From assembly GCA_041688155.1 (NCBI GenBank), contig JBDNIW010000014.1, positions 9,517 through 73,516 of the forward strand: DNA of 64,000 nucleotides. Direction: 5' to 3'. The notes beneath the pieces were generated by a model. That model searched no databases, had not been told where the DNA came from, and saw nothing but the letters and a program-made list of their open reading frames with translations. The DNA comes from Minisyncoccota bacterium (GTDB taxonomy: Bacteria > Patescibacteriota > Minisyncoccia > Phycocordibacterales > UBA918). The first letter of the stretch is position 1. The number at the start of each line of letters is the position of its first letter. The translations under genes and the position numbers were made by a program. Positions 1 to 64,000 of this stretch are shown in pieces.

Positions 1-275
1 CAAAGGGCTGATGAACTGATGGAGGAGAATTGTGACGGTGGACTTGGTCGTAGCTTCGGCAAAGGTGTTGTCCCCAATTGACAGACGCACCCTATTTGCG
101 GTCGCATCGGTTAGACCTTTGTCTGGGGATGATGTGAGCTCAGCCGCTAACGAGTCGACGCTGTTCGCCCAAGGATTCACGATTGGTTTGTATTGCTTCA
201 TAGGTAAGTATACTGATTGTATCAAACGGCTTGGATATCGCGCCTTGATTATACCTATGATACAATCGTACCCAT

Positions 276-971
276 ATGAAAAACCCATGGCTTATTTTTG
301 GAGGGATTATTGCAGTGCTGTTTATCGGGGCGTTTTATATCGCTGGCACGGCGGGTGACGCTAATAACGAAGGTGTTGAGGAGTTAACACACGTCAAAGG
401 CAACCCTGACGCAGCGGTAACACTGGTTGAGTACAGTGATTTCCAATGTCCAGCTTGTCGGGCGATGTATCCCATGGTCAATGAACTGATGGAGCAGTAC
501 GGTGAATCACTCCGGTTCGAGTACCGCCACTTTCCAATAGAGCGAGCGCACCCGTACGCGGTCCAAGCTGCGATGGCGGTGGAAGCGGCTGGTCAACAAG
601 GGAAGTTTTACGAATTTCACGATCTCGTGTTTGAAAACCAGCAAGTTTGGTCTCAAAGTCCAACGCCAAACGTACTGTTTGCGCAATATGCACAAGAGTT
701 AGAACTCGATATGGATATGTATCGTCGACACGCTAACGCAAGCCTGCTACGAGAAAAAGTCCGTGCGCAGCAACAGGAGGGACTAGAGATGGGTGTCACC
801 GGCACACCGACAATGTTCCTCAACGGTGAGCGAATGCAGTATGGTACCTATGAAGAATTTATCACTCAGATTGCGACCGCAATCGATCCCACAGCAGCCG
901 CAACCGTTCAGGCTGAGGATACAGCCGTGGTCGGCGAAACCGCTGGTGAACCAGTGCGGTTTGGGCTCTAA
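276..971 (+). CDS. DsbA-family thiol:disulfide oxidoreductase (thioredoxin fold)
   Basis: N-terminal hydrophobic anchor; CxxC active site 'FQCPACRAMYP'; ~230 aa typical of DsbA/BdbD. Confidence 0.8.
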   Translation: MKNPWLIFGGIIAVLFIGAFYIAGTAGDANNEGVEELTHVKGNPDAAVTLVEYSDFQCPACRAMYPMVNELMEQYGESLRFEYRHFPIERAHPYAVQAAMAVEAAGQQGKFYEFHDLVFENQQVWSQSPTPNVLFAQYAQELELDMDMYRRHANASLLREKVRAQQQEGLEMGVTGTPTMFLNGERMQYGTYEEFITQIATAIDPTAAATVQAEDTAVVGETAGEPVRFGL

Positions 972-1058
972 TGCTCAATTCTCTGCTACCAGTGGCTGGG
1001 TCACAAAAAGGTTGTCCGGTAGGTCGTATTAGTAATTTGGCAGTCTAAGTCGTCGAGT

Positions 1059-2333
1059 ATGGGAACAGCGGTTGATGTAGAGTGGTTCAAACAAATACAG
1101 CAAGTGTGCGCCGCGACAGAAGAGGTTGAGTGGCTGCAAAAAAACATGCAGATTATTGAGGAAGAGCGTGAGCAGTTTCTGGCTAACGAAATCGAAAACC
1201 CACAATTTACCTATAAACCCCCCACCCAAGCGACGGCGCTGATTGCTCAGGTGGAAGCGTTGGCTGCCACCATTGCCACCACCGAAACTAACCCCGTAGT
1301 AGCTGACCTGTACAAACACAAAATTGCAAACCAGATCACCCGGATTGGTCTGGCAGTCGCCTCTGGCGCTGGTAACGACAAAGACTTCTATACCCTGAGT
1401 TGTGTGCTCTACGGGAAACCGCGCAAAAAATATTTTGCCTATATCGCCAAGCAAGTGGTGGAGCAGTACAAGCAAGTCAACCAAGCTGGCGGCAGTGTTG
1501 GCAAACCACTCTATAAAATAGTATCCAAAATCGACACGACCAAAGTCGATATCAGTGCTGGCATTTTGCCTCCGCCGGTTGCAGAAGTGGAGCTGGTCGA
1601 GTCGGTCGCGCAAGCGGTGGCTATTTTTGAGCACGCTTTGCATAAACTAGAAATCACCGGTTGGCAAGTAGTGGTCGAGGAGCAGAGCAATCGGTCGCGG
1701 TTTTCGGTTAGTGCGCATAACAAGCGGGTATTTGTACCAAACCAAACCCAGCTGGATCGCCGCGGTAAAAAAATGACTACAGTTCAGCTTGAGGGTATTG
1801 TTGAGCATGAGATCGGCGTGCACGCCAACCGCGCTAATGCTGGCAGCAACAGCCAGCTACAGTTGTTGGGTATCGGTCTTGATTCTTACCTCAGAGGGGA
1901 GGAGGGTTTGGCAAGCTACGTCCAGCAGCAGGTGGAAGGCGCCCAAGAGTTCTACGGGTTTGATCGATACTTGGCCGCGTCGCTCGCTGTGGGGATGGAC
2001 GGGAGTAAGCGGGACTTCCGCGGGGTGTTTGAGTTGATGGTGGCGTACTATCAGTTGCAGTTTGCGTCTACTGGCCAAAAACCGTCATATAATAGAATTC
2101 AAAATGCGGCTTGGGAAGTGTGTCTGCGGGTATTTCGCGGTACTACTGGACAAACGCCAGGATGTGTCTACACTAAAGACATCGTCTATCTAGAAGGTAA
2201 CATCGGTATCTGGCATTTCTTGTCGGATAAGCCGCACACGTTCCCAGCTTTTTTTGTTGGTAAATACAACCCGTTATTACCAAGACACGTCAAGGCGCTG
2301 CAGACATTGGGGATTATTACACAAGACTGGTAA
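1059..2333 (+). CDS. DUF1704 / 'QEGLA-motif' family protein with HExxH (putative metallopeptidase-like)
   Basis: 'GEEGLASY' (QEGLA-like) and 'VEHEIGVHANRA' (HExxH) motifs; 424 aa; sits first in conserved 3-gene cluster. Confidence 0.65.
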   Translation: MGTAVDVEWFKQIQQVCAATEEVEWLQKNMQIIEEEREQFLANEIENPQFTYKPPTQATALIAQVEALAATIATTETNPVVADLYKHKIANQITRIGLAVASGAGNDKDFYTLSCVLYGKPRKKYFAYIAKQVVEQYKQVNQAGGSVGKPLYKIVSKIDTTKVDISAGILPPPVAEVELVESVAQAVAIFEHALHKLEITGWQVVVEEQSNRSRFSVSAHNKRVFVPNQTQLDRRGKKMTTVQLEGIVEHEIGVHANRANAGSNSQLQLLGIGLDSYLRGEEGLASYVQQQVEGAQEFYGFDRYLAASLAVGMDGSKRDFRGVFELMVAYYQLQFASTGQKPSYNRIQNAAWEVCLRVFRGTTGQTPGCVYTKDIVYLEGNIGIWHFLSDKPHTFPAFFVGKYNPLLPRHVKALQTLGIITQDW

Positions 2334-2335
2334 CT

Positions 2336-3271
2336 ATGGACAATATGTATAAAACTATGTTGATGGGAGTGGGACTACTGATAATGGGGCCGACGCTCAT
2401 GCACGCACAGTATGACTTTGCGAGTGATCAACCTGCTGCTACTGAGTCGACCTCCAGTATCACAGCTGCGACCACGACTGTCGCTTCAACCACGCTGTTA
2501 AACCTGATCGGTCAAAGTGTAAACGCCAACCAGCAAAACAACCTCACTCAAGCCGAAGAGCTACCCGAAAAAGTCGCGATTATTTCGCTGTTTGATACGC
2601 GCTTAGTGACGGAACCGTCGGGACTCAATATATTTGCCTACTGGGTCCAGGAAGCGGTGCGGATGGGGATTCCGGCTAACACGATATTTCTGATTCTGTT
2701 GACGCCATTTCTAGCACTGCTGGTCAGCTTTACGCGGGTAGTGATTGGGTTGCCAACACTTGATATGCTGGTGCCAATTGCGTTGGCATTTGCGCTCGTG
2801 GCGGTTGGTATCACCATTGGGCTGTTTGTCTTGCTGGCGATTATTTTGGCGTCGTTTATCGCCAAACGCAGTCTGTCCAGCCTCAAAATCATGTTTTATC
2901 CCAAGCGGTCGTTCTCGATGTTGTTCTTGGCGATTGCGGTGTTTGCCGCTTTAACGTTTGGTGCCATTTTAGATTTAGACCGGATTTTGACGGTGTCGAT
3001 TTTCCCGATTTTGATTTTGATGTTACTGGGCGACTTGATTGTGTCGGTGCAGCTGCACAAAAGCGCCCAAGAGACATTTCTCATCACGGGTACGACGGTG
3101 TTGCTGGGGATTATTGGCTACTTTGCGGCTACCAGTCAATTGATTCAGAATACCCTAATTCTGTACCCAGAAATCCTGCTGTTGGTGATCCCGCTCAACA
3201 TACTAGTGGGTCGGTACTTTGGACTACGGGTGCTAGAGCTGTTTCGATTCAATAACGTGTCGACTGATTAG
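2336..3271 (+). CDS. polytopic (about 7-TM) membrane protein, partner of ATP-grasp/QEGLA cluster
   Basis: signal peptide, Ser/Thr-rich ectodomain, then multiple hydrophobic helices; 3-nt spacing to flanking genes. Confidence 0.6.
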   Translation: MDNMYKTMLMGVGLLIMGPTLMHAQYDFASDQPAATESTSSITAATTTVASTTLLNLIGQSVNANQQNNLTQAEELPEKVAIISLFDTRLVTEPSGLNIFAYWVQEAVRMGIPANTIFLILLTPFLALLVSFTRVVIGLPTLDMLVPIALAFALVAVGITIGLFVLLAIILASFIAKRSLSSLKIMFYPKRSFSMLFLAIAVFAALTFGAILDLDRILTVSIFPILILMLLGDLIVSVQLHKSAQETFLITGTTVLLGIIGYFAATSQLIQNTLILYPEILLLVIPLNILVGRYFGLRVLELFRFNNVSTD

Positions 3272-3273
3272 GT

Positions 3274-4563
3274 ATGGCCATCAGTCAAGCATTGCTCGGG
3301 ATGAACGCCCGCAACTACCTCTATATCAGACAGCTCAACCGGCGCAACCATAAACTGGTGGCTGATGATAAACTACTCACCAAACAGATTTTGCTCAAAA
3401 ACGGCGTCGCCACTGACCCGATTTTAGCGCATTTCAAAACCCTGCAAGACGTGCGGACATTTGACTGGACCAGCTTGCCGACTGACTTTGTACTCAAACC
3501 ATCCCACGGGTACGGTGGGCGCGGGATAACCATCATTCGGGATTGGAACGGTGTGTCAGGGACTATCAGCAATGGCCAAACGGTGACTGAGATAGACGTC
3601 GAACGGATGGTGTTTGGTGCGCTTGATGGGGAACATTCACTCAACAATTTACCAGACACGGTGTTTATCGAAAACCGAATCATTCCGCACGCTTTTTTCA
3701 AAAAATACGTTCAGTCTGGCGTACCCGACATCCGGGTGATTGTCTGCAACAAAGTGCCAGTGATGGCGATGATGCGCTTACCAACTGTGTACTCCGACGG
3801 AAAGGCTAATTTGCACCTAGGCGCACTTGGGATCGGGATTGATATGCGCACGGGGATTACGACGTTTGGTACGTTGCACAACAAACTAGTGGACTACATT
3901 CCCAAAACTAAAATCAAAGTCCGGGGGCTCAAAATCCCCGACTGGGAGACTATCCTTGAGACGTCAGTGGCGGCACAGGTGAGTTCCAAGTTAGGGTTTG
4001 CGGGGATTGACATCGTGCTTGATAACGCGCGCGGCCCGTTGGTGCTAGAGATCAACGCCCGCCCAGGACTGAGTATTCAGATTGCTAATCAAGCCTCGCT
4101 GCGGACGAGACTCGAACGTATCGCTGACCTCAAAGTGCCGTCGGTCGAGCGTGGCGTTGAACTGGCCAAACAGCTGTTCGCTGAGCAGCAGCTCGAGGAC
4201 GTCAAGTCAGAAGACCGGGTGTTGGGGGTGATTGAAAAAATCGTCATCTATGGCAGCAAAAAGAAAAAAACCGTCCGGGCCAAAGTCGATACCGGCGCAT
4301 ATCGTACGTCAATTGATAGTGATTTGGTTGAAGAGTTGGGGCTCGATGCGCGCAACAAGTTCGTTCGCGTACGCTCAGGCAGCGGTCGCCAAAAGCGGCG
4401 TACAGTCGCGGTACGATTCAAAATGAAAGGCAAGGAGATTGATTCGATAGCCACGTACACCCCCCGCGACCACCTGCGCTTCCCAGTGATTATCGGACGG
4501 CGTGACATGAAAGGGTTCGTGGTTGACCCCAATGATATCCCCGCCGGCGTCACGGTGAGATAA
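3274..4563 (+). CDS. ATP-grasp (RimK / alpha-L-glutamate-ligase-like) domain fused to C-terminal retropepsin-like aspartyl protease domain
   Basis: ATP-grasp-like N-terminal ~300 aa; C-terminal 'RAKVDTGAYRTSID' (D-T-G-A aspartic protease signature) resembling RimK-associated 'putative ATP-dependent zinc protease' retropepsin fold. Confidence 0.7.
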   Translation: MAISQALLGMNARNYLYIRQLNRRNHKLVADDKLLTKQILLKNGVATDPILAHFKTLQDVRTFDWTSLPTDFVLKPSHGYGGRGITIIRDWNGVSGTISNGQTVTEIDVERMVFGALDGEHSLNNLPDTVFIENRIIPHAFFKKYVQSGVPDIRVIVCNKVPVMAMMRLPTVYSDGKANLHLGALGIGIDMRTGITTFGTLHNKLVDYIPKTKIKVRGLKIPDWETILETSVAAQVSSKLGFAGIDIVLDNARGPLVLEINARPGLSIQIANQASLRTRLERIADLKVPSVERGVELAKQLFAEQQLEDVKSEDRVLGVIEKIVIYGSKKKKTVRAKVDTGAYRTSIDSDLVEELGLDARNKFVRVRSGSGRQKRRTVAVRFKMKGKEIDSIATYTPRDHLRFPVIIGRRDMKGFVVDPNDIPAGVTVR

Positions 4564-4583
4564 ACCCGTGTTACTATTGTGGT

Positions 4584-5330
4584 ATGTTTCGGACGCGCGA
4601 TTTTGTACTGCTGTTTTCTGCCATCATGTTTTTGGTTTTGGCTATTGGGACGACGCTGCTGACGCAGGGTCGGTCCGCTAGTACGATTGCGGTCCCGTTT
4701 GAGCCAGGGGTAGAGTCTGATGTCAGGTACGTTGCAACTATTGCGCCGTCAGATCAGCTCAATCGGGCAGAGCGGGTAGCGGATATGCGCGCCAAAATCT
4801 CGCAAGAGGCGTTTGTCTATGAACCAGCACCTGAGGTCATCGTAGCTACCAACCCGGCCACTAGTACTGAAGAATCTACAGACGTGGTTACAACTGGCGC
4901 GGTGGAGTGTGCAACCTACCAACCATATCTCGGGTTCTGGGACGCCCGCGGGTTGACCCTCACCCTGGCTGCAGGCACCAGGATGCTGACTCGAGCTACC
5001 GCTGCTACCTCTTCCAGTCTAGAGGTGATACTACAATTGCCAATTGGGTCACAACCAAGTGGTAACCCAACTTGTCTCCAGTCTGATGTTATCGGGATTG
5101 CCAACGATGGATCGTTGATCCGTAACGACGAAGTCGCTTTGTATAGTATTTTTGGAGCCGAAACAGTTATCGGCTACGCATTGGATGGATTTCCAATCTA
5201 TGGTGCCGGTGCCGGTGTAGCGGATGCTTGTAGCGGTCGGTTAGTAGCTGGGCAGTTTCGGTATGAAATACAGCGAGGTGGTGTGACCATTATTAACTGT
5301 TTTGCGGCTACGCCGGTAACTCTCCCGTAG
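4584..5330 (+). CDS. hypothetical membrane-anchored protein
   Basis: N-terminal TM helix then Thr/Ala/Gly-rich domain; no recognised motif. Confidence 0.5.
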   Translation: MFRTRDFVLLFSAIMFLVLAIGTTLLTQGRSASTIAVPFEPGVESDVRYVATIAPSDQLNRAERVADMRAKISQEAFVYEPAPEVIVATNPATSTEESTDVVTTGAVECATYQPYLGFWDARGLTLTLAAGTRMLTRATAATSSSLEVILQLPIGSQPSGNPTCLQSDVIGIANDGSLIRNDEVALYSIFGAETVIGYALDGFPIYGAGAGVADACSGRLVAGQFRYEIQRGGVTIINCFAATPVTLP

Positions 5331-5331
5331 T

Positions 5332-6060
5332 ATGGCGACGCTAGTGTTTGATATCGAAACCGTGGGTCAAGATTGGGATACTATCCCCGAATCAACCCAG
5401 TACGCGCTGACCAAATGGATTGGTCAGCAACCAGTGAGCGATGAAGAGAAAGATCGGCAAAGTGAAGCGGTCAAAGAAAAACTTGGTTTGTCACCCTTTA
5501 CCGCCGAAGTCATCTCGCTGGCGATGTACGACCTGGAACGCCAGCAAGGCGCCGTGTATTTTGTGGCTGATGATTCGGTGAGAGATTACGGTGTCGGTGA
5601 CTGGAAATACAAAGTGCGCACCGAGCAACAGTTACTCGAAGATTTCTGGGAGACCGCCCGCAGCTACGACGTGTTTGTCACGTTCAACGGCCGTTCGTTT
5701 GATATACCATTCCTTCTGCACCGTTCATTGATACAAGGAGTGCGTCCGACCAAAGAGTTGACTGGACAACGGTACCTCAATCGGCAAAGTCCGCCGTACC
5801 ACATCGATTTGCTTGATGAGCTATCATTTTACGGTGCGATGCAACGCCGCCCGTCGTTACAGCTGTTGTGCGATGCCTACAACATCCCCTACGAAAAAGC
5901 GGGTATGGGAGGTGAGGACATCACCGAGTATTACATGAATAAAAAATATCGTGATATCGCCGAGAAAAACGCCGCTGATGTAGTCGCGACGACAGCCTTG
6001 TTTCAAAAATGGAAAACCAACCTAGCTCCTGCAAGTTTTATCAATGCAGTGGAATTTTAG
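5332..6060 (+). CDS. RNase H-like 3'-5' exonuclease (PolB-exonuclease-like / DEDDy family)
   Basis: 'LVFDIETVG' (Exo I DxE), 'FVTFNGRSFDIPFL' (Exo II), 'YHIDLLDE' (Exo III YxxxD). Confidence 0.6.
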   Translation: MATLVFDIETVGQDWDTIPESTQYALTKWIGQQPVSDEEKDRQSEAVKEKLGLSPFTAEVISLAMYDLERQQGAVYFVADDSVRDYGVGDWKYKVRTEQQLLEDFWETARSYDVFVTFNGRSFDIPFLLHRSLIQGVRPTKELTGQRYLNRQSPPYHIDLLDELSFYGAMQRRPSLQLLCDAYNIPYEKAGMGGEDITEYYMNKKYRDIAEKNAADVVATTALFQKWKTNLAPASFINAVEF

Positions 6061-6123
6061 CGAAGGCGCTAATTTGTCCCACACTTGAGGTAGGACAAAT
6101 TAGTAGTTTGCTATAATTTCAAT

Positions 6124-6756
6124 ATGAAAAATATTCTCGCCTTACTCGCTGACTGGGCTAATGGCTTGTTTGCTGTCCTGATTGCGTCGTGGTGGTTTGG
6201 GGTTGAGCCACTCTGGTGGCACTTTGCTATTGGGCTAGTGTTATCACATGCACCAGATCTAGATGCAATCCCAGAGCTACTCAGGCGCGGCCGCGTAGCT
6301 GCTAGTGCTGAGCACCCACATGATCACCGCGAGGCACTACACTATCCAATCATCTTGATTACGCTGGCTGTGCTAGTCGCGTACTTTATTCCGTACTGGG
6401 GAACAATTTTCTTGGTAGCGGTCGCACTACATCTCATAAATGATTTATATGGAACTGGCTGGGGAATTAAATTATTTTGGCCACTGTCAAAAAAGAACTA
6501 CAAACTGCTTGGTCGACGGGTTAATCGTCTAGAGTACATACTTAAATCTGATGGAGATTGGGAGCAACAACCTGAATCAGAGCGAAAGCTTCGTTGGTTG
6601 GTATCTTGGTCGCCAGAAGAATTACCTGGCTACATGACGCGGTGGGGAATTGACGACTGGATTCCCAAATACTACGGCACTTTGAACCGTATTTCGGCAG
6701 TTGAATACTCATTATTTCTACTAGCGATTATTTTGACTGGGCTGGCTCTGGTATAG
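6124..6756 (+). CDS. membrane-bound metal-dependent hydrolase (YdjM/DUF457-like)
   Basis: several TM helices with conserved His/Asp ('LSHAPDLD', 'EHPHDHRE'). Confidence 0.5.
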   Translation: MKNILALLADWANGLFAVLIASWWFGVEPLWWHFAIGLVLSHAPDLDAIPELLRRGRVAASAEHPHDHREALHYPIILITLAVLVAYFIPYWGTIFLVAVALHLINDLYGTGWGIKLFWPLSKKNYKLLGRRVNRLEYILKSDGDWEQQPESERKLRWLVSWSPEELPGYMTRWGIDDWIPKYYGTLNRISAVEYSLFLLAIILTGLALV

Positions 6757-6765
6757 TAGGGTCAT

Positions 6766-7992
6766 ATGCAACGAGATTTTCCGGAGGGATTTTACTGGGG
6801 GGCGGCAACCGCTTCGTATCAGGTTGAGGGTGGGATTGATGACTGCGACTGGGCTGAAGGCGCCCGCGAGGGTAGGGTGCCGGTATGTGGGCGAGCGTGT
6901 GACCACTATAACCGGTACGAGGCGGATTTTGATTTAGCGGTAGAACTTGGGCACACCGCCCACCGGTTCTCGATTGAGTGGGCACGGATTGAACCGGAGG
7001 AAGGCGTGTTTGATCGTGAAGAAATTGAGCACTATCGTCAGGTGTTACAAGCGCTGAAAAGTCGTAACATCAAGCCGTTTGTGACGCTCTGGCACTTCAC
7101 CCAGCCACTGTGGTTCTCGCAATCAGGTGGATTTGAGCGAGTGGATTCACCGGAGGTGTTTGCCCGCTACGCCCAGTTTGTGGTAGAGCAGCTTGGTGAT
7201 TTATGTGACCATTTCTCGACTATGAACGAGCCAAATGTGTTTGGCAGTAACGGCTGGCTGCGTGGAAATTGGCCACCGTTTAAACGGTTTGCGTTGACTG
7301 ATTTAGTATCAATAACTAACTCAGGCAATAATTTTGAAGATAGGGCGCAAAAGGGATTTAAAAACCTGTTTCTATATCGTCGAGTGATGAAACACCTGGC
7401 CCAGTCACACAATGCAGCGTACCGAGCCATTAAGAAAGTTTCTCCTCAGACTGAGGTGAGTGTGGTTAAACACGTAATTGTGTTTGCTACCAACAAGAAT
7501 CCGGTTAACGCTATCAAAGCCGCTGTAGCCAATTATGCCTGGACACGAGTGTTTATGAATCGAACGCACAAATATTGCGACTCGATTGGTCTCAACTACT
7601 ATTTTTATACGCAGTTTGGTGACAAGCGTGACTGGAGAAAGACTGACATGGATTGGAACTTTGCCCCAGATCACATCTATGAGGCGCTGATGATGTTAGC
7701 CCGGTATAACAAGCCGTTGTTTGTATCAGAAGCTGGTATTGCAGACCACGACGACTCTGATCGAGCAGAATACATTACCAAACAAGTTGCAGGGGTTCGC
7801 CGTGCAATTGCTGATGGGGCTGACGTTCGTGGGCACCTCTATTGGTCACTGATGGACAATTACGAGTGGGCGCTTGGGTTTGAAAAGCAGTTTGGTCTAA
7901 TTCACATCAATTACGACACCCTTGAACGGGAAATCCGGCCCAGTGCGTGGGTGTATAAAGACCTGATTGAGCGGTACAGCAAGGTAGAATAA
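6766..7992 (+). CDS. glycoside hydrolase family 1 (beta-glucosidase-like)
   Basis: N-terminal 'FPEGFYWGAATASYQVEGG', acid/base 'TMNEPNVF', nucleophile region 'FVSEAGIAD'. Confidence 0.85.
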   Translation: MQRDFPEGFYWGAATASYQVEGGIDDCDWAEGAREGRVPVCGRACDHYNRYEADFDLAVELGHTAHRFSIEWARIEPEEGVFDREEIEHYRQVLQALKSRNIKPFVTLWHFTQPLWFSQSGGFERVDSPEVFARYAQFVVEQLGDLCDHFSTMNEPNVFGSNGWLRGNWPPFKRFALTDLVSITNSGNNFEDRAQKGFKNLFLYRRVMKHLAQSHNAAYRAIKKVSPQTEVSVVKHVIVFATNKNPVNAIKAAVANYAWTRVFMNRTHKYCDSIGLNYYFYTQFGDKRDWRKTDMDWNFAPDHIYEALMMLARYNKPLFVSEAGIADHDDSDRAEYITKQVAGVRRAIADGADVRGHLYWSLMDNYEWALGFEKQFGLIHINYDTLEREIRPSAWVYKDLIERYSKVE

Positions 7993-7998
7993 AGCGTA

Positions 7999-8931
7999 AT
8001 GGGCTGGATACTACTTGCGTCGGCCGGACAGGTTTTGAACGCCATCGTCGCGATTCTCGACAAATACATCGTTTCGGATGATAACGCGTTGCCGCGGCCG
8101 TTTGTGTACGCGTTTTATTCTTGTTTGCTGACTGGTGGGTGGGCGTTTGTTTATTTGATTGGCGTGGTACCTGGTTTGCATGAGTTGGGGGCACCGTCGT
8201 ATAAAGAAATCCTAGCACCGACGTTGAACGTGGTGGCGCTGGCGTTCCTCGCGGCCTACACGTTTTTTATGGCGCTGGTGTCGATGTACATAGCCCTTAA
8301 GCAAGCTGACGCTAGCAATGTGATGCCCATCATTGGGTCAGTCTCAGCGCTGTCAGCCTTTGGGATGAGTTACTTATTTCTAGACGCGGCCTTGTCGAGT
8401 AACTTTATCTGGGGGATCATCATTCTCGCTGCTGGGACACTGCTCGTCGCACAGACGCTCCCCAAAGTAGGTGTCATCATGCACGTGGCGCACTCGGGGT
8501 TATTTTTCGGGTTGCATGCAATCACGATGAAAGGTTTATTTTTGGAAACTAGTTTCGACGATGGGTTTTTTTGGTCACGGGTCGGATTCGTGTTGTTTGC
8601 ACTATCACTCCTGCTCGTACCAACCTACTACCACAAAATCACCGAGCAAACCAAGGGCACCACCAAAAAAACTGGAGTGATTGTACTACTGACCAAAGTG
8701 TTGGCTGGGGTAGCAGCATTTATGCTACTCAAAGCCACTGACCTCGGTGAAGTGTCAGTCGTGCAAGCGCTCGATGGGCTTAAATTTGTGTTTATTTTGG
8801 TGATAAGTATTGTGTTTGCACACTACTTGCCTAATAGCGCAACTGACCGCGACACCAGACCAGGGACGGTGTTTCGCAAACTACTGTTTGTGATTGTGAT
8901 CATGGTTGGGTTTGTGATGTTGCTTGCATGA
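7999..8931 (+). CDS. polytopic membrane protein, DMT/EamA-like transporter (tentative)
   Basis: about 10 predicted TM helices in two halves; no soluble domain. Confidence 0.45.
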   Translation: MGWILLASAGQVLNAIVAILDKYIVSDDNALPRPFVYAFYSCLLTGGWAFVYLIGVVPGLHELGAPSYKEILAPTLNVVALAFLAAYTFFMALVSMYIALKQADASNVMPIIGSVSALSAFGMSYLFLDAALSSNFIWGIIILAAGTLLVAQTLPKVGVIMHVAHSGLFFGLHAITMKGLFLETSFDDGFFWSRVGFVLFALSLLLVPTYYHKITEQTKGTTKKTGVIVLLTKVLAGVAAFMLLKATDLGEVSVVQALDGLKFVFILVISIVFAHYLPNSATDRDTRPGTVFRKLLFVIVIMVGFVMLLA

Positions 8932-9982
8932 TAATATATATATTATGTGGAAGAAACTACTGATTGGATTATTGATTATCATACTACTCTTGGGGTTTGC
9001 CGTATTACTGCTGGCTCAGAAAGAAAAACCAGCAGAAATAATCTACGGCATGTCGTTCAACACACCGTATGCCCGGGAGTTAGGGTTAGAGTGGAATGAG
9101 ACGTATGACGCCATCCTTGATGATTTGGGTGTGCGCCATCTGCGTTTGGCGGCGCACTGGCCAATGGTGGAACCAATCCCAAACGTCTATAATTTTGAGG
9201 AATTAGACTACCAGATAAAGCGGGCCGAGGAGGTGGGTGCTGAAGTGATATTTGCCGTCGGCCGCCGACTGCCTCGTTGGCCAGAGTGTCATACCCCTGA
9301 CTGGGCGAACAGCTTGACGCTGGCAGAGCGCAACGCCGCCCAAATTCGTTCGATGGAAGTAATTGTCAATCGCTACAAAGACAGTCCGGCTATCACAACC
9401 TGGCAGGTAGAAAATGAGCCGTTTTTGGCAGTGTTCGCATTTGAACATTGCGGGCAACTTGATGTGTCGTTCTTGGACCAGAAAATCGCCAAGCTGCGAG
9501 AACTTGATCCCACTCGACCAATTCTGGTTACTGATAGTGGGAACTTGGGATTATGGTACCAGGCTTACACCCGGGGAGATCAGTTTGGTACCAGTGTGTA
9601 TGTGCATTTTTGGAACCCGGAGCTGGGACAGTTCCGGACCTGGCTACCGCCCTGGTTCTACCGCGCCAAAGACAACTTGATGGGGGTGCTGTTCGGCGAG
9701 AAGGAAACCATCTTGGTCGAACTGTCGGCTGAGCCGTGGTTACTGGAACCGATTGTTGACGTGCCACTTGATGTCCAGTTTACTCGGATGAATCTACAGA
9801 AATTAGAAGATATCTTGACCTACGCCGAAGGTACCTATTATGAGCGGCAATATCTCTGGGGGGCTGAGTGGTGGTACTGGTTATATCTCCAAGACCGACC
9901 AGAGATGTGGGAGCGCGGCAAGAAACTATTCCCGGCTGCGACCACAACCAGCCTGGTCGCTAGTGAGCAGTTGGTACAATAG
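8924..9982 (+). CDS. clan GH-A (TIM-barrel, cellulase-like) glycoside hydrolase with N-terminal membrane anchor
   Basis: TM anchor then 'QVENEPF' (NEP acid/base motif of clan GH-A) and Trp-rich barrel; exact family not assignable. Confidence 0.5.
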   Translation: MHDNIYIMWKKLLIGLLIIILLLGFAVLLLAQKEKPAEIIYGMSFNTPYARELGLEWNETYDAILDDLGVRHLRLAAHWPMVEPIPNVYNFEELDYQIKRAEEVGAEVIFAVGRRLPRWPECHTPDWANSLTLAERNAAQIRSMEVIVNRYKDSPAITTWQVENEPFLAVFAFEHCGQLDVSFLDQKIAKLRELDPTRPILVTDSGNLGLWYQAYTRGDQFGTSVYVHFWNPELGQFRTWLPPWFYRAKDNLMGVLFGEKETILVELSAEPWLLEPIVDVPLDVQFTRMNLQKLEDILTYAEGTYYERQYLWGAEWWYWLYLQDRPEMWERGKKLFPAATTTSLVASEQLVQ

Positions 9983-10246
9983 CTCTGGCGATATTATTGA
10001 AGTAGTAATGAATTATGAAAGACTTCTTCCGGTTTGCGTTTAGTTTCCTGTACACCCGTAATTGGCACACCGGTCAACAAGCACTATCTAACTCAAGGTT
10101 AGTTATTCTTGCTTGCACAGTCAGTTTTGTGGTGATTGCCATGGTACTGATTGGATTTTTGCAGGCGCCGATTGAGGTGACGGCCATCTAAAACTAGGGG
10201 TTCTATGCTAGTATATGACTATATTTAACCGTTAATCCGACTGTGT

Positions 10247-11350
10247 ATGTACAAGCTGCTCCTGGTCCTACCTGCTCTAGTTTTCTTTGTGGCTACTAGT
10301 GTTGAGGCTAATGTCATTGTTCGAACGTCTGATCAATTGGAGGTGGCTGAGGGCGACATTGTGGATGGAGAGTTGGTGGCAGTTGGGTTGCCGGTAGTAT
10401 TGTCTAACAACGTCGCAGAAGATGCGACACTACTTGGGAATCGAGTGAAGGTGAATGGTCTGATTGGTGGTGACCTGTTGGCGGCTGGATTTTTTGTTGA
10501 TGTGAATGCGGCGGTGGCGGACGATGTGCGGATTGTTGGTGGGGAGATTTCTATTGCTGACGCGATTGGTGGTGATTTGATTGTGTTGGGTGGGACGGTT
10601 GATATCTTGTCGACCGCTGCAGTGTCGGGTGATGTGGTGGTGTACGGCGGAACGGTGAATGTGGCGGGAAGTGTCGGAGGCGATATTGTTGGAGTGATGG
10701 AAAATCTGCAAGTTAACGGGTCAGTTGGTGGCGGAATTGATGTCTATGTGACTAATTTTTCACTTGGAGAGCGGGCGTCGGTGACCGCTGCGATTGAGTA
10801 CACTAGCTACAATTTGTTGAAACAATCACTCAATGCCACTGTAGCTGGAGACATCGTCCGGAGTGATCCATTACTCCTGCAAGAATCTGGCTTGCCTCGG
10901 ATGACATTGATGATTTTTCTAGTTGGTTTGTTTTCATCCCTACTCTGGTACTTGGTCTCACGCAAATCACTCACAGCGGTCACTAGCCAGAGTCTAGCCC
11001 ACGTGCTACGCAGTGCTTTTATTGGCTGTTTGGTACCGGTTCTACTACTGCTTGTGGTCGCCGTATTGTTTATTAGTCAGCTGGGGATGTATGTCAGTTT
11101 CGTATTGTTCTTTGGGTTGTTGACAGCTGGGTTGTTAGCTGGGGCAGCGGCACCGGCGGTTGTGGGTCAGTTGGCACTGCGACCACTGCAACAACCAGTA
11201 ACTGATGGTCCGTTGCCGGTTGTGCTTGGGGTGCTGATTTTGACTATTTGTGCCCTGGTGCCGGTAGTCGGTGGGTATCTGCTGGCGGCGGCGTTTGTGG
11301 TCACGCTCGGTGGCTTACTCGAGGCTCTGGTCCAAGCTAACCGCCACTAG
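10247..11350 (+). CDS. bactofilin-like beta-helical repeat domain fused to C-terminal multi-TM domain
   Basis: signal peptide; iterated 'GGD(L/I)xVxGGxVxI/V' hydrophobic repeats typical of bactofilin/CcmA beta-helix; four hydrophobic helices at C-terminus. Confidence 0.5.
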   Translation: MYKLLLVLPALVFFVATSVEANVIVRTSDQLEVAEGDIVDGELVAVGLPVVLSNNVAEDATLLGNRVKVNGLIGGDLLAAGFFVDVNAAVADDVRIVGGEISIADAIGGDLIVLGGTVDILSTAAVSGDVVVYGGTVNVAGSVGGDIVGVMENLQVNGSVGGGIDVYVTNFSLGERASVTAAIEYTSYNLLKQSLNATVAGDIVRSDPLLLQESGLPRMTLMIFLVGLFSSLLWYLVSRKSLTAVTSQSLAHVLRSAFIGCLVPVLLLLVVAVLFISQLGMYVSFVLFFGLLTAGLLAGAAAPAVVGQLALRPLQQPVTDGPLPVVLGVLILTICALVPVVGGYLLAAAFVVTLGGLLEALVQANRH

Positions 11351-11351
11351 T

Positions 11352-11936
11352 ATGTGGTGGCCATCATTTGTGGCGGTGGTGCTGGATTTATTTGGGTTTT
11401 GTTTCTCTGCTGCGCGGCCGATGGTGACTGTGCCGCTTACCAACCAACTGACTGTGGTTCCACGTACGCCCAACCTCATGGTGCGGGTGACTACGCCGGG
11501 TCTGCTGGTCTCGGGCGAGCGCTATGACGTGAATCATGCACAGACCAAAGAAATCCGGACTGCTCTAGCGCGTTACGACGAACACTTAGTTCAAAAATCA
11601 ACTCTTACGCTGCGCGAATGGTTGCTGTGTGTGGTGCATTTCAAACGGCAGTCAGTACCACTATTGGCGCTGCAGATGACCCCCCTCGGTAGCTGGCACC
11701 GCACCCTCAAAGGTCTGTCTGGGATAAGTGTCGGCATTACTCCGTACACTGGTGCCATAATGGAGTGGGGGAGTGACCCCCAAACCGGCAATACCGCCCT
11801 GGTGCTCGAAGTCAGTCCGGAAGAAATCATTACCATTGGTGAACTCGGTGCCGCTGAGCCGGGCATCTACACAAAACGCGGGTTGCCAAAGCAAACTTGG
11901 CTCGAGTTGCGCCCGGTGTTTACCACTCTGCAGTGA
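11352..11936 (+). CDS. hypothetical protein
   Basis: ATG 2 nt after upstream stop; N-terminal hydrophobic segment; no recognised motif. Confidence 0.45.
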   Translation: MWWPSFVAVVLDLFGFCFSAARPMVTVPLTNQLTVVPRTPNLMVRVTTPGLLVSGERYDVNHAQTKEIRTALARYDEHLVQKSTLTLREWLLCVVHFKRQSVPLLALQMTPLGSWHRTLKGLSGISVGITPYTGAIMEWGSDPQTGNTALVLEVSPEEIITIGELGAAEPGIYTKRGLPKQTWLELRPVFTTLQ

Positions 11937-11956
11937 TAGTTTGCTACACTACTGTC

Positions 11957-11979
11957 ATGCAAAAACCAGTAGCATTTTT
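11957..11979. repeat. 23-bp direct repeat copy 1 (atgcaaaaaccagtagcattttt); forms hairpin plus T-run after upstream gene
   Basis: identical 23-mer recurs at 12082-12104. Confidence 0.7.
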
Positions 11980-12008
11980 TAAATGAACAAATACTTGAAG
12001 AGTATATT

Positions 12009-12770
12009 GTGAATTTAGATCCGAATCTTCTCTTTCCTAAAGAAGATTCCTGGATCACTTACTATTTTGATACAAATTACTATGCAAAAACCAGTAGCAT
12101 TTTTGATATAGACGGCACCCTCTTTCGCTCTAGCCTACTGATTGAACTAGTCGAGGAGTTGGTTGGTACTGGTGTGTTTCCGGCCGCCGCACAGGTAGGT
12201 TACACCGCCGCTCACGCTGCTTGGCAGGCGCGCGAGGGCACCTATGAAGCGTACATTGCAGCGGTGATTGATACGTTTTTAACTCACCTCAAAGGCGTGC
12301 ATTATGGCGCGCTGGCAGACGTCGGCCGACGACTAGTGGCGGTCAAATCCAAGCGTGTCAATCGGTTTACTCGTGACTATGTGCGTGAACTCAAGGCTGA
12401 AGGATACATGTTGATCGCGATTTCACAGTCACCCAAGACAATTCTGGATGAATTTTGTCGCCAGTACGGCTTCGATAAAGTTTACGGACGAATGTATGAA
12501 ATCGGTCCAAGTGATTGTTTTACCGGTGCAGTGATTGATGAGTATCTCATCGAGAACAAAGCCAATATCGTCAAACGGGTGTTTGACCGGTATCCCGAAC
12601 TGACGCGTGAGGGTTCGATTGCGGTTGGTGACACCGATGGCGATATTTCGCTGCTGGAAATGGTTGATCGTCCGATTTGTTTTAACCCTAACCAAGCACT
12701 ACTTGACCACGCAAAGCGCCAAGGCTGGGAGGTTGTGGTGGAGCGCAAGGATGTGGTCTATCGGTTGTAG
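12009..12770 (+). CDS. HAD-IB family hydrolase (phosphoserine-phosphatase-like)
   Basis: motif I 'IFDIDGTLF', motif IV 'GDTDGD'. The ORF-track start is GTG and no in-frame ATG lies upstream of motif I, so the start is uncertain. Confidence 0.65.
   Translation: MNLDPNLLFPKEDSWITYYFDTNYYAKTSSIFDIDGTLFRSSLLIELVEELVGTGVFPAAAQVGYTAAHAAWQAREGTYEAYIAAVIDTFLTHLKGVHYGALADVGRRLVAVKSKRVNRFTRDYVRELKAEGYMLIAISQSPKTILDEFCRQYGFDKVYGRMYEIGPSDCFTGAVIDEYLIENKANIVKRVFDRYPELTREGSIAVGDTDGDISLLEMVDRPICFNPNQALLDHAKRQGWEVVVERKDVVYRL
12082..12104. repeat. 23-bp direct repeat copy 2 (inside 5' end of HAD gene, out of frame)
   Basis: identical to 11957-11979. Confidence 0.7.
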
Positions 12771-12807
12771 TGCTTGCAGTGCAACCGATTTACGCTACTA
12801 TTACTGT

Positions 12808-13029
12808 ATGAAGAAAAAAATGACCCTACATACCCAAGATAAAATGGTCGCCGGGGTGTTGTCAGGGATAGCAGACTATTTTGATGTGGATGTGGCCTTG
12901 GTTCGCTTGATTGGGGTGGCGACTATGATACTCACGGTCTTTTTCCCGTTTGCGTTGTTTTATATATGTGCATGGATAATTCTGCCACAGGATACTGCGG
13001 TCGAACCTAATTATAAGATCATTGACTAG
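12808..13029 (+). CDS. PspC-domain protein
   Basis: 'LHTQDKMVAGVLSGIADYFDVDVALVRL' followed by a TM helix, as in the phage-shock PspC domain. Confidence 0.6.
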   Translation: MKKKMTLHTQDKMVAGVLSGIADYFDVDVALVRLIGVATMILTVFFPFALFYICAWIILPQDTAVEPNYKIID

Positions 13030-13031
13030 TT

Positions 13032-14408
13032 ATGGTTGATGCCAGGCGAGTGCAGGTCAAAAATAAACACACCGCCACCGACGGTCCGGTGGTGTATGTG
13101 ATGGCACGTGAGCAGCGGGTGCAGGACAACTGGGCGTTGTTGTACGCGCAAGAACAAGCCGTCGAGCGTAGTGTGCCTCTATGCGTGCTGTTCGCGCTCG
13201 GGCCGATGTTTGTGAGCGGTACAGCTAGGCATAATGCCTGGATGGTGGCCTCGCTCAAGGAAGTGCAGGTAGACCTTAAGGTACACAATATCCCACTTTA
13301 TATTGAGATAGGGGAGTGGGCTGACATTATTCCCACGTTTGTTACTACCCACCAAGTCGGTGAGCTGGTGTTTGATTTCAACCCATTACAGCCCGTACGT
13401 AGCTGGCGTGATGCAGTGGTTAATCAGGTCGACTGCAAAGTGGTCGAAGTCGACGCGCGCAACATCGTACCCGTTTGGCAAGCCTCAGACAAACTAGAGT
13501 ACGCCGCCTACACCATCAGACCCAAAATCACCCGACAGTTAGGTGAATTTCTCACCCCCATCCCCGAGTTACAAACCCAGTCAAAATCATTAGCAAAAAC
13601 CCTACCAAATACTCCAATCGATTGGAGTACTGTTGCGTCGTTTCGGACGTTTGCGGTTGACGCCGTGTTGCCTGATAGGTTTACCCCAGGCGCCGCAGCT
13701 GGCCAAGCGATGTTGCAGGATTTTATTGACCACCGCTTGGTCGGGTATAGTGAGGCACGTAATGATCCTAACGGTGACGGTGTCTCACACCTATCACCCT
13801 ACTTGCGCTGGGGAAATATCAGCGCGCAAAGGGTGGCTCTGCGGGTCAAGCAGGCTGCGGTGTCAGATGAGGATAAAGCTGCGTTCCTTGAAGAGTTGAT
13901 TGTTAGGCGTGAGTTGTCTGACAACTACGTGTATCACACGCCTGACTATGATCAGGTGACCGGCGCGCACGCCTGGGCGCAAAAAACTATCGCCGAGCAC
14001 GTCGACGATAAACGGGACTATTTATATACCCTTGAACAATTGGAGCGAGCCCAGACTCACGACGACCTCTGGAACGCCGCGCAATTACAGATGGTAACCG
14101 AGGGCAAAATGCACGGCTACCTGCGGATGTACTGGGCCAAAAAAATCTTGGAATGGACGCAAAGTAACCAGGAAGCGATTGATTTTGCCCTGACGCTAAA
14201 CGACCGCTATAACCTTGATGGGCGCGACAGCAACGGCGTGACGGGCGTTATGTGGTCCATCTGTGGCGTGCATGACCGCGCCTGGACCGAGCGTGCAGTG
14301 TTTGGCAAAATCCGCTACATGAACTATAACGGCTGCAAACGAAAGTTCGACGTCAAAGCGTACGTAGCCAAATACACCGTTGATCAAGAATCAATGTTTG
14401 ATGACTAA
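13032..14408 (+). CDS. phr: deoxyribodipyrimidine photolyase (class II CPD-photolyase-like)
   Basis: 458 aa; N-terminal 'VYVMAREQRVQDNWALLYAQ' and C-terminal FAD-binding helical domain ('WAKKILEW', 'NGVTGVMWSICGVHD'). Confidence 0.7.
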   Translation: MVDARRVQVKNKHTATDGPVVYVMAREQRVQDNWALLYAQEQAVERSVPLCVLFALGPMFVSGTARHNAWMVASLKEVQVDLKVHNIPLYIEIGEWADIIPTFVTTHQVGELVFDFNPLQPVRSWRDAVVNQVDCKVVEVDARNIVPVWQASDKLEYAAYTIRPKITRQLGEFLTPIPELQTQSKSLAKTLPNTPIDWSTVASFRTFAVDAVLPDRFTPGAAAGQAMLQDFIDHRLVGYSEARNDPNGDGVSHLSPYLRWGNISAQRVALRVKQAAVSDEDKAAFLEELIVRRELSDNYVYHTPDYDQVTGAHAWAQKTIAEHVDDKRDYLYTLEQLERAQTHDDLWNAAQLQMVTEGKMHGYLRMYWAKKILEWTQSNQEAIDFALTLNDRYNLDGRDSNGVTGVMWSICGVHDRAWTERAVFGKIRYMNYNGCKRKFDVKAYVAKYTVDQESMFDD

Positions 14409-15213
14409 AAAAGAACGAGACTTTCAGGCATTTGTACTTGATTGGTATGAGAAATGTGGACGACATGAGCTGCCTTGGCGGCGAGATCATGATCCGTACA
14501 AAATCCTGGTGTCGGAGCTGATGTTGCAGCAAACCCAGGTGCAGCGGGTAGTTCCTAAATACGAAGCGTTTATCAAGCAGTACCCAACGGTACAAAAACT
14601 CGCCCAAGCCTCGCTGGGTGACGTATTACGTTTGTGGCAAGGACTTGGGTACAATCGTCGAGCGAAATATCTCTGCCAAACCGCCGTGTGTATCATACAT
14701 GATACACACGGTGAATGGCCGCAGACGCTGGTTGGACTACAGGCGTTGCCGGGGGTTGGGCCGTATACTGCGGCTGCTATCTGCGCGTTTGCCTACAACC
14801 AACCAGTCGAACTGATTGAGACCAACGTTCGTCAGGTCTACATTCATCATTTTTTTAAGCTTCAGGTAGAGGTGACTGACCGAGAAATACTAGAGCAAGT
14901 ACGCCGTACTGTACCAGAGGGACAGTCACGCCAGTGGTACGCCGCCCTCATGGATTACGGCACCCACCTCAAATCACTCCATGGCAACAATACCAGAGTA
15001 GTCAAAGGCTACACCAAACAATCCAAATTCAAAGGCAGCAACCGAGAAGTCCGCGGTGCAATTTTGCGGGCGCTGACAACACAACTGCTGACCAAAACCC
15101 AGCTCTGGGCAGAGCTAGGGCAGTACGATCAAAGTAAAATCCAACCGCAGTTAGAGGTGTTGCTAGGAGACAGCATGATTATTTTGAAACAGCGTAAGTT
15201 CCAGTTGCCATAG
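14401..15213 (+). CDS. HhH-GPD base-excision DNA glycosylase (MutY/Nth family, short form)
   Basis: 'LVSELMLQQTQVQRVVPKYEAF', 'GLGYNRRAKYL', 'LPGVGPYTAAAI' (HhH-GPD). No Cys4 Fe-S cluster motif or NUDIX-like C-terminal domain seen. Overlaps photolyase stop by 8 nt. Confidence 0.7.
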   Translation: MTKKERDFQAFVLDWYEKCGRHELPWRRDHDPYKILVSELMLQQTQVQRVVPKYEAFIKQYPTVQKLAQASLGDVLRLWQGLGYNRRAKYLCQTAVCIIHDTHGEWPQTLVGLQALPGVGPYTAAAICAFAYNQPVELIETNVRQVYIHHFFKLQVEVTDREILEQVRRTVPEGQSRQWYAALMDYGTHLKSLHGNNTRVVKGYTKQSKFKGSNREVRGAILRALTTQLLTKTQLWAELGQYDQSKIQPQLEVLLGDSMIILKQRKFQLP

Positions 15214-16413
15214 CTATCTCGTATCCTGGATATACATGGCGCAGAACATTGCTGGGACCATCAGCGCGGCGAACACTACAAATAGTAGGTTGAACGGGAC
15301 AAATAGCAGTGACAGACTGGCTACGATAGCCCCCAGCACATAGGCTAATGGTCTGGTGATGCGGAAGAAACTGATGATTTGAGCGTCGGAGGATTTGGTT
15401 TGTTTGAAGAAGTAGCTTTCGGTGGTGACTTCAACCAGCGCTGCACCAATCCTCGTGGTGAACATAATCACTGCCCAGACCGTAACGCTGGCGACCGTCA
15501 CAAACGACATCCACGACGTCGCAATGATGATGATAAGGAACCCAGCCGCCATCATTTCTTTTTCGCCGATGTAGCGGTCGGCTACGATGCCGATTGGGTA
15601 TTCAAGAATCACGTACGCCAGCTGCGCAAAGAATATGACAATCCCAAATTCGGCCCAAGTCAGCCCAATCGTACCGGTCAGGTATAGCGGCGTGTAGACC
15701 ACCATCATCATAAAGAACATCTGCAGGAGAAAATGAGCGATAAACACGCTGCGGATATTGATGTTGATCCAGAAGGTACGGATGGCAGAGAAGAGATCAA
15801 TGGTGTTGTATTGCGGGTCAGAAAAGGTGCGGAAGAATAGTAGTAGGATGAGCATGACTGGGATCAGTGTCAGTGCACTGACAACGTACGCAGTGGAGAA
15901 GTCATTACCTCCCTGCGTAATCAACTGCCCACTGATCAGTGGTGAGAGTGCCCCGACCAAGCTGGCGAGCGTCAGGAGCAGACCGCGACTAGTCCCAGTC
16001 CCACTCTCGTCGTTACCAATACGCTCCTCCATAAATACATCGAGGTTGAAGATTATGAGTGGTACTGTAATCAGGTGGATGATAAATAACGGAATAGCAA
16101 ACTCGAGCGTGGTTGCTTGTGACATCCCTAGCACGGCCACAAAGTTAGTCGCGAGCAGACCAATAGTCAACTTGAAGTTGCCCAACTGGCACAGCACGCG
16201 CGAGACAAACAGAAATATCAGGACACTTAAGGTTGACCCAATGGTATAGATAGTCCCTACGCTCGCGGCATCAATGAATTGTTCCAAGAACGACGAGTTA
16301 ATGTACGCAATCAAAAATGCGTGAAATACCAATAACAGGATGGCAGCATAAATTGGGATCAGTTTACGCTTGGCTCGACGGCGCATAATTGGACTGTGGG
16401 AGGCGCGCGGCAT
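15214..16413 (-). CDS. MFS transporter
   Basis: about 12 TM helices in two 6-helix halves; cytoplasmic loop motifs typical of the major facilitator superfamily. Confidence 0.7.
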   Translation of the reverse strand: MPRASHSPIMRRRAKRKLIPIYAAILLLVFHAFLIAYINSSFLEQFIDAASVGTIYTIGSTLSVLIFLFVSRVLCQLGNFKLTIGLLATNFVAVLGMSQATTLEFAIPLFIIHLITVPLIIFNLDVFMEERIGNDESGTGTSRGLLLTLASLVGALSPLISGQLITQGGNDFSTAYVVSALTLIPVMLILLLFFRTFSDPQYNTIDLFSAIRTFWININIRSVFIAHFLLQMFFMMMVVYTPLYLTGTIGLTWAEFGIVIFFAQLAYVILEYPIGIVADRYIGEKEMMAAGFLIIIIATSWMSFVTVASVTVWAVIMFTTRIGAALVEVTTESYFFKQTKSSDAQIISFFRITRPLAYVLGAIVASLSLLFVPFNLLFVVFAALMVPAMFCAMYIQDTR

Positions 16414-16455
16414 ATGTGGTTAGTATACGCCGTAGGAGTGGGAATTTTTTGAGCT

Positions 16456-16493
16456 ATAAACAAAGCAGCGCCGATAGGCGCTGCTTTGTTTAT
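16456..16493 (-). terminator. rho-independent terminator-like hairpin downstream of rnj
   Basis: perfect 15-bp inverted repeat aaacaaagcagcgcc/ggcgctgctttgttt with 4-nt loop, T-rich flank. Confidence 0.6.
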
Positions 16494-16527
16494 ATGGGTT
16501 CAATCCGTAGGCTAGGATTTACTCACT

Positions 16528-18600
16528 CTATATACCGATCAGCACTGGGATCACCATTGGATTTTTGGAGGTTTTTTGCATCAGGAAACCTGACAGTTGG
16601 TTCATGACTTCTTCTTTGGCAATCTCTAGGTCGATCGGGTGCTGGCCTTCGGTGTTTTTCTCGATGGTTCGCTTGACAAGGACTCGGGCTTCGCTCAAGA
16701 GTTGCTGGTTCTCGCGGAGGTAGACGAACCCACGGGAGATGATATCTGGGGATTTGCGCAGCTTGCCGGTCTTGCTGTTGACAGTGGCGATAACTACGAA
16801 CATTCCGTCTTCGGACAAACTCTTACGATCACGCAGGACCACTTCCTGGCGGGTTCCAACGGTGAATCCATCTACCATGAGTTGGTCATTTGGGATGGTC
16901 ATTGGTAGACGCTGCATTTGGGTACCGTTTTTGATATCGATAATGGTACCGGTGTCAGGGATGATCACGTTTTCGCGCGGGAAGCCGTTCTCAACTGCGG
17001 CGTACATGTGGGCTTTAAGGAAGGCGTGGTGACCGTGTACAGGGATGAGGAATTTCGGCTTGACTGCCTTGTGTACCCATACCAGTTCACCAGCGTTACC
17101 GTGGCCAGAGGCATGTACGTGTGAGCCTTGGAAAGAGGTGATGCGGACATTCATGCGAGAGATATTATCGCGCAATTTCTGGACGGAAATCTCGTTACCT
17201 GGAATAACTGATGATGAAAGTACGATGGTGTCCCGCTCAGTCAGCGTGATGAATTTGTGCTGGTTAGTGGCCATGCGCATGAGCGCGGCGAACTCTTCTC
17301 CTTGAGCACCGGTTGAAAGCACGACGATTTTGTCGACGGGGTAGTTTTTGATGTCGTTGCCTTGGATGAACGTTTTGGGGTCGACTTCAATCAGTTTAGC
17401 TAGGATGGCGATTTCGACGTTGGTTTTCATGCTACGACCTTCGAGGACGACTTTTTTGCCAAGCTCCTCACAGACTTTGATGACACTGATCAAACGGTCA
17501 AATTGTGAAGCAAACGTACCAATAATTAAACGGCCTGTCGCTGCCCGGATGATTTCTTCTAGCGTCTCAAATACGCGTGACTCGGCGGCTGAAAATCCAG
17601 CTCGCTCAGCGTTGGTAGAGTCGCATAATAGGGCGAGGTTGTTATTGAGGCCGACTTTCTCCCATGATGAGCGTTCTTCAACCACCACCTCACCGTCTTC
17701 GTGCACTAGTTTGATGTCACCAGTGACGACGACGTCGCCATGCTTGGTTTCTACACCGATTCCCATAGCGTCAGGGATGGAGTGGGTGACAGGGAAGGTC
17801 TTGATCCGAGTGCTGCCGACGGTGAAGGCTTCACCTTCTTTGATGACATGCATATCAACTGGCTCCATGTGTGGGAATTCTTCTTGCCGCTTGAGAATCA
17901 TCAGTGAGGTCAGGTACTGGGTGTAGATTGGTGGGTTACCAATTCGTTCCATAATAAAGGGGATCCCGCCGATGTGGTCGAGGTGGCCGTGGGTCACGAC
18001 GAGCGCCCGAATCTTATGTTTCCGTTCTTCGAGGTACTGGGTGTTAGGTAGGATGTAGTTGATCCCAGGAGCGTTTGATTCTTCTGACACAAACTGGAAT
18101 CCAGCGTCGACCACGATGATGTCGTCTTTGGTTTCGATGATGTTCATGTTGCGTCCGATCTCTTCGACCCCAGACACGGTAATGATGCGGACGGTGTCCT
18201 CGTCGATGATGTCAGGGATTTTGGTGTGGGTTTGTGCTTCTGAGGCACCCATTCGGTGGGTCAGAGCAGGAGCTTTGTCAGATCGGCGCTGCTGGGGGCG
18301 ACGACTACCGCCGCTGCGGCCACGTTTGGGTGCGCCAGCAGCAGCAGCTGAGCCACCTCGTTGTGGGCCTCGTCCAGCTGGACGGGTCCGAGGACCGCTT
18401 TCGGTTCGGCGCGGACGACCACCACCCGGGCGCTGTGAGCTGCCGCGGGGATTGGGATTAGTACGAGCTGGACGGGCTACTTCCACTGGGGCTGAACGTT
18501 CGGCCGCTCGTGGGTTGGCACCGTCTTTGTTGCCAAAGGGGCGGCGCGTTCGTTTTGATTGCGCTCCCTGGTTTGCATGATTGTTGTTTGTTTCGGTCAT
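16528..18600 (-). CDS. rnj: ribonuclease J with about 140-aa Arg/Gly/Pro-rich N-terminal extension
   Basis: metallo-beta-lactamase 'HGHLDHIGG', beta-CASP and C-terminal domain; N-terminal 140 aa are low-complexity basic (RGG/PRR-rich), encoded by a locally GC-rich segment. Confidence 0.85.
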   Translation of the reverse strand: MTETNNNHANQGAQSKRTRRPFGNKDGANPRAAERSAPVEVARPARTNPNPRGSSQRPGGGRPRRTESGPRTRPAGRGPQRGGSAAAAGAPKRGRSGGSRRPQQRRSDKAPALTHRMGASEAQTHTKIPDIIDEDTVRIITVSGVEEIGRNMNIIETKDDIIVVDAGFQFVSEESNAPGINYILPNTQYLEERKHKIRALVVTHGHLDHIGGIPFIMERIGNPPIYTQYLTSLMILKRQEEFPHMEPVDMHVIKEGEAFTVGSTRIKTFPVTHSIPDAMGIGVETKHGDVVVTGDIKLVHEDGEVVVEERSSWEKVGLNNNLALLCDSTNAERAGFSAAESRVFETLEEIIRAATGRLIIGTFASQFDRLISVIKVCEELGKKVVLEGRSMKTNVEIAILAKLIEVDPKTFIQGNDIKNYPVDKIVVLSTGAQGEEFAALMRMATNQHKFITLTERDTIVLSSSVIPGNEISVQKLRDNISRMNVRITSFQGSHVHASGHGNAGELVWVHKAVKPKFLIPVHGHHAFLKAHMYAAVENGFPRENVIIPDTGTIIDIKNGTQMQRLPMTIPNDQLMVDGFTVGTRQEVVLRDRKSLSEDGMFVVIATVNSKTGKLRKSPDIISRGFVYLRENQQLLSEARVLVKRTIEKNTEGQHPIDLEIAKEEVMNQLSGFLMQKTSKNPMVIPVLIGI

Positions 18601-18639
18601 ATGTATTGTTAGTTAATTAATTTGTTTACAATATAAAAA

Positions 18640-20379
18640 TTATTGATTGTCGGGGCTGGTCTGAAAAAATGGCCAGAGGTCACTGGTGCTCGTGTTCCAG
18701 ATAGCGATGTTGCTAAAACGATCAGCGGGACGTCCCATCTGTTGCATCGGTGCAGTTTGGATTGAGCGGTTAACTACGTAGGCATTGGTTGGTTGGAACA
18801 AAAATATCGCTGGGCGTTCGGCCCGGATAATCGTGAGCGCACTGCCGATAGCTGCCATGCGATCTGGTTCGTTTTGGCTTACACGTGCAGTTTCCAGGTA
18901 GTCGTCGACAGTCAGGTTGGCGTACTGCGTGATGTTTAGTCCAGGGTCGTTTTGTTGCGACGAGTGCCAGAACGGAAACAAGTCACGTGAGCGACTAACG
19001 TCGAGACCAAACAGCAGTACTGAAAAATCTCGCGGTCGGATGACAGACTGGATGAGGTCTGTCTGTTCGTATTGCTCAGTTAAAACTGTCACCCCTAATT
19101 CTCGCCAGGCGGCAGTCACTGCCTCAAGGGTAGCTTCTAGGGTTGGGTTGTTGGCGGTGCGGATCGTGACCGTTAGGTCAATGGTTGAATCGTCTATCTC
19201 TTTTTCCCAGGTTCCAATAGAGGTGAGGGACCAGTCGGCGTCCTCAAGGATTGACCGGGCGGTTTCAAGTCGTTGCGTATCGGTCAAGTTACTGGTCGAT
19301 GCGACGTCAGTAGATTGTACCGCACTTGTGCTGCTCACAACAGATTCTGGGCTGGGGATGCCGCTGCCACTAATTGCTTGGTCAATGATAGCTTGGCGAT
19401 CAAGGACGAGTTCAAGTGCTTCACGTACGGCGCTGTCACGCAACGCAACTGAGCGGTTTTGGTTAAAGAATAAACCAAAAGTGCGCGGCAAGGGTGTATT
19501 GATAGTAGCGAACACTTCAGGGTCAATTGTCCCGAGCTGTTCTGGCGGGATGTGCGAGGTGGCGTCGATAGTGCCTTGCGTCAATGCCTCACCCAGAGCT
19601 AGTTCTGTTCCGAAAAACTTCAGGGTAATCTCAGCAATCAATGGGTTCTGGTAATGGTCAGGCGCTGCCGTCAGGCTGTACGAATCAACCGTACCACTGC
19701 TTGAGAACGCTGCACTTTTGACCATATAGGGACCGCTGCCAATTGGGGTGGTGTTGTATTCACTAAATGGCACCTGAGCGATGGGAATAGTCCGCCAAAT
19801 GTGCGCTGGCAAAATGCCTAACGTAAAATTCTCAATAAACGGAGCGTACGGTTCAGAAAGCGAAATAAGCAGCGTCTCCTGATCGACCGCCTCTACTACC
19901 ACGTCATTCCAGTTGCCGCGAAAGGGACTTTTGAGGTCGGCGTTTTGGGCTAGTCCAATGGTAAACAAAACGTCGTTCGCGGTCAGCTGCACGCCGTCGT
20001 GGAATTGAACGTCGGTCCGGAGGATGATGGTGTAGGTGGTACCATCATCTGATACAGCGATAGACTCGGCAACGTCAGGAACAAGTGTGCCGTCGGGGGC
20101 TATTTTCATTAGTCCACTATAAACGAGTGTGGTGACGTCTTGGTCGGCTCGGGTGATGGCGAGTACGGGGTTAGCAAACCGCGGTGTCCCCAGGATTCCC
20201 TCGGTAAAGCTCCCACCAGCAGATACCCCAGGTACTGACACGAGCTGGTTTATAGCTAAAACAAACCCCACCAACGCAATCATAGTGATAGCGAGTAAAA
20301 CCCGCAATAGCCACCGATCACTTGTTCGTGCGGTTTCAATGATAGAAATAATACGGGAAATAGAAAAAAAGCGAGTCAT
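18640..20379 (-). CDS. ABC transporter substrate-binding protein, family 5 (Opp/Dpp/Nik-like)
   Basis: N-terminal TM anchor; 579 aa; family-5 solute-binding-protein architecture. Confidence 0.65.
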   Translation of the reverse strand: MTRFFSISRIISIIETARTSDRWLLRVLLAITMIALVGFVLAINQLVSVPGVSAGGSFTEGILGTPRFANPVLAITRADQDVTTLVYSGLMKIAPDGTLVPDVAESIAVSDDGTTYTIILRTDVQFHDGVQLTANDVLFTIGLAQNADLKSPFRGNWNDVVVEAVDQETLLISLSEPYAPFIENFTLGILPAHIWRTIPIAQVPFSEYNTTPIGSGPYMVKSAAFSSSGTVDSYSLTAAPDHYQNPLIAEITLKFFGTELALGEALTQGTIDATSHIPPEQLGTIDPEVFATINTPLPRTFGLFFNQNRSVALRDSAVREALELVLDRQAIIDQAISGSGIPSPESVVSSTSAVQSTDVASTSNLTDTQRLETARSILEDADWSLTSIGTWEKEIDDSTIDLTVTIRTANNPTLEATLEAVTAAWRELGVTVLTEQYEQTDLIQSVIRPRDFSVLLFGLDVSRSRDLFPFWHSSQQNDPGLNITQYANLTVDDYLETARVSQNEPDRMAAIGSALTIIRAERPAIFLFQPTNAYVVNRSIQTAPMQQMGRPADRFSNIAIWNTSTSDLWPFFQTSPDNQ

Positions 20380-20432
20380 GGAGAGTGAGCAGGCCGCACA
20401 AAGCGAGCCGCGATAGCCAGATCAGTCTGTCC

Positions 20433-20672
20433 TTAGAGCAGGATATTCAAAAACGTAGAAAATACGAAAAGGATACCAATCACGATTGAAAATCGAAACA
20501 AGAATTCTTCCGCACCACGTCGTTTGTTGAACGCTGAGCTAAAGTTATCTCCACCAAACGCACCGCCGAGACTCGATCCTCGCTGTTGCAGCAAGATCGA
20601 CGCGACGAGTAGAATGGAGAGAGTAATCTGAATGTAGGGCAGTACCGATAGTACCGTATCAATAAGATTCAT
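20433..20672 (-). CDS. secG: preprotein translocase subunit SecG
   Basis: 79 aa, two TM helices, 'LLQQRGSSLGGAFGG' Gly-rich loop typical of SecG. Confidence 0.8.
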   Translation of the reverse strand: MNLIDTVLSVLPYIQITLSILLVASILLQQRGSSLGGAFGGDNFSSAFNKRRGAEEFLFRFSIVIGILFVFSTFLNILL

Positions 20673-21339
20673 GCGTAGACAAGTGTATCAGAAGGAAATC
20701 TGGCTGGCAAGAGGTTGCGCGCGCTGTGGTGGTTATTGTCAGGGGTTGGAGAAGAGTGAGGAATAGTGTGACGGGCTTTTCGGCGGCACACTCGACTCGA
20801 AAACTCCCTGAGTGCACACGCTAAACGCCCGTTGTGGTGGTGCTGGAGCACTTTACTGCTGATGCGCTTTATAAAACACAACAAATTAACTCAATACACT
20901 TGCCCTATTGCATTACCTAGTACCAAAACCACCACGGCGAGTGTTTGGTTTGCTCGGTCAGGGAGCGGATGCGAGTCGAGCGAGTAACCGAAAAGCTCGC
21001 CCGTACTGTTGCAACACTCATCTCCCGCCTGAACATTGCACCACTACATACAGAAAGGCCGCCAGCGTGAGCTGACGGCCAGTACCAAAGCCTACTCCTG
21101 ATGTAAAGTAAACGTCACACCAGCAACTGCCGCTATCAGTGCTAACCGAATCTTGCGACGCTCGCGGAGTTATCCTCAAAGCTGATTTCGGAATTGGTGT
21201 TTCAATTGTGCCTTGTTACTAAAAAATTGCAAACGCTGCCACCTGTTATATACTGTGGACGCGACGGAGGTAGTTCGACGGTTTTTGCAGTCGCAACTGG
21301 TACCAATCGTTTAATTTTATAATTTATACCTATAGATCT

Positions 21340-23333
<1,994 letters not shown>

Positions 23334-23339
23334 AAATAA

Positions 23340-23372
23340 AAAGACCCTGACAAAGTCAGGGTCTTTTTATTT
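23340..23372 (+). terminator. rho-independent terminator after groEL
   Basis: agaccctgac-aaa-gtcagggtct stem-loop followed by TTTTTATTT. Confidence 0.85.
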
Positions 23373-23528
23373 CTGCTCCCTGCACTGCACTCGGAAAAGA
23401 AAATGCCTAACGGCGTTTTCTTTTCACTCGTTACGTTTGGTAGTAACAATAATAAAAGCGCTAGCTCTGGCTAGCGCTTTATGTTTACAGTGATCTATTA
23501 TATAATTAATGCAATTAAAAAATAATGT

Positions 23529-24131
23529 TTGATTATGTTTGGATTAGGAACTGGAGTGGTGATTTTGATCATAGTGGCAGTACTGGCGGTGTTGTACGGG
23601 GTTTACCTGTACAACATGTTTGTGCGACTGACCCAGCGTGGTAAAGAAGCTTGGGCTGACGTAGACGTGCAGCTAAAGCGTCGCTATGACTTGATCCCAA
23701 ACTTGATCGAAACGGTCAAGGGCTATGCCGCACACGAACAAGAAACGTTTAACGCCGTAACAGCTGCTCGAGCGAACGCTACCGCGATGCATGTCGACCC
23801 AACTGGCATCACGCCCGAACAGATCAAAGCCATGGCCGGAGCCGAGGCGGCACTTGGTGGTGCGATTGGTAACTTGCTCGCGATTGCAGAAGCCTACCCA
23901 GACCTGAAAGCCAGTCAGAATTTCAGCCAACTGCAAACCGAACTGTCAGACACCGAGAACAAGATTCAAGCTGCACGCCGATTTTACAACACTAACGTAC
24001 GTGACTTGATGATTGCGCTGCAGTCATTCCCATCAAACGTAGTCGGCAATATGTTCAGTTTTACCGCGCTCGATTACTTTGAACTGCCAGAAAGCAGTGT
24101 GGAGCGAGAGGTGGTAAAAGTTGAGTTCTAA
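23529..24131 (+). CDS. lemA: LemA family protein
   Basis: N-terminal TM; 'YNMFVRLTQRGKEAWADVDVQLKRRYDLIPNLIETVKGYA' conserved LemA core. Confidence 0.8.
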   Translation: MIMFGLGTGVVILIIVAVLAVLYGVYLYNMFVRLTQRGKEAWADVDVQLKRRYDLIPNLIETVKGYAAHEQETFNAVTAARANATAMHVDPTGITPEQIKAMAGAEAALGGAIGNLLAIAEAYPDLKASQNFSQLQTELSDTENKIQAARRFYNTNVRDLMIALQSFPSNVVGNMFSFTALDYFELPESSVEREVVKVEF

Positions 24132-24146
24132 CCAATTCTTGATTCA

Positions 24147-24521
24147 GTGAAAAAAGTCTTCTACAACAAACTAGTCCGGGACAGCATCCCGGCCAAGATT
24201 GAATCAAAAGGTGAGGCTTGTTCTATTCGTGCTATTGCCGATGAGGCTGAGTTCCAACAGGAATTGCTCAAAAAAGTGATTGAAGAGGCGGGTGCATTGT
24301 CACAAGTGCGCTCACGGTCTGATTTCCTGGATGAATACGCTGACCTGATGGTGGTGCTTGATGCGCTGACAGCCTTGCTTGAGGTGTCAGAAGCTGACAT
24401 TCAGATTGCCCTAAAAGAAAACGTTATGCGTAAAGGACTGTACAAACAGCGTCATTACATGCACTGGTCCGAGGATACCGACTATACCAGCAACGAAACA
24501 CCACAAGGAATAAAGAACTAA
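24147..24521 (+). CDS. small all-alpha MazG/HisE-like nucleotide pyrophosphohydrolase family protein (tentative)
   Basis: 'KLVRDSIP' N-terminal signature and acidic helix ('EEAGAL', 'DEYADL'). Confidence 0.4.
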   Translation: MKKVFYNKLVRDSIPAKIESKGEACSIRAIADEAEFQQELLKKVIEEAGALSQVRSRSDFLDEYADLMVVLDALTALLEVSEADIQIALKENVMRKGLYKQRHYMHWSEDTDYTSNETPQGIKN

Positions 24522-24522
24522 T

Positions 24523-25419
24523 ATGTCATCTGCCAACTTATACACCCACCAGTCCGCCAATATATTTAAAACCTACGTCCTGATGGGGGTATTCCTGATC
24601 ATGGTAATTGCCATTGGCTACGCCGCGGCGTGGTACATCGGGAATCCAGTGATTCTATATGTTGCAGTGGCGTTTGCCCTCGGGATGAATATTTTCTCGT
24701 ATTGGAGTAGTGACAAGTTGGTGTTGCGGATGACTAACGCTGTACCCGCAGACCCGACCGTACACCGTGAGCTGATTAATATTGTAGAGAACCTCTCGAT
24801 TACCGCTGGCCTACCAATGCCCAAGGTATACGTGGTCAACGATCCTTCACCCAATGCGTTTGCTACTGGTCGCAATCCTGAGCACGCCGTAGTGGCGGCA
24901 ACTACCGGGCTACTTACCATGCTTGATAAAACCGAAATCGAAGGAGTGATGGCGCATGAACTAGCGCACGTAGGGAACCGTGACATGCTCGTGATGACGG
25001 TCGCTGTGGTCCTGGCTGGGTTTATTGCTATTCTGGCTGACTTCCTGATGCGTTCGATGTTTTTTGGGGGAGGGCGAGACCGACACCCAGCGTTCCTAAT
25101 TGTCGGGATTGCGGGTATCATTCTTGCACCTCTAGCGGCCCAACTGATGCAAATGGCGGTCTCGCGTCGCCGAGAATACCTAGCTGACGCCACCGGTGCG
25201 CTACTAACTCGCTACCCAGAAGGACTGGCTTCAGCGCTCGAGAAAATCAGTGGTGCCAAGATACCGATGCAAAAAGCCTCCCACGCCACCGCCCACATGT
25301 TTATCGCTGATCCGTTTGCGGGTGAGAAGCAAGGGTTTATGCAGAAAATAGGTGGTATGTTCCAAACCCACCCCCCAGCCCCCGAGCGCATTGCACGATT
25401 ACGCGGGATGAATATATAG
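24523..25419 (+). CDS. htpX: M48 zinc metalloprotease HtpX
   Basis: two N-terminal TM helices; 'HELAHV' zincin motif; 'NAFATG'; C-terminal TM pair. Confidence 0.85.
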   Translation: MSSANLYTHQSANIFKTYVLMGVFLIMVIAIGYAAAWYIGNPVILYVAVAFALGMNIFSYWSSDKLVLRMTNAVPADPTVHRELINIVENLSITAGLPMPKVYVVNDPSPNAFATGRNPEHAVVAATTGLLTMLDKTEIEGVMAHELAHVGNRDMLVMTVAVVLAGFIAILADFLMRSMFFGGGRDRHPAFLIVGIAGIILAPLAAQLMQMAVSRRREYLADATGALLTRYPEGLASALEKISGAKIPMQKASHATAHMFIADPFAGEKQGFMQKIGGMFQTHPPAPERIARLRGMNI

Positions 25420-25464
25420 GAAAAGGGCGCAATATAGCGCTCCTTTTGATACACTATCGGTAAC

Positions 25465-25551
25465 GGAGAGATGGCAGAGTGGTCGATCGCGCATCCTTGG
25501 AAAGGATGTATACGTTTACGCGTATCGGGGGTTCGAATCCCCCTCTCTCCG
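25465..25551 (+). tRNA. tRNA-Ser (anticodon GGA)
   Basis: GGAGAGA/TCTCTCC acceptor stem; anticodon stem-loop CATCC-TTGGAAA-GGATG with anticodon GGA; long variable arm ATACG...CGTAT; T-arm GGGGG-TTCGAAT-CCCCC; CCA not encoded. Confidence 0.9.
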
Positions 25552-25703
25552 CATGAACGTAGTGAATAAGGAGAGAGAGTAAAGCGCGGGGCGCTTTACG
25601 TGGGGATTCGAAAAGCTTTTGAGTCAGATTGGGAGCTTTGCTCCCCAATCTGTCCAAAAGGTATACCGCTCGTGTAACGAGAGAAATTCCCCCTCTCTCC
25701 GCA
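25552..25703. repeat. about 150-bp direct repeat copy 1, starting immediately 3' of tRNA-Ser and ending in a copy of the tRNA 3' end (attccccctctctccgca)
   Basis: about 95% identical to 26777-26926; last 19 nt match the tRNA 3' end. Confidence 0.85.
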
Positions 25704-25749
25704 TCTTAGAGCTAGCACGAGACACTATATTTCGTGCTAGTCTTTATTT

Positions 25750-26007
25750 ATGAAAAAAACAGAAACAGATATCTATAAAGAGTATTTGGAGTATAATCAT
25801 AAGCGCTCTTTTCTCTTTGGAAAAGAACAGCACTGGAGAACCCACCATGAAGGTTATGAAGTGGGTCACCAGGATGGTGTAACTGAAACAAATGATTCTT
25901 GGTATAAGGAGCTGGGAATAGATTTGAAGAATTTTCCAATAAACGTAGACGAGCAGTTTAGTATTATGAAAAAAGCGTTGCAGGAGTATTATATTAAAAA
26001 TAAGTAA
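25750..26007 (+). CDS. hypothetical protein (85 aa), islet cargo
   Basis: ORF in low-GC (about 33%) insert; His/Glu-rich; no recognised motif. Confidence 0.5.
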   Translation: MKKTETDIYKEYLEYNHKRSFLFGKEQHWRTHHEGYEVGHQDGVTETNDSWYKELGIDLKNFPINVDEQFSIMKKALQEYYIKNK

Positions 26008-26044
26008 CCCTTTTGCATTTAATGCTAGTACGGAAAATTTTGTT

Positions 26045-26725
26045 ATGAGCTTATTTAAACGAGCTATTGTTTTGATAGAGAAAGCAGCTGATTCTGGTTT
26101 CTTTAATATGCAGGAAAAACCATATATAGACGAAGTACTCTCTAGGCTAAGAGGTCTTGAAAATAGGTACATTAAAGTTACTGAATTAAATAATAGCTAT
26201 CTTGAGTCTGATCAGAGGATTTTAGAGTCTAGAGAAAATTTTAATGAAGAAAAAGTTTTTGAAATGCTAACGAAGCAGGCTACTGTCGATCCAAAATTAA
26301 AAAATTGGATGGCTGGAAAGAAAGAGATAAAGATTGAAAGCAAAACAGAAATAACCACTTTCAATCTTTCAGAGTCAAATGATGAAAAAATTTCTGAACT
26401 ACAATCCTTAACTGAAAATATCTACCATGATTTATGGTCTATTAAAGAACGTTTGAACAAGGTTAAGAAATATAAGAATTTTAATCCACCAGGAGTGCGA
26501 GACGTTAGGAATCAGCTTATTGTTCATGTTGATAAGCCAAATAGTGGAGCAACACTATATTCTTTTGGAATTCAAACTAGGGGTCCTGTATTGAGGCCAG
26601 TAAAACCATCTCAAGCAAAAGCAAGGCATGACAATGGAGCAGTCAGTAATGTTGAGGAATTTCTTAATGATTTAATTAAAATAAGCGCACGAGACACTCT
26701 CAGACCGAAATCCGAAAATAACTAA
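26045..26725 (+). CDS. hypothetical protein (226 aa), islet cargo
   Basis: ORF in low-GC insert; predicted helical/coiled N-terminal half; no recognised motif. Confidence 0.55.
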   Translation: MSLFKRAIVLIEKAADSGFFNMQEKPYIDEVLSRLRGLENRYIKVTELNNSYLESDQRILESRENFNEEKVFEMLTKQATVDPKLKNWMAGKKEIKIESKTEITTFNLSESNDEKISELQSLTENIYHDLWSIKERLNKVKKYKNFNPPGVRDVRNQLIVHVDKPNSGATLYSFGIQTRGPVLRPVKPSQAKARHDNGAVSNVEEFLNDLIKISARDTLRPKSENN

Positions 26726-26776
26726 ATCGGTCAAGCCTACCTTGACCGTCCACGGTTCTAACTCGAGACAGCCCGC

Positions 26777-26926
26777 AGCGAACGCAGTAAGCAAGGAGAG
26801 AGAGTAAAGCGCGCGGCGCTTTACGTGGGGATTCGAAAAGCTTTTGAGTCAGATTGGGAGCTTTGCTCCCCAATCTGTCCAAAAGGTATACCGCTCGTGT
26901 AACGAGAGAAATTCCCCCTCTCCGCA
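26777..26926. repeat. about 150-bp direct repeat copy 2 (right boundary of islet), ends ...attccccctctccgca
   Basis: near-identical to 25552-25703 with 2-nt deletion and a few substitutions. Confidence 0.85.
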
Positions 26927-26949
26927 GCGAACCTTGTTATACTATCTTG

Positions 26950-27468
26950 ATGAAACGGCAAGATATCCTTAATATCCTTTTTACCTTTGTTATTGGGGTG
27001 GTGGTTGGGGTGTATGTGTTTTTTGCTGGGTTTGCGCCGACGGCTGATCGAATTGAAACTGCTGTGGAGGGCATCGGCCAGTCGCTGGTTGTTACCGGTG
27101 AGGCTTATGGTGGTTGTGATCGGGCTGGGACGTGTCCGTCTTTTAATATTGCTGACAATGGTGATTATCGGTACGCGTTCACCCCACGGGGCGCCAACGA
27201 AGCAGTGTTGCGCGAAGGGACCCTGCCACTAGATATCCAGCGCCAAATGAAGCGCAGTCTGCAACCAGACGTTCTGCGCCAGTTTAGTGTCCCTATCGAC
27301 CCAATTATGTGCGACTCGTATGTCGATGGTATTGATGTTCGCTATATCATTGAATTAAATGACGAGATGTATGAGGTTGATTCTTGTGAGACCGCAGTAA
27401 ATGGTGACAGTGTAGCCTGGGAGACACTTGGCGGTTTGTGGTACTACTTTGAACTGTCTGATCGGTAA
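26950..27468 (+). CDS. hypothetical membrane-anchored protein
   Basis: ATG at 26950 just outside repeat; N-terminal TM helix; Cys-containing ectodomain. Confidence 0.55.
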   Translation: MKRQDILNILFTFVIGVVVGVYVFFAGFAPTADRIETAVEGIGQSLVVTGEAYGGCDRAGTCPSFNIADNGDYRYAFTPRGANEAVLREGTLPLDIQRQMKRSLQPDVLRQFSVPIDPIMCDSYVDGIDVRYIIELNDEMYEVDSCETAVNGDSVAWETLGGLWYYFELSDR

Positions 27469-27607
27469 GTTTCATTGCACATCAACGTAAGTGTGTTGCA
27501 AAGTGAAAGAGGGGTTAGTTGTTGTCGTATTAATAGATGTAGCAGTTGTCGCGACTGGTGCACTAGTTAGATATTACAAACTGAAACTTGAAACATTACA
27601 GAGGCAT

Positions 27608-28234
27608 ATGAAAACAACATCTAAATCATTTTTTGTCGCGGTCGCCGCCTTTGCTGTCACCGCGTCAGGGGTGCACGCATTTGGGAGTGCGGAGTTGCTC
27701 ACCAAAGCTGGACTGTCAGATAACCAGGTGATTGCGGTACAAGTGGCTCAAGAACTAAAAGCGACCGGACAGCTAGAACAAGCACGTGCGACTCTCGAGT
27801 CAGCTGGTGTGACCAAGGAAACAATGCAGCACATCCGTGAGGTGGCTAAAGAAGCTAAGCAAGCCATGCAGGCAGCGGTAGAACGCAACGATTACCAAGC
27901 GTTTGTAGTGGCGATAGCGGATTCACCACTAGCGGAGATAATCACAACCGAATCAGATTTTAAACAGTTTGCAGCCGCCCACGAGTTGCGGGGAGTGGGC
28001 GATCGAGATGGAGCGAGAGAACTCCTGAGCGAACTTGGGGTTGATACGCAGATGCACGGGAAAAAGTATCGAGGGAAGCATGGCTTGCGGGCACAAGCGC
28101 GCGAGTTACTCAGTGACACGCAGCGCGAAGCGCTCCAAGTTGCACACGCCGCCAATGACAAAGAGGCAGCCCGAGCGATTTTTGCCGAGGTGGGGATTGA
28201 TCTGCCTGAAAAGGGTGTCAGGCAAGAGCGGTAG
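27608..28234 (+). CDS. hypothetical secreted helical protein
   Basis: signal peptide 'MKTTSKSFFVAVAAFAVTASGVHA'; Ala/Glu/Gln-rich. Confidence 0.55.
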   Translation: MKTTSKSFFVAVAAFAVTASGVHAFGSAELLTKAGLSDNQVIAVQVAQELKATGQLEQARATLESAGVTKETMQHIREVAKEAKQAMQAAVERNDYQAFVVAIADSPLAEIITTESDFKQFAAAHELRGVGDRDGARELLSELGVDTQMHGKKYRGKHGLRAQARELLSDTQREALQVAHAANDKEAARAIFAEVGIDLPEKGVRQER

Positions 28235-28251
28235 TTAGAACCAGTCAGGCG

Positions 28252-28292
28252 GAAATCAACCGTGGGCGCTATAGGCGCCCACGGTTGATTTC
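28252..28292 (+). terminator. rho-independent terminator-like hairpin
   Basis: perfect 18-bp inverted repeat gaaatcaaccgtgggcgc/gcgcccacggttgatttc with tata loop. Confidence 0.7.
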
Positions 28293-28309
28293 TCTGCTAT
28301 GATAGTGAC

Positions 28310-28954
28310 ATGATGCGAACAATTTTTGCTGTAGTGATGTGTATCCTGCCAGTTAGTGCGGTCGCATTCATCGCGAGTGAAACTGACATTAGTCAACCGT
28401 ACGAGATTGTCCCGATTGAGGTTACGATGCCCGAGCAGATTTCGTTTTTAGGCACCCTTAGTGACTTCCCGGTAATGTATGAAATCAGGTCAGAAGAACC
28501 ATTTACCTTTACCGCGCAGCTAGCCCAGCCAGTCAACCAAGTAGCTCAACCGTTCTCAATGCTCTTAATTAGGACTGATGATAGCAGTGGTGGCGTGACC
28601 GAGGTTGTCAGACAGGTGTATGTGGCACAAGATTGGGCAACCAAACGAGACAGTTTGCTCGGTTTGCCTCTTCACGAGTCACCCATCCTCAGTCATGATG
28701 TTGGTCCGGGAACCTATCGACTAGAAGTCAGTAGTCCAGACAACCAAGGGCAATATATGTTTATCGTCGGGACGGAGCAGTCATCAGTTTGGTATTTTGA
28801 GCAGTTAGGTTATATCCGTCAGACGCAAGTGTACTTTGGCTACGGTCTGTTCTCGCTCCTCAAATCGTCCCAGGTGTATTATGCAATTGGAATCATCTTG
28901 CTTCTGCTAGCGATCTTTCAAACTGGGCGATTTGCTCGCAAACAACATATATGA
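28310..28954 (+). CDS. hypothetical secreted protein with C-terminal TM anchor
   Basis: signal peptide; C-terminal hydrophobic helix then 'RFARKQHI'. Confidence 0.5.
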   Translation: MMRTIFAVVMCILPVSAVAFIASETDISQPYEIVPIEVTMPEQISFLGTLSDFPVMYEIRSEEPFTFTAQLAQPVNQVAQPFSMLLIRTDDSSGGVTEVVRQVYVAQDWATKRDSLLGLPLHESPILSHDVGPGTYRLEVSSPDNQGQYMFIVGTEQSSVWYFEQLGYIRQTQVYFGYGLFSLLKSSQVYYAIGIILLLLAIFQTGRFARKQHI

Positions 28955-29120
28955 TTAAATTTACCGTCATCGCGATTAGTGCAGCCATCTTGTATTACTA
29001 TGCAAATTTGGCGTTTCAGGGTCAATTATAATTGACCAAACGCCCCTAACAGGGCATACTAGTGCCGTTATTCCCGTTTGCGGACGGGACATTTTTATTC
29101 TCACTATATTTATCACATTT

Positions 29121-30902
29121 ATGCCACAAGAAATCCGTAACATCGCTATCATCGCCCACGTTGACCACGGGAAAACTACCCTAACCGACGGTTTGATGGA
29201 ATTTACCGGTGACCGCATCGGTGACGCGTCCATGGACAACAACGCCATCGAGCAAGAGCGCGGAATCACTATCTACGCCAAAAACACCTCAGTGACGTAC
29301 AAGGACACCAAAATCAACATCGTAGACACCCCTGGTCACGCCGATTTTGGATCAGAGGTAGAACGAGTATTGCGGTCAATCGACAGTGTGTTGCTTGTCG
29401 TAGACGCGCAGGAAGGTCCGATGCCGCAAACCCGGTTTGTGCTCAAAAAGTCATTAGAACTGGGCCTCAAGCCAATTGTGATCATCAATAAGATCGATAA
29501 ACCAGCGGCTGACCCAGACAAGTGCGAAGAGCAGGTACTGGAGCTGTTTCTTGAACTCGGTGCGGACGACGAGCAATCTGACTTTCAAGTGGTCTACGCC
29601 GTAGGGCGGGACGGTAAAGCCAAACGAAAGCTCGAAGACCCCATGGTCGACCTCGCGCCGGTGCTGGACTGTATCCTCGAAACCGTCCCTGCGGCCAAAG
29701 GGTACGTACCAGGTGATGCTTTGCGCGCCCAGGTGTTTAACCTCGGGTACGACAACTTTCTGGGTCGATTAGCGGTAGCGCGTATTTACGAAGGTACGGT
29801 CAAAAAAGGCCAGTCATTATTTATCAAAATGGAGGGAAGCGATGTGGTCAAAAAAGGCAAGGTTGTCAAAATGTCTGGCTATAAGGGCGTCACCCAAGTC
29901 GAGCTTGATGAAGCGTTTGCTGGTGACATTGTCCTGATTGCTGGCCTTGAAGACATCAACATTGGTGAGACTTTGACCGACACTGAATCAATCGAGCCAC
30001 TCGCCGCTATCCACGTCGATGAACCAACTATCGGGATGCAGTTTTTGGTGAATTCATCACCATTTGCCGGCCGCGAAGGAAAATACGTTACCTCACGCCA
30101 GATCGCCGCCCGACTCGAAAAAGAACTTGAGATCAACGTTGGACTGCAGGTTGATTTTGAAGGGGACATCATGGAAGTGTACGGACGCGGAGAAATGCAC
30201 ATCGCGGTCCTGCTGGAGAACATGCGCCGTGAAGGGTACGAGTTGTCTGTGTCCCAGCCGCAGGTAATTATCAAAGACATCGATGGTGTGAAAAGTGAAC
30301 CGTTTGAAGAGGTGACTATCGACGTTCCAGGTGAGTTCCAAGGACCAGTCATCGAACGACTCTCAAATCGCGGTTTCATTATGCAAAACATGATCACCCA
30401 CGGCGAACAGGTCCGCCTACTATTTGAAGGGCCAACGCGAGGACTGCTCGGATACAAAAACCAGTTTGTGGTCGACACCAAGGGCGAAGGCATCCTCGCC
30501 TCCCAAGTCATCGGTTTCCGACCGTACGCCGGTGAGATCAAGAAACGAAAAGCCGGGTCGATGGTGTCGATGGTGTCAGGCAAGGCGCTTGGCTTCTCAA
30601 TTGCGAACCTCCAGACTCGCGGCGAAATGTATATCGGCCCAGCCACTGAGGTGTACGAAGGAATGGTTATCGGCAACACCAGCAAGGGTGAAGAAATGAT
30701 GGTCAACCCAACCAAAGGCAAGCAGCTGACTAACATGCGCTCATCTGGTACCGACGAAGCCATCAACCTGATCAACCCCAAAATCGTCACCATCGAAACC
30801 GGATTAGAAATCATGTCCGAAGACGAATACCTAGAAGTCTGCCCAGTATCAGTCCGATTACGTAAAAAGTATCTGAAAGAGTCAGATCGAAAAAAGCAAT
30901 AG
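29121..30902 (+). CDS. typA: translational GTPase TypA/BipA
   Basis: 'IAIIAHVDHGKTTL' G1, 'DTPGHADF' G3, 'NKIDK' G4; 593 aa EF-G-like architecture. Confidence 0.95.
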   Translation: MPQEIRNIAIIAHVDHGKTTLTDGLMEFTGDRIGDASMDNNAIEQERGITIYAKNTSVTYKDTKINIVDTPGHADFGSEVERVLRSIDSVLLVVDAQEGPMPQTRFVLKKSLELGLKPIVIINKIDKPAADPDKCEEQVLELFLELGADDEQSDFQVVYAVGRDGKAKRKLEDPMVDLAPVLDCILETVPAAKGYVPGDALRAQVFNLGYDNFLGRLAVARIYEGTVKKGQSLFIKMEGSDVVKKGKVVKMSGYKGVTQVELDEAFAGDIVLIAGLEDINIGETLTDTESIEPLAAIHVDEPTIGMQFLVNSSPFAGREGKYVTSRQIAARLEKELEINVGLQVDFEGDIMEVYGRGEMHIAVLLENMRREGYELSVSQPQVIIKDIDGVKSEPFEEVTIDVPGEFQGPVIERLSNRGFIMQNMITHGEQVRLLFEGPTRGLLGYKNQFVVDTKGEGILASQVIGFRPYAGEIKKRKAGSMVSMVSGKALGFSIANLQTRGEMYIGPATEVYEGMVIGNTSKGEEMMVNPTKGKQLTNMRSSGTDEAINLINPKIVTIETGLEIMSEDEYLEVCPVSVRLRKKYLKESDRKKQ

Positions 30903-30924
30903 TTACATTAGTTGCAAGTCAAAA

Positions 30925-30950
30925 TAAAAGCCCCTAGGGGCTTTTATTTG
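30925..30950 (+). terminator. rho-independent terminator after typA
   Basis: aaagcccct/aggggcttt palindrome followed by tatttg. Confidence 0.75.
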
Positions 30951-30966
30951 TGGTACTATTTTAGAA

Positions 30967-31476
30967 ATGAAGAATATAAAAAAGGTAAATATTGCTTACA
31001 TAGATGCGGCAAACCTACACAAGGTGGCCCAGTCACTTGAGTGGGAGCTCGATTACGCTCGATTTAGGGTCTGGCTGAAAGACAAATATAATGTTGATAA
31101 AGCCTATATTTTTATTGGGTTGATTCCTCGATACACTGCGCTTTATACGTATCTTTCAGAATCCGGTTTTACACTTGTATACAAAGAAGTGGTGTATCAA
31201 AATGGCAGTGGCACGCCTAAAGGTAATTGCAACACAGATCTGATAATGAAGGCAATGGAAGATTTCTATGAAGGTAGGTTGAATCGGGCCGTGCTCGTTT
31301 CAAGTGATGGAGATTATGCTCCTCTAGTAAAGAAATTACAAGAAGCAGACGCATTTGAAGTGATTGTTTCTCCTGCGCTAACCGAAAAATGCTCGATTCT
31401 CTTAAAGAAACTCAACTCTAAAATCGCGTACCTTCATGACCAGAAAACAGTTCTACAGAAGAAAATTAGAAACTAA
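30967..31476 (+). CDS. NYN-domain (LabA-like, PIN-like) protein
   Basis: 'IAYIDAANL...LVSSDGDYAPLV' NYN nuclease-fold signature. Confidence 0.7.
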   Translation: MKNIKKVNIAYIDAANLHKVAQSLEWELDYARFRVWLKDKYNVDKAYIFIGLIPRYTALYTYLSESGFTLVYKEVVYQNGSGTPKGNCNTDLIMKAMEDFYEGRLNRAVLVSSDGDYAPLVKKLQEADAFEVIVSPALTEKCSILLKKLNSKIAYLHDQKTVLQKKIRN

Positions 31477-31607
31477 AAAGAAAAAACCCCCAAAAGAGAC
31501 GGAACTCTAGCAGGGTTTCTTTCGTGGTGATTACTTTTTATATTACACTTTTTGCACGTAAAAGCAACTATTGTATGGAAAACTTGATCATTTGCTATAC
31601 TCCATGT

Positions 31608-32339
31608 ATGAACTGGATATTTTATATTGTAGGAGCAGTACTGTTGGTTGTGGTTGTAGTTATGACTGCCAATGGCTGGTGGCGGTACGTTTTGACTGGG
31701 TATTTGATTGTGCGGGTGACGCCGTACGAGCAGCCGGGTACGGGGGCGGGGAGTATTTTATTTATTGGTGACAGTACTGGGTATGGAACTGGCGCTAGTC
31801 GAGCGAATGAGAGCATCGCCGGCCAGCTTGGGGCCGAGTATCCAGCGTACTTGATCAAGAATGATTCGGTAAACGGACGGACCATCGCTGGCGCGCTCGA
31901 GGCGGCTCAAAACCTCTTTGAGTCAAGCTGGTATGACCTGGTGGTATTGCAGATTGGGGCTAACGACCTGATTAGTGGTCGGTCGGCATCGGACATCGTG
32001 TCTGGTATACAGGAGTTGATTGCCGCCATCGAGCCGCACGCTGGTCATATTATTATTATCGCCTCGGGCAACGTGGGAGCGACGCCAGTGTTTACCGGTA
32101 CAGAGGCAGAAGAGTTGACCGATACGTCACGGCAGTTTGATCAACAGATGACAGCGCTGGCCCAGGGGTCTCAAACTGTATCGTTTATCTCATTGTTTGA
32201 CGAGCCGGAGGATGATCCGTTTGCGTACACCGATGGTGTCTACACTGCGATTGACGGACTACATCCAACCAGTGCTGGGTACAAAGTGTGGTATGACAAA
32301 GCCAAACCAGCCTTTGCGGCAGCGTTAAAGCAACAGTAG
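31608..32339 (+). CDS. SGNH/GDSL-family hydrolase with N-terminal TM anchor
   Basis: 'ILFIGDSTGYGTG' (GDS block I), 'GANDL' (block III), 'DGLHP' (block V). Start could also be ATG at 31575. Confidence 0.7.
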   Translation: MNWIFYIVGAVLLVVVVVMTANGWWRYVLTGYLIVRVTPYEQPGTGAGSILFIGDSTGYGTGASRANESIAGQLGAEYPAYLIKNDSVNGRTIAGALEAAQNLFESSWYDLVVLQIGANDLISGRSASDIVSGIQELIAAIEPHAGHIIIIASGNVGATPVFTGTEAEELTDTSRQFDQQMTALAQGSQTVSFISLFDEPEDDPFAYTDGVYTAIDGLHPTSAGYKVWYDKAKPAFAAALKQQ

Positions 32340-32357
32340 TCTGCTACAATTACCAGT

Positions 32358-32546
32358 ATGAAAACAATTACTTGTATTGATTGCGAGCAACGGTTTGGTG
32401 GTGAGACAGCTGAAGCCATCATGGAAGATATGATGATGCACTACCTCAACGACCACGGCGACATCATGGATGCCCGGACTGAGGAGCTCAGAGATGGTTG
32501 GTTCATCGAATTCAACCAACGCTTTGATCTAGCTTCAGAAGAATAG
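32358..32546 (+). CDS. small hypothetical protein (62 aa)
   Basis: short ORF between SGNH hydrolase and convergent gene. Confidence 0.3.
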   Translation: MKTITCIDCEQRFGGETAEAIMEDMMMHYLNDHGDIMDARTEELRDGWFIEFNQRFDLASEE

Positions 32547-32588
32547 AAAAACAGCGGACCTATTTGGTCCGCCGTTGTTGTGTGTCTG

Positions 32589-32981
32589 TTACCTTGCTCT
32601 GACTGGTATTTCCATTAGTTGTGCCATTTGTTGCAACAAATGGCTGAGTTGAAGGGCCTTTTTCCGGTCTTTCTGAGCTTTCACTAGACAGTCTGCCAAT
32701 AGAGCTTGAGCCCGGAGGGCTTGCTCGAGCACCTCTGCTCCCAGTCCAGCGTCAGAGGCTCGTGAGACCAATGCACTGAGCATATGTTTAGTGTCACCTT
32801 GCCACCAGGCCGCCTGACAATCAAAATGCGCACGACCAAACCAGTTGCCTCGAGCTTGTTGTCCGGTATGGTAGTTGTGATACAACTCACCGCGGTCGAT
32901 AGTACCACCACAGTTAGAACAAGTGTACCTTTTGCGAGCTTTCACTTCGCGTCCGTCACCGTCACTTCGATATTGAGCCAT
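32589..32981 (-). CDS. hypothetical Cys/His-containing protein
   Basis: 'CSNCGG...HFDC' possible zinc-ribbon. Confidence 0.4.
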   Translation of the reverse strand: MAQYRSDGDGREVKARKRYTCSNCGGTIDRGELYHNYHTGQQARGNWFGRAHFDCQAAWWQGDTKHMLSALVSRASDAGLGAEVLEQALRAQALLADCLVKAQKDRKKALQLSHLLQQMAQLMEIPVRAR

Positions 32982-33211
32982 ATTGTTTCCTTTGTGCTAT
33001 GCAACCAATACAATGCAATATTGTGAGAATTATGCAAGTTTTGAGTTTGTTATACCGAGCTAGGCCTTCCACCACGGAAAGAAATCACTGATTTTGTACC
33101 TATTGATCCACCGCAAAACCCTGAATATTGGAAGACATCTGCAGCCAATCAGCAGAAGTCGCAGCCTAATAGTGCGGATGCCTCCTGTTACTCTCCTTGA
33201 TTAACAAAACT

Positions 33212-33236
33212 AAAGCGCCCCTAGTGGGGCGCTTTT
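33212..33236 (-). terminator. rho-independent terminator-like hairpin downstream of pseudouridine synthase gene
   Basis: aaagcgcccc-tagt-ggggcgcttt perfect stem with T-run. Confidence 0.7.
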
Positions 33237-33252
33237 CTATCCAGGTAGGTTC

Positions 33253-33972
33253 TTATTTTATACTGAGCGCTTTCAGGAACACCTGTAGCTCACCTTCGTC
33301 TAGCTTGCGGTACTGGTTGGGTTTTAGTTTGCCTAGTTCGATGTTCATCACGCGGATGCGTTTGAGGGACTGGATTTGGTACCCGAGCGCTGCACACATG
33401 CGTCTGATTTGGTGTTTCTTTCCTTCGGTTATGACTAAACTGAAGCGTTTGTCATTCTTTGGGTTGGCTGTAATGGTGGCTGGCTTGGTGCGGTACCCTT
33501 CGATATCAACACCGGCTTCCATCGCTCGCCTAAACATACTAGAAATTGGTTTGTCTACCAGGACGTCGTACTCTTTCTCTTTTTCGCTTTCTGGATCAAG
33601 CATGGGGCCAGTAATGCGGCCGTCGTTGCTGAGGATCATAAGGCCTTCGGAGTCTTTGTCCAGGCGACCAATCGGGTTGACGTGGGTCAAACCATAGTCC
33701 TTGGCGAGTCTGGTGGCGATGTCGATCTCACCCGCAGCTGGTGAGTGCGTGATGACACCACGGCCTTTGTAGTAGGCGTAGTAGGACTTTGATTTGGTTT
33801 TACCCAGCACGCTGACTTTGTCGCCGTCGTTCACTGGTTGACCCATGATTGCCTTGGCGCCATTAATCTGCACCTTGCCGTTGGTAATCAGCTCATCTGC
33901 TTCGCGGCGCGAAGCGACCCCGGTGTGGGCGAGGTATTTGTTTAGTCGGATAGGGAATTCCATAGATAGCAA
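33253..33972 (-). CDS. rRNA pseudouridine synthase, RsuA/RluB family (S4 domain plus catalytic domain)
   Basis: N-terminal S4 'RLNKYLAHTGVASRREADELI'; catalytic 'VNPIGRLDKDSEGLMILSNDG'. Confidence 0.85.
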   Translation of the reverse strand: MLSMEFPIRLNKYLAHTGVASRREADELITNGKVQINGAKAIMGQPVNDGDKVSVLGKTKSKSYYAYYKGRGVITHSPAAGEIDIATRLAKDYGLTHVNPIGRLDKDSEGLMILSNDGRITGPMLDPESEKEKEYDVLVDKPISSMFRRAMEAGVDIEGYRTKPATITANPKNDKRFSLVITEGKKHQIRRMCAALGYQIQSLKRIRVMNIELGKLKPNQYRKLDEGELQVFLKALSIK

Positions 33973-34002
33973 CTATGCCATAAAAACCCTTAAACTGCAA
34001 TG

Positions 34003-34476
34003 TTAGCTGGCCTGCAGGATGGCGGTCTCTAGCTCATTGAGTTGGTTCTCGTGCACAGTCGTGCGGCGCTCACCGACCCAGTAGGGGATTTTGGTAAATG
34101 ATGCGGTTAGGTCGCTGGTGAGTGGTCCGCTGAGGGTGGCAATAATCAGCAAAGTAAACGAAGCTTGCTCGTCAGCGTCGATGGTGTACCGCTCGCCAAC
34201 AACTGGCTGGTTGCTCAGGAGAACAGCGTTGGTGACCATCACGTCCGCTCCAGTCAAAGCGTATCCCAGCACATCCACCCGGTCAAAATACCCAACTGTG
34301 CTACTAGCCATAATCGGCAGCTGGTAGTCATCACCGGCGGCGGTGAACCCAAAATTAAGGGTAAATAAAACCGTCGTGTCGTTGAGTTGTATGGCAGTTG
34401 CAGCGTCAACCTGGTTCGGCGTAAGCCAAACCGCAGTGATAACTAACAAGGCCACTAGAATCGTTGGTGTTTTCAT
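34003..34476 (-). CDS. hypothetical secreted protein
   Basis: signal peptide 'MKTPTILVALLVITAVW'; divergent from sigma gene. Confidence 0.5.
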   Translation of the reverse strand: MKTPTILVALLVITAVWLTPNQVDAATAIQLNDTTVLFTLNFGFTAAGDDYQLPIMASSTVGYFDRVDVLGYALTGADVMVTNAVLLSNQPVVGERYTIDADEQASFTLLIIATLSGPLTSDLTASFTKIPYWVGERRTTVHENQLNELETAILQAS

Positions 34477-34496
34477 GTCACTATTGTACAAGTAAC

Positions 34497-35072
34497 ATGA
34501 CAGACGAACAAGTGACAGACGAAGTGGTCGTAAAACAAGCCCTGCAAGACAAGGAGCAGTTTGGCGTACTCATGGATCGCTACGAAGCCAAACTCCGTCG
34601 CTACATCGCGCGGCTTGGCGTCCGCAACCCTGACGACCAACTCGACGTGCTGCAGGACATCTTTATCAAGGTGTACCGCAACCTCAATGGGTTTGATCCC
34701 AAACTTAAGTTCTCCTCGTGGATCTACCGCATCGCCCACAACGAAGCCATTAGTGCGTACCGTAAGAAAAACGTCCGCCCCGAGGGGCACTTGGTCGCTG
34801 ATAGTGAAGAAATATTATCGTTTGTGTCGGGATCACTCGAGACAGCCGACGCTGCGTTTGATAAAACCATCAATGCCGACGAGGTTAATGCTGCACTACT
34901 CAAGTTAGATCCTAAATACCGCCAGGTGTTATTGCTGCAGTTTTTTGAACACAAAGAGTACGACGAGATATCAGATATTCTCCAAATCCCCATCGGCTCG
35001 GTCGGCACCCTGATTCATCGCGGCAAAAAACAGTTGGCCACTGTCATAAACGCTGACCATGTACGTATATAG
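34497..35072 (+). CDS. ECF-subfamily RNA polymerase sigma-70 factor
   Basis: region 2 'DIFIKVYRNL...FSSWIYRIAHNEAISAYRKK'; region 4 'YRQVLLLQFFEHKEYDEISDILQIPIGSVGTLIHRGKKQL'. Confidence 0.85.
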   Translation: MTDEQVTDEVVVKQALQDKEQFGVLMDRYEAKLRRYIARLGVRNPDDQLDVLQDIFIKVYRNLNGFDPKLKFSSWIYRIAHNEAISAYRKKNVRPEGHLVADSEEILSFVSGSLETADAAFDKTINADEVNAALLKLDPKYRQVLLLQFFEHKEYDEISDILQIPIGSVGTLIHRGKKQLATVINADHVRI

Positions 35073-35074
35073 TT

Positions 35075-36022
35075 ATGAAACTAGACATGCAACCAACTCC
35101 GCCACAACCACCAGCATCAACCTCAATCAGAGATCGAGTATTTTGTGCGATTGCTGACCAAAAAGTCGAACCCCGACCTGGTTACGTATTTTGGTGTCAA
35201 AACAGCGCTATGTGGCTGATATGGCTACTGACCGTACTATTGGGAGCATTGGCGACCGCGGTGTTGCTGTTCACCTCGACCTACCGCTACTACGATATAT
35301 ATGAAGCAATGCACGATAATTTTGTGACGTTTTTCTTGCAAGCACTGCCGCTTTTGTGGATTGTAGCGTTTGTGGTACTGATGCTGGTAGCGATGCGTGG
35401 CCTGCGGGCTACCCGGCGGGGCTACCGTCTGTCACCAGTACTGGTTGGTGGGTCGAGTGTGGGTGTGAGTGTGTTGCTTGGGCTACTTGCGAGCACGCTG
35501 GGGTTTGGGTTCGTGGTTGACCGGGCGCTCGGAGAACATGCTCCGATGTACCGCTCACTAGCGGAGCAAGAGCAGCAAATGTGGCAACAACCTGACCAAG
35601 GGCGGCTGGTTGGACAAGCAGCCAGGGTCGAGACCCGTGAACAAATGACCGTCCAGTTTGTTGACAGTGCCGGTGTCGCTTGGAATCTAGACATTCAAGA
35701 GCTACGCCCCCAAGATCACCTGCTCCTGGAGTCAGCCCAGCGGGTGCGAGTATTAGGAATGCGGCTAGAGGGGGAAGCGCCCCGCTTCCACGCCTGTGGC
35801 GTATTCCCCTGGATGGCAGACCAAAACCGTCCGCGGAAAGTGCTCAGTGCCGGTCGCCAGGAATCCGTGGATAAAATGTACGCTCATTCCTACACCCCAG
35901 CCGATCGCCTCGCCGAGTTTGAACAACTAGCTTTTGCTGATGCCCGAGCCGATACTGTCCCCAGTATGAAAATCTGCGCGTCCATTGCAGCAGTGAAGCG
36001 CATAACCGAGCAGATGCAGTAG
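35075..36022 (+). CDS. membrane protein, putative cognate anti-sigma factor
   Basis: starts 3 nt after sigma gene; cytoplasmic N-terminal segment then several TM helices and a soluble C-terminal domain. Confidence 0.5.
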   Translation: MKLDMQPTPPQPPASTSIRDRVFCAIADQKVEPRPGYVFWCQNSAMWLIWLLTVLLGALATAVLLFTSTYRYYDIYEAMHDNFVTFFLQALPLLWIVAFVVLMLVAMRGLRATRRGYRLSPVLVGGSSVGVSVLLGLLASTLGFGFVVDRALGEHAPMYRSLAEQEQQMWQQPDQGRLVGQAARVETREQMTVQFVDSAGVAWNLDIQELRPQDHLLLESAQRVRVLGMRLEGEAPRFHACGVFPWMADQNRPRKVLSAGRQESVDKMYAHSYTPADRLAEFEQLAFADARADTVPSMKICASIAAVKRITEQMQ

Positions 36023-36045
36023 CACAAACCCCATGAACCAAGGAA

Positions 36046-36067
36046 CTTAAGTCATCGATGACTTAAG
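36046..36067. repeat. 22-bp perfect palindrome CTTAAGTCATCGATGACTTAAG (REP-like, solo copy)
   Basis: identical to copies at 55406-55427 and 56103-56124 that flank the RAYT gene. Confidence 0.9.
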
Positions 36068-36070
36068 TAA

Positions 36071-36867
36071 ATGGTTTGCCTCGGTGTGGTTGGTGCCTTG
36101 GCGGTCGCCATCTCAGTGTTTTTGGTGACTCATCGTCAATATGAGATATATGAAGCCACCCACGAAAATTGGTTTACCTTTATGGTCGAGGTGCTGCCGT
36201 TCATCTGGGTGATTGTCTTTGGCTTAATGGCATTTTTGGCCGTGTACAACATAAAACACACGAAAAGAGGCTATCGCTACTCGATTACAACCGTTTTGGC
36301 CAGTAGTATCGTCTTGAGCTTTGCTGGAGGCTCAGCGCTGCAGTTTTTTGGCCTAGGATACTCAATTGATGAGATTATAGGGGACTAGATGCCGATGTAT
36401 ATGTCACAGGAGAAAATTGAGTATCAATTATGGCAGCAACCTGCCGAAGGAAGACTGATTGATAGGCAGGTAGTAATGACCGTCGCTACGTCCAGTGTGG
36501 TGGTGTTTCAAGATACTACGGGCATAGGTGGAGAATTGAGATACAAGAGCTGTTACCCGCCGATATACAGCTACTAGCCCCGGGCGAGAATGTACGACTA
36601 CTGGGTCAGAACATGAATGAGCAGGCCAAGGTATTTCACGCTTGTGGGGTATTTCCCTGGATGATGCATCGTGAAGTGACTATGCAGCAGATGAGCGAGC
36701 AGCGCGAACCATTCCTCGGCCGGGTGAGAGAAATGGCGCAGTGGACCGAGGGTTCCATTGCTGATTTAGAGAAAGACTTGTTTGCCGACGCTACGGGGAT
36801 TGACGAAAAAACCATGCCCGTATGTGCCAATATCGCCGCCATGCGGCGGGTAAACCAACGCCAGTAG
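36071..36867 (+). pseudogene. disrupted tandem paralog of the putative anti-sigma gene, split into three ORFs
   Basis: ORFs 36071-36388, 36389-36577 and 36613-36867 align in order to N-terminal, middle and C-terminal parts of the 35075 product (e.g. 'HACGVFPWM', 'YEIYEATHENWFTF' vs 'YDIYEAMHDNFVTF'). Confidence 0.7.
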
Positions 36868-37042
36868 ATTTTATAGAAGTCTCACCAGAGTGTATCAAGG
36901 TCATGTAGCATCTAAATGTTGTGGCAGGACTTGCAAAGCGGGAAATGTGGAGTATGGTTAGCGTATCAGGGCAACTATTTGCTTCCTGGACAAAGTGGAG
37001 GTAGAACAACTACTACTCTTATACGTATAAATACCCTTATTT

Positions 37043-39643
37043 ATGAATGTACTCAGCCTTACCCAACGAAGAATTTCAGCAAAAATGTTTGCCGGAATAA
37101 TAATGGTGTCCCTATTACTCAGCGCTTTTCCAGCGGCTTTTTTTGTAGCGAATGCGGCTGGGCTCTATAGCTTAGCGAGTGCGCAAGCAACAATGACCAC
37201 TGAGTTCGTCTCAGGTGTCATTGACGCCTCTGGACATAACAATTTGATGCTTTCTTTTAATTACGAAGCTGAATTACTTGATGACCGTGATTCGTTTGAA
37301 TATGGTTGGCGTGCTGGTGCAGGTGACAATGATTTTGCTCCAGCGATACTTGGTGCTGATGAGGGTGGTCCATCCGGAGACGAGACTGGTTTTATATCTG
37401 TACCACTTCCGGCCGGAGCACAGGTAGCAAACCTGGAAGTCTATGTTAGAGCAAGTGTTGACGCTGCAACGGACGTAGTAAATCTTACAAATATTTCAGT
37501 GTCTGGCGATGCTGTAGCTCCAGCAACGGTAAATATCACAAACATCACTGAACTACGTGATGCAATTGAAAACCAAGCTGATGGGCAGACGTGGACTATC
37601 CAAGCTGGAGATTACGGACTAGATCAATCAAGCGCAATCGTTGCCAGTGGCCAAACTGGTTGGTATTTCCCAATCGTAGCTGATGATGTGACTATCAATG
37701 GTGTTGGTAACCCAACTGTTTTTGGAGCAACATATTCAGCAAATGGAGCATTTGCTACGCAAAACCTCATTTCTGTATTTGGCGATAACGTTACAATTAC
37801 CGGTCTGACACTGATGCCAAAAGTAGAGCCGAACAAAACAATAGAAGTCATCGGTGAAGACTTCACTCTTGAAGATGTGGTATTTGCTCCCAACACGAAA
37901 GTGCCTGAATCACTCTATGACAGTATTGCAGACGTGACTGATTGGGAAGACTCGAAACAATGGGGTGGATCGCTCTATTTTAGTCATGAAGGTAACCACG
38001 TTATTAAAAACGTGACTATCAACAATGGTGGTGTCTCATTCCGATACTCTCCATCAGGAACTGATATTACCTTCGACAACGTAGAGATTGTGAACGAAAC
38101 AAACGTTGACTGGATTAACGGCTACCGTTTCAGTTCAGCTTTTAACAATAGCAGTAACTCAACAACTGGTTTACCTCAAGTGACGTATCGTATTAATGAC
38201 ACGCTTGATAATGCAGTTTCAGTGTTTGAGAACGCTCAAGACGGAGATACTGTAGAGTTTGATTCAGATATCACCACCACTCAAGAGTTGGTTGTTGAAA
38301 CAGCTGTGACTATCAATGGTAACGGGTTCACTATCACCCCAGACTTTACTTTAAATGGTGGAAATAACTCAGTATTAGAGATCTTCGATATTGACAGTGT
38401 TGAGGTCAACGACCTAGTTATCGACAGCGGACTTGGAAATACTAAGAATCTGCACGGTATCAACATCTATGAGTCTGATGACGTGACCCTGAACTCAGTT
38501 ATTAGTAAAAACAATGGCAAATCAGGAGTTGTTGTAAATGGCTCAGGAGTCACTGTAGATGATATTACGACTAGTGGAAATGGATGGCACGGAATCAATG
38601 TAGATCAGGGAGGGAATGTGACACAGCAGGCAAAGCTCACGATTAAGGAGACAAGTAGTCATGATGAGTCATGGCATATCTACCTAGATAATGTAAATAA
38701 TGATGTACAAGTAGTTGATGTCGACGGACAGTATGATTATGAAGTGTTTGCTAACCCTAATGACGTGAAGAACGAAGTGGCAAATCCTCGCACCTCTGGC
38801 CTTTACACTCTGAAATCAGCGCAAACTCCAGCAGCACCTACAAGTGATAATCCTAAAGTCGTTGTGACTGACTTGAGTCCCATAACGGTTAATGCTGGCA
38901 GTGTAGCAGGTGCTTCTATTGACTATAGTTCACTCCTTACCGACGACAACAGCACTAAAACTACCGGCACACTCCCCGCAACGACCATCAACTCCGATGT
39001 AGCTAATGTGACGATTCTTGCCGATACGATCGTAACGGGTCCTACAGGATGGGATGGCGTCATTGATTTGCCTAGCGCCGGCTTAAGTGGAGGAACGGCA
39101 CCTTCCGGATTCACTGTCGGTGGTACGGTAATTGAAGTCGGTTCGCCAAGTATTACTCTCAACTTCAACAAAGCAGTAAAAATAACACTACTTGGAGTAA
39201 CAGGTGATGTTGGATACAAGCCCGCAGGTTCAGATACGTGGCAAACGATAGATACGCAGTGCACGAGCGCAACGGATTCTAGCAATATCAGTTCAGGCGA
39301 ATGTTACTTCACAAGTGGTAACAATACAGTCATTTGGACTTACCACTTCACCTCATTTGGTGGACTGAATCCTGTGCTCACGTCGAGTGGAGGTGGTAGT
39401 GGTGGTTCCTCAAGTGGTACTCGAATACGAGACAGAGTTGAACCAACTCCCTTAGTACTCGGAGTCACAGATTCTTTGTTACCAACTGATGAGGAGCTCA
39501 CAGGTGTTCTCACTAGTGTCAGTGGGATATTGGCTGGTATCCAGTCGGGTTATGAAGCTGGAGACATCTCAGATGAAGATGCTACAAAGCTTGTTGCCCA
39601 ACTGAGTGAAATTCTCACAATTCTATTGGGACTGTACCAATAA
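37043..39643 (+). CDS. large secreted right-handed parallel beta-helix repeat protein
   Basis: signal peptide; repeated 'NGxGVTVDDITTSGNGWHGINV' PbH1-like units; Gly/Ser-rich C-terminal linker. Confidence 0.6.
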   Translation: MNVLSLTQRRISAKMFAGIIMVSLLLSAFPAAFFVANAAGLYSLASAQATMTTEFVSGVIDASGHNNLMLSFNYEAELLDDRDSFEYGWRAGAGDNDFAPAILGADEGGPSGDETGFISVPLPAGAQVANLEVYVRASVDAATDVVNLTNISVSGDAVAPATVNITNITELRDAIENQADGQTWTIQAGDYGLDQSSAIVASGQTGWYFPIVADDVTINGVGNPTVFGATYSANGAFATQNLISVFGDNVTITGLTLMPKVEPNKTIEVIGEDFTLEDVVFAPNTKVPESLYDSIADVTDWEDSKQWGGSLYFSHEGNHVIKNVTINNGGVSFRYSPSGTDITFDNVEIVNETNVDWINGYRFSSAFNNSSNSTTGLPQVTYRINDTLDNAVSVFENAQDGDTVEFDSDITTTQELVVETAVTINGNGFTITPDFTLNGGNNSVLEIFDIDSVEVNDLVIDSGLGNTKNLHGINIYESDDVTLNSVISKNNGKSGVVVNGSGVTVDDITTSGNGWHGINVDQGGNVTQQAKLTIKETSSHDESWHIYLDNVNNDVQVVDVDGQYDYEVFANPNDVKNEVANPRTSGLYTLKSAQTPAAPTSDNPKVVVTDLSPITVNAGSVAGASIDYSSLLTDDNSTKTTGTLPATTINSDVANVTILADTIVTGPTGWDGVIDLPSAGLSGGTAPSGFTVGGTVIEVGSPSITLNFNKAVKITLLGVTGDVGYKPAGSDTWQTIDTQCTSATDSSNISSGECYFTSGNNTVIWTYHFTSFGGLNPVLTSSGGGSGGSSSGTRIRDRVEPTPLVLGVTDSLLPTDEELTGVLTSVSGILAGIQSGYEAGDISDEDATKLVAQLSEILTILLGLYQ

Positions 39644-39671
39644 ACAAAATAACAGTTTTGTGTACTTAAAA

Positions 39672-39697
39672 ATCCGCCTCTCTTGCGGGTTTTTTTG
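39672..39697 (+). terminator. probable rho-independent terminator
   Basis: short GC stem (ccgc...gcgg) followed by T7 run. Confidence 0.5.
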
Positions 39698-39798
39698 TTT
39701 TTGTAATTACTATATTTTTAACTACAAAATAAATAACACTCAGGAGGGTCTTTTGTTTTGGGTTTGTCGAAAAAAATCTAGTATACTACTAACTATAT

Positions 39799-40941
39799 AT
39801 GCAACTATTCGCGCAATCCGGGTCACGTCAGCTTGATCCAGTCCAGCGGTTTTCGATGTTGCTGATGTCAGTGCTGGTATTGTTGACGTTTGTTGGGACC
39901 AACATGCAGGCGTTACTGTGGCAGTCGTCTGACTGGTTGGTGTCAACGGTGCTGCCAGCGGTGGTGATTGATCTGACTAATAATGAACGACTGGACAACG
40001 CTCGTCCGCAGCTCTCTCGTAACACCATACTCGATCAGGCGGCCACCGCCAAAGCCCAGCATATGGCTGACAATGAGTATTTTGCTCATTTTGCCCCTGA
40101 CGGCACAACGCCGTGGGAATTCTTCCAGTCTGCTGGCTATGTCTATGCCCACGCGGGTGAGAACCTCGCTATCCACTTTACCGACTCGGCCGAAGTGGTC
40201 GAGGCCTGGATGTTGTCACCAGCACACCGGAAAAACATCGTTGACCCCAAATTCCGGGAAATCGGCGTTGGTACGGCGCGCGGGACATTTGACGGCTATG
40301 ACACGGTGTACGTGGTGCAGCTGTTTGGGACACCAGCGGCAACTCCAACTCCAACTCTACCAGTAGTAGTGTCCGCACCAGCCCCAGTGGTCGTCGCTGC
40401 GCTGCCAGCCCCGGTTGGTATACTCCCGGTTGAGCCGGTGGCGGTCCTAGAACCAGTATCGGACGTGGTGCTTGATAGTAGCGAGCCGACCACTATCGCT
40501 GACGGAGTAGTACTCGCCGAGGCTGACCCAGTGGTGCGGCGTAGCACGCTCGAACCAACCGAAATCCTCCCGGCACCAGTTGAAACTGCAATAGTACCAC
40601 CAGTTGACCCAGTGCTGATAACCACCGTGACAGAGCGGGGTGTGTTGGTGGAAACACAGCTAGCGACCTCGTCCGGGCTGGCGGTGGCCACTATGGTTGA
40701 AGCATCATCGTCCCACGCTGGTGCGACGATGGCGTCTATTGTGACCCGACCGAACTTGGTGCTGCAGATTCTGTACGGAATGGTGGCGTCGCTGATTGTG
40801 GTGTCGCTGCTGTACGCACTGATTGTCGACGTCAGGCGCCTGCACTACGTGCAGGTTAGCTACAGTTTATTGCTGCTGGTAGTTATGGGTGGGTTGTGGT
40901 TCCTGCACACGTCACTTACCAGCGGAGCAGTAATCGTGTAG
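39799..40941 (+). CDS. CAP (SCP/PR-1, YkwD-like) domain protein with Pro/Val-rich linker and C-terminal TM anchor
   Basis: 'AQHMADNEYFAHFAPDG...HAGENLAIHF...SPAHRKNIVDPKFREIGVG' CAP signature. Confidence 0.75.
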   Translation: MQLFAQSGSRQLDPVQRFSMLLMSVLVLLTFVGTNMQALLWQSSDWLVSTVLPAVVIDLTNNERLDNARPQLSRNTILDQAATAKAQHMADNEYFAHFAPDGTTPWEFFQSAGYVYAHAGENLAIHFTDSAEVVEAWMLSPAHRKNIVDPKFREIGVGTARGTFDGYDTVYVVQLFGTPAATPTPTLPVVVSAPAPVVVAALPAPVGILPVEPVAVLEPVSDVVLDSSEPTTIADGVVLAEADPVVRRSTLEPTEILPAPVETAIVPPVDPVLITTVTERGVLVETQLATSSGLAVATMVEASSSHAGATMASIVTRPNLVLQILYGMVASLIVVSLLYALIVDVRRLHYVQVSYSLLLLVVMGGLWFLHTSLTSGAVIV

Positions 40942-40954
40942 TATCAGCCTATAT

Positions 40955-41392
40955 ATGTCAGACACCATTATTACCGCCATCTCACCGGCGGCCGAGAGTA
41001 CAGTCAAGCAGTTGGCACCGCTCTATCAGTCGCAGCCAGCGGCCGGGTTTCCGTCGCCGGGTGATGATCTGGTCGAGCAGCCGCTTGACCTGAATGACCT
41101 GATGATCGACAACCCGACGGCGACGTTTTTTGTCCGGGTGTCCGGTGACTCGATGGAAGGAGCTCGGATATTTGCCGGTGACGTGCTGGTGGTGGATCGC
41201 TCGATTGAGGCTCGAGCGGGGATGATTGTCGTGGCTGCTGTCTACGGTGAACTGGTCGTCAAACGACTACAAAAAACCGCCACCGGCCTGGCTCTTTGCT
41301 CAGAACAAGCAGGATATGAGCCGATTTTGATCGATGACACTGAGGGGTGTTTTATCTGGGGTGTGGCCACCGGCAGTGCACGGGTGTTCTAG
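40955..41392 (+). CDS. umuD: UmuD-like S24 peptidase (translesion polymerase accessory / LexA-like)
   Basis: 'VSGDSMEG' Ser nucleophile and 'VVKRL' Lys dyad; 145 aa. Confidence 0.8.
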   Translation: MSDTIITAISPAAESTVKQLAPLYQSQPAAGFPSPGDDLVEQPLDLNDLMIDNPTATFFVRVSGDSMEGARIFAGDVLVVDRSIEARAGMIVVAAVYGELVVKRLQKTATGLALCSEQAGYEPILIDDTEGCFIWGVATGSARVF

Positions 41393-41433
41393 GTGGACTG
41401 AAAGAAAGCCTCAGCGGCAACGTCATAAGCAGT

Positions 41434-42630
41434 ATGAAAGCCCCTAGTGTCAACCTGACCCTCCACCTGGCCCTGCTCGCGTATCTGTGTGTGGCGTTAT
41501 TTGTGCCGCAGCCGGCGCACGCTGCTAACCTTGACGTCGGCGTCTGGATTCCTTGGTGGGCAGATGAAGCCGGGACCGCCAGTGCGCTTACAAACATCGA
41601 TGACATAGACATCATCTATCCGTTTGTCTATGAGGTTTCCGCCAGTGGCAAACTGATCAATCGGGTTGATTTTAATGATAACCACTGGGAAGAGTTGTTT
41701 GATGAAGCGCGGGACGAACGGGTGGACATTATCCCAACCATCGCCTGGTTTAAGGGGCAGGAGATACACGACGTATTAAGCAGTCGAACTAAACGCAAGG
41801 CGCACATAGCTGACATCGTCGCGATGGTCAAAAAGTACGATTTTGATGGGGTGAACATCGACTATGAATCAAAATTAGGAAAGACAATTGACGATTACTC
41901 CATTTTTCTTAAAGAACTCAACCGAGCGCTCGGGCGGCGTGACTTGACCTGTACGATTGAAGCGAGGACACCACCAGAGTCGCTCTATCACGTCGTGCCA
42001 GCCAACATTCAGTACGCCAACGACTATCAAGCGATCAACCGTCACTGCGACTGGGTCGAAATCATGGCCTACGACCAGCAGCGGGCAGACATCAAGCTCA
42101 ACGACGCGCGACGAGGAGTACCCTACGCACCGGTAGCCGATATCGACTGGGTCGAGAAAGTAGTTGAACTGGCGCTGCAGGACATCGATGCGGACAAGAT
42201 CCTCTTGGGGGTAGCGACCTACGGTCGAGCGTGGGATGTCACTGTCGCACCTGATTGGTACAAAGGCTACCAGTCAGTCGCCTCTCTCAACCAACCGCGC
42301 ATCCTAGAGTTGGCCCAAAAATACAACGCCCCAATTGGTCGGGCTGCGAGTGGGGAAGCGGTTATCAGCTATTTCCCCGATGACTCGGTCTGGCGGGTGT
42401 TGGACGCTCTGCCGACCCCAGCCGGCACACCAAAAGGCTACGAAGCAGCCGCCAAGGCCCTGCTGGTCGCAAACTATGCCAACATTGAAGTCCCCGTGCG
42501 ATTTGTCAGCTGGAGCGACGTAACTGCTATCGGTGACAAATTAGACCTGGCTAAGCGGTACAACCTCAAAGGGGTCGCCGTGTTTAAGGTGGACGGTGAA
42601 GAAGATCCCGGTATCTGGAAGCAGATCTAA
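41434..42630 (+). CDS. glycoside hydrolase family 18 (chitinase / peptidoglycan-hydrolase-like), secreted
   Basis: signal peptide; 'DGVNIDYE' matches the GH18 DGxDxDxE catalytic motif. Confidence 0.8.
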   Translation: MKAPSVNLTLHLALLAYLCVALFVPQPAHAANLDVGVWIPWWADEAGTASALTNIDDIDIIYPFVYEVSASGKLINRVDFNDNHWEELFDEARDERVDIIPTIAWFKGQEIHDVLSSRTKRKAHIADIVAMVKKYDFDGVNIDYESKLGKTIDDYSIFLKELNRALGRRDLTCTIEARTPPESLYHVVPANIQYANDYQAINRHCDWVEIMAYDQQRADIKLNDARRGVPYAPVADIDWVEKVVELALQDIDADKILLGVATYGRAWDVTVAPDWYKGYQSVASLNQPRILELAQKYNAPIGRAASGEAVISYFPDDSVWRVLDALPTPAGTPKGYEAAAKALLVANYANIEVPVRFVSWSDVTAIGDKLDLAKRYNLKGVAVFKVDGEEDPGIWKQI

Positions 42631-42649
42631 CTACAATCCATACCGACCA

Positions 42650-42675
42650 AAACCCGACAAAACGTCGGGTTTTGG
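42650..42675 (+). terminator. rho-independent terminator between GH18 gene and umuC
   Basis: cccgac-aaaac-gtcggg then TTTT. Confidence 0.7.
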
Positions 42676-42687
42676 TATACTAGTTGG

Positions 42688-43938
42688 ATGAAGAAACAAC
42701 CGATAGCGCTCCTTGATTGCAACAATTTTTTTGTTTCGTGCGAACGATTGTTCCGCCCAGATTTGCTGGGCAAACCGGTACTAGTCCTATCGTCCAACGA
42801 CGGCTGTGTGGTGGCACGGTCCCAAGAGGTAAAGGACATAGGAATCACCATGGGTGTCCCTTACTTTCAGATAAAGGACATAATCAAACAGCACGACGTG
42901 CAGATATTTTCGGGTCACCTGGCACTCTACCGTGACGTATCACGCCGTGTCTTTGAAGTCCTGCACGACTGTGTCGATGTGGTGGAGCAATACTCAGTAG
43001 ATGAGGCTTTCTTTGTTATTCCACCCGACACCGACGTCGAGGTATTTATTGCGACCGTTAAGCAGCGGGTAGAGCAGGCTGTCGGCATCCCGGTATCAAT
43101 CGGCGTAGGGTTATCAAAGACACAAGCTAAGTGCGCCGGCGCTCTAGCCAAAAAGACAAACGGGCTACACGTGCTGACCGAGCAGTCGTGGCCAGACGTT
43201 GCGGCGAGCCTTCCGATTAGTTCCGTCTGGGGTGTCGGTCGTGGGTTGTCGGCCAAGTTCACTGGGCATGGGATCAAGAGTGTGGCCGACTTACTAGCGG
43301 CGCCGACCTATCAGATTGGGGTATTGTTCGGGGTAGTAGGGAAGCGGTTACAGGCAGAGTTGTCTGGAACCAGCTGTGATCCAGTGGCGCAAAAACGGAT
43401 GTTACAGAAAAGTCTCATGAGCACCCGATCGTTTGCTACCAGTACGGAAAGCAAGGACGTTTTATACGATGCGGCCGCGTATCATGCGCGACATATTGCG
43501 GCTGACCTGCGGTTGATGGGAGCTGCGGTTGTAGCGTTGCAAGTGTCTATTCGGGCCAGCCGCCACGGGGACTTTTTTTTGCGTGGTGGCACCAGAGAAG
43601 TTGTATTTACCGTGCCAACCAACGACACATTTACCCTTACAAACGCTGCCGAATCTGGGATAGATGCACTCTACGAAGCTGGTGTGCCATATCAAAAAGT
43701 GGGGGTATCAGTGGTGGGAATCACGGCCCAATCAGCCGTCCCGCACACGTTATTTGCAACCGATATGACTGACAACACACCGCTACTTGAAGCCATGGAT
43801 GCCATCAACCTGGCTGCCGGTAGCGAGGTGATCACCATCGGCAGCCGACTCAAAACCAAGTCCTGGCAAGCTCGCTCTGACAGACGGTCTCCAGCTTATA
43901 CGACGCGGTGGTCCGACATCGCCACTGTATCTGCCTAG
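42688..43938 (+). CDS. umuC: Y-family DNA polymerase UmuC/DinB-like
   Basis: 'IALLDCNNFFVSCERLFRPDL', 'SVDEAFF' catalytic carboxylates; 416 aa. Confidence 0.85.
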   Translation: MKKQPIALLDCNNFFVSCERLFRPDLLGKPVLVLSSNDGCVVARSQEVKDIGITMGVPYFQIKDIIKQHDVQIFSGHLALYRDVSRRVFEVLHDCVDVVEQYSVDEAFFVIPPDTDVEVFIATVKQRVEQAVGIPVSIGVGLSKTQAKCAGALAKKTNGLHVLTEQSWPDVAASLPISSVWGVGRGLSAKFTGHGIKSVADLLAAPTYQIGVLFGVVGKRLQAELSGTSCDPVAQKRMLQKSLMSTRSFATSTESKDVLYDAAAYHARHIAADLRLMGAAVVALQVSIRASRHGDFFLRGGTREVVFTVPTNDTFTLTNAAESGIDALYEAGVPYQKVGVSVVGITAQSAVPHTLFATDMTDNTPLLEAMDAINLAAGSEVITIGSRLKTKSWQARSDRRSPAYTTRWSDIATVSA

Positions 43939-44289
43939 CAGTCCTAGGACACGTTATGGACATTTGTACTTAATCCAGTCGAGCTGACAGGTCTTTGACT
44001 TTAAACAAAAACCTAGTAAACACAGGCTCGCAATCAGACAAAGCAGACAGCGTTTTGAGGTTATCAACAGTTGATCTCGGACAGAGTTTCTGAGACAACG
44101 TACAATGCAGGCAGATCAGAAGAAGAAGGTGCCAAAAATGTAACGGCTGAGATTTTCTCTCATAATAAAAAAGATTTGGTAGCCGTCTCCACAGAATCTT
44201 CTTCTGAGCCAGTTCAAGCGTTTAGTACAACGACCACTCGAGCGATAAGTTATTCAACAAAAGAATAAATATACGAAAACATGTTTGTA

Positions 44290-45043
44290 TGCAACTAATC
44301 AAGTTGGTGTTACGCAACCAGTGGTCGCGACACTAGTTGCATATGCAGTTGTGATGGCAACCATCGGGTTCTAAAACAAAGCACAAACAGCTAACCTTCT
44401 AAATGTAGCTAACACTGACTGACTCAGCTCCGTCGGCGCTATCTAGTCACTCATTTGCCTTTACCGTTCCACTAACTGGAGCTACAGCAATTGTACCAGG
44501 TGACACTACAACAGTTGCATTCAATGCATTGTTTAAGGGGTTGGAGACGTAGTAGACGGTGACGAAATTGTAACGGCAAATGGAACAGACGAATCAGCAG
44601 CCGCTACAGTAGTTGGCGCTGGTTCAAACGTCACTGTGACAGGGATTACAGTGACGGCGGGGCAAGAAGTCGTAGTCGCAATTGCAGACACAAGGATTAC
44701 TAACCCTGCTAAAGTTAGGGCTGACGGTATAGGTGACTTGTATGAGTTTACTATCAGCAACGCTAACGATACCGCTAAAACTCGAGTTGTTATCATTGAT
44801 ACAGCTAGGTTCATTGCGCAACAGCTAAATGTTACAACCAACGCACGTCACGGGTTTGTCGTATCAGTCGAAAAAGATGCACCTTTGCAATCATCAACTG
44901 GAGCAGATATTGATGAGTTCGTTGACAGTGCCGATGATGTTGAGCAGACAGTTGTTGGGTTCAAAATTGAAGCCTCATCACTCCAAGAAGCGGGAGATGA
45001 CTGCAATACAACCTTGACATACATTGCCACTCCTAGCTTCTAA
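44290..45043 (+). pseudogene. decayed paralog (A1) of surface protein 49539-50681
   Basis: multi-frame remnants: signal-peptide-like 'VTQPVVATLVAYAVVMATIGF', 'LTDSAPSALSSHSFAFTVPLTGATAIVPGDTTTVAF', and ORF 44636-45043 ending '...LQEAGDDCNTTLTYIATPSF' (vs '...LQEAADDYTATLTYVATPVF'). Confidence 0.7.
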
Positions 45044-45186
45044 CTACTGACAATTAGGCGCAGTAATAAGGTACAAAAGACTTCCTCCGGGGAGTTTTTT
45101 GTTGGTTCCAGAATGTCAGCTGTTAAGAAGCCAATTTGCGTACTGACACCTTTGGTAAACTAGATTATTAGTTATTACTTATTTGT

Positions 45187-46251
45187 ATGTCGATTCTGAA
45201 ACAAACTTTGTCCGTAGGGTTATTCGTAGCTCTTGTGTCTGTCTTACTGCCACAGGTTGGTCTTGCCCAGAATGGTGCAGGGGTGCGTATTTCGCCAGCG
45301 GTGATTGAAGAAACCCTTGATCCGGGTACTACAAAAATATACACATTTTCGGTTGAGAACCTCAATGCAAGTGAGCAGCACTATTCTCTCTTTACTAGAA
45401 ATATTAGTGATGTGGCTCCCGGTGGCGCGCCGATTTTTGCTGATTCCAATCAGGAAGTGACGGGGTTTGATTTGGTAGACTGGATAACTCTGCCCATCAA
45501 CGAATTATTGTTAGCACCCGGTGAGCAACGGTTAATCGACTTTACAATTAATGTACCTGCAGACGCATCACCAGGAAGTCACTTTGGAGGGGTGTTTGTC
45601 ACAGCTGACCCGCCAAAGTTTGAGAATAGTGGAGCTGCTGTCGGGTATCAAGTAGCAAACATCGTTAGTATTCGGGTGTCAGGTGAGGCGGTAGAGACTG
45701 CCAGCATTCGGCAATTTTCGACAGGTAAGTTTTTGTACGGATCACAAAACGTCGATTTCAATGTTCGAATCGAGAACGCTGGTAATGTACTTGTGCGCCC
45801 AATTGGACCACTTGAAATCTACAACTCACTAGGTAAGAAAGTGGGCGACGTACTATTTAACGAGGGTCGCGCTGGTGTATTTCCAGGAAAAACTCGCGAG
45901 TTCGACAACATCACATGGATAGGAGATTCAGTCGGGTTTGGTCGCTACGAAGCAGTGTTGAGTGCTGTGTATGGTGATGATGGTACCCGTAAGACGATGA
46001 GTAGCACAGTGACGTTCTGGGTACTACCGCTCAGTATCATTGGTCCAGCGGCAGCTGTTCTGGGCGTACTTCTGATTGCAACGGTAGTTGGTGTTCGAAT
46101 CTATATCAATCGAGCGTTGGCTCAAATGACAACAGGCCGACGGTTGATCAGTCGAAAACAAAAAAAGACATCCAATACATTACCGTTAGTGGTCGCTATA
46201 CTGACCGTACTAGCACTGTTCTTACTTGCTATGTTAGTACTGTTTGCGTAG
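45187..46251 (+). CDS. cell-surface protein: signal peptide, beta-sandwich (DUF916/Ig-like?) ectodomain, C-terminal TM anchor with basic tail
   Basis: 'MSILKQTLSVGLFVALVSVLLPQVGLA'; C-terminal two hydrophobic helices flanking 'RALAQMTTGRRLISRKQKK'. Confidence 0.5.
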   Translation: MSILKQTLSVGLFVALVSVLLPQVGLAQNGAGVRISPAVIEETLDPGTTKIYTFSVENLNASEQHYSLFTRNISDVAPGGAPIFADSNQEVTGFDLVDWITLPINELLLAPGEQRLIDFTINVPADASPGSHFGGVFVTADPPKFENSGAAVGYQVANIVSIRVSGEAVETASIRQFSTGKFLYGSQNVDFNVRIENAGNVLVRPIGPLEIYNSLGKKVGDVLFNEGRAGVFPGKTREFDNITWIGDSVGFGRYEAVLSAVYGDDGTRKTMSSTVTFWVLPLSIIGPAAAVLGVLLIATVVGVRIYINRALAQMTTGRRLISRKQKKTSNTLPLVVAILTVLALFLLAMLVLFA

Positions 46252-46272
46252 GTTACTTGCTATACTTAAAAA

Positions 46273-46698
46273 ATGGACCAATCACTTTTGTATAGAAGTT
46301 TGCTACGAGTGTCCGTAGTAGTGACAGCGATTGTTCTTCTGTTCCAAAGTGGTTTAGTTGATGATCGAACGACGGTTGTGTTTCTGGATGCGACCGAGAA
46401 CCTGCAGGCGATGGTCGGACTGTCTATGTCGGTTGCTCCAACCGAGATCACTTTATTTACAGCTGAATTAACCAAACGGCAGCAACTTCTCAATGCTCGC
46501 GAAGAGACAATCGCGTCACGCGAGAATGAACTAGGGCTAACTGGGGGATCAACTCAAAACAACACCGAAACTACTACGTATATACTGGCGGCAATACTGT
46601 TAATTCAGCTTATTTTATTAATCTTAAACTATCTATTGGATTATGTACGCTCAAGAGAAAACCAGGTGAATCCAATAGATGGACCGGTTCCAAATTAG
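46273..46698 (+). CDS. hypothetical small membrane protein
   Basis: N-terminal TM helix, coiled-coil middle, C-terminal TM helix. Confidence 0.4.
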   Translation: MDQSLLYRSLLRVSVVVTAIVLLFQSGLVDDRTTVVFLDATENLQAMVGLSMSVAPTEITLFTAELTKRQQLLNAREETIASRENELGLTGGSTQNNTETTTYILAAILLIQLILLILNYLLDYVRSRENQVNPIDGPVPN

Positions 46699-47024
46699 TG
46701 GACTCCGCACCTTTAAGCAGCCTCCATACAGCATAATAGTTACAATGATCGCTTTGCTTACTTGGTTTTCAATGATATGTGCTGCTTTGTTTTTGCTTGG
46801 CTGTGAATCCACAGCCAGCAACAGCTGCAAATATTGGATATTTCAGCGACGTGCTGAGTGATTCTGGATCATCACAGCAAGCAAATCACACGTTTAAGTT
46901 TAGACCTACTATGGCTATTACTCCAGGTTCCTACCTGGAAGTTGACTTTCCGGCAGATTTTATAATTACCGAGGCAACGTCCACTTTCTTGTATCGTAGC
47001 GTCGAGCTATACATCAATGTATGA
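46690..47024 (+). pseudogene. frameshifted N-terminal fragment (A2) of the surface-protein A family
   Basis: signal-peptide ORF (46679-46861) switches frame into 'AVNPQPATAANIGYFSDVLSDSGSS...EVDFPADF', matching 'AEAANVTTFSNTLSDSAPT...TFDAGF' of the intact copy; stops at 47024. Confidence 0.6.
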
Positions 47025-47286
47025 GTTTTACGGAATTGGAAAAAACGCTGATGTCCCACTATCACCCGGCCTTAACCGAGATGGGTCTGTTAACCTGATC
47101 GACTTCTCGATTCTGTTCCTCTGGTGACAACCCTGTGCCGCAAAATCCTCTATGCAACAATATTCAAAAGGCTTATATTTTATTTATTGTAATAATCTGT
47201 TTGGTAGTATGAGTTTGAGTAATCTATCAAGTGCACTCTGTGGGTAAACGCATATTGTGGTTTTGTTACGCGTATAATAAAGTTGC

Positions 47287-47763
47287 ATGGTCTTTCTACA
47301 AAGATTGAAAACTAGAGGTGTTCATAACCAGGACACTAGTCTGTTATCCGAGGTGGAAGTAACTGCAGTAGACGGAATCGCTCAACTACACGTTGATGTA
47401 TATCAGACTGAGCGCATGATCGTTATCTACGCTCAGTCTGCTGGTGCAGACATGAACGATATGCATGTCTCTATCGAAGGTGACGCTGACATCGTCTTGA
47501 TTGAAGGGAAACGAATCCGTCCTGAGTACATCGCCTTTCCGCGCAAAAAACTTACCGGTTCGTACGTAGCGCAAGAGTGTGTGTGGGGAGATTTCTACCG
47601 CAGAATTATCCTGCCAGAGAGTGTCAACATTCAAGAGGCTGAAGCCAAAATTAAGAACGGTGTATTGATACTTTTATTGCCGCTACATAAACCAAATGAA
47701 AAAGAAAAAGTCACGTTACAAGTAAAAGGAGGTCACAAAGATCCAGTCAAGAAACGCAAATAA
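47287..47763 (+). CDS. Hsp20/alpha-crystallin family small heat-shock protein
   Basis: alpha-crystallin domain 'GDFYRRIILPESVNIQEAEAKIKNGVLILLLP'. Confidence 0.8.
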   Translation: MVFLQRLKTRGVHNQDTSLLSEVEVTAVDGIAQLHVDVYQTERMIVIYAQSAGADMNDMHVSIEGDADIVLIEGKRIRPEYIAFPRKKLTGSYVAQECVWGDFYRRIILPESVNIQEAEAKIKNGVLILLLPLHKPNEKEKVTLQVKGGHKDPVKKRK

Positions 47764-47764
47764 T

Positions 47765-48904
47765 ATGACACTACCAACCCAGTTCTTTCGGCCCTTTATA
47801 AAATTATTCACACTAACGGGATTGCTGATAAGTTCAGCCTCTTTCGTCCTGGCGGCAAACTTGGTTGTTTCCCCTGCAAGTGGTGGTTTTTCTGCTGAGC
47901 AGACATTTACAGCCACAGTCCCGACGGTTCCTGGGAGTGATGACTCGATTATTTTTGAAGCCCCACCTCGGCAGCCAGAGTTTGGCTCACCGCTATTTTT
48001 AGATCCTGAGATATGGTACAGAAAACTCGATGGAGTATTTAGCTGGACGTTACCATTTGACGTAACAGCCCTAGCGATTGAGGTGTCAGACGACCCGATG
48101 AACGTCCCTCAGGACAACCCAGATGCAATTGTCAAACCACCAGACGAAGCATTTGTCGTCAGTGCTGAAAACATAAAAGACGGGATACAGTACATCAGTA
48201 TCAACTTTGAAAACCAAGTAGGTTGGGGTGCTGTCCTGAACCGACCCTTAAAAATCGATACAACTGCGCCGCTACCGTTTTTAGTAAATGTAACTCCTGG
48301 TTCATCAGCTGATTTCTTCCCGTTATTGAACTTTAACGCCAATGATGAGACATCAGGAATAGATTTCTACCAGATAACAATCGCTGACAAGGAACCTATC
48401 AAGGTAACCCCTGATGAGGCAGCAATCGGCTATTTGTTGCGGGAGCTTGAAGACGGTACTTATACAGTCTCTGTGGTCGCTCATGACATGGCTGGTAATA
48501 CTCGACAATCGAGCGCAGCGGTGCTGATCACTTCAGGTTGGACGAAGCCAATAGAGGTAGAAGATGCAGGTAGTATTTGTGACTTCTTTACCGGAGCTAA
48601 TATACTAATCTTCTTTCTCTCATTGATGGTTGCTCTTCTGGTTATCTATGTTTGGTACGAACATAAAGTCCTGCACGCCAAAGAGGAAAAACTCAGACGT
48701 GAAACGAGAGAGATTCAAGACCAAATGGAAAAGATATTCTCCGCTCTGCGGGACGAGATCTATGATCAGATCAACCATATAACCAAGCGGAAACGCATGT
48801 CGGCTAAGGAAAAAGAAGCGGTCGAAAGCCTCACCCAAGCCCTCGAAGTCTCCGAGATCTTGATTGAGAAGGAAATCAGTGATGTGAAGTCAATTCTGCG
48901 CTAA
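47765..48904 (+). CDS. surface protein family B (B1, intact): signal peptide, Ig-like ectodomain, TM, coiled-coil cytoplasmic tail
   Basis: 'MTLPTQFFRPFIKLFTLTGLLISSASFVLA'; TM 'ILIFFLSLMVALLVIYVW'; K/E-rich tail. Confidence 0.55.
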   Translation: MTLPTQFFRPFIKLFTLTGLLISSASFVLAANLVVSPASGGFSAEQTFTATVPTVPGSDDSIIFEAPPRQPEFGSPLFLDPEIWYRKLDGVFSWTLPFDVTALAIEVSDDPMNVPQDNPDAIVKPPDEAFVVSAENIKDGIQYISINFENQVGWGAVLNRPLKIDTTAPLPFLVNVTPGSSADFFPLLNFNANDETSGIDFYQITIADKEPIKVTPDEAAIGYLLRELEDGTYTVSVVAHDMAGNTRQSSAAVLITSGWTKPIEVEDAGSICDFFTGANILIFFLSLMVALLVIYVWYEHKVLHAKEEKLRRETREIQDQMEKIFSALRDEIYDQINHITKRKRMSAKEKEAVESLTQALEVSEILIEKEISDVKSILR

Positions 48905-48917
48905 AATAGCTCAAAAT

Positions 48918-48959
48918 AAGTATAACGCGCACTCACATAGGTGAGTGCGCGTTATACTT
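48918..48959 (+). terminator. perfect 19-bp stem hairpin (terminator-like) after B1 gene
   Basis: aagtataacgcgcactcac-atag-gtgagtgcgcgttatactt. Confidence 0.55.
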
Positions 48960-49538
48960 ATACCTGACTGCAAACTCTTTTGAGCTGCGGGTAATATAAT
49001 GTTACCGGTACAAAAAAGTAAAAGAAAATACTACGGTTCTCCGTGATGCGAGTGTTGCATGTTTGTCGCTGGAGTTGATGAGGAGTAGTCCGGTAAACTT
49101 TTTGGTTACCCATTGGAATTATGTCTCCCTGAGCGTGCCGTCAAAAAGAGCGCCTTGTTGTTTTTTTCCACCCATAGACCTCCTTACCAACTCGCATCTT
49201 GCTCTAAAAGAATCAGTGAAAATAACGAAATAGACCCTAATCCCGCAGATTGCCTGGCAATCTGCGGGATTATTTGTGTATAAACAAACTCTTAGTTATA
49301 CGGGCAGCGTATACTGCATATGTATCCGCATTGGAGGTAAACCATTTAGTGATTACCGAGCGTACGTAATTTCTACGTACGCGTGCAGTTCAGCCGACTG
49401 TGTCAAGGTGGGTACGTTTACAGTAATTATTTTATAGCTGGGTGTGGAGACTCAGCTATAGTGAGCTGTAGTAATACAGCTCACCTTGTGACGCACTACG
49501 TCAACAGGTGCTGTGAGCTAAATACAACGTAGAGTACT

Positions 49539-50681
49539 ATGTCACGTAATAACTACGCGTTCACAGTACTCCAAGCAACCGCCGCTGTGGTATGTCTTGC
49601 GATCATTGCATGGTCACTTGGCTTTCCCGTTCTGCAATTCGCAGAAGCAGCAAATGTCACCACTTTTAGCAACACACTGTCCGACTCAGCACCCACTGTT
49701 GTGTCAGACCACATGATCACATTTGACACTCCTACTGGAGTAGCAGCTGGTGAAACTATCGTACTAACATTCGACGCAGGATTCTTAGGAATAAACTCAC
49801 TTGTGTTTGGGGACCTCGATTTGGATATCGAAGGTGTCTATACAACCCTAGCCGCAACTGCCTCAGAAGCTGATTGGGGAGTCGCTGTTTCAGCCACAAC
49901 TATCACTTTGACCTCAGGGACAGGAGTAGTAGCCGCTGGAGATACAGTTACAGTCCTGATTGGAGAGAATGCAACTGGAGGAGTTCCAAACTCTCAGATC
50001 ACAAATCCGTCTGCTGGTTCATACCCAATCAACGTAACAGTAGGTTCCGCTGATTCAGGTGAAACTCGAGTAGCAATCGTAGATTCTGTAGAAGTCACTG
50101 CCACAGTTGACACCATCTTTACCTTTACGGTAACTGGTACACCTGGCGGAACTGACGTAAACGGAATCATCGGTGACACGACCGGAGGAACGACAACTGC
50201 AACCACAATCCCATTTGGTGAGTTGATAGGCGGTACCGCTAGTACTGCTGCGCAGAGACTACAGGTAACCACTAACGCATCTAATGGATTTGTTGTAACA
50301 GTTGCTGTGGACCAACAACTCACATCGTCTAATCTCTCTGATATTGACGGGTTCGCAAACGGATCATATACCTCAACCCCATCAGGTTGGACCGCCCCAA
50401 CTGGGACACTCGGTCTAGAAAATGAGTATGGGCACTGGGGTCTTTCATCAAACGATACAACACTAACTGCAGGTCTGTCTGATCTGTACAGTGGTGGAGT
50501 AAACTTTGTTTCAGCATCCACCACATCAGTTGAGGTGTTTCGACACGGGGGACCAGCAAATGGTTCAACTACTGGTACTGGAAGCGCTGACGTTCTGTTC
50601 AAAATTGAAGTAACCAATCTGCAGGAAGCTGCAGATGACTACACCGCTACGCTGACATACGTAGCAACACCAGTTTTCTAA
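49539..50681 (+). CDS. surface protein family A (A3, intact), Thr/Gly-rich secreted protein
   Basis: signal peptide 'MSRNNYAFTVLQATAAVVCLAIIAWSLGFPVLQFAEA'; conserved family C-terminus 'LQEAADDYTATLTYVATPVF'. Confidence 0.6.
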   Translation: MSRNNYAFTVLQATAAVVCLAIIAWSLGFPVLQFAEAANVTTFSNTLSDSAPTVVSDHMITFDTPTGVAAGETIVLTFDAGFLGINSLVFGDLDLDIEGVYTTLAATASEADWGVAVSATTITLTSGTGVVAAGDTVTVLIGENATGGVPNSQITNPSAGSYPINVTVGSADSGETRVAIVDSVEVTATVDTIFTFTVTGTPGGTDVNGIIGDTTGGTTTATTIPFGELIGGTASTAAQRLQVTTNASNGFVVTVAVDQQLTSSNLSDIDGFANGSYTSTPSGWTAPTGTLGLENEYGHWGLSSNDTTLTAGLSDLYSGGVNFVSASTTSVEVFRHGGPANGSTTGTGSADVLFKIEVTNLQEAADDYTATLTYVATPVF

Positions 50682-50715
50682 TCGAAACTGGACTCTAAGC
50701 TTTGAGTTCTGACGC

Positions 50716-50753
50716 AAAAAAACCTATCTCCCACCACGAGGTGGGTTTTTTGT
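50716..50753 (+). terminator. rho-independent terminator after A3 gene
   Basis: cccacc-acga-ggtggg stem followed by TTTTTTGTTT; A-run upstream. Confidence 0.8.
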
Positions 50754-50787
50754 TTGTAAAAAACAAAACTGACTAATTGGAGCGGGT

Positions 50788-51366
50788 TTGCTTACTTTTA
50801 TCAATTTAAAACCACTGATGAGATTAGATGTGGGTTACATACGTAGCAGCACTGTACCGGCACAAGCCTCATCGCTCTACAATGATCCCGGTATGGCTAC
50901 GATGTCTCGTGGAGATGCCTTAAAGCTAAGTGTTAGACTTGGTGGTTCTTATACTGTTAGGGCAGCGACAACTGTGCCAACACCGGAAGTGATTATTGAG
51001 TATGTGCCGGAGGCTAACACTTCAGCTATACCCCGGATCGAACCAGTTACCCACCCTGATCCTGATGGTTGGTATAACATCGCAACGGCAGAACTCACCT
51101 GGACGCTCCCAGTAGATATAACCACAGTAAGGACGTTGCTAAATGGTAGTCCTTCAAGTGTGCCAACCAAAGTCTATGAAACACCAATCAACTCCATCAC
51201 ACTAACTGATCTAGATGAGGGTGTGTCGTATTTCCATATTCAGTTCCACTTGATTAAGATGATGATGCATATCCCCGTGTTTATGAATTGGTTTCTAACA
51301 GAACTATTCTGGCACGGGGTTGTGCGTTTGGGGTGGGGATTCAAGCAGATGTGTAGACAGAAATAA
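50788..51366 (+). CDS. truncated paralog (B2) of surface protein B
   Basis: 'AELTWTLPVDITTVRTL...EGVSYFHIQF' parallels 'GVFSWTLPFDVTALAIE...DGIQYISINF' of B1; lacks TM and tail. Confidence 0.45.
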   Translation: MLTFINLKPLMRLDVGYIRSSTVPAQASSLYNDPGMATMSRGDALKLSVRLGGSYTVRAATTVPTPEVIIEYVPEANTSAIPRIEPVTHPDPDGWYNIATAELTWTLPVDITTVRTLLNGSPSSVPTKVYETPINSITLTDLDEGVSYFHIQFHLIKMMMHIPVFMNWFLTELFWHGVVRLGWGFKQMCRQK

Positions 51367-51697
51367 TATTCGTGTTATTATACAAACAGAGGTTCATTAG
51401 CTGATTCATGTTTCTGGAATATATTAGGCTTTCTCTCACTGAGAATGCGGCCAGAAACACAACCTATTTGTTATGCGCAAAGGGATCAGATCAGGGTTAG
51501 GTTTTCTTATCGTACTATGGGGCTTGTCACAGTTCTTCTCTAATGCATTTCAAGCTTTGGATGGTGCAGCAGCCGAGTCGTTCAAAACACTCGAAGCAGC
51601 CGCCATCACATCTCAAATACAATTACAAAACCAAATTCGCTAAAGCGTACCCATGGGCCGGACATTTGTCTGGCCTTTTGTTGTATACTGGTACCAT

Positions 51698-52762
51698 ATG
51701 TCATTAAGTCGAGTTGTTGAGTACGTATTCTTTTTTGGATTATTAATATTGTCAGGCTATATGGTGTGGCAAATAATGTCGCCTTTTTTGAGTGCACTCG
51801 CACTGGCGGCAGTGATTGTGACCATCTCGAGCCCGCTCTACCACAAAATAATCCCGTATATGCCCAGACGCAGCCCATCGTTGGCGGCATTTATCTCCAC
51901 TATTATTGTATTTGTGGTGGGGATTCTCCCAATAGTGTTGATGACTACATTGGTCGTCAATGAAGTTGTTGACTTCTACCGAGATATAGACTCAGCTGAA
52001 GGTCTGACCATCACCACTATTACCGCTAGCATAGAAGATCAAATTCAACGACTAGTGCCTGAGTTTGAGATAAACGTAGCCGACCAGATTCGCCTGAGTG
52101 CGGAGTGGGTTACTGGCAACCTGGCTTCTATTTTTGCGGGAACTATCTCGACGTTCTTTTTATTCTTCATTGCTTTAATTGCTACGTTTTATTTCTTTAG
52201 AGATGGAAAAGACCTTTTAAAACTAGTCATAAAAGCCAGCCCACTGCCAGATACTGAAGACACGGAAATTCTCAATCGAATGGCTCGAGCGATACGGGCG
52301 GTGGCAACTGGAACTCTGCTTGTGGCTTTGATCCAGGCGGTACTGGCGACCATTGGTATGACGGTTGCTGGGGTTGACCGCGCGGTATTGCTTGGGGGAC
52401 TGGTTGCAATTGCAGCTATGATTCCAGGAATTGGAACTGGAGTGGTGATGTTTCCTGTGGTAATTATCCTGTTCATATCTGGCAACGTAGTACCAGCCAT
52501 TGGTTTGCTTATCTGGTCTGTGGCAGCTGTCGGTTTGGTTGATAATTTTATTGGCCCCCAACTGATGAGTCGTGGTAATAACATGCATCCGTTCATTATT
52601 CTGATTTCAGTACTTGGCGGTTTGTCGTTGTTTGGTCCGATCGGATTTCTAATTGGTCCGGTGGTGGTAACTCTGTTTTTGGTCCTGTTGGAGATATATA
52701 ATCATTATATAGTCCAAGATCAAAAGATCAGTGAAATGGTGGATACTCATGATAGAACGTAG
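51698..52762 (+). CDS. AI-2E family transporter (PerM/YhhT, UPF0118)
   Basis: 8-TM topology with central hydrophilic loop; C-terminal 'GPVVVTLFLVLLEIY'. Start could be 51653 (non-ATG) or 51698. Confidence 0.7.
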   Translation: MSLSRVVEYVFFFGLLILSGYMVWQIMSPFLSALALAAVIVTISSPLYHKIIPYMPRRSPSLAAFISTIIVFVVGILPIVLMTTLVVNEVVDFYRDIDSAEGLTITTITASIEDQIQRLVPEFEINVADQIRLSAEWVTGNLASIFAGTISTFFLFFIALIATFYFFRDGKDLLKLVIKASPLPDTEDTEILNRMARAIRAVATGTLLVALIQAVLATIGMTVAGVDRAVLLGGLVAIAAMIPGIGTGVVMFPVVIILFISGNVVPAIGLLIWSVAAVGLVDNFIGPQLMSRGNNMHPFIILISVLGGLSLFGPIGFLIGPVVVTLFLVLLEIYNHYIVQDQKISEMVDTHDRT

Positions 52763-53156
52763 TTACATTGAAACAATCCTTAGAATCAACGGCATGTCGC
52801 CGTCCGAACCCGATGACATCATTCGGTCAGTTTTACTCAGTGCTCGCTACAATAATGACGAGATAGATACTGCTCTCATGGTTTTGCGTGAGGATTCAGA
52901 AACTAAACGTGTCAGAGTAGAGGGTTTACACAAAGTATTTCGTACCAACGAATCACTTCGACCCCAAGAAATATCCCAACTGCTAGGCATAGACGTTGAT
53001 ATGGGCAGTTACATGTTAGAAACACACGACCCACGCCCTCTTCTGACTAACACATTTGTCAGTGTGTGTGTGTTGTCTGTTTTGCTCGCTGTAGTTGGAG
53101 TACTGCTTTATATGCACATGAACGGTTTTGGTCTGTTTCACCCCGGCGGGTTCTAG
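52749..53156 (+). CDS. hypothetical protein with C-terminal TM helix
   Basis: ORF overlapping end of upstream gene; start uncertain. Confidence 0.35.
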   Translation: MIERSYIETILRINGMSPSEPDDIIRSVLLSARYNNDEIDTALMVLREDSETKRVRVEGLHKVFRTNESLRPQEISQLLGIDVDMGSYMLETHDPRPLLTNTFVSVCVLSVLLAVVGVLLYMHMNGFGLFHPGGF

Positions 53157-53210
53157 GATACCTTGCGTTATTGTATGGTAGCGTCTATCATAGTCGTATA
53201 AATTGATTTT

Positions 53211-53750
53211 ATGTTTAGTAAATTTGAACTGATTGGTGCAGGTGTGTGTGTCGCTTTGATGGCGGTGGCTATTTATATGGTCCAACTTCAGACGGCTTTT
53301 GATGATATGTCGAACTTGCAGCCAGCGGCTGTTTTGGAATCTAGGGTGGTGGTTGTCCCGCAATCAAGTGGTGGACGGCAGGCACAGGCGGAGGCATTAC
53401 TAGCAGCGAGTGATAGTCGTGGTAATTTAAATCGTATGGTAGTTAATGATATAACCATTGGTACTGGACCAGTAGTGCAGACAGGTGACACAGTGCGAGT
53501 GCACTATGCTGGACGGTTGCAAGATGGAACTGAGTTTGATAACTCACGTAAGCGCGGTGAGCCACTGGAATTCACCGTTGGAGCTGGCCGAGTAATTAGT
53601 GGTTGGGAAGAGGGGTTGATTGGCATGCAGATGGGCGGGGAACGCATCCTAGTGATTCCACCAGACAAAGCCTATGGTGATCGGGGAGTCGGTCCGATTC
53701 CAGGTGGAGCAACCCTGGTATTTTCCATTGAGCTTGAAGGAATCAACTAA
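53211..53750 (+). CDS. FKBP-type peptidyl-prolyl cis-trans isomerase
   Basis: 'VHYAGRLQDGTEFDNS...GWEEGLIGMQMGGERILVIPPDKAYG' FKBP core. Confidence 0.85.
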   Translation: MFSKFELIGAGVCVALMAVAIYMVQLQTAFDDMSNLQPAAVLESRVVVVPQSSGGRQAQAEALLAASDSRGNLNRMVVNDITIGTGPVVQTGDTVRVHYAGRLQDGTEFDNSRKRGEPLEFTVGAGRVISGWEEGLIGMQMGGERILVIPPDKAYGDRGVGPIPGGATLVFSIELEGIN

Positions 53751-53752
53751 CA

Positions 53753-54961
53753 ATGGCTGACCGACCAGTCACATTCGATATCGTCAAACGACAGCCCGGC
53801 ACATTAGGTCGGGCTGGTGTCATACATACGCCCCACGGTGACATTGAAACACCGGCGTTTGTTGTGGTTGGGACCAAAGGAACGGTTAAGAGCCTTAAGC
53901 CAGAGGATATGGCGCAGTACGTTGGTAATCAGGTGGCACTGGCCAACACCTATCACTTGTTTCTCCAACCAGGTGATGATGTCGTCAAAGCCGCCGGTGG
54001 TCTACATACATTCTCCAACTGGAATATGCCAACCATCACCGACAGCGGTGGGTTTCAGGTGTTTAGCCTCGGGGCTGCGTTTGGTAAAGGTGTGACCAAG
54101 TTTGCTCAGAATGCTGAAGAAGCAGAACGAGCGGCGCAGAATCGTGGGCTTAACGTCTACAGCAAGGAAATGGCTAGCGAACACGGTCGATTATGCGTAA
54201 TTGACGAGGACGGAGTGACGTTTACCTCGCACATCGACGGGAGTATGCACCGGTTCACCGCCGAGCGTAGTATTGAGATACAACAAAACATCGGAGCCGA
54301 TATCATCATTGCGTTTGATGAATGTACCAGTCCAACGGCTGACAAGGCTTACCAAATCGAAGCGATGGAGCGTACTCACCGTTGGGCTAAACGTAGTATT
54401 TTGGCACATAAACAAAACTATGAAGCTCTTAAACGGCAGGGGATTTACGGTGTGGTTCAAGGTGGCAGACACCTTGATCTACGCTCAGAAAGCGCCCGGT
54501 CGCTAGCGGCGATGGATTTTGATGGCTACGGCATCGGTGGGAGTTTTACCAAAGACGACATGGGTGACGCCATCCGCGTCGTGAACGAAATCCTCCCCGA
54601 AGACAAACCAAGACACTTGCTCGGAATTGGTGAGCCGCGCGACATTGTCGAAGGCGTCTCGCTTGGCTGCGATACATTTGATTGTGTTGCCCCAACGAGA
54701 ATCGCCCGTACCGGCACTATCTACGAACGCACCAACGACGGTCACAAACGAGTTAATCTCAAAAACGCCAAGTACACCCGCGATTTCAGCAAACCAGACG
54801 AGTCCTGTGACTGCTACGTCTGTCAGCACTACACCAAGGCGTATTTAGCGCACTTATTCCGAGCTGGAGAAATGCTGGGTCCACACTTAGCGTCGCTACA
54901 TAACCTCTACTACATCGTCAATTTCACTAAACGATTGCGAGAAGAAATACTGACAGGTTGA
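53753..54961 (+). CDS. tgt: queuine tRNA-ribosyltransferase
   Basis: TIM-barrel Tgt motifs 'DSGGFQVFSLG', 'FDECT'; C-terminal zinc site 'CDCYVCQHY'. Confidence 0.9.
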   Translation: MADRPVTFDIVKRQPGTLGRAGVIHTPHGDIETPAFVVVGTKGTVKSLKPEDMAQYVGNQVALANTYHLFLQPGDDVVKAAGGLHTFSNWNMPTITDSGGFQVFSLGAAFGKGVTKFAQNAEEAERAAQNRGLNVYSKEMASEHGRLCVIDEDGVTFTSHIDGSMHRFTAERSIEIQQNIGADIIIAFDECTSPTADKAYQIEAMERTHRWAKRSILAHKQNYEALKRQGIYGVVQGGRHLDLRSESARSLAAMDFDGYGIGGSFTKDDMGDAIRVVNEILPEDKPRHLLGIGEPRDIVEGVSLGCDTFDCVAPTRIARTGTIYERTNDGHKRVNLKNAKYTRDFSKPDESCDCYVCQHYTKAYLAHLFRAGEMLGPHLASLHNLYYIVNFTKRLREEILTG

Positions 54962-55005
54962 TATTATAAAGTATATTTACAACCGGATAGAAGCAGGAGA
55001 ATAAG

Positions 55006-55215
55006 ATGTCCCAAGTCACGAGATATTTCGGCCCAAAATTTGCTGAAAATCAAACCAAACCAGTAGATTTGCACTATGCGATCGAACAAATTCAATCGCT
55101 ATTGGAAAATGGCTCTGAGACTTTTACAATCCCCACCGAATTGTTTGTCGAGGCTGCTGCCACCGTTGGGTTGAGAAACAAGGTCGAATTAGCTATAGCA
55201 AACACAGCGAGCTGA
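55006..55215 (+). CDS. small hypothetical protein (69 aa)
   Basis: short ORF with plausible spacing after tgt. Confidence 0.3.
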   Translation: MSQVTRYFGPKFAENQTKPVDLHYAIEQIQSLLENGSETFTIPTELFVEAAATVGLRNKVELAIANTAS

Positions 55216-55405
55216 GTATATAGAGATTGATGCATAAGCCATATCAACTACAGTCTCAGCACTGCAGTGCCAGACATATTATGTCTCGGCTTCAATTGTT
55301 GATGGACGCAGTAACGAAACATGATCATATTGCTGGAACGTTTTGGCAAACAACCCGATAAGGTAAACCACCGGCCCCACCAGCGGTTTTTATATAACAG
55401 AAATA

Positions 55406-55427
55406 CTTAAGTCATCGATGACTTAAG
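55406..55427. repeat. 22-bp perfect palindrome CTTAAGTCATCGATGACTTAAG (REP-like, 3' flank of RAYT gene)
   Basis: identical to 36046-36067 and 56103-56124. Confidence 0.9.
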
Positions 55428-56082
55428 TTTCTAATTGGTTGCTGCTGTGGGCTAACTTTGATGATGTAATTATCTGTTTTATATTATTGTTCTGGTTTAC
55501 GGTGCTGCCTAACAGCCCCTTTATTTCCCGGGTTGTAATGATTGAGGGAAAATTCTTGACTTCTTGATAATCAAACAAGCTACTCCAGCGATACTCACGA
55601 AGCACTTGTAGTGCCGTGTTTGGATCTAAGACTGAACCGGTGCGCCATTGAGGGTGTGAATAGTCTAGCGGGTTCAAATGTATGTAATAAGGGATATACA
55701 GAAAATGTACATCTCTATCAATCGGGATTTTTTTGTATTTGCCTTGCCAGACGTAGCCGCTACGTTCGTATTTTTCGTTATAGAATTTAGCATATCCCAT
55801 GTTTAATTTTTTCATGAATAATGAAAGATTCTTCGAATCATTGTCTACTGGGGAGAGTAGCAAATGGTAGTGATTCTTCATCAAACACCAAGCATGTATA
55901 TGCACTAATGGTTCACGCACCCGACCCATATCAGCCCACAAATTTTGTTGGGTTTTACCATTAGGTGGCGACTGTACATCGTTTAATACGTATAGACTGC
56001 GAACGAACCGCATTCGGTCGCTATCGTCGTGTACAATGTCCCGCTTTTCAATTCCGCGATTAAGGACATGATAGAAATCCAT
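55423..56082 (-). mobile_element. REP-associated tyrosine transposase (RAYT; IS200/IS605-like Y1 HuH transposase)
   Basis: 'MDFYHVLNRG...', HuH motif 'MKNHYHLLLSP', catalytic-Tyr region 'RSGYVWQGKYKKIPI'. Flanked on both sides by the identical 22-bp palindrome. Confidence 0.75.
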
Positions 56083-56102
56083 ATACTTAGAATAACACAC
56101 CA

Positions 56103-56124
56103 CTTAAGTCATCGATGACTTAAG
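56103..56124. repeat. 22-bp perfect palindrome CTTAAGTCATCGATGACTTAAG (REP-like, 5' flank of RAYT gene; overlaps uvrB upstream region)
   Basis: identical to other two copies. Confidence 0.9.
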
Positions 56125-56132
56125 TGGTGTGT

Positions 56133-58196
56133 ATGGTGTATACTTGCTTTGTGAAGTTTGAAATCTCGACTGAAAAAAAGCCAGCTGGTGATCAGCCGCA
56201 GGCTATCGCTTCTCTGGTTAAAGGAATCAAGTCTGGTGTCTCGCATCAGACGTTGTTTGGTGTAACTGGTTCTGGTAAAACGTTTACTGGTGCTAACGTG
56301 ATTCAGCAGATTCAGAAACCGACACTGGTAATCGCGCACAACAAGACCCTCGCAGCGCAGCTGGCCCAGGAATACAAGGACTTCTTCCCTGATAACGAAG
56401 TGCATTATTTTGTGTCCTACTACGATTACTATCAACCAGAGGCGTATATGCCAACCTCAGATACGTACATTGAGAAAGAATCGCAGATTAACGAAGAAAT
56501 CGATCGGCTTCGACACGCGAGTACTCAGGCATTGCTGACCCGTGAGGATGTAATCATTGTCGCGTCGGTGTCCTGCATTTATGGTTTAGGGTCGCCAACT
56601 CAGTACTTAAAAAAACACCTCAAATTTGAACGTGGGTTTGAGACGACGCGGACGGAGATGCTTAGAACGCTAGTTGATATGTACTTTGAGCGTACCAACG
56701 CCGACCTCACCCCGGCGCACTTTCGGGCTGTCGGCAATACGGTGGAGATCATGCCTACCAACGAACGGGCAATTTACCGACTTGGCTTCGCTGGTAACAT
56801 AATCAGCAGCATTACCAAAATTGATGAAGTCACGCGAGAAATCATTAGTGAACCGGACGTATTTTTCCTCTTTCCAGCTAAACACTTTGTCACCCCCGAA
56901 GACGAACGTAAAGTTGCCATTGAAGACATCAAGCTGGAACTCGATGAGCGGCTGAAATATTATAAAAAACAACCAGACAAACTACTCGAAGCTGAGCGAC
57001 TCAAACGTCGTACCGACCAAGACCTCGCTATGATGCGGGAGATTGGGTTTTGTAGCGGGATTGAGAACTATTCACGTCACTTTGATCGTCGCAAGCCAGG
57101 TGAAGCACCATACACACTCCTGTCATACTTTCCGCATAAACCAGACGGCACACCTGACTTCCTCACCATCATTGATGAGTCTCATGTGACTATCCCGCAG
57201 TTAAACGGCATGTACGCTGGTGACCGGTCGCGCAAGGACATGTTGGTTGAGTACGGTTTTCGCCTACCATCAGCCGTCGACAACCGTCCGCTCAAATACA
57301 CCGAGTTTGAACAGCGGATTGGGCAGGTTATCTATACGACAGCGACCCCCGGAAAGTTTGAACGAGCAAAGGCTGAAGAGTTGGGTGTGCCGATGGTGCA
57401 GCAAATCATCCGTCCGACGGGGCTGATTGACCCCGAGATTGATGTGCGAGGTATCGACCAGACCGATACTTATCCTGGTCAGGTCAAAGACTTTATCGCT
57501 GAGGCTGAGCGAGTGATTGCTCGTGGCGCCCGAGTGCTGACAACCACCCTCACCAAACGGATGGCCGAAGACCTCGCTGACTTCCTCGAAGAGAAGGGAA
57601 TTAAGACTAAATACATCCACAGTGACGTTGACACGATCGAACGAATCGAAATCCTCACTGACTTCAGGCGTGGAAAGTTTGATTGTTTGGTTGGGGTGAA
57701 CTTACTTCGAGAAGGGTTGGATTTACCTGAAGTTGAACTCGTTGCCATTCTTGACGCTGATAAGGCTGGATTTCTTCGCAGTGAGACGGCGCTCATCCAG
57801 ACCATTGGTCGGGCAGCGCGTAACGTCAATGGCCGGGTGGTACTCTATGCAGACGTGATGACCGACGCTCTGACCTACGCGATCAGTGAGACCAACCGCC
57901 GGCGCGAACTCCAGATGGCCTACAACACCAAACACGGCATCACACCTAAAACCATCATCAAGGAAATCAAATCTATCGCCGATCAAATGCGCACCAAGCA
58001 CGACGAAACAGTAGAAACCCTGCTCAAGGTTGACATGGAACTGTTCAAGAAAAACCCTAAAAAAGTCATGAAAGAAAAAAAGCGTCAAATGGAAGACGCT
58101 GTCTCACAGTTAGATTTTGAAACCGCGGCCATTATCCGTGACGAGATTGTGTACCTCGAAGAATCAGTCACCAAAGCTCAGAAAAAAAAGTTGTGA
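56133..58196 (+). CDS. uvrB: excinuclease ABC subunit B
   Basis: 'KPAGDQPQAI', Walker A 'GVTGSGKTF', helicase motifs, C-terminal UVR domain 'AAIIRDEIVYL'. ATG at 56133 chosen because the ORF-track GTG at 56124 lies inside the REP palindrome. Confidence 0.95.
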   Translation: MVYTCFVKFEISTEKKPAGDQPQAIASLVKGIKSGVSHQTLFGVTGSGKTFTGANVIQQIQKPTLVIAHNKTLAAQLAQEYKDFFPDNEVHYFVSYYDYYQPEAYMPTSDTYIEKESQINEEIDRLRHASTQALLTREDVIIVASVSCIYGLGSPTQYLKKHLKFERGFETTRTEMLRTLVDMYFERTNADLTPAHFRAVGNTVEIMPTNERAIYRLGFAGNIISSITKIDEVTREIISEPDVFFLFPAKHFVTPEDERKVAIEDIKLELDERLKYYKKQPDKLLEAERLKRRTDQDLAMMREIGFCSGIENYSRHFDRRKPGEAPYTLLSYFPHKPDGTPDFLTIIDESHVTIPQLNGMYAGDRSRKDMLVEYGFRLPSAVDNRPLKYTEFEQRIGQVIYTTATPGKFERAKAEELGVPMVQQIIRPTGLIDPEIDVRGIDQTDTYPGQVKDFIAEAERVIARGARVLTTTLTKRMAEDLADFLEEKGIKTKYIHSDVDTIERIEILTDFRRGKFDCLVGVNLLREGLDLPEVELVAILDADKAGFLRSETALIQTIGRAARNVNGRVVLYADVMTDALTYAISETNRRRELQMAYNTKHGITPKTIIKEIKSIADQMRTKHDETVETLLKVDMELFKKNPKKVMKEKKRQMEDAVSQLDFETAAIIRDEIVYLEESVTKAQKKKL

Positions 58197-58238
58197 GTAG
58201 AGTTCGTCTCGCCGATAGACAAGTGCTACACTGCTGGT

Positions 58239-59042
58239 ATGTCAATATTAACCGGAAAGCAGGTCCTAGTTATAGGTGACGAAACCGAGCAGTTAACAAA
58301 AATAGAAGCTGCGTTGATTACCTACGGATCTACCATAACCACCACCACCTGTAAGCAAGCAGACCCGACCTCAATTAGTGCAGCCCACACAGCACTGATT
58401 TTGATTAACCACTTACACGCGGGGGTGCACTGCAACGACACGCTAACTGTTTTGCGGGCAACTCTAGAAACCAAAGACATTCCGGTTTTAGCCCTGGTTC
58501 CAAATGATGAGTCGCACATAGCTGAAGTTTTACTACTTGGTGCGTCTGACTATTTTGTCCCGAGCGAAGACGTTCATACAATTATGGGTAAAATAATGCA
58601 GTCACTGGGTGACTCATCGGTTGCTAATCACCAGAGTGTGATTGATATATCCATTCCAGCAGCTGCCAATCAGACTGGAACGCGAGTGTTTGTGGTTGAG
58701 GATGACTCCCTGTTACAAAACCTTATAGCTACCCGGTTTGAAAAATCAGGTCTAGCATACGAAATAGTTACTAGTGGGGTTGACCTAGTAGAAAAAGTCA
58801 CAGCGTTCAAGCCGCAAATCGTGATTCTTGACTTGATGCTCCCTGGTGAAGATGGATTTAATTTACTCAAAAAACTCAAAACTAGTGCAGCAACGGCCGC
58901 TATCCCGGTGTTGATTTTTTCAAACCGAGACAGTCAAGCCGACCGAACTCTTGCTACTGAGCTTGGAGCAACCGGCTTTTACGTCAAAGCGATGACCGAT
59001 CTATCTGAATTGTTGGATATTATAAATACTAACAAAATATAA
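58239..59042 (+). CDS. response regulator with two receiver domains (first degenerate), no output domain
   Basis: C-terminal REC: 'RVFVVEDD', phospho-acceptor 'ILDLMLPGEDG', 'PVLIFS', 'GFYVKA'. The N-terminal REC-like half lacks the acidic pocket. Confidence 0.7.
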   Translation: MSILTGKQVLVIGDETEQLTKIEAALITYGSTITTTTCKQADPTSISAAHTALILINHLHAGVHCNDTLTVLRATLETKDIPVLALVPNDESHIAEVLLLGASDYFVPSEDVHTIMGKIMQSLGDSSVANHQSVIDISIPAAANQTGTRVFVVEDDSLLQNLIATRFEKSGLAYEIVTSGVDLVEKVTAFKPQIVILDLMLPGEDGFNLLKKLKTSAATAAIPVLIFSNRDSQADRTLATELGATGFYVKAMTDLSELLDIINTNKI

Positions 59043-59104
59043 TTCATTATTTACTATTGTGCATAGGTACCAAAACTAGTAACTAATGTTTGTATAATAG
59101 ATAC

Positions 59105-61603
59105 ATGTCAAATGTTCCCTCCAAGGTGCTAAAACCAGCTCTTAAGAAAACCAACCGGGTTACAGTACCGTCCAGAAAACCATTAGTAGCTACAAAGGTA
59201 ATCCCTAAAAAAAAGTCACCACCAAAGAAAACATCAGCCACAAAACGACCTGCTGTAGCTGCAAAAAAACCAGTCACCAAGCGGCCCAGTGGAGTCAATA
59301 ACCCAAAGCAGACGGCCAATCCATTAGTGGTACTGCCTACTAGAATGAGTATTAGAGCCAGGGAAAAAGCTCTTGCGTGGACGGAGGAGTTTGAAAAACA
59401 ACTACATCGACCAGCGTACGTGCTTACAATGACGTTTGGGTTACTATTTGTGGTGTTTGGTTGGCTACTTGAGATTAGTGATTTCTCTTTTGACTCTACG
59501 TGTACAGACGCGAGTTGTGTACCACAGCAAGTAGCAACAGTGGCTGCTAGTCAGGTTCCAACCGTTACTCTCATTTCTGCGCTCCCGGCAGTCATCAATA
59601 CCAGCGAGCGGTTGGTGATTGATACCGAGCGGCTTGATCAGATTAAAGGCTTTGTTGAGTCATATGACACTTCTGGCACAAAACAAGTTAAGGAAATAGT
59701 AGTGAACAAGCTACAGAGAAACGTGTATCGAGTCACCATTCCCGGACACCAACTTGTACCAAACTCATACACATTACGTGTTGATGCGTACAACGTCGCA
59801 CAAAACGTCACCACTATTACTCTTGGTCAGTTCAGTGTCGTAAGTGCAGCAACCCTAAACAATACTACCGCTAATAATGTTAGGGGTAGTATTGCAGAAC
59901 CAAGTGTCAGCGGCTCAGATCTGCAAACTCCTGCCGAGACAATCACTGTTGACTCTGATGAAATGAAAGTAACCAATGACCCTAACGTCACACAAACACA
60001 TTCCATCAACAATGCTAAGCCTACTCAGACGCAAACCGTGGACATTGATAAAACGGATGATGTTGTGCTGGTAAAAGAGGTTGATACACCTCTAAACCCA
60101 GCCACCCTCAACCCAGCCATTCCCTCGACAATCAAGATTTCTAGCAGTGCGGTGCTGTCAGGCATTGCCACTGTTTCAATTGATTCATCAGTGACAAATT
60201 TTATTTCAATCTATTTACGCCGAGTACAAAGTACTGAAAAGCAACTGGCTGGCAGAACCCACGGTTCAAGCAAAACTTTTGTACTCAACACTCGGAATTT
60301 TCCCAATGGTGAATATGAGTTGTTCGCTGAGACCAGTACTGTTAATGACAAAACAGTAAGTAATTCGCGTCAGATTACCATTAGCAACCAAACAGAGAAG
60401 CTTAAAGCTGTTGTTCCCCTCACGCCTCCCGTCATTAACGAAGAACGTGCGGTACTTAGAATAACTAGTGATGTTATTGACCCCGTGGGATCCCCGAAAA
60501 CTCAACAATCAGAACCCCAACCAAATTTAACTAAACCAGAAACTGATAACGTATTACAACAAGATACATCACCACAAATAGGTGTTTCAACGACTCAGAA
60601 CTTTGACATACATGAGCACATTAAACGACGAACTTTGGAAAAGCTAGCCAAAGATACCGACACCCTTGATGCATTGTTTACCAGGTTTGCTGTAGCGATT
60701 CAGTCTGGAGACGTAGATTTGATTAGAGAGTCACGGCAGGCAATAGCAAATTACCAGCGACTCATTGTCGAGCTGGCTCTTGCTAACGAAGAAGATAGAT
60801 TTATCGCTGATGATCTGTCTACTTCACTTGAAGTAGAGCTGGAACAAATCGCAAAAAAAGTAGAAACGTTTGAAAGCCTCCGCCGGGAACGGCTCGAAGG
60901 CAGTTCAAGTACAGATACTGACGGTGACGGTATTACTGACATTGATGAACGGGTGCTGTTTGGTACGGATCCACTCCGGGCTGATACTGACGGTGACGGA
61001 TTCACTGATGGAGTGGAAATTATCAAAGGTTTTGATCCCCTTGATGCCGCTAGCGAAGCAGTTATAGTGTACCGTTCACCAAGAGAAACAGTCGGTATCA
61101 CTGCTAATGAGAATCTCCAAGTTACCGAGGTGATCCCAACTGTGCAGCTAGCAAATATGACAGATGAGACAAGTGAGTCGGTTGTACAGGCAACTGTTCG
61201 AGGTAGGGCTCTCGCTAATAGTTTCGTTACTTTGTACCTATTTAGTACTCCAACAGTAGTGACCGTCCGTACTGAAGCTGACGGCTCGTTTGAGTACACG
61301 TTTAGTAAGGAGCTCGAAGATGGCCAACATCAAGTGTTCGTCGCGCTCACAGATAACACTGGAGATATCATCGCCCAAAGTGCTCCCTTCACCTTTATCA
61401 AACAAGCTGAAGCGTTTACTAAGGTAGATGCAGAATCAATTGTGTCCGATAGCCAGTCAGGTGTACTGCAAGGTAATCAGACATTTGCCTTTCAAACGGT
61501 CTTATCCATGTCAGTGCTGGCGCTAGGCATTCTCCTGATCTTACTTGGTATTGGTTTACGAGCAAACCGGCCTGAAGAACTAATTGCCGACCCAGCTGCA
61601 TGA
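59105..61603 (+). CDS. large membrane protein: Lys/Pro-rich cytoplasmic N-tail, TM, Ig-like repeats, tandem thrombospondin type-3-like Ca-binding repeats, C-terminal TM
   Basis: 'KKSPPKKTSATKRPAVAAKKPVTKRP'; TM 'VLTMTFGLLFVVFGWLL'; 'DTDGDGITDIDE...DTDGDGFTDGVE'; C-terminal 'MSVLALGILLILLGIGL'. Stop overlaps kinase start (ATGA). Confidence 0.6.
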   Translation: MSNVPSKVLKPALKKTNRVTVPSRKPLVATKVIPKKKSPPKKTSATKRPAVAAKKPVTKRPSGVNNPKQTANPLVVLPTRMSIRAREKALAWTEEFEKQLHRPAYVLTMTFGLLFVVFGWLLEISDFSFDSTCTDASCVPQQVATVAASQVPTVTLISALPAVINTSERLVIDTERLDQIKGFVESYDTSGTKQVKEIVVNKLQRNVYRVTIPGHQLVPNSYTLRVDAYNVAQNVTTITLGQFSVVSAATLNNTTANNVRGSIAEPSVSGSDLQTPAETITVDSDEMKVTNDPNVTQTHSINNAKPTQTQTVDIDKTDDVVLVKEVDTPLNPATLNPAIPSTIKISSSAVLSGIATVSIDSSVTNFISIYLRRVQSTEKQLAGRTHGSSKTFVLNTRNFPNGEYELFAETSTVNDKTVSNSRQITISNQTEKLKAVVPLTPPVINEERAVLRITSDVIDPVGSPKTQQSEPQPNLTKPETDNVLQQDTSPQIGVSTTQNFDIHEHIKRRTLEKLAKDTDTLDALFTRFAVAIQSGDVDLIRESRQAIANYQRLIVELALANEEDRFIADDLSTSLEVELEQIAKKVETFESLRRERLEGSSSTDTDGDGITDIDERVLFGTDPLRADTDGDGFTDGVEIIKGFDPLDAASEAVIVYRSPRETVGITANENLQVTEVIPTVQLANMTDETSESVVQATVRGRALANSFVTLYLFSTPTVVTVRTEADGSFEYTFSKELEDGQHQVFVALTDNTGDIIAQSAPFTFIKQAEAFTKVDAESIVSDSQSGVLQGNQTFAFQTVLSMSVLALGILLILLGIGLRANRPEELIADPAA

Positions 61604-62940
61604 TTTCAAAGTTTCTGTTCACGCTAGAAAGTGGCTGGAAACAAGTCCGGTCCAATTCAAAACTGTTGTTCATTGTGGTCATTTTGTTTGTATTTCCACT
61701 GCTTATTATGTTGGTCATGCAACAGTTTAATGCGGTTGCTACGGCCAATATTCAAACCGCTGAATTCAAGCGAACTGATACGCTTCACAGCTCGGTTTCA
61801 GCTGTACTGCGAGCCAGTGACATGGGAACCGTTAATCGCTTGGTGCAGGATCTAGCTGCTGACTCGGCGGATTTGACTAGCTTGCGCGTGTATGTGGCTT
61901 CGGATGCAAACGTAGTCGAAATCGTCGCTTCTTCTGATTTGACTGAACTAAATGCTACGTCAACCCTATCCACGGTTTTGCAGTTAGGTAAAGTTGAGTT
62001 TGACCAGACGTTTACGGTACCACTCATAATTGCAACGGGACGGATTGAGCAAGCCGTACGATATGTTGAGACTACTAAGCAGAGTTATTACATATTTTCG
62101 GAATACTCTAGAGCCCAGACAGACACAGTGTTGAACCAAAGAACCCAGGACTCGTACTTACTCCTGACACTTATTTTTAGTTTTTTGATTGGTCTTGCCT
62201 ACTGGATTAACCGCCAATCTGATTGGGAAAAGCGACACAACAAAATCAAAACCACACTCGACGAACGTGATTTATTTACTACTATGATTGCGCATGAATT
62301 CCGTACACCACTAACTGCCATCAAGGGCTACGCCAGTTTCCTACAAGAATCAACCACGATGTTACCGGAGGAAATCCGATTCGCAGACACTATTCGAGAG
62401 TCAGCGGAACGGCTAGTGTTACTAGTGAATGACTTTTTGGAAATTGCTCGCATCCAGTCAGGCAAACTGACAATCGAAACAAAACCAGTAGACGTTCGCT
62501 CCCAGATACAAACAGTCACGACGTCGCTTGCAAAAGAAGCCAACACAAAAGGTCTGCAGTTGATATATACTCCGAACCTACAACCACAGATACTCGTCAC
62601 TGATGCAAATCGCTTTGTACAAATCCTCGCCAACATTGTTAGTAATTCAATCAAGTATACCGACAAAGGTACGGTTGAGATCAGTAGCGAGATGGAGCGA
62701 GCCGGTCTGGTGATTAGAATCAAAGACACTGGTATGGGGATAAGCGCTGAGGATCAAAAGCGTCTGTTTGCGCCATTTGCTCGAGTGGGCGGGGTAGACA
62801 AAACCACCACCACTGGCACCGGACTAGGGATGTGGATCACAAAACAAATGATTGAACTACTTCATGGCACGATTGCGGTTGAGTCGATTAAAGGTGTTGG
62901 TACTCATATTGTGCTGCGTTTCAAACAGTCAGAGCGGTAG
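61600..62940 (+). CDS. sensor histidine kinase
   Basis: two N-terminal TM helices flanking a periplasmic domain; HisKA 'MIAHEFRTPLTAIKGY'; HATPase_c 'GTGLGMWITKQMIELLHGTIAVES'. Confidence 0.85.
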   Translation: MISKFLFTLESGWKQVRSNSKLLFIVVILFVFPLLIMLVMQQFNAVATANIQTAEFKRTDTLHSSVSAVLRASDMGTVNRLVQDLAADSADLTSLRVYVASDANVVEIVASSDLTELNATSTLSTVLQLGKVEFDQTFTVPLIIATGRIEQAVRYVETTKQSYYIFSEYSRAQTDTVLNQRTQDSYLLLTLIFSFLIGLAYWINRQSDWEKRHNKIKTTLDERDLFTTMIAHEFRTPLTAIKGYASFLQESTTMLPEEIRFADTIRESAERLVLLVNDFLEIARIQSGKLTIETKPVDVRSQIQTVTTSLAKEANTKGLQLIYTPNLQPQILVTDANRFVQILANIVSNSIKYTDKGTVEISSEMERAGLVIRIKDTGMGISAEDQKRLFAPFARVGGVDKTTTTGTGLGMWITKQMIELLHGTIAVESIKGVGTHIVLRFKQSER

Positions 62941-62980
62941 GGCTGGAACAATCAGCCAATCAAACGTATACTAACGCTTT

Positions 62981-64000
62981 ATGCCCACTGAAAATCACCC
63001 AAAACCCAAGAAAACCAGCACTAATTGGAGCGACGACACCACCAAAGACCAAAAAATCATCGTCAAAGGGGCTCGTACGCACAACCTCAAGAACATCGAC
63101 GTTGAAATGCCGCGCGGCAAAATGATTGCTATTACTGGGCCATCAGGGTCAGGTAAATCGTCGTTGGCGTTTGATACTATTTTTGCTGAGGGCCAGCGCC
63201 GGTACGTCGAGTCGCTCTCACCCTATGCGCGGCAGTTTTTGAACAAAATGCAAAAGCCTGACGTCGATGAGATCAGCGGACTATCGCCAGCCATCTCAAT
63301 CGATCAAAAATCAGCCAGTCGCAACCCGCGCTCGACCGTGGCCACCATTACTGAGATCTATGACTACCTCCGGATCGTCTACGCGCGCATTGGACAGCCG
63401 TATTGTTTAGATGTTGACGTGCCAATTCAAAAACTCTCCCAAGACGAGATTCTTGGTATCGTACTCAAGTCAATCGAAGACAACGAGGTCAAATCTGCCC
63501 AGAAAAAAGAACGCGTGATGGGGATTGAAGTCAGCAAAGGTCGAGTATCTATTTTTTCACCACTGGTGGTCGGACGCAAAGGTGAGTACTACCAATTGCT
63601 CTACGACCTACTTGGCAAAGGCTACGAAACAGTCAAAATCGACGGCCAGATCAAGCAGTTGCGTGAGAAAATTATCTTGACCAAGACTAAACGTCACGAC
63701 ATTGACGTTCTGATTGACGAGATCTACGTCAGCGAGTTTACCGATGACAACAAAGGTTCTCGTGAGCGCCTGAGCGAAGCCGTCGAACTAGCACTAGCAG
63801 AATCCAACGGACTGGTCAAAATTGAGAGCCCAGACGGCTCCAATCGCACCCTGTCAGCCAAATTCATTTGTCCGATTGACGGATCGTCGTTTCCTGAAGT
63901 TGAACCGAGACTGTTCTCTTTTAACTCGCCGTACGGCGCTTGTCCTGAATGTAACGGCCTAGGAACGGTTGGTATTTTTCAAAGTGATGAGTGTCAAAGC
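62981..64000 (+). CDS. uvrA: excinuclease ABC subunit A (N-terminal part; continues beyond window)
   Basis: '[58 protein letters not shown]'; zinc-finger 'CPIDG...CPECNG'. Confidence 0.9.

Follow-up and report, generated by a model that had tools for sequence, protein, structure and literature searches.

A single-copy Y1 HUH nuclease gene and its own hairpin palindromes, a probable minimal REPtron in Patescibacteria

The 0.73-kb unit at positions 55405–56132 of the window (the whole 64-kb stretch of DNA analysed here) is best explained as a resident, single-copy and vertically inherited class-2 TnpA_Y1 HUH nuclease gene together with its own hairpin palindromes, forming a minimal REPtron in Patescibacteria (CPR), a reading to which we assign a probability of about two in three. 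RAYT/REP is the best-studied case in which a transposase has been domesticated and, together with its repeats, maintained within a single lineage, and the systems known so far come mostly from Proteobacteria, Cyanobacteria and Bacteroidetes. The unit is a REPtron-like resident system rather than a hopping IS200, and represents a variant within an already known class of systems. Its layout of gene and palindromes across Patescibacteria appears to be undescribed for that group; a literature search of limited coverage on RAYT-type systems in CPR/Patescibacteria found no relevant paper.

An exact search of the window placed the 22-mer CTTAAGTCATCGATGACTTAAG at 36046, 55406 and 56103, in agreement with the preliminary description of this DNA. 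One extra base per side is common to all three copies, which extends the repeat to a 24-bp perfect palindrome, ACTTAAGTCATCGATGACTTAAGT, present exactly three times (36045–36068, 55405–55428 and 56102–56125) and the sole repeated palindrome among the approximately 25 long palindromes of the window. The 5′ copy is the core of a 38-bp perfect palindrome, ACACACCACTTAAGTCATCGATGACTTAAGTGGTGTGT (56095–56132), so that the unit is slightly longer than the 55406–56124 first proposed. This 5′ palindrome lies 12 nt upstream of the ATG of the HUH gene, within a 68-bp divergent intergenic region shared with uvrB, and folds into a DNA hairpin with a dG of −18.5 kcal/mol (z −8.3). The 3′ cognate palindrome (55405–55428), 24 bp and perfect, encodes the last residues of the gene and its stop codon, with a hairpin dG of −9.1 (z −5.1). 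The solo 24-bp palindrome (36045–36068; hairpin dG −10.5) is intergenic, 22 nt past the stop codon of ORF 35075–36022 and 2 nt ahead of a truncated paralogue of that ORF. Rfam and tRNA scans returned nothing at the palindromes, and GTAG/GTGG is absent at all copies.

We found no further match to the 22-mer in the window even at up to three mismatches, and none in 100 dinucleotide shuffles, giving a chance expectation of none. Many other long hairpins occur in the window and the palindrome contains AflII- and ClaI-type sites, as would suit the view that the gene has nothing to do with the three copies, which would be coincidental or else ordinary terminator hairpins or clusters of restriction sites. 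That view has a negligible probability and we consider it refuted: no chance matches are expected, no other palindrome in the window is repeated, and the same association of gene and palindrome, with genome-specific sequences, recurs in 55 of 75 related loci. CTTAAG and ATCGAT occur 14 and 17 times against 16.5 expected for each, neither avoided nor enriched, and thus carry no restriction–modification signature. The exact 24-mer has 0 matches in GTDB representative genomes, a set that does not include the host organism. In related metagenome contigs the palindrome occupies at least four further sites (two in L011, one in L014/L016 and one in L018), bearing out the expectation that it extends beyond the gene locus. 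Separately, contigs L008 and L010 start exactly at the palindrome; a 38-bp palindrome could cause an assembler artefact, and these starts are therefore not counted as evidence of multiple copies.

The class-2 Y1 HUH gene (RAYT-type, TnpA_Y1) occupies 55423–56082 on the minus strand, the ORF named in the preliminary description, and encodes 219 aa from an ATG at 56080–56082 to a TAA at 55423–55425 that is embedded in the 3′ palindrome. The start at 56082 was chosen because homologues begin MD(F/I/L)YHV. On the same strand, the HUH metal-binding motif NHYH (N70–H73; 55864–55875) aligns with the HMH of E. coli RayT, and the W motif W112–Q113 (55744–55749) is equivalent to RayT W94–Q95, whose role as W motif is given in PMC6006769. 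The catalytic Tyr motif YIHLNP (Y133–P138; 55669–55686) displays Y---NP, which the signature table of PMC6006769 lists as the class-2 signature; NHYH, WQ, YIHLNP and WSS are all present and agree with the class-2 signatures of that paper. Hhalign placed Y133 on RayT Y115 (E 0.004). The segment GYVWQGKY, earlier taken for the catalytic-Tyr region, is instead the W motif, and the catalytic Tyr lies in YIPYYIHLNP. The protein has more than 3000 homologues; among 98 of them H71, H73, Y133 and N137 never vary, and P138 is kept in at least 90%. The enzyme is intact, and a dN/dS of 0.12 for its gene indicates purifying selection.

Pfam PF01797 (Y1_Tnp) scored 27.6 bits (E 3.6e-06), above its gathering score of 23, whereas the NCBIfam equivalog NF047646 (REP_Tyr_transpos) reached 40.7 bits against a cut-off of 80; a score of half the cut-off counts against the RAYT reading. 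The AF2 model of the 219-aa protein (pLDDT 90.6) found as its best Foldseek match in the PDB 4er8_A, the E. coli RAYT–REP complex, followed by IS608 and ISDra2 TnpA, and matches 1–12 were all TnpA_REP, IS608, ISDra2 or IS200 transposases. When the family alignment was run as a profile against PDB sequences, weak and spurious matches (BRCC36) were all that appeared; 4ER8 was not reached, and the relation was recovered only through hhalign and the fold search.

The position of the gene on the chromosome is stable. It is flanked by uvrB on one side and by a 69-aa ORF followed by tgt on the other, and this uvrB–gene–tgt locus is found in 22 of 22 contigs read with an identical protein. The order is kept in the 94%-identical contig L013, where the 38-bp 5′ palindrome is 100% conserved and none of 62 palindrome bases differs at a dS of 0.14, and in L021, at an identity of 82% for UvrB and 59% for the HUH protein; in L060 the gene adjoins tgt. 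At the orthologous 5′ site of L021 the outer ACACC arm is kept around a different core, and both palindromes have changed together relative to the window. Within the syntenic groups L024/L025, L026/L031 and L019/L028/L033-37, palindromes are alike within a genome and unlike between genomes. Synteny is retained down to 42–59% protein identity while the hairpins diverged in situ.

These observations bear on whether the 0.73-kb unit could be an autonomous IS200/IS605-type IS, with the palindromes as subterminal left and right hairpins and the solo copy as a remnant. Size and layout, a Y1 transposase gene between two hairpins in a unit of approximately 0.7 kb, resemble IS200, as do the HUH/Y1 fold, which also matches IS608 and ISDra2 TnpA, and the presumed chemistry of hairpin-guided ssDNA cleavage and ligation; furthermore, gene neighbourhoods vary among most of the distant relatives and some MAGs hold two family members. 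We nevertheless judge an autonomous IS improbable. The class-1 TnpA proteins of IS200/IS605 (IS608, ISDra2 and IS200) carry Y---Q, span approximately 150 aa, occur as multiple near-identical mobile copies and are often accompanied by tnpB, and their end hairpins point the same way without being identical perfect palindromes. In its distribution the window gene has no trait of class 1. It carries Y---NP, encodes 219 aa, lacks a tnpB partner, is single-copy in the window and, throughout the contigs of the population, is found once and always at the same locus, with synteny preserved as both hairpins diverged. Paralogues within one MAG have different palindromes rather than being near-identical copies, and the in-frame internal copy seen in relatives would be needless for an IS end. 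The label IS200-like, used at the outset, is thus misleading for a single-copy, vertically inherited resident. Carriage by phage or other mobile elements was likewise rejected: 2.9 million viral contigs (IMG/VR) contained no relatives of the protein, and the 26 single occurrences there of the palindrome's 16-mer core were judged, on a rough estimate, to lie near chance level.

The REPtron reading draws its broadest support from related loci. Species-representative genomes yielded at least 573 matching stretches, from which we drew 75 complete loci, nearly all of them in Patescibacteria MAGs, and in 55 a cognate pair of palindromes, genome-specific in sequence, flanks the gene. The 5′ copy lies approximately 40 nt upstream of the start codon, ending approximately 10–15 nt from it; the 3′ copy is found at the stop codon. 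A third copy is found in frame inside the gene in 35 of the 55 flanked loci, in a surface loop at codons ~45–55, N-terminal to the HuH motif. The window gene and its closest relatives, L019–L031, contain no internal palindrome, even a degenerate one, the best full-length match having 11 mismatches in 24. Three MAGs encode two paralogues each, and every paralogue has a different palindrome. The palindrome copies of one genome change together while the gene keeps its chromosomal position.

Comparison of 125 palindromes showed stem positions 1–11 to be paired in 93–100% of cases (28–61% in the control), with three or four pair types at each stem position and loops of 0–3 nt. The family logo shows a conserved G at −6 relative to the dyad and A/T-rich feet. 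Flanking pairs in the relatives are inverted in 30 loci, direct in 17 and otherwise arranged in 7, a mixture that departs from classical RAYTs, whose surrounding REPs are mostly inverted; the window palindrome, being perfectly symmetric, has no orientation. Related loci contained 27 solo copies in 1.16 Mb, approximately one per 40–60 kb, mostly intergenic, some inside other genes. This density predicts tens of copies per genome, not hundreds. Doublets are only occasional, as in L053 at −2328 and −2254.

Of the known systems, the E. coli REPtron, which comprises RayT (YafM, TnpA_REP; TnpA_Y1 subclass 2.2, Bertels group 2, PDB 4ER8) and REP/BIME repeats, offers a close parallel in a single-copy, vertically inherited Y1 HUH gene lying between cognate hairpin repeats, with a repeat family of its own for each paralogue. 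The HUH, WQ and Y---NP motifs align between the two proteins and 4ER8 is the top structural match. The two systems differ in that sequence identity is approximately 12% and the NCBIfam equivalog cut-off is missed, and in that RayT has 165 aa whereas the 219-aa window protein ends in a helical C-terminal tail. Unlike E. coli REPs, which number hundreds per genome, the palindromes here amount to a few copies per 100 kb; they are perfect, with 0–3-nt loops, the stop codon lies inside the 3′ copy, and the hosts are Patescibacteria, not Proteobacteria. A canonical REP is an imperfect hairpin with a 5′ GT[AG]G foot, and the missing foot, the near-zero loops and the very low copy number count against calling these palindromes canonical REPs. 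A REPIN consists of two inverted REPs with a short spacer that are replicated as a unit; the solo copy is a single palindrome. The initial designation of the locus as a REP/RAYT system is partly supported. Neither finding that was named in advance as refuting it was made, the protein matching a Y1 profile and the palindrome recurring at other sites; it stands for the gene with cognate flanks in 55 of 75 loci and for the best match to 4ER8, and falls short in the GT[AG]G foot and the few dispersed copies.

By motif reading against Table 1 of PMC6006769, no subclass comes closer in signature than 2.1 (Quentin et al. 2018; Bertels group 1, for the most part 'TIRYT'), which shows NH[YF]H, W[EQ]/FQ, Y[IV]HLNP and the SS tail; the second of these motifs is WQ in the window protein and FQ in more distant CPR members. 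Length is similar (the 2.1 median is 238 aa), and both occur in few copies per genome. Subclass 2.1 is reported (PMC6006769) to lack REP-like hairpins in its vicinity; its terminal inverted repeats have the form GGGG[AT][CG]A[CG], and its proteins carry an HTH at the C-terminus (Bac_DnaA_C, HTH_23 or HTH_28). The window locus, in contrast, has strong cognate hairpins, no GGGG[AT][CG]A[CG] repeats at the unit ends and, by Pfam at E up to 1, no HTH family in the protein. In subclass 2.4 (Bertels group 4; Cyanobacteria and Bacteroidetes) REPs lie in frame inside tnpA_REP, as cognate palindromes do in the surface loop of relatives of the window gene. Subclass 2.4 differs in its motifs (NH[IFV]H and YIxNNP) and in its long, 'double-foot', GTAG-type REPs; moreover, the internal copy of the Patescibacteria relatives is N-terminal to HuH, and the window gene and its nearest relatives have none. 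CPR genomes were not included in Quentin et al. 2018 (PMC6006769).

If the protein works as E. coli TnpA_REP and IS608 TnpA do, it is probably dimeric and would recognise the palindrome extruded as a single-stranded hairpin, for example on the lagging-strand template. Y133 would then cut near the hairpin foot with a metal held by H71 and H73, and the ends would be rejoined. At low frequency, such cleavage and rejoining could seed solo copies and adjacent deletions or rearrangements; combined with gene conversion or template switching, it could keep the copies identical. Binding and cleavage of the palindrome by this protein are proposed from homologues at approximately 12–20% identity. The hairpins may in addition control expression of the gene itself, as suggested by the constant distance of the 5′ copy from the start codon and by the overlap of the 3′ copy with the stop codon.

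An alternative makes regulation the main role of the palindromes, with a double-stranded operator to which the dimeric protein would bind for autoregulation of the divergent uvrB and HUH gene promoters, an mRNA 3′ hairpin or terminator, solo copies as extra operators and no DNA breakage. Perfect dyad symmetry is also expected of a dimeric dsDNA operator, and the family-wide fixed positions, ~10–15 nt before the start and at the stop codon, fit a purely regulatory role, as do the low copy number, the terminator-like flag on the 3′ copy and a promoter-like pair (−35 ATGACT, −10 TATACT) that is directed at uvrB and overlaps the 5′ palindrome. How close that palindrome comes to uvrB, which the preliminary description saw as abutting and overlapping the start region, depends on the start codon: GTG 56124 (longest ORF) lies inside it, ATG 56133 (JGI call) abuts it, and GTG 56151, backed by the L021 homologue, lies 18 nt downstream. 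We regard this alternative as unlikely. The invariant H71, H73, Y133 and N137 and nearly invariant P138 among the 98 homologues, with a dN/dS of 0.12, would be unexpected were catalysis dispensable; an operator or terminator leaves unexplained the copies in frame in the coding sequence and inside other genes; homology between strains is lost precisely at the solo copy; and the nearest relative of known structure has a single-stranded hairpin as its ligand.

Beyond the minimal-REPtron reading, we propose with somewhat less than even confidence that the window gene belongs to an undescribed, Patescibacteria-wide RAYT-type Y1 HUH subclass, in which the hairpin is built into the gene at fixed positions (shortly before the start codon, across the stop codon and, in many members, in frame within a surface loop), with copies evolving in concert through long vertical descent, and is not primarily a dispersed REP. 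If this holds, the enzyme–hairpin pair would have a host-level or self-maintaining role and repeat proliferation would not be its main activity; candidate roles are autoregulated ssDNA processing or conversion templated by the hairpin, from which solo sites and strain-specific indels would occasionally arise. An intact RAYT-type member in a candidate-phyla-radiation genome, with the same gene and hairpin architecture in most of the 75 complete loci, provides a compact natural system for asking how RAYTs serve the cell where their repeats hardly proliferate. The family combines conserved synteny, two or three concerted hairpin copies, a stop codon in a hairpin, in-frame internal copies and scant dispersal, and its dozens of natural protein–hairpin pairs, with the conserved G at −6, lend themselves to the study of specificity co-evolution.

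The palindromes also mark strain-level indel boundaries, which bears on metagenome assembly and on variation among CPR genomes. Deletions beside long palindromes can arise without a dedicated enzyme, which counts against reading the breakpoints as enzyme-made; under the REPtron reading, the truncated neighbouring gene and the ends of homology at the solo copy may be footprints of activity. Blastn alignments of two contigs to the window, L012 (92.5–96% identical over three main aligned segments) and L015 (83% identical), stop exactly at the solo palindrome. Judging from partial tblastx matches, L012 probably lacks ~0.6–0.7 kb beside it.

The minus-strand reading frame at 55423-56082 belongs to a REPtron-like unit, a resident class-2 Y1 HUH gene accompanied by its cognate hairpins. 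The frame proposed in the preliminary description was confirmed, with its start placed at ATG 56082 because homologues open with MD(F/I/L)YHV, yielding a protein of 219 aa. Its assignment as a Y1 transposase held in Pfam (Y1_Tnp, 27.6 bits against a gathering score of 23), and the sole NCBIfam match was the REP-associated tyrosine transposase (RAYT) equivalog at 40.7 bits, under the cut-off of 80. Residues invariant across 98 homologues include H71, H73, W112, Q113, G114, Y133, N137, W166, S167 and S168. Profile-sequence alignment with Escherichia coli RayT, taken from MG1655 (hhalign E 0.004), places HYH of the window protein on HMH of RayT, W112-Q113 on W94-Q95, and Y133 on Y115, the place of the RayT catalytic tyrosine motif. 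The segment GYVWQGKY, previously taken for the catalytic-tyrosine region, is therefore the W motif, and the catalytic tyrosine lies in YIPYYIHLNP. A confident AlphaFold2 model built from the 98-sequence alignment (pLDDT 90.6, pTM 0.88) had as its top PDB match 4er8_A (E 4e-4), in which the E. coli RAYT is in complex with a REP hairpin, followed by the IS608, ISDra2 and IS200 transposases. Y---NP marks class 2, the RAYT side, and IS200 transposases carry Y---Q (Quentin et al. 2018, PMC6006769). Within that scheme the closest motif set is that of subclass 2.1 (Bertels group 1), with NHYH, WQ or FQ, YIHLNP and an SS tail. By its published description, subclass 2.1 carries a C-terminal HTH and lacks REP-like hairpins (Quentin et al. 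2018, PMC6006769); in contrast, hairpins are conspicuous at the window gene, and Pfam detected no HTH in its protein.

All three reported copies of the 22-mer CTTAAGTCATCGATGACTTAAG were found, at 36046, 55406 and 56103. Allowing up to three mismatches revealed no fourth copy in the window, and 100 dinucleotide-preserving shuffles produced no chance match. An A precedes and a T follows every copy, which extends the repeat to a perfect palindrome of 24 bp, matched exactly by a solo copy (36045-36068) and by a 3′ copy (55405-55428) that holds the TAA stop of the gene (55423-55425); the 5′ copy (56102-56125) is the core of a 38-bp perfect palindrome (56095-56132). Folded as single-stranded DNA, the 5′, 3′ and solo copies gave dG values of -18.5, -9.1 and -10.5 kcal/mol, respectively, with z-scores of -8.3 to -5.1. 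The window holds about 25 other long palindromes, each unique and many terminator-like; palindrome calls overall (57, against 0-5 in shuffled sequence) far exceed expectation. Several very long perfect hairpins, each unique and with arms of 16-21 bp, lie at 16455-16494, 23332-23374, 28252-28292, 48916-48961 and 49238-49272, some with A/T-rich feet resembling bidirectional intrinsic terminators. A near-identical pair of short hairpins, GTAAAGCGCG(G/C)GGCGCTTTAC, unrelated to the 24-mer, occurs 1.2 kb apart at 25579-25599 and 26804-26824, near the window's only tRNA gene (tRNA-Ser, 25465-25552).

The protein family is large: a word-indexed search gave over 3000 homologues at E <= 1e-3, and the clusters matched among 50%-identity representatives number 80 at E <= 1e-30, 3518 at <= 1e-10 and 15339 at <= 1e-3. 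At least 573 stretches from GTDB species representatives encode a relative; the best 80 of these are nearly all from Patescibacteria MAGs (Kaiserbacteria, Paceibacteria, Wolfebacteria, Adlerbacteria and others), and the few contigs from other bins among them may be mis-binned. A search of 2.9 million viral contigs yielded no relative. The architecture is conserved: in related loci (L numbers below) a genome-specific palindrome flanks the gene, with one copy some 35-55 nt before the start codon and another at the stop codon or spanning it. Under a strict criterion, which allowed the inner 8-nt arms no more than 1 difference, a cognate pair was present at 55 of the 75 complete loci, inverted in 30, direct in 17, otherwise arranged in 7 and fully symmetric in 1, the window's own. 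Of these 55 genes, 35 contain a further copy within the reading frame, near +125 to +185 nt or, in L088 and L091, near +400; such genes hold three copies, one in the 5′ leader, one internal and one at the stop codon (for example L036:10001-10657, L035, L065, L077, L059 and L053). The internal copy is read in frame within the hypervariable loop between FND and LVxIHxWCLM, and in more distant homologues (within L032-L098) it falls at about codons 45-55, N-terminal to the HUH motif; that of L036, ATGTGGGACTTCGTAAGTCCCACAT, encodes MWDFVSPT. In 16 loci its loop has the same orientation as the 5′ copy, and in another 16 it matches the reverse complement. No internal copy occurs in the window gene or its closest relatives, L019-L031.

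The constant distance of one hairpin from the start codon, and the position of another over the stop codon, suggest an additional role for them in the gene's own expression. A purely regulatory role of the palindromes is possible, but it would leave unexplained both the invariant catalytic residues and the in-frame copies. The stems themselves are constrained, with positions 1-11 paired in 93-100% of 125 palindromes versus 28-61% in a re-paired-arms control, each position using three or four kinds of Watson-Crick pair. Of the 125, 90-93% retain a G at -6 from the dyad, and none has a GT[AG]G foot. Copy-specific, perfectly complementary outer arms often lengthen individual copies, such as ACACACC/GGTGTGT in the window (56095-56132) and AGAGATAT/ATATCTCT in L053. 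Such arms suggest that palindromes grow outward through template switching, or that longer stems are selected; from established mutational mechanisms, we infer quasi-palindrome template switching as their source. Arm-extended copies lie, for example, at -836 (L053) and +3677 (L086) from the gene start.

The locus is vertically inherited, and its palindromes change in concert. The Kaiserbacteria MAG locus L021 has the window's order uvrB-gene-tgt-FKBP, with identities of 82% for UvrB, 70% for Tgt, 51% for FKBP and 59% for the Y1 protein. At the orthologous 5′ site both share the outer arm ACACC, the core being TAGGACATC-G in L021 versus ACTTAAGTCATC in the window, and within each the 3′ copy is altered in the same way as the 5′ copy. 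The gene also adjoins tgt in L060 (Wolfebacteria, 42% identity). In the syntenic sets L024/L025, L026/L031 and L019/L028/L033-L037/L043, palindromes are unlike between genomes and alike within a genome, and three MAGs each carry two paralogues, every one with a different palindrome. At least 22 metagenome contigs encode the identical protein, all of them in the order uvrB, gene, 69-aa ORF, then tgt, and all retaining both intact palindromes. The window has one gene copy, and none was found elsewhere in related contigs. The IS200-like reading of the locus is disfavoured, with motif class, single copy and conserved synteny all contrary to it. The class-2 gene is under purifying selection (dN/dS 0.12 against the 94%-identical relative L013); in the same comparison 62 of 62 palindrome bases are unchanged at a dS of 0.14, and neighbouring intergenic bases vary. 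The L013 gene (809-1465) starts with GTG rather than ATG, and 9 of 219 residues differ, none in catalytic motifs.

The reported overlap of the right-hand copy with the uvrB start depends on the start chosen: it stands with GTG 56124, the mechanical ORF start inside the palindrome, and fails with ATG 56133, the JGI gene call abutting the palindrome, or with GTG 56151, equivalent to the syntenic L021 start and 18 nt downstream. A plus-strand promoter-like pair directed toward uvrB (56115-56144; consensus match only) has its -35 ATGACT inside the right arm and, after an 18-nt spacer, its -10 TATACT just past the palindrome. Should this candidate pair be real, a hairpin or operator would overlap the uvrB promoter, and the 5′ palindrome may thus also affect the divergent uvrB.

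At a distance from the gene, solo copies are rare, with 27 in 1.16 Mb of loci, and lie mostly outside long ORFs. Scanning JGI metagenome contigs for the window's palindrome returned eight loci, of which two were the gene locus again, two (L012, L015) were orthologues of the 36046 site and four had sites absent from the window (L011 twice, L014 = L016, and L018), from a genome that may differ from the window's. These extra sites are intergenic, as far as their surroundings were inspected. The L016 copy lies between divergent genes, and the L018 copy (within L018:168-957) about 235 nt upstream of a BrnT-like toxin/CopG-like antitoxin pair, with CCTAGG-rich short repeats just upstream of the palindrome. 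Two copies in L011 (3698-6769) enclose about 3 kb of small hypothetical ORFs, with an IS30-like transposase gene about 1 kb away. By eye, each L011 copy sits in a longer similar flank, a terminator-like hairpin before and a TTGTGCGTCTTTG... tail after; the second has an additional partial half-site, tttgACTTAAGttgtg, and L016 carries the same module among other neighbours.

At the 36046 site, nucleotide homology of the window to L012 and L015 stops exactly at the palindrome. Upstream lie an ECF-type sigma-70 gene (34464-35072; Sigma70_r2, r4_2) and a 315-aa membrane protein gene (35075-36022); beyond it lies a fragmented paralogue of the membrane protein (36071-36388 and 36613-36867) missing its N-terminal ~50 codons, with the palindrome exactly at the truncation point. 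Partial tblastx matches indicate that L012 would lack roughly 0.6-0.7 kb here. Given the end of homology, the truncated paralogue and this apparent absence, the solo copy is, by sequence comparison, an indel boundary. By analogy with E. coli TnpA_REP and IS608, the hairpin would be recognised on single-stranded DNA, Y133 would mediate cleavage and rejoining, and the enzyme would be causal in seeding solo copies, homogenising copies and producing adjacent indels.

RAYTs, REPtrons, RAYT-REP co-evolution and even in-gene REPs are already known. In the literature searched, the Patescibacteria-wide occurrence, the near-perfect palindromes with 0-3-nt loops and no GTAG, the fixed 5′, internal and stop-codon hairpin positions and the very low dispersal appear undescribed. 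Two Logan contigs (L008:1-22 and L010:1-22) open precisely where the 5′ palindrome begins. De Bruijn-graph assemblies are probably interrupted at this site by long perfect palindromes, so contigs that end at a palindrome may be frequent among CPR assemblies.
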